A stretch of DNA of 64,000 nt from Piromyces finnis finn (taxonomy: Eukaryota > Fungi > Neocallimastigomycota). A model generated the notes under the pieces. It had not been told where the DNA came from, did not search any database, and saw nothing but the letters and a program-made list of their open reading frames with translations. The position numbers and the translations under genes were made by a program. Location of the stretch: NCBI GenBank assembly GCA_002104945.1, contig MCFH01000020.1, positions 744,001 to 808,000 of the forward strand, read 5' to 3'. Shown one piece after another: positions 1 to 64,000 of this stretch (positions are counted from its first letter, which is position 1; every line of letters starts with the position of its first letter).

Positions 1-561
1 GTCATTATATTAAACAAAAACATTAATTTTCTAAAGAAAATGAGAAAACATAAAGTATTTTATTGTATTTTATTTTTAAAATGATAATAATTTAGATAAT
101 TAACAATTATTATTTATGTTTTATTTTATAAATTTCAATTTTTTATTTTATATATTATAAATTTAAAACATCTTTTTTTTAATATAAAAGGAAATATTTT
201 ATTCAAATTTTAAGTATTTCATGCTTCATGAATTAATAATAATAAAAAAAAAAAAAACAAAAAAAAAAAAAACAATATTATAAATTGAGAGAAAGAAAAG
301 TTTTAAAAGATAAATTATTGTGTAGTAGTTAAAATAATTATATTTTCATTATTTTTTTATTTTGTTAATTATAGATAAATAAAAACTTTAATTTATAATA
401 AAATTTACCATAAAGAATATAAATCTGTATAATAATTTAATTAATATTTTTATTATATTTTTAAATTTTTTAAAAAACTTTTTTTTTCATTATTAAAATT
501 TAATTTAAATTTTTTCTTTTTTCTTTTTGAAAAGATATACCATTAAAAATAACAAAAACTG

Positions 562-585
562 TTCAAATTCAAATTCAAATTCAAA
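562..585. repeat. (TTCAAA)4 short tandem repeat upstream of ATG13
   Basis: Read directly. Confidence 0.85.
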
Positions 586-1207
586 TTCTAAAAAAAAAAG
601 TGAAATAAATTTAGTATTTTCAACTTATTATTATGTTGAGTTAAATATTATTATTATTATTATTATTTTTCTATAGAGAAATAATTTTATTTAAATAAAA
701 GAAAAGTTTTCTTGATATTTCATTTCTGTTCTTTTAACTGATAAATTAAAATAATTTTGAGAAAACATTGAAAAAACGCTACTATTTTATTACTATTAAT
801 ACAACAACAACAACATTAAAATTAAAAATAAAATTCAAATGATTATTATAAACAATAATATATAAAAAAAAATAACATTTTAAGTTGATAATTTGAATTA
901 TACCAAATAACCACTTTTTCTTCTTCTTCTTCTTCTTCTTATTTTTTATCTTCTTCAATAAATTATATAAAATTCTCAAAATATAATTACCTATATTTAC
1001 AGGAATACTCATAAAAAGTCATATACTAGTATATTATTAATTTAATTTTTCATTTATCATTAGTTTTGAATTGAATTTAAATACGTAATTGAAATTATTT
1101 TGAAAATTAGTTTTTTTTTCTTTTCTTTCTTTCTTTCTTTCTTTTTTTTTTTTTTTTTTTTTTTTAATTTATTTGCTTATTATTAAAAAAAAAAAAACAA
1201 ATAAAAT

Positions 1208-4200
1208 ATGGATGTGGATGTCAAAAAATCTGATATTATTATAAGAAATTTTTTTTCAAAATTTTCACAAATTGTTATACAGTCAAGATTTCAATTTCAA
1301 GAAAATGAACCAAAAAAAGAAAGCAAATGGGTATAATTTTTTTTTTATAAATTTTCAGTGAAATATAAAGAACTGATGCGTTTATTACGAATATAGTTAA
1401 ATTCTAACAATTTTATATTATTTTTTTTATTAATATATAGTTTAATATAAGATTACATGATATACAGAGACTAGAAGAAGATTCTATTATAAATAATTAT
1501 AAAAAAATACCTATACCAGAATTTTTGCCTTTAATTATTGATATTTATTTGGATATATCACCTTGTCTTCTTAATAAGAAAGTATATATACGAGATGAAG
1601 AGAATAAAAACAACATAGAAAATTTAGTTGAAATCGATACCACATCATCACGTCAAAAAAAAAAAATTATTTTATTAGAACGATGGCGTCTTTCATTAAC
1701 GTAAATAATTTTTCAAACTTAATATTAATTAATTTATCATATTATTATATGTCTATGTATATAAATGAGAGTAAAAATAATAGATAAATAATAAAGATAA
1801 TTATTCATTAAATATTTATTATTATATGGTGAAATACTATTATTTTAACTCTTCCCCCCTCTATTTCCTTTTCTTTCCCTAAATTAGGTCAAATGAAGTT
1901 AAAAATAAAATAGAATCTTCACTTACCTATAAAAAAGCTATTATTTTTTTTAGATCATTATTCATGCAAATTCGTATGATGCCTACTTATAAACTATTAA
2001 AACAACTTAAAAATAATTTTAAATCAAGTGATCCTCAAACTCCTAGACCTCATATTATTTATAACATTTCCAATTCTATCGGTCAATTTTCAGAAAATTA
2101 TGAAGAGATAGGATTAGGTAGCTTTTTTTTTCTTTTTTTTTTTTTTAATTATTATTTAAAATATATTATATTTTAACATTTTAATCTTTTTTTTTTATAG
2201 ATGCTCCATTTAATGCAAAAGATATGTCTGAAAAATCATTAGGAAATGTAGAGACTATAAGAGGGTAACAAATTATTATTGAATTAAACATACATGCATA
2301 CATACATACATATATTGAAATATGTGTTATTAATATATATATATATGCATTTAATTATTTTACACCATTATTATATTACATATTTAAATTAGGATATTTT
2401 CAATATATGTTTCCTATAGAAAATATTGTCAAATTATTTTTAAAGATATACCCATGCAAATATCTGAAATCCATTCAAATGAAAAAGAAGAAAACCATAC
2501 AAATGAACTTTTAAAAACATTAAGACCTAGAAGTTATCAACATAAAGTGAAATCAATAAACACCCAACCACCTTCCTCAATACTATCTAAACCAAAACAA
2601 CAAATATCACCAACAATAAGTTTACAAAAAAAAGAAATTAATTATGATACCCTTTCAACATTACCAAAATTATCTTTAAATACTGAAAATCCACCTTTTT
2701 CCAATCCAATTACTACAACAACAACAACAACTACTACTGATATTTCTAAAGAATTAAATTCAATAAAAAATACTGAAAATAATAGTGAACATTTTGATAA
2801 TTCATCTAATTTAGAATTATTAAATTTAGATCATACTTCTCAACAACAACAACAACAACAACAACAACAAATTAATAAAGACTGTAATATTAAAAATAAT
2901 AGTATTAATATTTCTAATAGAATAGATGACCCTCTTGCTTCCGCCCCTCTAACTATGATGAATACATTAAAAAATAATACTGAAATGGAAAATGATTCAA
3001 TATTTACTAAGACTGATAGTCTGAGTTTATCAAATAATGAAGGAAATAAATCTTCATTGTTATCTAGCGAACTAAAATCGTATAAATTAAATATTTTTTC
3101 TCATAAGAATGATAGTTATCATGATGAAGAACAGAATCAAAATAAATTAAATCGTTTAGTTAGTAATAATAAAAATAGTCAAAATGTAATAAATAAATAT
3201 GATACCCAAAATCAAAGTCAAGCCAATAAGTTTCAAATTAATTCATCTCTTCCATCACAACAAACCAACTTACATACTAATATAAATACACATCATTCTT
3301 CTTTTCGTCAATTTCAAACTCAATTATCAAATACCAATTTAAATAGTTGCAATTCAAAATTCACATATAGTAATAGTCTTGGTAGTAATAGTAGTGATAT
3401 ATCCGAGAAAAATCGTTGGAATACCCATAATCTTAATAAACCTTCAAATCCTAATTTTAAATCTTATACCATAACTCAAGATAATACTAATAGTACCATT
3501 TTACCATCAGCCACCTCATTAAATGCAAATAATAATAGTATAAATTCCTACTCTAGCGAATTTGAATTAGGAAATAAATATCTTTTTGTTAATAAAAAGC
3601 ATCTTTCCACTCCAACTTTTTTTTCCTATTCGGCTGGAAGTAATCAAACTCCTCCTTTTAATGTCAATAATATTGAGAATTATGTAATTTTTTTTTTCAA
3701 ATAAAAGTGTATAAATAAATATTTATAAATTAATATAAAATCTATTAATCCATTTTTTTCTATTACCCTACCAATAAAAGAAAAAACAATTTAAAAGTAA
3801 AGGTAGTATATCAAAATCTTCCTCAGTTTCATCTCTAAGTTTTAAATATGTATGTAAATTATATAAAAATATATGTACTTCTATTTTATTCATTTTAATT
3901 TCTATGTAAATATTCAAAATAACTCTGATATTATATATATTATAATAGAATTAAATATTTATATTTATTTATTTTTTTTATATAATCATTTTTAGAAATA
4001 TTTACAAGATAATGAATTTAATAATATTATATGTAAAAATGAGAATTTAAAAGGCAATTCATTCAAAATTCAAGACAATAATCCATCAAATATTAAGGTA
4101 TATTAAAATGAAAAATAATGAATATTAATATAACACTATTTATTATTATTTCCATTAGTATTTATCTTTGTATACATATTTATATTAATAATATTATTTT

Positions 4201-6418
4201 TTATTAAATAAATGCATGAATCAAGAACGCTTTACAACAATTTAAACAATTAAATATTTCCAATAATGAATTTACCAACAATTTATACGATTCCATTATT
4301 TCCTCTAATTTAATATCTTCTTTAGATGAAGAACATTTGAATGACTATATTTTAAGTCATCAAAATAATAAAAATCAAGCAATCATTAATAAAAGTTATA
4401 ATAGTTTAAATGATTTAAATTCTCTTAAAATTAATTCCACAAACAGCAATAATCATTCTATTTCAAATGAAATTATAAATGAATCATACAATGGTAATAA
4501 CAGTTCTAGCAATCATATTGCTCAAATCAATACTGCACTAACAATAAAAGACGTAGAACAATTAAAAAAAAATAATCATTCTTTAAAAGGAAAAGCCTCG
4601 AGTATAAATTCTTATAATACTTCATGTGCTTCTCCGCATTCTACTGCTTCTACCAATTCATCTTTTGTAAATTTATTCCCTTTATCAGATATTGAACAAG
4701 AATCAGATACTTCTATTCTACCTTTACCTACGTTTGCTACAATCCCTCAAAATAATAAACATCATAGTTTTTCTTCAACAATAAACGACAACGATACTGG
4801 TATACCTCCTTCTATTATTGATTCCTATCATAATAATTCTGCTTTTAAGAATGTTTTGCCGTCAGAATATAATCCTTCTTTTGAAGATAGATCCATATTA
4901 GATATAGAAGATCAACCTTCTTATTCTTCTTCTACTCAAAATTTATATTTTTCACCTCGAAAATCATCTTTTTCTAATATTAGTTTTAACCATCAGACTA
5001 ATTTAGATCATAAATATATTCCACATCCTTTAAAAACTAGCAGCAATCATCTTTCATTATCACCAAACATTTCATTTAATAATGAGCTATCGAATCATTT
5101 ACAAAATAAAGAATTAGAACCAAATTCAAATTCTTTAAGGTTGAATTATAACGAAAATGATGATACTAATACTAGCAATCATTATGATAACAATACTTAT
5201 AATAGCAACAATGATTATTATCAAGGTGAAAATAGTAGCTATAAATATGAATATGAATCAAAAAATAGTAGTAATAATAATAGCAATAGTAAACACAAAA
5301 GTTTAATCATAGAATATAATAATGAAAATGTCAATGATTATTATAAACATTTTCATAATGATAATGTATATAAACCTAATAGTACCATATTTAGTTTTAA
5401 TAATGTATATTATTATAGAAGACAAAGTGATAGTAGTCTTGGATATCGGGATCGTTACTCACTGCCTAGTTATAATAAGTTTAAATCTATGAATAATATA
5501 TACCAAATAGAAAATAGAGAAATAGATAAAAAAATGAACAACTTTTTGAATACAAATTATTATACTTATTTGAATGAAATAGAACAGACCGATTTTGATA
5601 ATGTAAAAAATTCAAATTTAATTCAGAAAAATCGAAAAACTATGATAAATTCTCAAGCGTCATCCCCTACAACAACTACAACTCTTCCTGTAATGCAAAC
5701 AACAACAACAACAACACAATCAACTACTTCCGATATTGAAATAAATAATAAAACAAATACCACGACATCAACCACTAAAGAACCTCCTTCAATATTGTTT
5801 ACTAGTGCTTCTCCCATTTCATTTAATATTAATAATAAAACTCAAAAGGAAGTTAATAACAACCATCATGATGTAACTTCTTCTTCCTCTTCTTCCTCTC
5901 CTTCTTCTTCTTTTACTAAAAATTATCTTTTTGATAGTATATCAACTTCCGCACCAATTAATTACCCAGCTTTTTCAAAAAGAAATTATGATAAATTACA
6001 TGGAAATAATAGTATAAAAAGAAACAATAGATCCCATTCCTTATCATATACTAATCCCTATCCTGTTTTACATTGCCTACCAGAAGCTAGTTCATTGACA
6101 CCTAATGATCATGTTTATTCCAATTCATATTCTCCAACTTATTCATCAGGATTATCTTTTTATCCTTCTCAACAAACTAAAAATTCATCGAAATCGACAT
6201 CTCAAACACACTCTCATTCTCGAGAAAGCCATAATCATAACCATTCTTATTCTCATCAGTATTATTATGATTCAAATAGTAGTGAAAACTATGATTCTAT
6301 TCATCCATTTATTCCAATTTATGAAAATGAAGCCTATTATGAACAGGCTTTTTTCCATAACCATCGGCATCGTCATCATTTCTATTCTAATCCAAACTTT
6401 TTAGATAATACAAAATAA
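1208..6418 (+). CDS. ATG13: Autophagy protein Atg13: N-terminal HORMA domain plus a very long Asn/Ser-rich disordered tail; 8 exons
   Basis: Exons spliced at GT-AG sites with consistent phase: 1208-1330, 1441-1700, 1888-2117, 2201-2264, 2393-3683, 3781-3849, 3996-4097, 4226-6418. The N-terminus reads IIRNFFSKFSQIVIQSR..KW/FNI..PLIIDIYLD..LLERWRL..YKKAIIFFRSLFMQIRMMPTYKL, the motif order of the fungal Atg13 HORMA domain. Confidence 0.88.
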
Positions 6419-6919
6419 AATAATATATATATAACAAATTCATATATTTTGTATTATAGATTCAGATTCTTTGAATTTTTAGTATGAATGAAATAAATAA
6501 CTATTTTATTTATATTTTTTTTTTTTTAAAGAAAGTTATTAATTATTTAAATTACTAAATGCGAATAATATAATTAAAAACTAAAATTTAAAAATAAAAA
6601 TAAAGAGAAAAATAATATAAACATACAAATAAAACTATATATAATTAAAAAAATAAATTCATATTATCATAGTTAAAGTATATGAAATTATTTAATAATA
6701 AGAAAATTTCATTTTATCAGATTGAAAAATTTAGTTTTTTTTTTTTGAAATTTTATAATTTTTTTTTTTTTTTTTTTTTGGTAATAATTTAATTGTTAAT
6801 ATAATATATTATATTTAATAAAAAAATTATATATTTATATTTAAACTTATATATTTTATTTTATTTTGTAGTTAAAATAATAATAATATTGAAAGTTTAA
6901 ATGTTAATATAAAATTAGA

Positions 6920-9248
6920 ATGACTACAGAGGTACAGAGTAGTGTGAATTTAGAAGATTCAAAAATTAATGAAAATGATTTAATAAAAGAAATTGAAAAA
7001 AAGAAATTAGAACTAGAAAAAGATCAAAAATCCAACAATACAAATAAAAATAAAAAAAAGAATAAAAAAAAGAAGAAGAAGAGAGGAAAGGTTACAGATC
7101 TTAAAGATCTTTATAATATTGATACTAAACCAAAGGTAATAAAATTATATATATATATATATATTGATGTTATAAATAAAAATATACTATAGATTTTATA
7201 TGTTATCATGAATGATGCTCAATTTTCATAGTTTATTAATTAAGATTCTTAAATATATTAAATATATAAATGAAATGTGATTAAATGGATAATAAAAAAT
7301 ATTAATGTTTTATTTCCTTTTTTTCTATTTCAATAAATATTCTATTAAAGGATTTTAATAGAGAGTATATTTTTATTTTTAAAATTTATTATAACATAAT
7401 GTAAACTAATATTTTATTTAACGATATTTTTTTTTTAATAATATATAATTTATATTAAAAATATATATATATTCACATATGTATAAAATATCATCCATCA
7501 AAATTTTATTGTAATGTAAAAAATTAAATTTTCAATGGTAAATGAAACAATTAAAAAAAAAAACAATGTGATTTTATTTAAAAAAATAAAAGGAAGAAAC
7601 AACAAATGTAGAAATTGAATATGAAGTTGAAACACCAGATTTTGATAAACCAGAATATGAACAATTCAAAAATATATTTAATCATTTTATAAGTCGTGAA
7701 GAAGATGAAGAAGGAGATGAAGAAATTAAAGAAAAAGATGAAGAAAAGGAAAAGGATGAAGATAAGTCAAATGATTCAAGCTCAGATGAAGATGAAGAAT
7801 CAAAAGAACCTGTTATAGGAAAGAAAAAACTTAAAAAAATGAATAGATTAACTGTTGCTGAACTTAAACAATTAGTCAATAAACCAGAAGTTGTTGAGGT
7901 AAATCTTTTTTATAATATAAATATGAATATAAATGTATAAAACTTATTTTTAGTTATGATAAATGTATATTACATAAATTTACATTATATTTATATACTT
8001 ATTATTATGTAATATAATATAATATAATAATAATAATGTAGTGGGTTGATGTTACTGCTGCTGATCCAAGATTATTAATTAGTTTAAAATCATATAAAAA
8101 TACAGTCCCAGTACCACAACATTGGAGTCAAAAGAGAAAATACTTACAAGGAAAACGTGGTATTGAAAAATTACCATTCGAATTACCAGGTAGTTATTTT
8201 TTAACACATAAATAATAAGTAAAAAAAAAAAAAGCATGTTTCTTTTCGAAATTAAAATTCATTTTATTTTTTAAAATGTTAAAATTTCAAAATAATTACC
8301 TCTATATTTAATTGAAAACCAAAATATAAATTATTATTTTATTACATATTTTTAATTTAACAGATTTCATCAAGCAAACTGGTATTATGGAATTAAGATC
8401 TGCTGTAAAAGAAAAAGAAGACCAGCAAAGATTAAAATCAAAAACAAGAGAAAGAACTCAACCAAAGATGGGTAAATTAGATATTGATTATCAAAAACTT
8501 CATGATGCCTTCTTCCGTTATCAAACCAAACCAAAATTAACTATTCATGGTGAATTGTAAGTATTATAAATATTTAAATAATATTAAATTAAAATAAAAA
8601 ATATAAATAATATAAAATAATCATTAACATTAATTTATATAATCTATATGATTAATATTTTATTATATATATTATAAATGCTTATTTTATATAATAGATA
8701 CTATGAAGGTAAAGAATTTGAGACTAAATTAAAAGAAAAAAAACCTGGAATTTTAAGTGAAGAATTAAAGGCAGCTTTAAATATACCTGCTTTAGCCGCA
8801 CCACCATGGTTAATTAATATGCAACGTTATGGTCCACCACCAAGTTATCCAAATTTAAAGATTCCTGGTCTTAACGCTCCAATTCCAGAGGGGTATGAAT
8901 ATAATATAAAATTTTATAAAGAGATTTATAAGAGTATAATTATATTAAAACTAAATTCACGTTTTAATTATTTAATTATTTTATAAAATTAGAGCTCAAT
9001 GGGGTTACCAACCTGGTGGTTGGGGTGAAGCTCCAGTAGATGAATATGGTCAACCTCTGTATGGTGATGTATTTGGCACTGATTATACCGATGTTCCAGA
9101 AGAAGTAAATATTAATATATTTAGTATTTTAACATTAAAAAAATTAAAAAACCAATATTTTATTTAAAATAATTATAAAATATAAAAGCATATTCAACCA
9201 ATTGAAAGAACATTATGGGGTGAACTTGAATCAGAAGAAGAAAGAGAA

Positions 9249-9281
<33 letters not shown>

Positions 9282-9884
9282 AAAGAACAAGAAGATATCG
9301 ATGCCCAAGGTTTGGCTACTCCAAGTGGTCTTACCAGTGTTGCCAGCGGCCTTGAAACACCAGATGTTATTGAACTTAGAAAAGATTCCAGAAAGTGAGT
9401 ATTGAAGCATTGATATCAAAATTTTAAAATTATTGCCATTTTATATATTTATTATTAATGTTAACGTGGTGATTAATTTGTGTAAATCTCTGTTATATTA
9501 TTTTTGCATAATTTATTTATTACTAATTAATTATATAGGCAAGAAGAGAAAACATTATATACTATTATTCCTCAAAAAGAAACTACTATTACAGGATTTA
9601 TGGGTTCACAACATATATATAACATGGATGCTGTTACTGGAGGCAATAAGAGAAAGAATGCTAATGATATTGAAGTTGCCTTAAACCCAGAAGAACTTGA
9701 AGAAGGTCTTGATGAAGATACTGTTAGAAGAAAGTATGAACAGCAAATGGAAATGGAAAAAGAAAGTCAAGTAAAGGAAGACTTTTCTGATATGGTTGCA
9801 GAACATGCACAAAGACAAGCTAAGAAACGTAAAAAGATGGAAGATACTAAATCTGGAAAGAAATATAAGGATTTTAAATTTTAA
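6920..9884 (+). CDS. SF3B2: Splicing factor 3B subunit 2 (SAP145/Cus1), DUF382 + PSP domains; multi-exon
   Basis: Spliced translation contains WVDVTAADPRLL..KNTVPVPQHWSQKRKYLQGKRGIEK, QPKMGKLDIDYQKLHDAFF, PPWLINMQRYGPPPSYPNLKIPGLNAPIPEGAQWGYQPGGWG and C-terminal DFSDMVAEHA..KKYKDFKF, all hallmark SF3B2 motifs. Confidence 0.97.
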
Positions 9885-10829
9885 TTTTTTTAATGTATTT
9901 AATATAATTTATAATATTTTATTATTTAGGAATATATATGATATATATAAATGTAATTATTTAATATATTTATTTATGAAAAAAAAAAGAGAAACAAAAT
10001 CATTATAAAACTTTTTAACATACTATATTTCTTTTCCTTTTTCATTTTTATATATATTATACATATAATTTTTTTTTTTTACAATTTTAAATTAATTTTT
10101 ATTCATTTTAATAATAATTTTTAATATTATTTCTTAATATATTTATTATTATTATTATTATAAAATTGGTAGTTTTAGTATATAATAATATAATAATATA
10201 ATATACAATACAATAATACAATGACTCTACATTTATCATTTAAATATTTATATACTATTTGTGTATATAAAGTTATTAATAAAATAATCACAATATATAA
10301 ATTGATTCTAAAATATCTCTATTATTTTTTATTAGAAAGTTTTATTGTTATTAAATATTATAATTAATAAAAAATATAATATATTATACTTATTTAATTA
10401 AAGATTTCTTGTCATTTTTTTTTTGTCGTTTTTTTTTTTTTAGACTTGAAAAATTGGCCTGAAATTTTTATTAGATATATTTAATTGTGTAAAAGAGTAT
10501 CATAAAAGAAAAGAAAAAAAAAAATATGGAATATAAAATTATTTTCTATGTTTTTTAATGTTTCACTTTTTATTAGATTAATTTTGAGTATTTTCAATCA
10601 TTCGTTCATATTAAAATTTTTAAAGTTTTTCATTATGGTTTTATTTCAATAACAATAAAGTTATATAAAATTTTTGAAAATTCTTTTTTATTTTTTCAAA
10701 CTTTTTTTATTATTATTACTAAAAATTATTAAATAATTATTTGTTGAAATGTTTCGTTTAAATAGAGAAAAAAAATTGAAAATTTGTTAAGTATTTGTAT
10801 ATTTTTTAAATTTAAATATTATAAGAAAA

Positions 10830-13800
10830 ATGTCAGAAACAATTTTAAATAGATCAAAGAGGACATTAAATGATGATAATAATGATGAAATAAATGAACC
10901 TGATGTTAATAATATAGAAAACATAAGTAATGCTGAATATAATAAAGAAGTTAAAAAAACAAGTCAAAATAATTTGAATGGGAATGATATATCAAATGAT
11001 ACAAATAAATTAAATAGTGATATTGAATCAAATATGTCGAAAGTATTTATAAAATATTTCTTTTTCAGATTATTATATGGAATAAATAAAAAAATAGTTT
11101 GTTAATAATGTATTTTAATTAACTGAAATTTATAATACTTTTATTGTATAAATTTGTATTTTATTCTAAAAAAATGAAAAGATAAAATCCAATAATCAAA
11201 AAATTTCAAACAGTCTACAGAGAATTGAAGATAAAAAAAATGGTATAATATACAAAAATAATTATTATTTATATATATTGTATATTGTTCAATATTTATT
11301 TAAAATATTAATTTACTAATCTTATTCTATAATCATAAAACCTATAGAGGAAAAAAAAAGCTGGCTACCAAATATTAATAAATCAAATCAAAATATTGGT
11401 TCATTAATGATAGAAAATAGGGATTCGAGTTTTAATTTTAAAATAAATAAAGGAAAGAAACTTGATCCATATAGTAGTAAAGCTTTTCATATGAAATATC
11501 AGAATCCATTTAAAGTATCATTTGATATTACTGATAATAAAGATACCTTTAAAATAAGAGAACAAGAGAGAAAAAGGGAAAAACAAGTAAAAATATTATA
11601 TTTTAAATAATAAAACAACTAATGAATTAATAGTAGCTAAATTAATAATTAATATTATTAAATTAACATTTATAAATAATAATCTAATAATAATAATAAT
11701 AATAATAATATATGACATTATAAAAAAGGAAAAAGAAAAACAAAAAAAGTTACATATTTATGAAAAGAATATGCCAAAGAATAGGAATTTTAGAGAATTA
11801 TTAGAAGATGATGAAGATGATAAATTATATTACCAAAAATTGAAAAAAAGAAATTCAGAACTTATATTATTAAATCAACAAAAACGAAGTGGTAAAAATT
11901 CGTCATTACTATAGATATAAAATATCTTTCTTTTATTATAAATGATGTTTCTAAATATTTTATATAATTAAACAATAATATATAAAATATATATTTAAAT
12001 AAAGATCGCCAATTTGGAAAAGAAAGTTTAAGTAGTTTCATTGAGAAAAAAAGAGAAATGTTTCTACTACAATATTCATTAGGTGTTAAAAGAGATGAAA
12101 TTAAAAAGCTTGAAGATATTATTCAGGTATATAATATCTACAATAATATTTATATTAAAAGTAATAAAAATAAAATAACAAATAACAATAAAAACGATTC
12201 ATCATTTTAAAATTAATTTTTATTAATTAAAAAAAGGCTGAAGAACAAAAATTATTAGAAGATGAAAAGGCGTTAGAAGAAGATGAAAGAAAATTTGATG
12301 CTTTTTTAAGAGAAAATGATGATAATTCAGTAAAGGCTATTAAACAGTACATATTTTATTTCTCTTTTTTTTGTATTTTATCCTATATTACTATATATCT
12401 AATATATTATTATATTAATTTGATATTAGAGCTGAAGCTGAAACAAAATTAAAATTGGAGAAATGTCAAGAAATTAAAAAACTAAATCAACAAATAATGA
12501 GTATAAGATCTGATATGTCTAAAAATGAAGATTTATTAAAAGATTATAGAAGATATCGCCAATTTTTAGAAAGTATAACACCAGAGTCATGGTTTGAAGA
12601 ACAAGAAAAAATATATGGTCATTCAATTGTAAGAATTAAGAAGGAATATAGAAATTATAATTGATTATTTATATAAATTACAAAAATATATTTATAAAAT
12701 ACTTATATTTATTAATAGAAATATAAAGAAAAAAAAAAAGTTTCATCAGGTATTATTAAAATATAATAAATTATTATATAATTTAAATATTTTATATGAA
12801 TAAATTCCAAAATTGATTTTAAAAATGATTAAAAATGATTTTATATTACACATATAAAAGATGCTATTGATAATAATAAAAGTTCATCAAATAACGGATC
12901 ATTCACTAAAAATAAAAAAGCCAATCAAGGAAGTAAAGATAAAAAGGCATCTGATGAAGAAATTATTAATGAATTCGAAGAATATCTATATTCAGATGAA
13001 ATAAATGAACCATGCCCACTTTATTTTACTGAACCAAAACAACTGCTTGATATATTTTCTGAATTAGAGGAAAACAACTTAGCTTTAATTCAAAATTGTC
13101 AAGAATCAGAAGAATCATTGGAAATATTAAAATTACAAATGAAAGAATCTAATGAAAAAATGTACATATACACAAATATTTATTTATATTTAAAAATTGA
13201 TATTATACTCTTTGCCTATGTACGATTAACATTTATATATATATATATTTGAAAATAACCCCATAAAATTCTATTTTCAAAATTTAATAAAAAAAGGGAT
13301 AAAGAAACACAACAATTAAGACAACAAATTGAATCATTAAATGATGCTATTTTAAGAGAAGAAGAGAAAGCTAAACAATTAGAAGAAAAATCAATGTAAT
13401 TTTTATATTATTAATAAATGTTTTAATTTAAAAGTTATTTTGTTATTTATATTTATATTAATTTACTTTCTATTATTAATAATAATTTAAATAAAATATA
13501 GAATATTTAAGTCAGGAACTAATGATGAAGAGGAATCACAAGAGAATTTATTAGAAGAATTAAATAAAAAAGTAAAAGATGTTTATAAAAAATGTATTGG
13601 TGATAATGATGCTAATTTGAGTACACTTCAAATGTTAACAAATGTTGAAAATAGACTGGAACAATTATTTGAAATGATTGAATTAATGCCACCAGACAAA
13701 TTAGAACAAGCTGAAAAAGTAATTGCTAAGACAACTGATTATATCAATATATATATACAAAGTATAATGATTATAACATTACATTAATTATTCTTTAATT

Positions 13801-14227
13801 ATTAATAAAATATAATTAACAAAACTAAAGATAAAAGATAAAGAAAGAAGACAAAGATTAAGAGAAGAAAAACTTGGTGCTCAAATAACATTACAAGAAG
13901 AAAGAGTTAAAAAATCATTAGAAAGAGCTCGTGCTCCTATTAAGAAAAAGGTAATGTTTTTAATTATATAAATATTAATCAATATTCATTACTATTAATT
14001 ATTATATAATTGTATAATCGCTAGATGGGAAAACCGGTGGCCTTCCGTTCAGTACCACCTCAAAAAATTAAAAAACAATCAAAAGAAACAAACCAAATGG
14101 AAGAAGGTTTTATTATATTCTATATATTATATATACAAATATACAAATATGCTAATATTGCTAATAATATATAAAATAAAAATTATATATGATATATATA
14201 ATAGATGACTTGGAATACTATTGGTAA
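10830..14227 (+). CDS. CFAP100: Cilia/flagella-associated protein 100 family (CCDC37/CCDC38-like, DUF4200 coiled coil); many small exons
   Basis: Spliced exons give ESLSSFIEKKREMFLLQYSLGVKRDEIKKLE..LEEDERKFDAFLREND..KAIKQAEAETKLK..YRRYRQFLESITPESW and PLYFTEPKQLLDIFSELEENNLALIQNCQESEESLE. The last exon reads DDLEYYW-stop (TAA 14225-14227). 5' exons are low-complexity and less certain. Confidence 0.8.
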
Positions 14228-15002
14228 GCTTGGAAAAAAATGAATTTTCTTTTTTTTTTTTAAGGCAGCGATAATAAAAATAAATTTTAAAGAATCTATG
14301 AAAATATATCGTTTCCTTTTATATTACAAAATGCTAAATATTCTGAAATTATTTTTCAATCGAATATTTATATATGCGTACACAATAGCTTTTAATTTTT
14401 TATAATATATATTTATTCAAACACTTAAAAAATAAAATAAAAATTTTAACAAAATTTCTTTTTTGTTTTTTGTTTTTAAGTGTTGGGCTTTTTATTTTTT
14501 ATTTATTAAATTATTTATATTTTAAAAATTGCCTATTATTCTAATATACTTTATATTATATTATTTTATGTAACAGTAAATTATTAAATATAAAATAAAA
14601 CAATCAATAAAAAAATAAAGAATATTTATTAATGTTTTTGACATTTAATATTATTAACGATAGAACGAAAAAATAATGATACTTTAATAGTAATAATAAT
14701 AATAATATAATAAAAGATAGTTGTTATAATGTCTAAATAAAATCTTTGTCGAAGACTGTCCAAGTATTTTTTTTTTTTTTTTAATTTAATTGTTATGCCG
14801 TTTTTATAACAATTACTAAGTATAATGGGCTATGATGGTTATGATGTTTACTTTGTTTCATTTACTAATATTTAAAAACTTTAATTTTTATAAAAATTGT
14901 AAAAATTGAAAGAAAAAAAAAAACATTGTTTTATTCAATAATAATTGTATTTTTGTTATCATCATTGTATTTCATATTATAGTTGATAGCTGATAAGGTT
15001 AT

Positions 15003-15033
<31 letters not shown>

Positions 15034-15402
15034 TTTTTTTTGATAAAAAAAACAGTAATAACTAAAATATTAATATATAGATAATATATTACATTTTGAT
15101 ATTTATGAATTAAGAATATGGTATTAATGTACAAATAATAATAAAATGTCTGAAATTGAATAATTAAATGTATAGAGGACTGAATCAATATAATTTTTAA
15201 ATGTTGATATAAAAATGATAATGATAACGACAATGAAAACAATAACACTTTAATTATTGAAATTTATCTCATAATAATTATAAAGATGTTTGATTTTTTT
15301 CATAATGGGTGCATTAATTTTTTCTAAATATTTTAAATATATAAACATTAAACAAAACGTACTTATTATGAAAATACTTTTTACGAACAGTCTTCCTAAT
15401 TG

Positions 15403-16764
15403 TTAATCTTTTGGTTTTTTGACGTCTGAACTAATAAGTTTAATATTACTGAGATTTCCAATATTTCCTGACTTTTCATTTGAAGTTGATCCATTACTAA
15501 TTACTTTGTGAGGCTGAGAATTAGCGAAAGTAGATTGTAAAAACAAGATAACCATTTCATCACTGACATTAGTACAGGACTTTTGCAGATAGCTTTCCAT
15601 CATAGTTAAACGAATAATATATTCTAAATGACTAAGGAGACCCCATTGATTTTCTCCTGATGGTAATATACTGTTGTTTTTTGTGACGTTTGTTTTCTTG
15701 ATAACTTTTTTATTTTCACCATCTAAATCATTATCTTCAGGAATAAAATTATTGATTTCTAAAGCAATCCATTGTTCTTGAGAGACTCCCTCGACTTCAT
15801 CAGAGTTTTCAATAATAATCTTAAGAATTAAGACAGCTGAATTACATTCTTCAATGTTAAGTAAAGATCCAGAACTAGTGTAAAATAGTGACCTAATATT
15901 ATTTATATTATAAATAATCTTTTTGCCTGGGATGAAATTTTTTTCATTAGGATAATTATTAAGATTACTTTTACCATTGTCCAATTCTTCAGATTCATGA
16001 TATCTATCATCTTCCAAATTCTCAACAATTTCAAGTTCATAATCGTAATCTTTTGTCTTACTACTGACTCTATTAATAAAAGCTCTACATAAATTAAATT
16101 CTTCTTTCCAGGTCCAATCTACATCTTGTTTTCTTTGTCTTGATGAGCTAGTAAACAAAGAATACATTTTTAATGAAAAACTTGGGCCAACTTGGGCTTT
16201 GAGCTTATGACTTTCTATAAAAGCCTTTTCTGAGTTATAAAGCTCGGTTGTAGCCTTCATTAATTTTGATGGTGAAATTATGGTTTTTGGATAATTTTGA
16301 TTACTCTGTTGTAAAATAGTAGAAGAAGTTAATAACGCTAAATTTAAAATTGGAGTAATTTCATCAATCATATTAATAATTTCAGAGAGTGAGCTTATTA
16401 AGTAATCTTCAGAAAGAGTAGCAATTTTATTTTCATTTTTATAATTATTGCAATAATCAATTTCCTCATATAGTGAATTAATTTTATTTTTTAAAGGTGT
16501 AATGACTTCCATAGTTGATACTAAGGAAGTATTACCACGAGCTACAATAAGTTCAAACATATCAATTGTTGGAATAATCACACTCAATTTCATTTCCAAT
16601 TTTTGTTTTAATGCTTCTAAAGCTGATTTATTTTTTGTTTTATTTTGAATTTGATCTTTAATATGATTTACAGCAATTTTAGCAACATAACTAAAAGCTG
16701 ATTTACCAACAATTGATAAAGAATTACAAGTTAAATTTAATAATATTTCTTCAATTCCGGCCAT
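15403..16764 (-). CDS. YRB30: RanGTP-binding protein, Yrb30 family; 453 aa, intronless
   Basis: Uninterrupted ORF with KLEMKLSVIIPTIDMFELIVARGNTSL, FSLKMYSLF..WKEE and C-terminal LLSHLEYIIRLTMME, resembling the fungal Yrb30 Ran-binding family. Confidence 0.75.
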   Translation of the reverse strand: MAGIEEILLNLTCNSLSIVGKSAFSYVAKIAVNHIKDQIQNKTKNKSALEALKQKLEMKLSVIIPTIDMFELIVARGNTSLVSTMEVITPLKNKINSLYEEIDYCNNYKNENKIATLSEDYLISSLSEIINMIDEITPILNLALLTSSTILQQSNQNYPKTIISPSKLMKATTELYNSEKAFIESHKLKAQVGPSFSLKMYSLFTSSSRQRKQDVDWTWKEEFNLCRAFINRVSSKTKDYDYELEIVENLEDDRYHESEELDNGKSNLNNYPNEKNFIPGKKIIYNINNIRSLFYTSSGSLLNIEECNSAVLILKIIIENSDEVEGVSQEQWIALEINNFIPEDNDLDGENKKVIKKTNVTKNNSILPSGENQWGLLSHLEYIIRLTMMESYLQKSCTNVSDEMVILFLQSTFANSQPHKVISNGSTSNEKSGNIGNLSNIKLISSDVKKPKD

Positions 16765-17264
16765 AATAATATTAATTTATAAGAAAACTAATAAAAAAAA
16801 TCAGTTAATATATATGACTGTCTAAATACGATCTATAATATAATTAATGTTTTAAATGCCTATTTATATTTTTTTTTGTTATCATTACTCTTTACAATAG
16901 TAGAATTTTTAAAATTTTCGTTATAAAACTAATAAAACTAATATAATTGAAGTTTTAAATTACATTAAATATTATTATAAAAATAATAGAGCTGATGGTA
17001 AACAACTTATGTTTATAATAATGATAATAATATAATTATTATTTACAATTTATTAGACTTTATATTATTATTTGATTAGATTTAAGATTGCTAAGTAATA
17101 TTTTTTACTTCTAATAAAAAAAAAAGAAAAAAAAAAAAGTATTATATATTGATTTATATATTAATATTAAAGTTTTAATAATAATTAAAGTTATTAATTT
17201 TATATTTAAAAATTATAGAATTTATAATAAATTCTATAATTATTACAAAATAATTTATATTTTC

Positions 17265-17295
<31 letters not shown>

Positions 17296-17516
17296 ATTTT
17301 TTTATTAAAAAATGTAACTGTTTTTTTTTTTTTTTGATTATTATTGATGCTTATTTATAAAATGAAGATAATAACAACTAGTTTTTTTATTATAAAATAA
17401 ATGAAAAATTAAAAATTAAAACGATGAATAAAATTTTTAATTAATAACAATTATTGTTTTATAGAAATTGGAATCCTTTTTTTCTACACATAAAAATATA
17501 AACTAAATAATCACGC

Positions 17517-19319
17517 TTATTTATTGTTCTTTTTTTGAGCTTTTTTTTCCTCTTCTTCTCTCTTTTTTTTAACCTTTTTATCAATTTGGTCGTATTTTTC
17601 AACACTTTTTTTCACTGATGATGGAAGATGATCATAACATTGTTTGCATAAAGGTTTTAAATCCCATTCAAAGAATGGTGCTTTTGTTATATTAAAATCT
17701 AAATTACAACCAAAACAAGTAAAGTGATTTTGACACCATTTTTTGTTCATAGCAGTAATAACTATTATTTATATAAATATATTAATATATAAAATCATGT
17801 ATAATAAAAAGATTTTTAATTTTATAATTACCTTTTCCTGAAGCTGGATGTTTACATCTACCACAATTTGATTGTGTTAATTCATTATAATGCAGCATAC
17901 AATATGGTTTATCTTGATATTCATAGAATACACTATCATCAAAACGTTTTTCACATTTAAAACATACGAAATGCTATTCCATATAATTTATATTATTAAT
18001 TTCAATATCGTATTAAAATTATAGGAATATTAAAAATAGAATAAAATTGTATATAATTTATTTTTTAATATTTAAATAAAGCTTACTTCTGTGTGGAAAT
18101 CACGACCTAAAGCAGTTATACTTGGACCTTTATATATATAAATTTACGAAAATATTTTAATAACTCAATCTAGGTACATTCATAATTTATACTAACTGAA
18201 ATTTAAATAATATTATTATATAAATAATTCATACCAAAGATTGGACGACGACAAGTATAACAAACAGGGGCTGTAACAATTTCATAATCCTTTGGGCAAT
18301 ATAGTTTTCCTTCATATTCTACACAATCTGCACCTAAAATAGTTTTACAAACAGTGCATGGAAAATGAAATGCATGGTATCTAATGCCTTTAAGAATCAA
18401 TAAATCTTCTGCAGCAATTGGCTTTTTACATTTACCACATGCTTCTTTTCTTAGCTTTTCCTCTTTTGTTGTAATAAATATAATAGTTTTTAATAATTAC
18501 AATTTAGTTATTTTTTACTTAAATAATGTTTTTTATAATATATATAATCGTGGAAATCTTAAATATTATATAAAAAGTTATGTTTAACTGTATTTACTAA
18601 ATACCTTGTTGTTTAATTAAAGCAATACATGGTTTACAATATGGTTTACCATTTCTATTAATGAACGGCATGTTTTCCAATAAATTTCCACATTCTTCAC
18701 ATGTAAAGTGTTCAGAGTGCCATGTCATATTCATTGCTGTTAAACATTTTCCTAGAATAATTTGACCACATTTACCACAACGATTACTATTAAAAAAATC
18801 ATATTTAATAATTTTTATTGTATATAATATATAAATATATTTATAATTTTTTTAAAGTTTCTACCCAAATAAAACGCTGTTATCATATTCACAATATAAC
18901 CCATTCTCATTTTCGAAAATATTGCTACCTTCCGGGAAAGGCATTAAGCATTGATGACATCTAATATTTAAATTTAAATATAAATAATTTTAGTGAAAGA
19001 ATAAAAAGAATTATATTGAATATAAAGGCTTAAAAAAAAGTGAAATGTATATTATAAGTAAAAAAAAATTAAAAAATTCCTTCTTCTAAAAAAAAAAAGA
19101 AAAGAAAATCATTATAAGAAACAATATAAAATATTTCAAGAAAAACATCTTTTTTTATATTAGTATTTATACCAATATTATCGTATATACATACACAAAA
19201 CAATCATTATGATATGATTTTTTCCCTTTTGTCATGCCTTCTAATACTTTTTCTTTACATATTGGACATATTGTATCAATTTCAAAATTATCAATCGACG
19301 GTTCAACTACTGTAGCCAT
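17517..19319 (-). CDS. LIMS1: PINCH (LIMS1/UNC-97-like) five-LIM-domain adaptor; 7 exons
   Basis: All introns are GT-AG with consistent phase. Translation includes YHNDCFVCHQCLMPFPEG..YCEYDNSVLFGNRCGKCGQIILGKCLTAMNMTWHSEHFTCEEC..HFVCFKCEKRF..YCMLHYNEL..VITAMNKKWCQNHFTCFGC..FFEWDLKPLCKQCYDHLPSSVKK, collinear over its whole length with animal PINCH (five tandem LIMs, no paxillin-type LD N-terminus). Confidence 0.88.
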
Positions 19320-20879
19320 ATTCTAAATATATATTTATTTAATATTAAATATTGATGATAAATAATAAATTTATATCGAGACAATTTTTTTTATGTAATT
19401 TTTTGTTTTTTAATATATATAATAAAATAAAATTTTTTTATTATATATTTAAACTTTAAAAAATAATGCTTTTAAATTTCTTTAATATTTTTATTCTTAA
19501 AATAATAGTAAAAATATTAATGAATAAAAATATATCTAGAAGGATTTATTATTAACTTAAATACTTATTTTATTTTTTAAATTTGTTCTTTTTAATATCT
19601 TTTAATTATCTTCGTTTTAGCAAAATTAAAAATATTAGATATAATAAAGTTAAAAAAACAAGATTGCACTAAATCTATATTCAATCAATCAATACTTATC
19701 TTTAAAAGTCCGAATAACTTTTAATACATAATTACTTTTTAATATTAGGACTTACCTTTGGGTAATAAAAATTCCAGATATTAAAAACATGTAAACATAC
19801 ATGAGTTAAACGGAAAATTATATAATCTTTTTTTTTTTGTTTTCATCAATTAAAATATTCAAAATTTTTACTTTTCATTATTGGGGTTAGATAATATATA
19901 TATTTATATTTTTTTTTTAGGATTAAATAATAATATTTAAATTTTTTTAATTAAAATTATAATTAATTTAATAATAGTATTAAATAAATTAAATTTGAAT
20001 TATAAATAATAAATTTAAAAAGATGAATAAAAATTAATACTCTTATAAAAGTAAAATAAAGTAAAAATCAACTAAATAAATTGTTTAATTTTTTTAAACA
20101 TTTTTATTTTATTTTTTTATTTATTTTTTTATTGTTGTAGGAAAAAATAAGTTAAGGGTAAAAATCAATAAATTCTTAAATTAAAATGAAAATCAATAAA
20201 TTTAAAGTAAAGAATTAATAACTATTATAATTAATTAATTATAATAAGATAAAAAGTTAAAAAGCACTTTTAAAATTATATTATGATTAAATATCACCTA
20301 TTACAAGAATATAATAATAGCATTTATTTCAAATATATAGTACACTAAAATATATTAATTATCATTTAATATTTATAATGTACTTTTAATATATTTATAT
20401 ATTTATAATTCAATAATTTTCAATATTTATTATTTAAATAAATAACAACAAAAAATAATAAAATGTAATTGGAAATGTATTTAATTATGCATGGAATAGA
20501 TTTATTTAAAAAAAAGATAAAAAACATTTACCACAACAAGAAAATATACTTTTGAATATAAAACAAAAGATAAAATAATTAAAATTAAAATTTATATATT
20601 AAATATATAATTAGGAAAACAAATAATTATTGAATGGATAAACAATCTTTTAAAATATTTTAATTATTAAAATTTTTATTAATTTCAAAATGTAAAATGT
20701 ATTAATATTAAAAATTAAATATTATATACGAATTAATATATATTTTTAATATACATCTATTTTTTACATCTATAACAACTTTTATAAAATATATATCTTA
20801 ATATAATTATATATAACTTCAAAATTTTTTATTGATTATTTAAATAATATATAATTCAAAATAAAGTAGTAGTCAAAAA

Positions 20880-22599
20880 ATGTCTGAAAAGATTTCTATG
20901 GAAGAAAAGTTAAAAATTGCACATCAATTCATTTTAGAAAGTCCACCTGGTGAATTAAACGATGTATTTAATGGTTAGTATTATTGTTAAAAATAAATTT
21001 TAAGAGCTTAAATAATTATATATATATGTTGTGTATCAATGAATTTTTTTTTTTTTTTTTTTTTACAATATTTTAAAAAAATACTTTAAATAAATAATAA
21101 TAAATACAACTTCAAAATTATAAATAATAAATCATTTGAAAAATTAATTAATAGATTTAATTGTTCTTCTTGATGTTGACGATTACAAGGATTTATTACC
21201 TCAATTTGTTAAAAGCTTCCAAGAATACAACAATACCAATTTCATTCCAGTTGAAATTCCTGACCAAAAAACTAAAGTATGAATACATATATTTTTCAAA
21301 TTAATAGAAATTAAAAGTTTAAAAAGAATTTATTATAATGTATTATAATGAAATTTAAAAACATTATTGAATTTCAATGATGATATAAATTATTAACGAA
21401 TTTTTTTACTAAAATATATAAAAAAATTATTATATTTGAAAAGGCTATTATCTCTAAGTTTGGTATGATTGATGATGAACATTATCTCGATCCAAGAAGT
21501 GGAAATTCTTTTGCTTTTGATCACTTCCATCAAGTAAATTTTTATAAAAGTTTCATTTAATAATATACATATTAATATGAATAATAATATATATATAACA
21601 TAACATATAATATAACTTTATAAAAAATTCCATAATAAATTATAGAAAGTTGATGATGTTCAAAAAGTGGAAATTGAAGAAAACGATGAAATAAAACTTC
21701 GGTATATATTTATCATTTAGTATTTATTTAAATAAATAAATAAAAAAAATATAATATAGAAAGTAATTCTGATTTTGTGTTTATTAATATATAATATTTA
21801 AAGTGGAGCCGTTGATAAGGAAATTCAAAAGTACGTTAGTGAACACTTCCCAGAAGGTGTTAATGCTGTTTATTATAAGGATGATAAGATGACCATTATT
21901 ATTACAGCTAATAAATACAATCCAGATAATTTCTGGTAAATATATGATAAAACAATTGCACAATTATGATTCATTATTAAATAAAATATATAATTCATAT
22001 TTATTATTTGATATATATTTAAAAATTAGGAATGGTAGATGGCGTTCAATATACCACATCAATACAGAAAATAATGAAGTAACTGGTTATATTAAAAGTA
22101 ATGTTCACTATTATGAAGATGGTAATGTTCAATTAGAATGGAAGAAAGATACTACTTTTACATTAACAAAAGATAAGGTAATAAACAAAATCATAAATGT
22201 TTTTTTTTATATTATTGTGTTATAATCTCTCATTATTATTGTTTGAAAAATTAAAAATTTTTACAAATAAAAATTAATAGAGTAACATAGAAGAATATGC
22301 AAAGAATATTGCAAAAGGTATTGATGAATTTGAAAGAAATGCTGAAATTTCATTAAAGGAAACCTATAATGATCAAGCTGATAATATCTTAAAGTCTTTA
22401 AGAAGAGCTCTTCCAGTTACTAAGCAAAAGATGGGTAAATATTTTTAATTTATTAGACATAGTGATTATATCAATTTTGAAATATAATATATATTAATTT
22501 TTATTATATTAAAATTACATATATTTTTTGTTACTCAAAGATTGGAACCAAATCTCATACTTTAAATTGGGAAATGAATTAAATCCAAAATCAAAGTAA
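20880..22599 (+). CDS. CAP1: F-actin capping protein subunit alpha (Cap1/CapZ-alpha); multi-exon
   Basis: Spliced translation has FILESPPGELNDVFND, NKYNPDNFWNGRWRS, VHYYEDGNVQL and KSLRRALPVTKQKMDWNQI..KLG; stop TAA 22597-22599. Confidence 0.97.
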
Positions 22600-22727
22600 A
22601 TTTAGTAGAATCCATAAAAATGAAAGATTATATATAGTTAAAACTATTTTAATCAAAGTAAATAAAAGGAAGATAAATAAATAAATAAAAATAATAATTA
22701 AAATATTAAATGTTAATACCAAATCAA

Positions 22728-22759
<32 letters not shown>

Positions 22760-23917
22760 AGAAAAAAAAATGTAATAAAAAAACAAATAAGCAAAAAAAC
22801 TATATTAAATATAAAACATAAATGTAAAATGTGTAAAAAAAAAAAAGAAAAAAGTTATTAATAATTAAAAATAGTAAAAAAATAAAAATAAGAATAACAA
22901 CAAAGTTATAATGAATATTCATATTGTTTTTGATGATTTTAATGAATAAATAGTAGCATACTGTTTAATGTTAAGTTTTTAATATAATATATAATATATA
23001 TATATAATGCCTTTTTGTTTTTTATTTACTCAAACCCTCATCTTTTAATAATTATTGTTTTATTGTTTAGTTTGTTTTATTAAGAATATTAATTTAATTT
23101 TAATATAAATAAATTAAAGTTTTATAAGTATTGTTTTTTAAAGACATATAATTTTTAACTAAACCACCACACTAAAAACAATGAAAAAGCTTTTTATATT
23201 TATTTAAAAGTAGAAATTAAAAATAGTATGAAAGTTATTCATTAGTAAATTATTAGGTATAATTCTTATTAATGAATTTTCAAATGTTCATTTTAAATTA
23301 GGATAAGAAATTTGAAAGCTTATTTTCAATTAATTATTATAAATAAGGAGCTTTTTTATTGCCTAAAAAATCTGAAATCTGAAATTTAAAAAAACTAATT
23401 TTTGTAAAATAATTTATTAATAGATTTTTAAAATGAAATACAACCAATTTAATAATATTGAATTTAGGTAATAATAAATTAATAAAAGTTAAATGAAATT
23501 TCAAGTATATTCATTTTAAATTGAACCTTTAAATTATTAATTTTCACAGAATTATTTATTTAATAATCATCTTTGAATTTAAATTAACCAAATTTTAATA
23601 ATATATATATAAATATTTTAAGTAATCATCAAAATAGATTTCATTATAATAAATTAATTAAATTTACTTATATATTTCCAAAATAGATTTAATAATCAAT
23701 TGAAATCCTCAACAAAGATATACGGAATTTAGAAAAATTAGTAAGAAATTTTAATATTTAAAATAATTAAATTCTATTAACAAAAACATATTTTGTTAAC
23801 AGAATTTAGGATAATAGAATATATTTATTATTTTATATTTTATATACTTTTGAGTTTGGTTTAAATTAACTTCTATTTTATTTGTAATATATCAAAATTA
23901 AGAATATAATTTTTTTT

Positions 23918-23948
<31 letters not shown>

Positions 23949-25298
23949 GAATACTGCCTTGGATATTCATAGAAGAAATAAAATTTATTATATTTGTCCT
24001 TGATTATAATCGGAAGATGTTGATGTCTAAAATAGAGATTTATTTTATAAGAAAAAAGTATATTCGAAAAAAAAAAAAAACAGAATAATATAAATATATT
24101 TTATTCTAATTATTTATATAACTAGGAATTAATATATATATTTTTTAATGTTGCTCAGTATACTATAATATTTAAATAATGGATGGTTAATATTTTTTTA
24201 TAGTATTCGACATATTATACATACATATTTTCTTTAATAACTTAGATGAAGTATCCATTAATCCATTACAATAATCTTTTAAAACCATAAATACAATTTA
24301 TAAAGTTTATCTAGAGTATAATTAATAATTAAAAATATATTTTAATTAATAAAAAATCATAATTAAAAAATATATAAATTAAAGAATAACATTAACTCTA
24401 TTATTATAAAAAAAGGTTAATTAGAGATTAAATATTTTAATATAATATATTAAAAATAATATGTTTAATAACATCAAAGAATAAAATAATATGTTTAATT
24501 TAATAATATTACAAATTATAATCATTAATAAATTGGGTTTTTTTTTATTATTATTATTTATTTTTATATAATAATAAATAACATTTTTATATCAAAAAAA
24601 GAAAAAAAAAAAAAAAAAAAAAAAGAAAAAATAAAAGATTTAATTTTTAATTATAAATATATTAAAAATTTCAAAAAATCAATATCTTTATATTTATTAT
24701 TTTTTTTTTTAAATTTGTATCTTTTATTGATTAATCTGATAAAGTTAAAATATTTTATTTAAGGAGATAAATGAAAAATAAAAAAAAGAAATAATAAAAG
24801 CATTATAAGATACTATTTTTGAAAAATAAACATGACCATATGAAAATCAGTTTATCTTATAGTAAATATTCAAATAAAAATTTTATTCTAATAATTGTTA
24901 TTATTTTTATATCGATAATACACATTAAGAATTAAATAGTAATTAAATATTAATTACTCAATTCATAATAACAATATGGGGATATATATTCTTTTGTTGA
25001 TAATATAACATTCTTATATTTTATTAATTATAACTAAATAAATAAAAGGGAGAAATTATTTTAAAGTTTACCATAAATCAATTCTAAATAAATCATTTAA
25101 TATAATAATGAAACTATTTTATAAAAAATATTAAAATTTTAATTTTATTATTATCAACCATTTCATATATTAAATATTTTTATATAAACCTTGAATTTAT
25201 TTGAAAACCTAACATTTTATTAATTGGTAATATTCAATTTACTTTTTCATTTATTAACCATTAATATATATATTTGTTGAAAATAGAATATATATTTT

Positions 25299-25435
25299 CA
25301 AAACAAAACAAAACAAAAAAATTAAACATAAAAAACAAAAATAAAAAAATAAAAACAAAAGCAAAGCAAAAGCAGGAAAAAACAAAACAAAACTAAACAA
25401 ACTAAAATAAACGAAACAAAAACAAAAATAAAAAC
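25299..25435. repeat. Degenerate (AAAAC)n / A-rich purine-skewed tract
   Basis: About 140 nt of A runs interrupted by single C, G or T, about 600 nt upstream of the 26015 ATG. Confidence 0.7.
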
Positions 25436-26014
25436 ATTACCATTTTTTTTTTTTTTACAATAAATCATAACCTAGATACTTCGAATTATAAAATAAGTAA
25501 ATATAAAGAAGAAAAATAATATCCATATATAAAATTTTTATTTGTATTAAATCAATTTAATAAAATATATTTATATTAATATTAAATTAAATTTCTAGAA
25601 AAATAGAAAGAAAATTCAAATTTAATAGATAATAATTCAATAGACAATATTCTCTTTAAAAAATTATTTTGTAAGTGTTATTAAAAAATTAAATTTTAAG
25701 ATATTTTTTTAATAAAAATTATATCTTTATTTAAAATATTATAGAAATATAATAATAGTGATTCTAAAATTAAAAATACTAATAATGATACCTTCTATAT
25801 GTAATATATTTATTTTTTTATTTTATTAATAAAATTTAAATAGTATAAAACATTAATTTTTTAAAAAATAGCATAAAAGAATATTGAGGAAATCTGTTTG
25901 TCTTTTTAATTAAACATATAATTAAAATAATACAAAATTTGCAACAATAATTTACATAGTTTGGATTCACACGCTCATTTTTATTAAATTTAATTTCAAA
26001 AAATAAATACAATA

Positions 26015-29000
26015 ATGAGTAGTGGTAAAAGTCATAAATCTTCAAAAAAGACACCTTCTAAGAAGATGTCAGTATATTCAATGGTACCAACTCTTTTTAT
26101 TCTTGAACGGCCTAGTCCTTCAAAGTATTTAAATCCTTCACGGCCTATAAATAATCGTAATACTTTTTTTTTATTATATTTAAAAATTACTAATTTAAGA
26201 TTTTATTTATTTTATTAATATATTATATTTATTAATTTATATGTAATAAAATAATAATAAAAAATTTTTTTATGAATATGTTAAAAAACATATTTTATTA
26301 GAAAAATTACATCCACTTGCAGAATCATATACTCCTTCAAATGATGAAAATTTAATGGTAGATAAAAAGTTAAATAAATCTAGTAGCATTGAAAACATAT
26401 TTGGTGAATCAGAACAAAGTAGTTATAAATTAACTATTACATCCAATAATGATGAAATAGGTTCTTCTATTGGAAAAATTGATGGACATTTAAAAAGAAA
26501 TTGTGGTTTAGAATTAACAAGTAAATAGTCAAAACTATTATAAGAAAGTGCTATAATAAAAGTTTTATAAAATATTTCAAAAATAAAATATTAATATATA
26601 TATATATTTTCACAAAACATATTATACTCATCATTATATCTATAATTATTAAAATGATTTATCTTTTATTCATCATTGTTATATTATAAATTACTACATA
26701 AACATTGTTCAATGTTGTTGTTGTATTATAGTGGAAGAAAATAAAGATGAATTAGAAATTAATATAAAATTTGCAACAAGATGCCTTATTAGTTCTTTAA
26801 ACATTGAGTTTTTAACAACTATTGGAAAACCAAAAAAATTATATACCCCTCGTTCAGCCAAAACATCTAGAGAATTTTCAAAATGTATGATAGTAGAAGA
26901 ACAGGAATCAAGTTCAGATAATTTCGTTGGTGGTGAAAAAGATACCGTAAAATTAAATACAAGAAAAAGAGTTAGTAAGGTTCCAACAATAGAAACAGAT
27001 GATATACAAAATTCATCAAATTTAAATGATACACTCAACTCAATTGATGATCGTTTTAAAGATAAAAGTTTCAATAGAAATTATAATCCAAGAGTTAGCA
27101 ATTTACGTCATTCTCCTTCAAAATCCAATAAATCAGAAAGAGTATATGTTCCGTTAAATGATATTAATGATAATATTGAAGAAGATGATGAAGCTCAAGA
27201 TACATTGGGTGAATTAAAATGTAATAATGATTGTATACCATTTCCATCATTAAGTCAAATAACATCCTTTGAACCCAAAGTACCGCCGAATACTCCATCT
27301 GATGATGATAATGATACTATTCCTTTCCCATCTTCAAATACTAATATGGAAAAGACAGAATCTTTCCCATCTTCTAATTCTAGCAAAATTGAAGATACTA
27401 TACCGTTACCATCATCAAATAATGAAGAAGATTCAATACCATTCCCATCTTCAAATAATGAAGAGAATTCTATTCCATTTCCAACATCTAATAATGAAGA
27501 GAATTCTATTCCATTCCCAACATCTAATAATGAAGAAAATTCTATTCCATTCCCAACATCTAATAATGAAGAAAACTCAATACCATTTCCATCCTCGAAT
27601 AATGAAGAAAACTCAATACCATTTCCATCCTCGAATAATGAAGAAAACACCATACCGTTCCCAACATCAAATAATGAAGAAAACACCATACCATTCCCAT
27701 CTTCAAGTAGTGAAGAAAATTCAATACCATTTCCTTCTTCAAACAATGAAGAAAATTCAATGTCATCATCATCTTCGAACAGTGAAGAAAATTCCATTCC
27801 ATTTTCGTCTTCAAATACAAAATCTAATACATCAAATCTTAATCCACGTTCCAGTTCTGTTCCTAAACAAAAACCTATATTAGAAAAGAAAATAAACGGT
27901 GGCAGAAAAGGAAGAAGAAGATCTATTAGTAGTCCACCACCACCCTTCCCTGATTTAAACACAACATTAAATCTTTCATCTAGTGACAATACAGAGAGTG
28001 ATGTTCTTTGCCATTTACGTGATATTGATGTTCAAGTGACTTATATGAAAGGTTATTCATCCTATACTGTAAGTTTTAATTATTATATTATTTTTATTAT
28101 TAGTATATATTAATTATTAATATGGAATTAATATATTAAATCAAAGTAAATTGAATTTTAAAATTAATTTATTATTCTTTTTTTTTTTTTTTTTATATTT
28201 ATAGCCTCAAGTAACACAAGTATCAAGAAATTTAATGAATTATGATAATAAGAATGCAGCAATGAAAGACAAGGAAACTAAAGTATTAATTTATGAATTC
28301 CGAATTATTGGTATAGCAGATGGTGTTAATATAAAAATTAAGAAAATTTTGGATCCTTTAGCTGAACCAGTAAATGTTTGAGTTTATTTTCTTTCTTTTT
28401 TTTATATATGAATATCATTAAGCACACATAATATTAATGTATTAATAATCTTTATCCAAAATAGACAAGGTTAAATCTTGACCCATTAAAATTAATTAGG
28501 ATTGCTGGTGTTAATGTTTATGCATCTCCTCAACCGAAGATGGTAATGCCATTAATGAATATGGTATCTTATATGGAAGTAAGTATATAATTGTATATTA
28601 AAATATAATAAATAAATAATTATAAAAATTAAATTAAATTATTTTTATTTTTTTTTCATCGAGATTAATAATCATCCAAAAACAGATATCATAGATGCTC
28701 ATATTTTATTAGGTTTAGCATTACATTCTTCACATAAAAGTGTTCAAGGCATTGAAATAATAAATAAAGCATTAGTAAGCATAATATAAATTTTAATATT
28801 AACCTTTAATATCACTATTTCAACTCATATTGATTTAATTTATTGTTTTGATTAGGATATTATAAAATATTTATTAACTTCAGGAGAAGTCTTCAAACAA
28901 TCTAATATGACATTTCATAGCCATTTAGCACAAACACCATATACTATAACATCAAAATCCGAAATATTTTTATATGTATATTTTATTCATATTTAATAGT

Positions 29001-32000
29001 ATTTTAATAACTCATAATATTGTAAAATTAGAATAATCCAGTTTTTAATATTTATTATTATATATATTCTTTATACACAAACAACTAATGTAGACTCTAT
29101 CTCGAATGGCAAAATTAGAATCATTAATTGCAGAAATGGAATATGTTAGAACTAGAGAAAATGAATCAATTCCACATTTTATAGAAATATCAAGATTATG
29201 GAAGTTTTACTTAAAGGCACAAGATTTTGATGACAAAAAAAAGATTGACGAAATCATCGTTCAAATATTTAAGACACCAAAAGAATACGACCCACTATTA
29301 AGTCGATTATCTAGTCCTGCAGAAGTAATTTATAATCTACATAATTTACCAGATTTTTTCTTATTTGTCTTGAATGATAATCGTGATCCAGCAATTTATT
29401 TTAGATCAATGAGTTTAAGTGCAATTCAATTTATTATTGATACATCAGGATGCAGGTAATATATATTATATCTTTATTGTTGTTTTAATTTTAATATTAT
29501 TAATTTATGTATAAATTTATCACTTTTATTAATCATTATAATATCCTTAATTCTGTAAACAATTTAACAACAACAATAACAATAGTGTTGGTTCAGAATA
29601 TTCAAAAATTTGTCAACATTTATTTCTTAATTATTCATTATGGGATGATAATCAGCAATTAAATGATCAATCATCAGATATTGATGATAATAGTAACAGA
29701 AAAAGTATTGAAAATACTCCATTAAGCATGACATTTGAACGTGGTGGTTGGATTAATCAACTTTTCTATGTATTAGAATCGTGTTATAAACTTATACCAG
29801 AATTCTCTAATGAAGTATTAAGAGAATTTATAGAAGAATGGGCTTTCCCTGCTGCGGTTGCATTAAACCGTACTCAAGGAGTAAATATAAATAAACACAT
29901 AAAAATATCTTAATTTTTATCAAATAATTCGATTAACACATTTATATATGTTTATTTATATTTTAAAATATATATAGGCAATTATTCAGCTTTATAGATT
30001 TTTATGTTCAGCCTTCCTAAATATTGAAGGTTATGATATTTTAATATCAAACCCATTTTTAGATGCTGTCATTAGTGATTTAATCGGAAATGGAACTTTA
30101 AGTATTGCCGCAGGAAGATTTTGGGCTGTTTTAGTCGAAAAGACTTTAAATATCCTTTTATATTATTATTATTAGTATTATTGTTATATCTAATATTTTA
30201 TAAAATCAGTATTTAATAATTTGATTTTTTAGATTTAATAAAATTATTTCTTAACAAATATGTTTACCTGTTATAGAAAAGCATAATACAGGCTTAATTC
30301 TTAAGTATGTTACAGATAGAATTTGCCAAATGTTATGTGATGAAACAAGCGTCATTGAAGGCGAAATTTGCCTTTTATTAGATATTATTTGCCGTATTGC
30401 CAGTAAGGTTAAAAATATAGAAGATGATCCATTAAAAGATGAAATTGCCTGTAGTTTTGTCACTGTATCTGGTGTGTTATTAGATACTTTTGAAATAAGT
30501 GTAAGCTTTTTCAGAATATAAATATCAATTATTTAGATAATCAAGGAGATATTTTAAATTTATCAATGATAATTAATAATTATTATGCATATGTATATAG
30601 ATTATTGATAGATATCCAGATATGTTTGTTACTCTTTGGCAAACATTTAGACTATCTGTTGAAATTATACCTCAAAATTTCAAAGGTGTTGTCGCTCAAG
30701 CTATTGCGTCAGTACTTCGTAATTTTACAAAAAAATTAAATGGTAATTTTTTGTAATAGATGATATAACACATCTTATTTCAAAGATATAATAACCATTA
30801 AATACAATAAATAATTAATTCAATAAATAATTAATTTTTTTTAATAACTTCTTTTAGATTGTGCACCAACACCAAAAGCTACTAAAGCGTTATATAATAT
30901 TTTGCGTTATATTCAACCAGACGATCAAATTTTACAGTTGGCTATAGAATTGTTACCACCATTTAGTCAGGTATTTCATCCATTACTATTGTTAAGGATA
31001 AAATTAAAATAAAAAACATTAATAAAAGTATCTAATTTTTTACTTTGTCTTTATGTATATTTATATAATATAGTCCATACCACATAGTATAGATAGTCAT
31101 CAATTAGATGTATTAAGAGAATTAGTCATTATAAGTTCAAAAGCAATTAAAGACAGAAAAATCATGGAGGAAATGATTAATGCTTTATTTGATAAGTTTA
31201 CTGTTCGAAGTGAAAACTTTGAAAGAACATTAAGATTCTTAGCATCTCTTACTTTGACAAGATTAACACCAACAGGTAGATACTTTAAAAATAAAGCAAT
31301 ATGGAAATTCGAATGGCTTGAATGGGTTTTAGAAATTTGTCTATTTGAAAATCTAATTCCAGAAGGAAGTAAATTTTATAAAAAGATTTATTATTATTAT
31401 TATACACAATTTTATTATAATTCTTTATTAATTTATCTTTTTATTTTGTAATATTATAATAAAAATCTTTATTATTATTTTATATTAAAATAAAGTATTT
31501 TCATTGGATACTGTAAATGATTCAAAGGGATTAGAAACAACAAATCAATTATTCATTGAAAAATTAAAGTATTTAAAATCATTAATTTCCATATTGAAGC
31601 CATATCATGTTAAATTAAACTTTGAAACCATCAATTTAGAATCTTCATTTATCACCCGTTATAATGATATAGCTGGATGTTGTTTCTTATTATTAGGTCA
31701 TCCAGATATTCATGTTATATGTTTAGCATACGAAATAATGGTTGGTATTTCAACAAACATTATAAGAATCAACTCCATTCGTAATTATCCAAATGATAAG
31801 TATGCTATCTCTTAATAATAAATAAATTTAAAAGTAATAATCAATGTATAACATTTTCTTTATTTATTTTATAAATTAGTCTTCTTAACGTATTAGAATA
31901 CTATCCAACCTTTTTAATTAAAACTTTAAAAAGATTCCTTCATGATAAAGAAATGGTTCTTTCTTGCTTAAGTGCTATCATCTGGATGTATCAAGTAGGC

Positions 32001-33479
32001 TTTGGTTTTATTTTACTAATTGGTATTTAATAATAAATATTATTTTTTATTCTAAACTTATTTTTATTACTTTTACAATAATTGCACTATTAGACTCTTG
32101 GTGAGATAGAATTAACTGACGAAGAATATACCAAAATATACCCTGAATCATTGTGGGATGTATGCATAAATGTACTAAAGAGTCCATTCCGTGAAACTTC
32201 AGCAAGATCTATTGATTTAATTAGCGTAATATTCAATTTCGTTAATATACAGGTAAAAAATTAGTTAACATTTAATTTAAAGATTCTTTTTTTTTTTTTT
32301 TTTTTTTTTGAATGAAAATGTAAATAATGATTTTATTTATAATAAAAAAATATTTTTTTTAATATATTGTTATTAAAGTTATTATCCACAAGAGGATGGA
32401 AAGGAATTAATGTAATATTACTCTATCTACTTAACCATGGTTCATGGAAAAGACGTTTAACTGGAATAAAACTACTGTATATCTTGGCTAGAAGATGGCC
32501 AACATACATTCATCCTCATGAAGATCTTATTGAAAGAACAAAAGAAGCTCATGAAAGAGTTATTGTCCTTCAAGGTAACTTTAAAATAATATAACATTTA
32601 TTATAATTAAAAATAATAATTTTAAATATATATTATAATGGATAAATTTGATTAATTTTTTTTTACTATTAATGATATACTATAGATGATGGTCGTGATG
32701 CTGTTAGAAATGCTGCAACACATCTCTTTTTAATGTATAATTCCTCTGATATTACAGAAATATCAGAATTATTAATCGAGCCACCGGATTTAAAAATTAT
32801 TCCAATATCTATGGTCCCTCAATTTGCTTTACCAGAAATTCCAAGTGAAGATGGTGTTATTAAATTGGCTCTTGACTATCATGATGAATGTGAATCTCCT
32901 AATATATTTAATTTCTGTGATCATCCTAAACGTATTCCAAGTTACTTTGAAATTGATTTGGGTTATTATCAATATGTTGAACCTCTTGATTTAGTATACG
33001 AATGTCCAGAAATTGATATAGCGTAAGCTTTTATATATATAATAGATTATTGTAGTAAGATTATTAACTTTTCTTCCCCTTTAATATGCTGGATATTATA
33101 TTACTCATTATTATAGTAGTACTCCACAAACATTAAAAGAATTTACTGAATTTCCATCTGAAGAATTTTATATTAATTATATAATGGAAAAGAATAAGGT
33201 AAAAATTATAGGACACAACAATTTTTTTTTCAATATTTCAATTTTATTATATTATAATTATTAATTAATTTTTGCTATTTTTAATATTAGTTGAGATGGG
33301 TTATTTTGAATGAACCTCAAAATACAGTTGAACAAATAGAATATAATTCAGGGGAGGTAATAATGATACTTGTTAATTATAATATATCTTTTTTTTTTTT
33401 TTTTCACTTTAATTAAATTTTCTTAATATATATGAAATATATATAGAATATTGATGAATTTGATGAGTTCACTGAGTAA
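26015..33479 (+). CDS. Large uncharacterised protein: disordered N-terminus with 12-aa tandem repeat, then a long alpha-helical (HEAT/ARM-like) region; about 20 exons, one U12-type intron
   Basis: Exons can be joined in phase from ATG 26015 to TAA 33477-33479. All introns are GT-AG except an AT-AC intron at 30150-30267. The C-terminal part has amphipathic helical segments (e.g. LLNHGSWKRRLTGIKLLYILARRW, DDGRDAVRNAATHL) typical of HEAT/ARM solenoids. I do not recognise the family. Confidence 0.75.
27388..27819 (+). repeat. Coding minisatellite: 12 x 36 bp, unit EEN(S/T)IPFP(S/T)SNN
   Basis: Twelve consecutive 36-bp units in ORF 26731-28113, plus 2-3 degenerate copies upstream (DCIPFPSL, DTIPFPSS). 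Units differ mostly at synonymous positions; units 3-5 and 6-7 form near-identical sub-blocks. Confidence 0.95.
30150..30267 (+). other. U12-type (minor spliceosome) AT-AC intron, 118 nt
   Basis: 5' end ATATCCTTTT (30150-30159), branch site TTTCTTAAC (30247-30255), 3' end TTTAC (30263-30267), branch A 13 nt from the 3' end. Removal joins A|CT in phase 1, giving ..FWAVLVEKTLTVIEKHNTG.. and deleting an in-frame TAG (30173-30175). Confidence 0.85.
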
Positions 33480-36400
33480 TTATTCATAAATGATAGTGAA
33501 ATAAAATTTGTATAAATAAATAATAAATATCAACAATATTTTTTAATAATAGTTTTCTAAATGTTTTAGTATAAAAATCAATAAATAAAAGCAATCAACA
33601 GAACAATTTTTTTTTATTAATTATAATTTAAAAGTAATAGCAGTATTCAATCATTAAAATACATCAATATATTCATATAAAAAGTTGAGTAACTATAAAA
33701 TTATTATGTATAATAATATATTTTTCATAGCCAAAATTGGAAAATAATAATAACAATAACAATAATAAAAATGAATCAGTATACTATTAATATAATAATA
33801 ATGATAATAATAACAACGATAGCAACAACAATAACATTAATATAAAAATCAGAAATTTATTAAAACAATTATAAAAATTATAGAATTATATATATCAAAC
33901 TATAAAAATTCTTTTTTAACACATTCATTTTTTTTTTTTTTTAAAGGAGAAATTGCAAAATTTTAATTCATAAATATTTAAAATTAAAAAACTATCATTA
34001 TAAAGTAAAATCATAGTATATATATTTATATGATAGTGTTGATATATTTTTTTAATTATTTAAATATAAATATTTTAGAATTCTTTCTAATTCTTATATA
34101 TATGTAAATATATAAAGATACTAACATTTTAATAAATTATATAGTTTTATTAAATTAAATAATATTTTATTATAAATAATTATATATTTTCTAATTCATA
34201 TATCATCGAATTTTTAAAAATATTGAAAATTGTATTAAATTTTTTAATAATTAAAATATCATAGAAATACATTTATTTTAAAAGTTCCATTTTTAGGAAA
34301 CATAATATTTTAAGTTTTTTACTAGTATATTATTTTATATATAATTAAAGTTAATTATAATATATAATATTATATAAGTTTTTGTAGATATGTAACATTA
34401 TTAATTAATATTAATTATTATATGTTTGAATTAAATAAATAAATAATATATACATCGTGTAACGTGTCAAAAAATAATATTTTATATAGCATATTTTAAA
34501 ACCGAAATATATAATAAAAAAAAACAATATTAAATAATAAATGAATAAATAAAATTATGTAACCATTAATAAATATGTTTTTTAATTAATTGAATAATTA
34601 AAATAAAAATTTAATTAATGAAACGTCTACCAAAAAAAGTGAAACGGTAAATAAGTTATATTCATTTTTAAAAGAAGTAAAGTTTTTCATAAAAAAAAAA
34701 AACGTGAAAAAAAGAAGGAATAAAATAGGATAGGATTTTTAAAATAAACATTTTTAACATATATTTTATTAATAATTAATCATTTTAATCAAATTTATAT
34801 TATTATTATTATTATTATGAATTAATATTTATCCTAAATTTTTGGAAGATTAATCCAAAAATTTTGGTCTGTGTAAATATTAATAAAAGAGGAATAGATA
34901 GTGAAAATAAAATTTAAGTATTACTGTATATTAGTGTTTTTTTTATTCTATCTATTATTATTATCTAAAATAAATGTTATATTTTAAACTTTATTTATTA
35001 TTTTTCTTTTTTGTTTCTTTTTGATGATGTGGTAAATTACTAATTATAGTAACAAATTGTGATATTAATTTATTTTTAATTTCTGTTAATTAACTAAAAA
35101 GTTTAATGAATGATTAAAAAAAAAATAAATGAATTAACAACAATTTAAATAAATTCATAATAATAAAATAATAGTATTATATTTATGAATATAATCTATG
35201 CATTAATATAAATATACATATATACATATACAACCAAAAACAACCTTTAAGTTTAACCCATTAATATATTATTTAATTGCTATATATAATATATTAATAA
35301 TTTTATTTATATATGTTGTTCTATTATAAATTAATTATAATATATAGTTATAAACTTTAATATATATAAAAAATTCCAATTCGTTTGAATAAATTAATTG
35401 ATAGACTATTTAATAAAAAAATAATAAAAAATAATGGATTCATTTAATGATTATTGGAATAATTAAATTAAAAATATTTAAAAATATATAAATATACATT
35501 GTAATATATAAATAAATACTATTCAATTATTAATATATAATATATTTTTTTATATGAGAGTTACCGTTAAAAGTTATAATATATTAAAATCCCTTAATGA
35601 TTTAATAATAAAAAAAAAAGCATTTCCAATTTAATCTTTTTTTAATGTTTATAATATATAATAAATAAGATTATAATTAATAAAAATTATTTACAAGATA
35701 ATTTTTCTTTTAGAAGTTTTCTTTCTTAGGATTGTTAAAAAAGAAATATTAAATATAAAAACTATAGAACTAAATTGAATATTAATTGTTTTTATATTGG
35801 AAATAACAATAAAAGAAAAAATATATCATATCATATCATCATTAATAGATAAAAAATAATCAATCATCAAAAATCCTTTTATTAAAGTGTAAAAAAAGTT
35901 TTTCATATTACATTGTATAATTCAAAATATTATTTTGGAAAATAAATCAACAGAATGAATGTTTTTACAAAATGTTTCATTTGATTAAACTTTAAAATGT
36001 CAAATAGTAAAATTATTGTTATCATGTAAAAAAAAAAAAAAAAAAAGATTTTAAAAATCTAGTTAATTGTAAATTAATTATTATTAAATATTTAATCAAT
36101 TTAAAGAAAAATATAACATGTTATTTAAAGTAATGAAATTATATTAATTAATAAATTTTAAATTCAAATAATTTGTAATTAACACCATTCTTAAAAATAA
36201 TATAATTTTAACATTAGATATGTATTATTAAACATAATTAATTTAATTATAACATTACTTAAATATTATTAAAGAAAACATTAATTATAATATATTGATT
36301 TTCCAGAGTAATATTCTAATAATTTCATAATATAATTAACATAATTATTAATATATATATTTTCTCATATTTAATAATTTTAGGTGAACTTATAAACTTA

Positions 36401-36773
36401 TTAATATCATAAATTATAATCAACATTAGAAATATTAATAATTATCAATATTAGAAATATATATTATATAAATATAATTATTTATTTTTGAAAATGATAA
36501 ATTGAATTTTTTTTAATACAAATTAAATTAATAAATTTGAATTCTTATTGTTATAACATTTCCAATATAATTTTAACAACAATCAAATATTTAGTTATCA
36601 GTCAAAATAAATCAAGCCTTTAATTTAATTTTAAATTGAATTTTTTAAATATTATTATTTAACTTTGTAGAATATTTTTTTCTTTAATTTTTAATTTACA
36701 TATATATTATATTCAGATATACAATATATTTTTTTTTATAAAAAAAAAAAACAAAAACTTGAAAATATAATAT

Positions 36774-39700
36774 ATGGCAGTAAGTTAAAAATAATTAAAA
36801 TTTATTTAATAAAAAAAAAATAAAAAAATTATTAATAAAAATTATAAATTCACTATAATTAGTCATTTTTATCATCTACAAGAAAGAAATTACTTCAAAA
36901 GATTGAAGACGATAAACAGCCTGTAAGTTTTTATATTTCAATATACTTTTTAATATTTCTTTTTAATTATGGTTAATAAAATTATTAAAAATTAAAATGA
37001 TACCAAAAAATTTATTTTTATATAATAAGAAAAGTAAAAAAAGTTTAATTTTTTCGTATAAAAATAAAAAATTTTAATTTTATTGATATTTTTTCTTATA
37101 AAAAAAACAATATTTATTCAAATTTGATAACTAATGCTATTCTTTTTTTTTATATAAATTATTTATATATACAAATATTTTCATAAATAAAATTGCTGGA
37201 AATATATATATATTTAAAAAATTCAATAACACATGAAATAAACATAAACTGATTTATAATAAATATTTTATCATTGTTAATAAAAAATATTAAAATTAAA
37301 TATTAAAAATTACACTTTTTTTAATACGACACAAAATAAAAACTTCAATATTGAAATTACTTTATTACAATTTTTATTATAATAATTATTGCTGAATTAT
37401 TATAATACAAATATATGCTCTAACTATATAGCAAAAAAAATCGGATGAACCACAAAGTTTATCAAATCTTCTTCACGAGATCGAAGACTTTAGCATTAAT
37501 TTAAGTAATAGCAAAGAAGATAATTCAAAATCATACGATTATAACTCGCGTTCAAGAAATGAAATGTCAGAAAAACGTGATAAAAAAATAGAAACAGAAA
37601 GAAGTGGACGAACAAGAGAAAGAGAGAGACATGGATATGATGATCATTCAAGGTCAAGGTCAAGACCAAAAGAATCTCGTTCTAAAAGTAGACATCGTCG
37701 TCCATCTTCTCCTGGATCTAGAGATAAATCTAGAAGTAGGAAGGATATAGGAGAAAGAAGTAGAACATTAGATAGAATGGAAAGAGATAGAAGAGATAGA
37801 GAAGGTGAAAAAAGTAGAACAATTGATAGAGAAAGAAGTAGAACAATTGATAGAGAGAGAAGTAGAACACTTGATAGAGATAGAGAGAGGGATAGGGATA
37901 GAAATAGAGAAAGAGATAGAGATAGAAGCGAAAGAAAAGCTATTCCTGATAGAAGTAAAACGCTAGATAGTGTAAGAGATAGAGACAGAGATAGAGATAG
38001 AGACAGAGATAGAGATAGAAGTAAAACTTTAGAAAGAGATAGAATGCGTAGAGATAGGACGCATGCAAGAAAAGCTTCTTCTCCAGCTGATATATCAATA
38101 TTGAAAAACAAAAATACTAATCCAAATGATTTTATTGGCCCTCCTATAACAAATTCATCATCAAATGCAGAAAATACAAGTGCTATAAAAGGTTATTCCC
38201 ATGCTATTGCAACATTTCCAAGAAATACCTCATTATCAAAAATAAAAACAGATCAAACATCAAAAATTGATAATAAAATACCATTCTCACCAGGTGTCAC
38301 ATCAAATAATGGTATGGATTCTTCATTTGCATTAAAAAGAAAAGATGATCCATTCCCATTATCTGCATCACCAATATCTGCAGTAAATCCACATGAAGGT
38401 ATATTTTTGTTTATTTTCAATAAGTAGAATATAAATTATAATTAAATTATAATTATAAATATAAAGTACATTAATTATTATTATTTTTTTTTACATATTA
38501 AATAACTATTAATATTTTTATTACTAATAATTTTAATGAAACTATAGAGAGTCATTCTTCCGCAGAATCATCCACTACTGCTGTTATACAAGAAAACAAA
38601 CCAGTTTTTCCAACAAGATCAGAGAGTAAAGGATTTACAAGATCAAGGTCCCGTGCTAATACCCAAACTTCATCTGATAGTCGAAAGTAAGTGGAAAAAT
38701 TTTATTCTATATATTAATATATAAATTATAATAAATTATAATTTAAAAATAAGAATATATAAATTAATTTTAAAATCTTCATTTCCTATGGCAATAAATA
38801 AAATAATATTTTTTTTGATTTAATAATGAAGAGATGTAAGTAATATGTCATTATCAGAAATGAAAAGTGCATTATTAAAGGATCCAAAAAAATTAGGGGG
38901 ACCAGCATCATTATTAGCTGCATTAAAAGTTGGAGATAAATATCATATGTATAAAAATGAAGATACCATTAATCCAAGTTTTAATATTCAAAAAGATAAA
39001 GATTTAATGAAAGAATTATTAGAAAATGTATTTACTCAATCAACAAATTGTTATATATTAAAGAAGGAATCATTTGAAATAATTCAAGACAAAATAAAAA
39101 GATATACTGATCAAATTTCATCTATAAAATCGAAATTACAAAGTGAATCTAGTATCCAAGAATCTGTTATTAATATTGTAAAAAATGGATCAAAAGATTC
39201 ACAAACTCAAAAAACAGCAAAAGAAAAATTATCCTCTACAAATAGAAAATTGGATAAATTAGCTGCAGATTTATTCAAAACAAATGATAAATTAAGAATT
39301 GCACAAAATGATTATTTTTCACATATTGTTGGTGTATATAATTGGGAAGTGGAAAGAATGAGACAATCAAACAAAGGTTTTGCATTAAGTAATGATGATA
39401 TGATTAGAAGATTAAAACAAGAATTAGAAGATCATGTATATATTATAAATGAACAAAAAGAAGATTTAGATGCATCAAAGGCATTAATTTTGCAGTTACA
39501 AGCACAATTAGAGTTAAAGAAACAAGATTCTAATGATAATATGAGTACTCTAGATAGAAAAAATATGGATGAGATTCGTCAACAAATAAAAGAATTAGAA
39601 AAACAACGTATTGAGATTAAATCCTTAGAAAATAAATTTAATGAATCATCTACTGTTGCTTCACCAACAAATTCATGGACAAATAGCTTAGGTCGTCAAC

Positions 39701-42420
39701 GCAATATTAAGAGAATGAGAGAATTGGAAGATGAAATCATTGATTTAAAAGATCAAATGTCAGATCAAAAAGATATAATTGATAAATTAAGATCTGAAAA
39801 TTCCGATCTAAAAGCAAAAATGACTACTATTGAAATTATTTATCAAAGTTTACCATCTGCTCTTGCTGCTAATCGTCATTTTACTGTTGATAATTTAGAA
39901 AAAACAATTAAACTTTTAGTGGAAGATAATGAAGAACAGTTTAAACGTATTAAGAACTTAAGTAAAGATAATCAAGATATAAAAAAGAAACTTCGTGAAG
40001 CAGAAGCAGAAAATGAAATGCAACAAAAGAGAATGAATAAAATGGAAAAGCAAACTCTTCAAAGCCTTCGTTCTCCAATATCACCACGTTCTGAATCATT
40101 AAAGAAAATTGCTGGTGGTGATTCAGATACCCAACAATTAAAGGTAGAAGTTTGCAATTTGAAAAAGGAGATATTTGATCAAGGTAATGAAATTTCACGA
40201 TTAGAACGTGATTTAAAGCTTTCTCAAGGTCAAAATAATGATATGAAGAATGATTTGAATGAAAGTAAGAATAGAGAAGAAAAGTATAAAAAGGAAGCTA
40301 AAGACTTGGAATCTGAAATTAGAAAGGTTGAAGATGACTACAAAAAGGCTAGAGATGAAGCCGAAGATCAACGTATTAAGATCGAAACTCTTAAGAATCA
40401 TATCAGTGAATTAGAACGTGAAGTGAACAGCAAAAAGTTAGCCCAACGTTCTGCTTCTGATGAGTTAAGTTCTAAACGTCAAGAATTATTAGATACAGCC
40501 GAAGATCTTAACGCTCTTCGTGAAGAAAATAAAAACTTAAAGAAAAAATTGAAAGAAGCGACAGGTGAACAAAGCCAACTTACTAGAGATGTTTCTAAAA
40601 ACAATTTAGAATTAGGTGAATATAAATCAAAATACAATAAGATACAAGAAGAATTTGACCAATTAAATAGTAGATATGAATCTCTTCAACATGAATTAGA
40701 GGATGTTAAGTATGAATTAGAAAGCGAAGAAGCTAAAACAAAGAAATTAAGAGAAACAAATAATACTCTTCAAGAAAAATACGATACACTTTTAATTGAA
40801 AAACAATCACAAGAAAGAGGAAATAATATCGATAAAAAGAAGCAAAATGATCAATTAGCCGATGCTGAAAATAGAATTCTAAGTGTTAAGCATGAACTGA
40901 ATAAGGTTCAAGAAGAATTAAATGATAAGAACTCTCAAATAAGAAAAGCAGAAGATAATGAAAAGAAATTATTAAGAGAATTAGAAGATGTTAAGATGGA
41001 CTACAAATATTTAAAGGATGAACATACAACTATGTCAGATGCTCACTCTAAATTACTTGACGAACAACTTTCCATGAAACGTAAATTAGAAGATATGAAA
41101 AATGAAAGAGACGAATTTGAAGAAAATTGTAAACGTCGTTTCAAAAATGAAATTCGTGACCTTCAACATGCTCTTCAAGATGCAGAAGATGAAGTTGATC
41201 AACAGGCTATTCGCGTTAAAGAATATCAATCAAAATATGAAGATGAAGTTAATAATTCAAAGAGTCTTCGTGATGAATTGGATAGTCTTAAGCAAAATGT
41301 TGCTTCAGCTAGAAACTTGATGAATGATACACTTTCCAACAAAGAAAAAGAATTAGAAGAAGCCATTAAAAAGGTAAAGGAAGCTGAATCTAAATCAGGC
41401 GATTCTCAATTAAAGGTAGAAAATATGGAAAAATTAGTTGAAGATATTCAAAACCAATTAACACGATCTGAAAATGCATTAGTTGATTTCAAAGCAAAGT
41501 CTTTCCAAGAACGTGAACAATTCCAGGAAAAGATTGAAAATCTGAACCAAAAAGTAAAGGAAGCTGAAGAGAATAATAGAATGTTAGAAAGAGATCTTAA
41601 AGAATGTCGTAAGAAGGCTAATGAACAAGAAGAAGAATTATCTCACTCAAATAAGGAAATTGACCGAATTATAGAACAACATGAAAAGGATATGAAGTCA
41701 CTCACTGATTCTTATCAAAGTATGATTGATGATTTAGAAGAGAAATTATCCGAAGCTGAATCAATTCGTGATAAATTAGATGATTTAGAATTCAAATATC
41801 AAAATGAAGCTGAAAAGTGGAATAGATCAAAGAGTGATTATGAAAAGGAAATATTAGAATTGACTGAAGAACAAACTCAATCTAAGAAAAAATTGGATGA
41901 TCTTCATAATGAATTAATGCAAGCTCGTCAAAGAGATACAGGAGCCACTTTTGATGAAGTTCAAAATCTTAAAGATAGAGAACAAACCTTAACCGAAGAA
42001 TTAAAAAAGAGAGAAGAAAGAGAAGTAAGATTGGAAGCTGAATTAGAAGCTACTTTGAAGGAATTTGAAAGACTTACAATGAATATTGCTGATTTCGAAG
42101 GAGAAAAGATGAAAATGAATAAATTGAATAAAGAACAAAAAGAAGAAATAGAAGATCTTCGTAAGAAGTTACAAGAAGCCACAGTAGATAACTTAGGTAG
42201 TAAAGTTGCAGCAAATGCTACAGCTAGAACTAAGGAACAAACAATGCGTAATGAATTTAGAAAAATGATTCAAGAAGTTAGAGAAGATTATCAAAAGCAA
42301 TTAAAGAAAGAAAGTGATCGTAATAATGAATTAGATCAAACAATTAAACAGATGAAACGTGAAAAGGATATGATGTCTTATCGTACATGTAATATTGGTA
42401 CTCAAACCAGTATCTATTAA
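36774..42420 (+). CDS. Uds1 (up-regulated during septation 1)-domain long coiled-coil protein with N-terminal Arg/Asp-rich mixed-charge region
   Basis: Exons 36774-36779 (ATGGCA), 36863-36922, 37432-38398, ~38549-38685 and 38832-42420 join in phase. YILKKESFEIIQDKIKRYTDQISSIKSKLQSESSIQESVINI..AKEKLSSTNRKLDKLAADL..DYFSHIVGV follows the Uds1 domain pattern; about 1000 aa of heptad coiled coil follows. The two tiny 5' exons are less certain. Confidence 0.72.
37759..38040 (+). repeat. Coding GATAGA-type (Arg-Asp) repeats with a 3 x 24-bp unit (SRTIDRER)
   Basis: agtagaacaattgatagagaaaga-like unit at 37813, 37837 and 37861, followed by runs of GATAGA/GACAGA. Confidence 0.9.
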
Positions 42421-43509
42421 TTCTAACTATTTATTTTGCTTTTTTTTTTTTTATTAATTCCCGGAAAATCATTAAAATATAACTATCAAAATAATACCAC
42501 AATACTAAAAGTATAAAAATTAAAATAAATAAATAATAACAAACAACAAAATCACCACAATAATATCATCACAATAATTAATCCTAAAAAAATAAATAAA
42601 AAAAATATAACAAAAATTTAAATCACCAAATAAATAAAAAATACAAATTATAATTAAATATAAACCAATCCCAAAGAGACAACAACGAGATATCCTAAAT
42701 GTCAGTATATATAAATATATAAATGTCAATAATATTACTACAAAAATACAATGTATATAAGTTAAATACAATAAAAAAAAATTTTTTTTTATTATTATTA
42801 TTAATAAGAAATAATACTATTATTAAGAAAAAAGAAAAGTGACAATTTTTATAAATAATAATTTTTATAAATAATGATAGTCTATATTATTTCAGTTAAA
42901 TTAATTAATAATATTAATTTAATATGAATTATAATTTTTATTTAATATACTTTTCAATGAAATAAAAAAAGGTATTTTTTTTTTTTTTTTTTAATAATTA
43001 GAATAAAGAAAAAGAGAAAGTAATCTATATATAATAAAAAAATAATACATAATAGAAATAATATTTATAAATCAATTCATTTCTTTTTTTCATAAAGATA
43101 TATATAACCTTTTAAACAAACAAACAAACAAACAAAAAAAAAAAAAAAAAAAAAAGAACTGTATTATTTTTCCCTTTTCTATCAAAAAAAAAGTTTTTTT
43201 TTTATACTTTTATAAATATTATCTATCCGATTTTTTTATTTTATTATAAAATATTTCTTTTTAATTTTAACTAATAAAAATATAAAAAAAATAAAATAAA
43301 TATAAAAAATGTTTCTTATATTTAATAAACATATAAATTTAGATATAGAATTTATTTTTTAATTTACTATTTATGCCTATAAATAATATAAAATAAATAA
43401 ATAAAAATATTTTAAGAAAAAAAAAAAAAAAACATATTAACAACTATATTTGAATTTTTGTTTCAATTTTTATTTTATTGTAAAATAAATAATAAATAAT
43501 AATAATTGC

Positions 43510-43542
<33 letters not shown>

Positions 43543-43702
43543 TAACTTTATTGAATTTTAATAAAATAGTAAAAAAAAAATTTTTTTAAAAATTTATTCT
43601 TATTAATCATGAACAATTAATTATATTAAATAAATATATATATATAGGTTTTTTTTATATTGGATTATAGATTCTAATTTTATTTAAAAAAAAAATTCGC
43701 AT

Positions 43703-44995
43703 CTATTCTAAAACTTCTTCTGGAATACCAGATTTTAATGTCCAGGTAGAACCATGAGATGTTGCTAATTCTTTCAATATTTTACTATAAATAGTAGTTG
43801 GAATCTTACTTAATTGGGCAGCTGTAACTAATTTATTTAAAATACTCTTTTGAATACTTTGATTCTTCTCAAAGTAATTGATTAATAATTGACGATACTA
43901 TAATATTTAAATAAATAAATAAATAAAAATAAAATTAAATGAATATTACTGAAATATAATAAAAGAAATTTTAATATTAAAATTATATACTATATAAAAA
44001 TCATTAACTTACGAGATCAACTTGTTCATCACCTGATGTTTTTAAAACATAAACATTCTTTCTAATAGATATACAATATTTATTAAGTTTAGCTCTAATC
44101 ATAGCTTGAGTAACATTATCACGGATTTTATTTGAAGAAAAGGCTTTATTTTATATAAAACAAAGGTATTATTTAATAAAAATTGTTGTTGTTAAATAAA
44201 ATAGGAAAACTTAATATATATATAATAATGCATATAAAAAAATATATTTGTATAATTACTTGAGCGTTGACGAATATTAATTAAACTCATAATGTAAGTT
44301 AACTTCAAAACACCATAATTCTTAAATAATTGATAAATTAAATTATCTAATTGTTCATCAACTGTTTGCCCCTTTATCATATAATGCTGAGTTGGAAGTA
44401 AATCATCAGAAAGTTTAACAATCTTAACATCTTCATCTTCTTCAACAGTATCAACTTCCATGGTATCATTATTCTTAATTTTTGATTTAGATGGAAGACT
44501 ATTTGCTTTAGTTAAAATCTTCATAGACCTAATACATTAATACATAATATATAAATAAAAATATTCCAATTTATTAATATTAAGTAATAAAAGTGATAAA
44601 AATATATATCTTTTACTAATTGACTTACATAGCTAATTCCTTGTTGAAAGCTTCTTCTTGTCTTGAAACAACTTCTGGGAATCTATTAGTAGAAAAAATT
44701 AATATTTTTTTTTTTTAATTTTAAAGTTAAAATTTATTTTATAAAAGTATATTTACTTCTTTTCAAATGCCTTGTTACGTGGGAATTTTAATTGCCATCC
44801 TTTACTATCTTTTCCACGATCACAGGTAGCAATTTCAGAAAACATTTCATAACTCATTTGTGGGTAAATATGAGTAAATTCGATAAATTCTTTTCTATTA
44901 ACATAATCTTTAGTTTTGAATAAAGATAAAAGGTATTGACGAGCATGGTAGGAATAGTCTTTATATGAAATTTCACTATAAAATATAGTAATTAA

Positions 44996-45060
<65 letters not shown>

Positions 45061-46323
45061 TAAATATAAAAAAGGAAAAAAAAATAAAAAAATTTAAAAA
45101 TATTAATATAAATATATATTTTCAATAATATTATTGTATATATACACAAATAATAAAGACATATATTTTAAATATATTTAAATTTACCTCTTTAATACCC
45201 AGTTTCCCTTAATTAAAATAGCGTACTTTTCTAATTCTTTTATAATAATTTCATCTTTAGTAACATTTGTTTTTATAAGACTCTTAATGTTATCATATGT
45301 CATAATAAATGCTAAATAATATAAATATAAATGTATATTTAGTGATTATTATATATATTAAAATATAAAATTATATAGTCCTACAATTAAATATTAATGA
45401 TCTAAGTTGTGGTCCTAATGGTAAAGTATGAATATCATTTAATGGTAAACCTTGAGAGTAACTGTAAGTTTTTTCAATATTTCTATATAAAATTATGAAT
45501 TTTTTATGGTTAATAATTATATTTGTTTTCACTTTTATTATTATTACTATTATTAAAAAATGATAAAAAAAATATTACTCTGTAGTAGAAACATATGGAT
45601 GAATTCTATCAAGATAATCTTCAGTACTTTTATTAAATTCAATTTCTTCTTTAACTTCAGTTTGAATACCATTATTACTTTTTGATTGTTCAGTCTTTAG
45701 AAACAATGATTTTATATTACATATTAATATATAAATGTTTAAAGAGAAATATAAATTAATTATTGATAATAATATAAAAACAAAAATTACTATTAAATAA
45801 AAGTATATATATATAAAAAAAAAAAAATACTTCTGGCATATATATTTGTAAGAGAGACCATGGTTCTTCTTCCGCTATTCTTTGTTGAATTAAAATCTCA
45901 TCTTGTAAAGTAGTAGCTTCAGTCTTTTTAACTTGCATCTAATAAAATTAAGAAAATATATTGTTTTTTGTGTTTTTTTGTCAATTATTTTATTTTAAGG
46001 AGAAAGTATTACTATTCAAGATTTTAATTCTAATTTTAATTTTTTATTTTTATTTTTATTATTATTATTTTTATTATTATTATTATTATTATTATTACTT
46101 GAACAAGTCTTGAAACCGGTTCTTGTTCATCTTCATTTTCTTTTGAGCTTTTTAATTTTTCAATTTTATCAATATTATCTAAATATTTGAAATTTGGACG
46201 AAGTTGTAATAATGCTGAAATTGGTGAAATATGAAGTCCATCTATTTTATTATTAATAATTAACATTTAGATTATTATTATTATTTCTATTTCTACTTCT
46301 ATTCCAATAAAAAAAAAGTATAA

Positions 46324-46358
<35 letters not shown>

Positions 46359-46994
46359 ATTCTTTACTACACCGAACATATAATTTCCATTTTTTGGTAA
46401 AAGTGATGAAGATAAAGTTTGCTTTTCTAATGTTTCGGCTTTTTTAATAAGTTTACGTCCTGGGCCAATACTACTTTCTTCAACCAAACCTCTTGATAAT
46501 TCATCAGCTTTTTGTCTATCATAAGTAACAGCACCAGTATTTATTGTTAAATCCAATTCTAATTGTTGAGCATTTGGCTTAATTCTTCCTTCAACTGGCA
46601 TATTAAATTCATTGAAAGGTTGAGTTCTTATTGGATATTGTAATAAATAATGTGGATTTTTTGGATTTGATAAAAAAATATCAATTTGTTGAACTATTAT
46701 TAAATTAATAATAATTAATTCATATTTAATATAATATTATCAATAATATGCCATTTTATATAAATAATTATATGAAAAAGGAATAATTTAAGAATAAGAT
46801 GTTGAAATAAATTAAAATTTAATTTTTAAAATTTCAAAATCAAATTTCAAAATCAACAATTTTAAAATATTTTAAAACAAAATATTAGATACTGTCTATT
46901 TTCATATTTAATGATGATGATATATAAATATTTATTTATTTATTAAAAAAAAGAAGATATTTATATCTTTACCAATTTCATCCTCTGATTCCAT
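43703..46994 (-). CDS. POLR3E: RNA polymerase III subunit RPC5 (C37/POLR3E) with C-terminal winged-helix extension; multi-exon
   Basis: Spliced N-terminus MESEDEIVQQIDIFLSN..YLLQYPIRTQP..GRIKP..LELDL..GLHISPISALLQLRPNFKYLD is the Sin-like/Rpc37 domain. It continues in phase to LPLGPQLRSL..KYAILIKGNWVLKSEI..ARQYLLSLF and finally YRQLLINYFEKN..ELATSHGSTWTLKS; stop 43703-43705. Confidence 0.92.
44996..45055. repeat. (AAT)20 microsatellite inside an RPC5 intron
   Basis: Perfect trinucleotide run read directly. Confidence 0.95.
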
Positions 46995-49900
46995 GATGTT
47001 TTTTTTTTTTTTTTTGATTAGTATTATTAACAATAAGATATAAAAAGATTACTTTATTTTAACAAATATAGAGAAAATTCTATTAGATTCTATAGTAAAA
47101 ATAAATGATGAAATATTCTATATATTTATGTATTTATTCTATAAATAATATTAAAAGTAAATTCTTTTAAAATTTCTTTCTAATTTCAAGCTTTTTAATC
47201 AAAAATTAGTTTTTAAAAATATAATATTGCAATATAATAATATAATATAATATAATAAAATTTTTCTACAAATTTATTGGACAAGATTTTGATTTTTAAA
47301 AAAAAATAATAAATAAAATTATGACTTCATGATATCCATGTGAAATTATGTTTATAAAGCATAATTGTATGTTGACCATTTTTTGAAGTATTTTAAAATT
47401 TTAATAAAAAAGTTTATAAATTCATTTAATATGTTGTTATATATATTGTATTCTTAAAAAATACTTTAATTATATTTAAGTATTTGTAAATTATAAAAAT
47501 TAAAAAAAAAAAATTACAAAAAGGTTTTTAATTCTATGAATCTTCAAAAATAATTCTTTTTGATTGTTGTGATACATAAACTAATAGAGAGATCTATGTT
47601 AAAACCCTCAAATAAAATTAGAAAAAAATTTTGCTAACTCCATATTAAAAGATTATGAGGAAAAAGACTTTATTAAAAAGTTTAATAAATTTTAAATTAT
47701 ACAAACTATTCTCTGACCTAATGTTTAAAACTTCAATTAATTTTAGTAAAATTATATTAAGTTAGGATTTCTAATGATAAATAAAAATTAATGAATTTAA
47801 ATATGATATAATCAAAATAAAAAAAAAAGTTTGATATACTATTATTGCTGTTATAACTTTAATAGTAAAATTAAGTATTTAAAAAAGAGCCCCTTTTTTA
47901 ATTACTTCATTTTCCATAACATTTTATTTTATTGCTTAATTAATAAGGGTTCTTTTAATTTAATATTTTTCAGTTTTATAGTTATAGCATAATAATATAA
48001 GAGTAAATATTCTTCATTTCTTCTTTTTTTTTAAATATATAGAATTAGTTGATTAATTTATATTTATTAAATTGAGTAAGTAATTAAATAAGAACTAGTA
48101 TTTTCTTTTGTTTAAATTCTCTTTAATATTTTTCTATCTTTAATTTTTTATTTACTATTTATTATTAATTTTAATAATAAATATGTAAAGATATAAAAAA
48201 ATTTTTTTTTGTTTCCTCTTAGTGTATGTATTAATTAAATTTATTTAAATTTAATTATAAAAATATTAAAGATATATTAATTATTAATTTTTAACTATTG
48301 GGTAATCTCTTCAGTTAAGGTTACACGATTTTATTAGATTTAAATACAATTCTTTTAATATGTATTATATATTACTCAAATTCTATTAATTAGAAATAAA
48401 AGTTTATTAATCTTTACATTATGAAAACTTTAACAAGTTTGTATTTTTCCCAATAATAATAGAAATATACTTTTATATCAATGATTATATATAATTATAT
48501 ATTGATTAATAAGAAACTACTATATATTATTTTATTTTTTTTAATTCAAAGTTCTGTGGTTATCCTTATTAATAATACATTGTTTATTTTATAGGTATAA
48601 TAAATTTATACTGTATTACTTTTCGAATAATAATAAATAATACTTACTTAATCTTATTAAAAATTAGTTTATTTTAAAAAAGATATTTTTTATATTTATT
48701 TTGAAAGTGCAGTATATTTTTTTTATTCAAACATATTTATAATTCAACAGTCTTTCTTAAAAAAAGAAGAAAAACTAATAAATATAATAATATATATTAT
48801 TGTTGACATAAATAGAAAATTTATTTTATAGTTTTAGATGTAAGTAAGAATTATTAATAAATTTTAATTATTACTAAAAACATAAACTTTTTTTTTGACA
48901 ATTATAAAATTTGGTAAAATACATTTTAATATATTTCAATATATAATTTAACATATATTATTACATTAATTATGATTTTATATATTTATTGTAATTAGAA
49001 ATAGAAAAGAATACATATATATATACATAAATATATAAATATGGAAGGTTATGAAAATATTTTTTTTTTATCAAAATTCTTTTATTCATAAAGTGTTAAT
49101 TGATTACATTTGTATTTAACTTAGGTAATAATGATAACTCTTTAATAATTCTTTCAATCATCATTATTATACTATTTAATTTTATTACAAAAAAAAAGTA
49201 ACTTCACATTAAATATGCCGTTTTTTTTTTTTATTGTTTCAAATAATAAAAAAAATAATTTTTTTAGTATTAAATTATTATATGTTATAATATTATTATA
49301 ATATATAATATAATATAATATATTTCAATATAAAAGATTTTTTATTTTATTTTTCTCATATATTATAACATATTAATTCTAAATAAATATAATTATAATT
49401 AAAGAATTATAAATAATAAATGATAAAAAAAAATAAAATAAAATAAAGTTTAATTATTGTTATTATTATAAAAAATGATATAAATAAATATTAATATTAT
49501 TAATATAAATACATACATATATTTTCTAAATTATTTTCTAGTTTTGTTATGAAAAGTTAAATAATAAAATAATAAAGAGGTTTTGGTTATATGTAGGATA
49601 AAGATAAATATAATTTATAATTTATAATATATATAAATTTATCATTATTATTATTAAGAGATAAAAAAAATTATTGATATACATTTATAAATAAACAACA
49701 CTTATTATAGTATAAATCACAAACAATTAAATTAAGAAATTAAATAACTAAGAATCTTAAAAATAACAATGCTCATAACTTTATAAAAATAATATATAAA
49801 TATAATAAGCATATATATATTGTATCGATAATAATAAAATTCTTAAAATATAAAAATTAAATTAAATATAATAAACAATTTGTTAAATCTACAATTTTAT

Positions 49901-50054
49901 ATAAAAAAATTAAATTATTTAAAATAAAATACTAAAATAATAAAAACAAAAATTATAGCAACAACAACAAAATAATAAACTATATGCAATATATTTTTCT
50001 TTCTTATATTTCTTAAAAATAACTCAAATATTTAATATAAAATAAATATTCAAA

Positions 50055-52751
50055 ATGAAATTATTTAAAAGAAATCAATCTGTGAAAAAACAGGATGAAA
50101 ATTATAATAAAATTTTAAATGAAAGTGAATTGGAGCCATATCCATATACCCCAACTCTTGATGCAGATGATATGAGTTTATCAGCAAAAGAAAGTTTGTT
50201 AAGTAGTGGAGATATAGAGAGTCGTTATGTTAATAGTAATTTTAATAATTCACAAAGCTTTACAGGTATGTCAGGAAAGGAAGATAATGGAAGTACAATT
50301 AAAAAAAGAGATTCATTTTTCAATGAAATACAGCAGAGAGAGGTTAATAATAAAAATACTTCATTTGTTATTCGTGGATCTCAATTCTATGGTGATGAAT
50401 GTTCATCAATTCATGGTGAAATTGGTGTTTATGATGATGCTGAATCTGTAACAGATATTGGTACAACTGTTACAAATTCCTCAAAAGCAACTACACAATA
50501 TTCCAAAACAGTTAGAGAAGAAATGTCTGAAGCTACATCAAACTATCAGAATTCATCAGAAAATAATTATACGAATCTTCAAACTCAATCCATTTATGCA
50601 ACACCTATCTTTTCAGGATTTTTATACAAATTAGGAAGAAATAAGCGTTGGCAATGGCGTATGTTTTGTTTTGACGGTATGTCATTAGCCTGTCTTTCAT
50701 CGAAGTGCAAACCAAAATATGTCATTCCCCTCGATAAAATAGAGTCTATAAAACTTCTACATCGTAATGCACCAGAATATAAACCAAATACTTTTGTAAT
50801 TACAGTAGAAAAGAATGATTGCAAAGGTGAAATGGATGAAGGTTTTTTCCCTTATTCAGAAGCTTCTATATCAAATGATCCATTAAGACCAAAAAGAACA
50901 TTTTCTATTGGTTATTATTCATATTTACTGAGAGCAAAAACTAGCGTTGATTTAGAAAGATGGATGTTTGTATTATTAACTATGTATGGTGTCATGAAAA
51001 AAGAAAAAATGATGAATTCTACATCTTTTAGTATTTCTACAGCACCACCACAACCAATGTTTTCATTTACTTCAAATTCTTATGACAATTCATTCCAATC
51101 AAGAAATGACCATTCATATAGTCGCCAAAGGATAAATAGTTATGATAGTGCAAATAATAGTGAAATGATATCATCAAATAGTGATTCTTTGAGACAAATA
51201 AAAATTCCAAGTTTATCTTTTGCACCCCCTCTTTCCACTATGATTACATCACAATATAAAGACAGAGTTGGTAGTTTGAATACACACGTAAGTACCAGCA
51301 CTCCAACAACACCAATTAGCAGCAATAATAATAGTGCAAAAAATAGCAATTCTAAGTTGAATTTTTCAAGTCCTGGAACTAAAGATGGTAAAGTTGAGAT
51401 AGTTTCTGCACAACGTTACAGAGATCCAAACTATAATCCTGTAAATTATACATCCGATTTAAGTAATCTAAGATTAGAATCAAGAAGGAATAATAAACAA
51501 GCCTATAGAAATCCATATATTTCATCCAAAGAAAACAATAATAATATAAATGTTAGATCTGTTAATTCTTTAACTTCTAATAATATAGTAGCTTCACCAA
51601 CAAACATTGGTAGTGGTAATGTAGCACCTTCTCCTAATCAACCTAGAAAAGCTTCATTGAATTCACCGAAGAGCAACCGTATATCACCTCGTGGGTCACC
51701 AAAAGTTAATAGAAGTAATAATCGTGTAGGTAGAGAATCGGTAATTGTTTCATCTATTATGCAAGATTTTATTTTCAATGATTTTGATAAAGATGTTGAA
51801 ATTGATGATTCTCTTAAAGAATATGCTGTTCAATCTTTACGTTTATTCTCACTTGCTGAACAAAAAGCTATTGTGGAAAATGTACATCAAGCTTGGAAAT
51901 TAGGAAAAGAAGAGGATGAAGAAATATTAGATGTTTTAGTAGAAGAGCTAAAAAGAACAACAGTTACTGTTGAGAATAAACATGAATCTGTTGTGAGTCA
52001 AATAGCACAAATTGAAATAATGGATGATGATGATGATGATGATGATAACGATGATCAAAATAAAAATCCACCAGACAATACATTTATTTCATTTGCAGTT
52101 GATATGAATATTGATGAAAATGAAAATGATAGTAAAATTTACCGTAATAGAAGTACTGGTCATATTAATAAGCGTAATGGTTCGAATAATTCAATATCTG
52201 AAAATATTACAAAACAAGATAGTTATCAAGGAAACAATAGAAAATCAATGGATTATAGAAATTCAGCTTACGTACAGAAAGCATGGAGAAATTCAATTGC
52301 ATCATTATTAAATTTAGATAGTGAAATGAATGTAAGCCTTGGTCTTTCAAATTTTTGCCCAACACTTTCTCGTAATAATGGGGAACTCCGTAGTAGTAAT
52401 AGTCAATATTCTAATATTTATCCTTCTGATCATTTAAGTAGATCTAGAGAAAATTCATTAAATAATTATAATAAAAATCTTGGTCGTGGTGAAAGCAATG
52501 CTATTAAACCACGTATAGTTAATAATACTAAATTATCTACATTTAATAGTTTAAATCGTGGAAAAGCTATTTATCTGGGTGACGTTGAAGATGAAAGTGA
52601 TAGTGATGATAGTGAGAGTGAAGATGATGAAATAGATAGACCTGTTCGTAAAGATTCAATGAATCCACGTAATCAAAAAAAGAATAGAATGAGTTATATT
52701 CCAAAAGGACGTCCATTCAGTTATTATTTAAGTAAAAAACGTACAAAGTAA
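50055..52751 (+). CDS. PH-domain protein, 898 aa, intronless, otherwise low-complexity
   Basis: Single ORF. IFSGFLYKLGRNKRWQWRMFCFDG..KPKYVIPLDKIESIK..NTFVIT..YLLRAKTSVDLERWMFVL is a canonical PH pattern (beta1/beta2 and terminal helix with Trp). Confidence 0.85.
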   Translation: MKLFKRNQSVKKQDENYNKILNESELEPYPYTPTLDADDMSLSAKESLLSSGDIESRYVNSNFNNSQSFTGMSGKEDNGSTIKKRDSFFNEIQQREVNNKNTSFVIRGSQFYGDECSSIHGEIGVYDDAESVTDIGTTVTNSSKATTQYSKTVREEMSEATSNYQNSSENNYTNLQTQSIYATPIFSGFLYKLGRNKRWQWRMFCFDGMSLACLSSKCKPKYVIPLDKIESIKLLHRNAPEYKPNTFVITVEKNDCKGEMDEGFFPYSEASISNDPLRPKRTFSIGYYSYLLRAKTSVDLERWMFVLLTMYGVMKKEKMMNSTSFSISTAPPQPMFSFTSNSYDNSFQSRNDHSYSRQRINSYDSANNSEMISSNSDSLRQIKIPSLSFAPPLSTMITSQYKDRVGSLNTHVSTSTPTTPISSNNNSAKNSNSKLNFSSPGTKDGKVEIVSAQRYRDPNYNPVNYTSDLSNLRLESRRNNKQAYRNPYISSKENNNNINVRSVNSLTSNNIVASPTNIGSGNVAPSPNQPRKASLNSPKSNRISPRGSPKVNRSNNRVGRESVIVSSIMQDFIFNDFDKDVEIDDSLKEYAVQSLRLFSLAEQKAIVENVHQAWKLGKEEDEEILDVLVEELKRTTVTVENKHESVVSQIAQIEIMDDDDDDDDNDDQNKNPPDNTFISFAVDMNIDENENDSKIYRNRSTGHINKRNGSNNSISENITKQDSYQGNNRKSMDYRNSAYVQKAWRNSIASLLNLDSEMNVSLGLSNFCPTLSRNNGELRSSNSQYSNIYPSDHLSRSRENSLNNYNKNLGRGESNAIKPRIVNNTKLSTFNSLNRGKAIYLGDVEDESDSDDSESEDDEIDRPVRKDSMNPRNQKKNRMSYIPKGRPFSYYLSKKRTK

Positions 52752-52941
52752 GATTTATCAAAAAAAAAAAAAAAAAAGTATAACACTTTGTCAAATTTTA
52801 TCTGTAAAAATAATTTTAGTGTGTATTTTTTAAAATTTATATAATACATTCAGTTAGAATAGTAGAATAGTATAAAAAATATTATTATTATTATTATTTG
52901 TAAAACGATATTTTTTATTCATAATATATAAATTTTACTGC

Positions 52942-52983
<42 letters not shown>
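52942..52983. repeat. (AAT)14 microsatellite
   Basis: Perfect run downstream of the PH gene stop. Confidence 0.95.
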
Positions 52984-52984
<1 letters not shown>

Positions 52985-53398
52985 TTTAAAATGTTAATAA
53001 TTTACCTATAAATTTTATATATTTAAATCTATAGTAATAATTTAAAAATAAATAAATAAATAAAATAAAAGACATAAAAGTCAACAACTTTTATCTCTTA
53101 CTAATAGCAAATAAAAAATTAAAAAATAAATAAATAAAAAATAAAGGAAATTGAAATATCAAATAATTAACTTTTATAATAATATAATTATAAATTTATT
53201 CAAATGGAAAGATTTTGAAATTTTTTAAGGTATATAATATGAAATATGAAATAGCTATTAATAATTTTTTTAAAAAAAAATAAAAATAAAAAATAAAAAT
53301 ACATATTTTATTAAATATATAAAAAGATAAAAAGATTTTATTTTTTAATTTTTATTAATATTTATTTTAAATACTTGAGTAATATGGTTTAACAAAAT

Positions 53399-53434
<36 letters not shown>

Positions 53435-53449
53435 AATAATAATAATAAT
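53399..53449 (+). repeat. Compound (AAC)11(AAT)6 microsatellite ending 1 nt before the ENDOV start codon
   Basis: Read directly; followed by A and then ATG at 53451. Confidence 0.95.
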
Positions 53450-53450
53450 A

Positions 53451-54602
53451 ATGATTGAAGAAATTAAAAAAGTGGAAGAGCAATGGATAAAAGAACAATT
53501 AGAATTGAAAAAAAAATTAATACTTAAAAATGAACTTTCATTCAACCCAGAAACTTTGGAAAATCTCAAAAGAATAGGCGGTGTAGATATTTCATTTTTT
53601 AAAGAAGATCCTAATAAAGCTGTAGCTTCACTTATAGTTTTAGACTATCCTTCTTTTAATATTATCTATGAAGATAACGAAATAGTACCATTAACACTAC
53701 CATATATTGCTGGGTTTTTAGCCTTTCGAGAAGTACCAGCTATTGAAAAATTATATAAAAAATTGGTTGAAAAAGATAAAGAAAATGAAGGTAATAATAT
53801 AAAAATTATAAATTTAATTATTTTCTAAAATTCAAAATGGTTCTTCATTAAAATTTTAATAAAATGCAAATAGTACAATAATATTTATTATTCCTTTTTT
53901 TTTTCAATAATAATTAAATAATAAATTGTATATTATAATTATTATTATTCTCTCCATATATAAATATATATATTTTATTTGAAATCTATATTTGTCTAAA
54001 TATTTAAAAGAAAGTAAATTACCACAAGTAATTTTTGTTGATGGTAATGGATATCTTCACCCTAGACAATTTGGATTTGCATGTCATTTAGGAGTAATAT
54101 TAGATATCCCTACTATTGGCGTTGGAAAAAACTTTTTAGTTATTGAAGATGGTGTTGAGATGTCTATGAGCTATGTAAAAAATAAATGGAAAACAGAAAC
54201 ACTTCCTCAACACAAAGATAGACAGCCTCTAATAGGCAAATCTAAAACATTATATGGATATGCTATAAAATCAAATGAAACTACTACTAATCCTATATTT
54301 GTATCTATAGGACATAAAATTGATATAAATACTGCAATTAAAATTGTACTTAAAACATGTGTAAAAAGAGGTATTTTATTAATATTACTGAAATTGATAT
54401 ACTTTATAATTAAAAGTACATTAATTAATACCACATACAAAATGTTATATATATATATATTAAATAAAATAAAATAAAACAATCTCTAACATATATTTCT
54501 TTTCAAAATTTAAATAAATTATTTGTAGTTCCTGAACCAATTCGCCAAGCAGATTTAAGGTCAAGAAAATGTGTTAGAGAAATTTTAAAATCTCATAAAT
54601 AA
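53451..54602 (+). CDS. ENDOV: Endonuclease V (inosine-specific nuclease); 3 exons
   Basis: Motifs IGGVDISF, PYIAGFLAFREVP, VIFVDGNGYLHPRQFGFACHLG..PTIGVGKN, PIFVSIGH and VPEPIRQADLRSR are present, with the four catalytic acidic residues intact. Exons 53451-53790, 54011-~54370 and ~54529-54602. Confidence 0.97.
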
Positions 54603-55118
54603 AATATCCATAGTTTAATTAAAAAAATAAAATAATATTGTCTTTCATTACATATTACATAATAATGTTTTGTTATAAAATTTCTCTGATTTCTTCTTTT
54701 TTAATGTTTTTGTTATTTTCAATTGAAAATATAATATTATTTTTAACTTTCAGTAGTTTTTTTTACATATAAATAAATACAATATATAATATACATATAT
54801 TAAAATATATTAACAGAAATTAAAATAATAAAAAATTATAATTCAAATTTAATTACAAAATTTTGGTTATGGTGGAATGAATTAAATTAATTGATTTTAA
54901 ATGGAATTAGTTATATAAAATTTTTTTAATATTTTAAAAAATTTAATATTTTTCATTTTGACTTTATTTCAATTGATTAAAATTAAGTGTACTTATCATG
55001 AAGTTAAATAACTAATATTAGTTATTATAAATATCATAATAAATATAATAAAATTAAATACAATATCTAATTTTATTTTTATTATAATTATTATTTCAAC
55101 TTTACATAAAGTTAAAAT

Positions 55119-56025
55119 ATGGCATCATTATATGGTGATTTACCACCACCAGAAACAAAAAGCAAAACAAATAATAATGGTAGTTCTTCAACTACTTCAA
55201 GTTCGTCAAATAACACACAAAATCAAACTAAAATAAGTAAATTATATAATTTTACACCACAAGTAAAATCAACTGTAAAATCATTAAAAAAGCCAATTAT
55301 ACCAGGTAAATAAAATTATTAAAATTATATTATCATATATATATAATGCTTGCTATTTTTTATATTTATAATAAAAATTTAATCATAAATTTAATTTTCA
55401 TGTTTTTTAAATTATTTCATTTTATTTATATTATTATTTCAAATATATATAAAAATTATTTATAAATAAATATAAATAAATAAAAATAAAATAAAATAAA
55501 ATAAAAAAAGCGAGTTGGACCACTGCAACTCAATTTAAACCTACACAAAGAAAGCCAATAACTAAACCAAAAACAATAATTAAATCTTCAACACCAACCT
55601 CAACAATATCAATAAAACAGAATAATAATTCCAATGAAAACATACCTATACCTACCATTATATCTACTGAAATTATTACAAAAAAAAAGGATACTTTTAT
55701 TGATAATAGTGTAATAGAAGCTAAACAGAATAGTTGGTTACAATCATCAGTTACTTCAAAAAAGGTTAATATTATATTTAAAGTTTTATAAATATTGAGA
55801 AATTGAGAAGAAATGAAAAATAGAAAAAGAAAGATAGAAACATAGATTTATATTTAATATGCATTTTCAATTTTCAATATATGTTTAATTTTAAGTTACA
55901 CTTTGTAGAAATAGATTTTATCTTTAGTTAAGATTATTGTAAAAGAAAAAAGAAAATTAAAAAAAAAGGAGTTTATTCTTTATATTCAAATAAAATATTC
56001 TTTTATTATCATTATCATAATTTAA

Positions 56026-56059
<34 letters not shown>

Positions 56060-57071
56060 CAAAATGCTGTGCAAAATAATAAGAAATCAGTTGGTATGGA
56101 AGACGTATATGATCCAAAATTCCCAAATGAATATGAAGTATATAAAAAAGAAAAAAAAATGAAAAAGCGAATGGAAAAGGAAAGACGAGAAATGGAAAGG
56201 CAAATGGAAAAAGAAAGACGTCATAATCATCATCATCATAGTCATCATAGTAAATATTTTTGTTTAATAATTATTTTTAATTTCATATTAAACAGAAAAT
56301 AAATGTTTATACTAAATAATCAACATATACAATATAAAATTATAATAGACTCACCGCCTTCACAACCTATACCACAACCTGTTATACAACAAGCACCAAA
56401 TGTACAAAATAAAGATATATCAGGAGAAGAAGCTTACTTGATGAGAGCTCGCTTATCAGCAAAACCTGTTCAACCCACACCAAGTAAATATAAATATTAC
56501 AAATAATGGTGTTTTGAAAAAATATATTAATAGATAATTTATTAATAAAAAAAATATGATATATTTCACAGTGGCTCAACCAAATATTATACCAAGTAGA
56601 GTTGTTTTATTAACAAATTTAGTTGGTGCAGGAGAAGTAGATGATACCTTACAAGAGGAAACAGCTGAAGAATGTCAAAAATACGGAGGTTAGAGAAATT
56701 GCTATATATAATGAAAATAGTTGACAATCATATATTAACGATTATAAAATTTCTTTATATCTGACATAAATATATATAGAGGTTAAAACATGTTTAATTT
56801 ATGAAGTTAAGGGTAATGTACAAGATGATGAAGCTGTAAGAATATTTATTAAATTTGGAAAAATAGAAGAAGCTGCAAAAGGTAATGATAATAATTTTTA
56901 TATTCAAAATTTATAAATATATTAATTAAAACCATTTGTTGATAATGAATAAAATTAGCTTTTGGAGCATTAAACGGTCGTTTCTTTGGTGGACGCAAAG
57001 TTAAAGCTAAATATTTTGATGAAAATAGATTTTCTAAACTAGATTTGGCACCAAAACCAGGAGAGATTTAA
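55119..57071 (+). CDS. RBM17: Splicing factor 45 (SPF45/RBM17), UHM-type RRM at C-terminus, no visible G-patch
   Basis: MASLYGDLPPP start, YDPKFPNEYEVYK (SF45 motif), SGEEAYLMRARLS, then SRVVLLTNLVGAGEVDDTLQEETAEECQKYG..EAVRIFIKF..LNGRFFGGRKVKAKYFDE (UHM with RFFGG motif). Confidence 0.92.
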
Positions 57072-57614
57072 ATATAATCAAAAATAATAGTTGAAATTAA
57101 TAATACTATTTCTACACCTAAAACTTTGAGAAAAACCATGAAATAAAATAATTGTAGTTTTCTTTTGTATTTTGATATTTTAATATATTTTTATCAATAA
57201 AATTTATCATATTAATAAAAATTATAAAACAACATATTATGTTATTATAATTCATTTGAAATTTTATGTTTATTTAATTTTATTGATATTCTAGAATTAA
57301 ATTGAATAAAAAAATAAAAAAATAAAATAAAATAAAATAATAAAATAATAAAAAAAATATTAATAAAAATAAATATTAATAATAATAATAATATATATAT
57401 TGTTTATAAAAAAAAAATGGAATTATTAAATAGTAAGTTATAAAAGAAATAGAAACAGAAATGGAATAAAAAAAAAAAGTAAATGAAAATTAACTATAAA
57501 AGTGTAATAAAATAAAATAATTCCTAAAAACTATAATTATAGTTTTTAGGAATTATTTAATATTTTCATTTCCAAAAATATAAAAACTACTTAATCTAAT
57601 TAAATTATTACTGT

Positions 57615-59083
57615 TTAATTGGATATTTTTAAAGTTTTGCGAGATGATTTTTGTGTTGATGATGAGAAAAGGGAAGTGTTATCATTGGTACCAATAGATT
57701 TAGAATTTTTTGATTCAATAACTTCTTCTGCATTTGAGGCCTCTATATGACTACTTTCATTGATATGGCTTGATGTCTTTGATTTATTAACTTCAGATGA
57801 GGCATAATATTTTTTGATTCTGCCATCATAGTCATCTATCTTTTTAATTTCCATTGGGGCATCATCTATTGATTCATTGTTTAAATTCATTTCAAAATCT
57901 TCATCATCCATGACTCTCTTTAATGCATTAGAATACATCTTTGAACTCTGGGTGTTTTCATTAGCTTGTTTTGATATTAAAGGTATTTGTTTTAAATTTT
58001 CTAATAACAAATATAATAATAACAATCTATTTTAGTAAAATATAATAATAATATAAAAATTATAAACTAATAAATAAAATACCTTTAATTTCTTTATTTT
58101 GTTTTAAAGAAAATGGTGATAAATTATTTAATACTGAGTTTGTGTAATTTGGTTGATTAATTTCAGAATTAGCTACGCTCTCATCGATTTCATCACTAAA
58201 ATTATTATATATATAAATATAAAAAATTAAATAATTATTTCATAAAATAAAATAAATATATATATTTATCCACAAATAAATAAAATAAAAAAAATAAAAA
58301 ATTGAATGAATAAAAATTATGAAGACATACATAATTAAATTTGTTTCTGAAATTGATGGCGGTAAAATGAATGGACCTGATTGAGAACTTTTAGTTGAAC
58401 CTGATAACATTTGACTCTTTAATGCCTTTAATAATAATTTTTCATCATATTCGCTTGCATCATGAATTAAACTTGATGCAGAAAGTGGTACTGGATTTTC
58501 TTTTTATAAGTAAATTATAATAATTTATACAAATTTAACAAAATTCAATAATAGTTTTTTCAAAAATAAAAATTAATTAAATAATTAAAAATTATTAAAC
58601 TTTTATTTTTGTTTATTTATTTTATTATACTACCTTTCTCAGTAGGAATTGGAACATCACTATTATTATTATCAATATCCATTGCATCATCATTTAATGA
58701 ATTATTCAATTTCTCTTCTTTTTCAATTTCTAACATAGTACGTTGGACCTTTGGTAACAAAAGTTTTAAATTTTGAATAAGAGCTTCTCTTTCTTCTTGG
58801 TGAGTATCATTAATGAAAATTCCAGATGCTTTATTTTCTTCATAGAGCTTTATAGCTTCAATATATTTACCATGATATATGTAATACATTAATAAAAAGT
58901 CTCTACATAACTTTTTATTTGATTCCTTTGTATATCTTACTAATTGTGCCTCTTCTTCTTTATTATATGGAAATTTACGAATCTTATTTATTAAAGAACT
59001 ATTTGGTATTTCTAGAATTTTAATTCAGAATAGGTTTTATAATTATAAAAATTAATATGATATTAAATATTTTATAAATCATA

Positions 59084-59114
<31 letters not shown>

Positions 59115-60609
59115 TTTGATAATATATATATATATAAGGATAATGACACCAACCTTCTTCAAAACAATATTTTAAAAAGAATGTAAATAAATTAGATCCT
59201 TCTTTATTCTTGAAATAATTATATCTTCTCTATAAATAATTATTTTTTAATGAAAAACATTAAACATTAATGGTTTTATTATATAACTAAATAATTTATA
59301 AGATATAAAAAATATATATAATAAATTACTTGGAATAAGAAAGCATCTAAAATATTTGTCTTTAAATAAAGTTTCATTTGAAGCTCAATACCAATATCGG
59401 AAGTTATTGATGTTTTAGTGATTTGAATAAAACGACATGCTTCGTTATAATACTTTTGATCAAATAAGAGTTGAATAATTTTTTCTGGCCAATCAATTTC
59501 AATTAATGGATTCCATAAATAATTAAATGCTTCCTGTTATATATTTGAAATAATAGAGTATTTAGAAAAAAAAAAATAAGTTCATACATGATTTTTTTAT
59601 TAATAATAAAAGCATAAACATACTTTTATGTTTTGATGATCTAAAGCCCAGTAACCATTGATAGCAATTAAATACTGTGGCAAAATAGACCATTGTTGAG
59701 CATATTCTTCATAATTGCAATTTAAATCTTTTAATACATAGTATATCTACAGTTTAAAAAAAATATTAACATTAATATTATAAGATAATTTGTAATAGTT
59801 GTTAAATATTAGTGCATACAATGCAATGGCCAGTAATATGATATGTATCATTTTTAAATAATTGATTTTGAACTTCTTTTAAATCATCATAAGTATTAAA
59901 TGGATATCTTACATCTACGTTTATATATAAAAAAATTAGTTATATTAGGATATTAATATTATCATTTTTAGATACATTTAAATATAAATTTACCTATATC
60001 CATTGTTTCTAATAATAATTCAATAAATAATTTAGAATCATGCATTTTTTCTCTTACAATATTAATTGAATTTTTTTGTTCTTCAGTATATAAGGATGGA
60101 GCTTCTCTTAATTCTTGTGGTATATTTGCCCTTGGTATCTATTTTTTAATATTATATTATTATTTATTATTCATTTTTATGTTTCAATTTTATTTACTAA
60201 AATTCTTATTTTTAAATTATTTAAAACAATTTATTAACTTTATATTATCTTTACTTTTAAACTAGCAGTTTGAGAATATTCATCATCTGTATAACCAATA
60301 TATTTAGTTAAATATAATACATCACAGCAGATTCCATTAGAATATGAATTAATATCCTATTTAAATATAAATACATATAAAGGTAAATACAAAATTAACA
60401 TGTTTGTTTCTTTATTTAATAATTCATAATTTTAAACATTAATTACCAAGACTCTTAATGATACAGCAGTTGTTGCTGGTGTAAAGTATGTTTGAGTAAT
60501 ATCAATTTCAGAAACTTCTCTCATAATTTCTATAGATATAACCTTTAATACAGTTTTTGATTTATGAATATAAACAATATATAAAAATAATTCATCTTTT
60601 ACATAATGA

Positions 60610-60640
<31 letters not shown>

Positions 60641-62521
60641 TAAAATAAAATTAGGTAAATGATTTACTAAATATGATGATCAAATATTTTTATATATTTA
60701 TTCATAATCATACTTACTTGATGATAATGAAACACTTTCAATCTTCCCTGGTGTGTTTGGAAAATCAATACTTGAAATAGTTTCATCCGTTAAATTTAAA
60801 ACACTTACATAAATACTTTTATTTCATAATGTTGTCAACATATATATATGTGTGTGAATTTTTTATATATTAGAAATCTTTCTTTTCTTTAATAATATAA
60901 AAATAATAAAAAAAAAATTACTTTCTAGAATAATCAAATTCTGTATAAGAACCACTAGCAACAAAAAGTTTCTTATTTTTATATATAATTGAACAAACTG
61001 AGGCTTTAATATATAAATTAAAATACAAAAAAAATATATATTAATAAATTTATATTTTTATATGTAACATTAATAATATCAACTTACATAAAATATCAGA
61101 TGTAGAATATTCTTTATTCATTTCTAATGATGTATTTAATTCATTATCAACAACAAGATAGTAAGAAATGATTTTTCCTTGAGTAAATCCAGCAAATAAA
61201 ATTGGATGATTTTCTTCAATGCAAGTTTCTAATGCAGAAATCTTTATTTTAATTAAACAAAAATATTTAATAAAATTATATTGAAATTTATTTAAATTTT
61301 AATTTTAATTTTTTTTTTTTTAATATTACATTTCCATTTTCTTCATCAATTTTATAGAAAGACCAAGAATTCTATTAATTTTATATAATTTTGAATTAAT
61401 TAAATTTCATTTGCTTGACTTTTTTTCTATATGATAAAAAATACCTTTTCTAAAATAATTGAATTGCTTCTAATTCTTCTTGGAATTTGTAATAAATCTG
61501 AAACAATTTCATTTGAAGATGTACTCATAATAATAAAATGGTACATAATATCTGAGCTTTCAATACCATTCTATATTTAATTAAAAATACAAGTATAATG
61601 ATTTTAATTTTAAAGATTTTTAAATCATTTCTTTTTAAATTTTCATTATTTTAAAGCTTTATTCGATATTAAATATAGTTAATTACAATATCAAAAGAGT
61701 CCGAAACTTTGAGTTTAGTGATTTTAGCATTAAATGTATTTCCAACTTTAACTGTGATTTTTATTAATGGATCAAAAATAAATAATTCTGAATTTTGATT
61801 ATTATCTTCCACACATACAACTAAAAGATATTTATTTCCTGATAAAACGACGGTAACTTGAGTAAATGATTTCTGTTTGTAGTTCCATTATGATTTATCC
61901 AAAAAGGAATTATATTACATTTATATATAAATAAGTATTTAACAAAAGAAAAAAAAATAACATTAGCATTACTTATTACAATATATTATTAACTAATTTA
62001 AAATGTAAATTGATTATTTCATTCAATTTCCTTTTCTTTTTATTGTTATCGTTGTTGTTTCATATTAAAAGTAAAAAATATATTATTATGAGATTTCTTC
62101 TTTATTTTGAAAATACTATTTTTTAAATTTAAGTGTATTATATTTTAAATTATATAAATAATATTCAATGCTTTTTAAAAAATTGCTTTTGAATTCATTT
62201 TAAGTTTATTGTAATATTTCTTTGGTGGTTTATTCAACATATAAATAATTTATTAAAGCTTCGTAATATAGCTATTATATATATTAATTGATTATTAATA
62301 TTTTTACATCACTTTACATTTTGATGATAATTTTGTAAATTTTCAATTGGTAAAAAAGCCATAACTTCTGAGGAACGAAGATCTCTTATTTCAATAAAAG
62401 TCGAATCCCATCTATAGCACCAATCTGCATCATTAGATTTATTGAATCCTCCATCATGTTCGCATTTTGGATCAAATATATGCTTTATTGTTTTAAATTC
62501 ATTAACATCTGCTTCTATCAT
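57615..62521 (-). CDS. ELYS: Nucleoporin ELYS (AHCTF1/MEL-28-like): N-terminal beta-propeller-like region, ELYS helical domain, short disordered tail; many exons
   Basis: Phase-consistent splicing gives IYYVLKDL..YAQQWSILPQYLIAINGYWALDHQNIK/EAFNYLWNP..WPEKIIQLL (ELYS domain pattern), preceded by a long beta-strand-rich region. The start codon at 62521 is inferred because no ATG lies between it and the upstream gene. Confidence 0.82.
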
Positions 62522-62929
62522 CTTGATATATTGCTATTTTATAAAATAACTATATATAGCTTATCTATACAAAATGATAAATATATTTAAAAATATGAAA
62601 AAAAAAAAAAAAAAAATAAAAATATATAAAAAAAATTTTAAATAAATCAAAAAAATTTTATTATATAATAAATTTTTATATAGTAGTAAAAATATTAATA
62701 ATTCCAGTAAGATTTTTAAATTTTATTATTTTATATTTCAATTATTAATTTTTACAATTATTTATAATATAATAGATACACCTATTAAATATGTTAAAAT
62801 ATAAATGTTTAAATTTTACTATATATGATAGTTTTTTTTTTTTTTTTTATTACTTATTTTTTTTTTATTATTAAATAATAGTTAATATTAAAATATATAT
62901 ATTGAAAATCAGTAAATTTATTATATTTG

Positions 62930-64000
62930 TTAAGTTGATTTCATTAACTTTTTAAGTTCTTCTTTTGTATCTTTTTGTTCTTGTCGAAGAGATTCAGGTA
63001 AGAAATTTATAATAGAAACAAGGCGTTCTTTTTCCTTACTAAGATAATTAGTAATGTATTCTAAACGTTTGTTTCTTTCTTCCATTTTTTGCACATATCC
63101 ATATTTAACATCATCATAAATACGATTTGACCTTCTTTTAATAGTATTATTTTCAATATTTTCTAACCTTTCTCTCTTTAATAATTCATCCATTTCAAGA
63201 TAACGTGACTTCATGTTCTCTTTAATCAATACTTCCTGAGTTATAATATCTTTAGTGAACTTTAAGTTTTTAATTAACCAATCGTTTTCTTTCACCTTTT
63301 TAACATAGTCATTCTTATAAAATTCAGTGTTTTCTTCTAATTCATTTATTTTTTTGGTATATTTTAATATTTCATCATGTTTTTCCTTAACATAAGCATC
63401 ATGCTCATCCTTTAGTTTAGTTAGTTCTCCTAATACATCATTAATTTTCATATTTAAAGAATTATATTTTCTTTGTGAATCGTCTTTCTCACTCTCAAGT
63501 ATCTTAATTTGAGATTCATAATTTTCTATTTCTTGTTCCTTTTGTTTTATTGTATTTTCTAAATTAATATTTTGCTCCTTGATTTCCTCATAATCTTCTG
63601 GATAAATTTCATTATTACTATTCTGAAGTTGCTCCTGAACTTCCTTTTCAATAATTTCTTCAATCTTTTGCTTTTCTTTTTGAATTTGAATTTCTTTCTC
63701 TTCAAAAATATGTTCCTTTTCTTCAATAATTTTCTCATATTTTTCCTTCATATTTTTAATTTGTTCACTATTTTCACTATTTTTTAATTTAAGAAGATTA
63801 TATTCTTCTGTTTTTTTATTATTTTTTTCTTTCAATATTTTGATTATTTCTAATAACTGTTTTTTTTCTTTTACTTCTGCTGCTTTTCCTTGATTATTTT
63901 TACGTATATAATCATTGAAAGACTTCTTCAAATCAGAATTCATTTTTTTTATAGTAGTATAATCAATACTCATTTTAGCATTGTTAACAATATCTTTAGC
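62930..64000 (-). CDS. Coiled-coil protein, 3' part only (ORF stays open to the window edge)
   Basis: The frame of ORF 62930-63973 continues without a stop to 64000 (AKDIVNNAK-M). It is rich in E/K/N heptads with no recognisable domain. Confidence 0.7.
   Translation of the reverse strand, partial: AKDIVNNAKMSIDYTTIKKMNSDLKKSFNDYIRKNNQGKAAEVKEKKQLLEIIKILKEKNNKKTEEYNLLKLKNSENSEQIKNMKEKYEKIIEEKEHIFEEKEIQIQKEKQKIEEIIEKEVQEQLQNSNNEIYPEDYEEIKEQNINLENTIKQKEQEIENYESQIKILESEKDDSQRKYNSLNMKINDVLGELTKLKDEHDAYVKEKHDEILKYTKKINELEENTEFYKNDYVKKVKENDWLIKNLKFTKDIITQEVLIKENMKSRYLEMDELLKRERLENIENNTIKRRSNRIYDDVKYGYVQKMEERNKRLEYITNYLSKEKERLVSIINFLPESLRQEQKDTKEELKKLMKST

Follow-up and report, generated by a model that had tools for sequence, protein, structure and literature searches.

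The segment at positions 30150-30267 of the window, by which we mean the whole 64-kb stretch of Piromyces finnis DNA analyzed here, is in our assessment an AT-AC intron of the U12-dependent (minor-spliceosome) class, with a probability of about 93%. It is a genuine, textbook example of its class and ordinary for this genome. The intron lies on the plus strand, is 118 nt long, interrupts its gene in phase 1, and contains 11% GC within a window that has approximately 20% GC throughout. The upstream exon (29978-30149) ends in ...SIAAGRFWAVLVEKTL (...VEKTL) plus one base (a), and the downstream exon (30268-30500) starts with the ct that completes the codon for T before reading VIEKHNTGL...EIS. Both sets of boundaries agree with the translation and with cDNA matches. 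Removing the intron restores the frame through the split codon a|ct, as the original prediction had proposed. The same prediction held that the unspliced upstream exon runs into a stop codon with no in-phase GT donor after its last codons, and direct reading of the sequence bears this out: GT is absent from 30149 to the in-frame TAG at 30173-30175.

The splice signals are those expected of a U12-type intron. The 5' splice site ATATCCTTTT (30150-30159), read directly from the sequence, opens with the donor ATATCCTTT (30150-30158), which agrees with the U12-type consensus at 9 of 9 positions and fits the pattern /[AG]TATCCTT. The branch-point box TTTCTTAAC (30247-30255) matches TTCCTTAAC at 8 of 9 positions and places the branch A at 30254. 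The 3' splice site AC (30266-30267) was read from the sequence, and its register was taken from the cDNA alignment. The branch A lies 13 nt before the last base of the intron (30267), within the expected range of about 10-20 nt, and the intervening sequence, CAAATATGTTTAC, contains no polypyrimidine tract between the branch A and the AC. The positions and motifs proposed beforehand (the start at 30150, the branch box about 100 nt farther on, the terminal AC ending at 30267, and the 13-nt spacing) were all confirmed by direct reading together with exon translation.

Taken alone, U12-like motifs are not rare in a genome of 20% GC. RTATCCTTT occurs 4 times in the 64-kb window, against 3.4 occurrences expected, and in Markov simulations a donor, a branch box, and a suitably spaced 3' end arise together about 0.29 times per 64 kb when both strands are counted. 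The remaining ATATCCTTT matches in the window, at 41693, 42371, and 55694, are all on the minus strand, and those at 41693 and 42371 fall in the apparent antisense of a coiled-coil coding region. Because the motifs alone do no better than chance, the case for the intron rests on their exact placement at cDNA-defined exon boundaries and on comparison with related sequences. As a side observation, ATATCCTT is also found at 29541-29548, within another intron of the host gene, which is of the GT-AG type (29456-29585). This copy is accompanied by no branch box, takes no part in a cDNA-defined splice, and illustrates how frequent chance donor motifs are.

We searched JGI metagenome contigs with the back-translated downstream exon, which led to three loci (L005, L006, and L007) and a set of four cDNA-like sequences, two of them being copies within L007. 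When aligned to the window by BLAST, these contigs show every exon of the host gene in order and zero introns, indicating that they are cDNA-derived. At approximately 84% DNA identity to the window, they belong to other species. In the DNA alignment, L005, L006, and L007 lack exactly 29881-29977, which is a GT-AG intron, and exactly 30150-30267, the latter being missing from L005, L006, and both L007 copies. All four orthologous sequences thereby join their exons precisely at the equivalent of 30149|30268, where the junction reads ACTTTAA|CTGTTATAG, which is the splice that the original prediction had drawn from the window's letters. Every cDNA-like contig that we found is spliced at this point. 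The P. finnis transcript itself is probably also spliced at 30149|30268, judging from the junction seen in these relatives. We also counted substitutions codon by codon over 60 nt of joined exon, and across these 20 junction codons (30101 to 30278) the four cDNAs differ from the window by 24 synonymous and 0 nonsynonymous changes, a pattern that points to purifying selection on the flanking codons.

One of these sequences, L007:382-4983, is an uninterrupted 1,533-aa open reading frame (ORF) that is colinear with the window exons. L007 as a whole is a hairpin chimera, the second half of which is a reverse copy of another variant of the host mRNA that is joined at the equivalent point. The contig in question, Ga0307903_100004 (L007:4983-7144), consists of two cDNA variants of the host gene arranged head to head and looks like a transcriptome-assembly artifact that could mislead gene callers. 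A spurious 770-aa minus-strand ORF is present on it in the ORF listing.

The cDNA comparison bears directly on a different reading of the locus, in which the major spliceosome uses an in-phase GT-AG pair and the U12-like motifs are a chance product of AT-rich DNA. The GT-AG alternative named in the original prediction, 30102-30276, does exist on the plus strand, as does a second in-phase pair, 30134-30281, that encloses the AT-AC intron. Both pairs keep the frame, the U12-like donor occurs in the window about as often as chance predicts, and a public Neocallimastix lanati gene model uses the equivalent of 30134-30281. We nevertheless consider GT-AG splicing here very improbable, since the residues that these pairs delete are kept in all four cDNA-like sequences and in four of five homologous proteins, and since the deleted codons show synonymous change only. 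Splicing at 30102-30276 would delete 19 conserved residues and turn the next E into K, and we rejected this pair as the true intron on the same grounds. Splicing at 30134-30281 would delete VEKTLTVIEK.

The N. lanati model is itself informative about the AT-AC intron. All 157 of its 157 residues that align with the L007 cDNA are identical, yet it lacks exactly those 10 residues, VEKTLTVIEK, which is the product expected if a GT-AG intron equivalent to 30134-30281 had been drawn around the AT-AC intron. Because the 10-residue gap is the sole difference from a cDNA that is 100% identical, we interpret the model as a prediction artifact. A further implication of the gap is that an intron is present at the equivalent place in N. 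lanati, and this one mis-drawn model suggests that the AT-AC intron may be conserved in other genomes. In the Anaeromyces robustus model, as in three JGI proteins, this stretch reads ...RFWAVLVEKTLTVIEKHNTGL...; the A. robustus model has the correct junction. The expectation that gene finders confined to GT-AG introns would mis-model the locus was thus borne out by N. lanati, although through the equivalent of 30134-30281 and not through the pair 30102-30276 that had been named. The description of the gene as unannotatable was overstated, as relatives carry full-length public models of hypothetical proteins, including the correctly joined one of A. robustus. The intron matters mainly for annotation: it settles where two exons of a gene conserved among gut fungi are joined, and the N. 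lanati model provides a concrete case in which GT-AG-only prediction silently dropped 10 conserved residues around a minor intron.

The host gene has a coding span of 26015-33479 on the plus strand with about 23 exons, and the 1,533-aa L007 ORF maps exon by exon to 26028-33479. Placing the cDNA on the window located 18 introns exactly, 17 of which are GT-AG introns and one of which is the AT-AC intron 30150-30267, the 11th of roughly 20 introns in the gene. The 17 GT-AG introns are 80-211 nt long and start mostly with GTAA or GTAT. No sequence that matches TTCCTTAAC with at most one mismatch is present in any of the 17, whereas the AT-AC intron has one. It could be argued that the window copy is an unspliced or decaying gene that agrees with the related cDNAs only as a relic of its past. 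We regard this as scarcely credible, as every exon of the 1,533-aa ORF is matched in order, the translated exons are open, all placeable splice sites of the gene are intact, and the 20 junction codons differ from the cDNAs synonymously only.

Sequence searches returned homologs of the host gene only from Neocallimastigomycota, the anaerobic gut fungi. The full-length relatives are hypothetical proteins of N. lanati and A. robustus and some JGI models, which are 94-100% identical over residues 480-1500. An exhaustive search of representative sequences with the 77-aa downstream exon found one ORF fragment only. Pfam gave no match to ten exon translations or to the full cDNA ORFs, and a PDB sequence search gave none either; the exons of the window gene were searched one by one. 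Leads from the ESM Atlas toward a HEAT/INTS7-like identity were rejected because their scores were below 0.9, under the level that is meaningful. An AlphaFold2 model of residues 481-1533, built from six near-identical sequences, consists entirely of helices at a pLDDT of 43.5, which is too poor for a fold search; the predicted product, a protein of roughly 1,500 aa, is thus described as all-helical with low confidence. The long third exon contains a coding tandem repeat at 27400-27817 (36 nt × 11.6 copies, 85% matches) with a 12-aa unit of the IPFPSSNNEENS type. This stretch is missing from the L007 cDNA, so the repeat copy number appears to vary between species.

By the measure of these searches, the host gene appears to be conserved, to lack a named family, and to be restricted to anaerobic gut fungi. 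Because it was found only in this group, the intron could represent a lineage-specific gain of a minor intron, as opposed to an old intron whose host gene has changed too much for its relatives to be recognized. Minor introns are gained very rarely, and we consider such a gain unlikely.

A U12-type intron requires its own spliceosome, and the original prediction had accordingly claimed one for this early-diverging fungus and proposed a genome search for its snRNAs. We ran covariance searches with Rfam models on the window's own genome (56.46 Mb, 232 contigs), which recovered all four minor snRNA genes, each at one locus. U12 (L001; 66.6 bits against a gathering score of 53) and U6atac (L002:1501-1649, G000:C112:211500-211648; 52.1 bits against 33) score above their gathering scores, while U11 (L003:1382-1615, G000:C152, about 317395-317628; 38.2 bits against 39) and U4atac (L004; 49.2 bits against 53) fall just below. 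The branch-binding box of U12, AGUAAGGA, is intact, and the branch box TTTCTTAAC is complementary to it with one G-U wobble. The 5' end of U4atac is complementary to stem II of U6atac (-27.1 kcal/mol versus a shuffled mean of -10.7), and, when compared with their human counterparts, these two RNAs show compensatory changes in the pairing.

The U11 gene is about 234 nt long and has a canonical 5' box, stem-loop III, and an Sm site. The 5' splice site ATATCCTTTT pairs with the canonical 5' box AAAAAGGGC (L003:1382-1390). AU-rich expansions separate the 5' box (AAAAAGGGCTTATG, L003:1382) from stem-loop III, which accounts for the score just below the gathering score, and the covariance alignment extends over no more than the final 115 nt of the gene. 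A U11 without a 5' splice-site box, that is, without the GG that pairs with C5/C6 of the donor, was considered and dismissed as an alignment artifact, the canonical box lying approximately 120 nt upstream at L003:1382. SNORD14-like and SNORD12-like matches, both below their gathering scores, are located approximately 550-930 nt downstream of U11 on the opposite strand (L003:2162-2548).

Searches for protein components were more mixed. A CCDC84/CENATAC-like gene was matched over the cutoff by three colinear exons (L013/L014; G000:C112:739085-740745, minus strand). CENATAC is a minor-spliceosome factor that, in human cells, is linked with introns of the A type (AT-AN). A single CHHC zinc finger of the zf-U11-48K type was found, a domain that also occurs in other proteins and is not diagnostic. 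PDCD7 and zf-SCNM1 had no match in six-frame, exon-by-exon searches, and neither had a match in any control genome. A strict genome-wide pattern identified two further ATATCCTTT...TTCCTTAAC...AC introns, compared to zero in the controls. The first (L010:415-513; G000:C1:668714-668812) joins long open frames in phase 1, seemingly in an importin-like helical-repeat gene, and the second (L011:437-555; G000:C90:482336-482454) joins long open frames in phase 0 in an unnamed gene.

The 5' splice-site box of U6atac has the sequence GCCGA in place of AAGGA, which makes for poor pairing with AUAUCCUU. We first entertained and then rejected the notion that this is an oddity or a loss, as GCCGA is the published "CC variant" (PMC2396436). 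This [GU]CCGA variant was described in 2008 from cnidarians, Acanthamoeba, Physarum, oomycetes, and others and was called hard to explain, and the same work lists the fungi Rhizopus and Phycomyces with the AAGGA form (PMC2396436). Here, the CC variant is present in a fungal lineage, and the introns nevertheless keep ATATCCTTT.

The variant box has a bearing on whether the intron could instead be removed by the major spliceosome as a U2-type AT-AC intron. Species with a CC-variant U6atac splice canonical U12 introns (PMC2396436), which argues against that reading even though the one U6atac of this genome has no AAGGA box for pairing with the 5' splice site. The minor snRNA set of the genome is complete, and the 13-nt spacing and the missing pyrimidine tract are textbook features of the U12 class. 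Rare U2-type AT-AC introns do exist and share their AT-AC termini with 30150-30267, but neither the ATATCCTT donor nor the TCCTTAAC branch box occurs in them, and both are present here. We therefore give removal by the major spliceosome very little credence and favor a U12-dependent intron, the removal of which would be carried out by the minor spliceosome.

The splicing steps that we propose for the U12-dependent intron are taken from the established minor-spliceosome pathway. The U11/U12 di-snRNP would bind at two sites: at AUAUCCUUU, the 5' splice site, by way of AAAAAGGGC in the 5' box of U11, and at the branch box UUUCUUAAC by way of AGUAAGGA in U12, which would bulge the A at 30254. U4atac/U6atac.U5 would join after the di-snRNP, and excision between 30149 and 30268 would then produce ...VEKTL-T-VIEKH.... 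That the intron is rate-limiting, as had been suggested, is speculation.

Larue & Roy (2023, NAR, PMC10639083) have published minor introns and minor snRNAs for Neocallimastix californiae as well as P. finnis, in agreement with the minor spliceosome claimed for this group; the text passages reporting them do not name individual introns. As far as those passages describe the published set, 30150-30267 has the fungal group, the intron class, and the minor snRNA set in common with it, and its donor, branch box, and spacing are canonical; its host gene has no named family. It adds one textbook instance to the minor-intron set already published for P. finnis and opens no new question, as such introns and their machinery are on record for this fungus. 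Outside the fungi, the intron resembles the canonical AT-AC U12 introns of animals, exemplified by the human P120/NOP2 intron and the suppressor genetics quoted in passages of PMC4980772. As in those introns, the AUAUCCUU donor presents C5/C6 to G6/G7 of U11, a UCCUUAAC-type branch box faces U12, and the branch A sits close to the 3' end. In contrast to the animal introns, the branch box here has T for C at one position, which forms the G-U wobble with U12, and the U6atac that serves this genome carries the GCCGA CC-variant box, not AAGGA.
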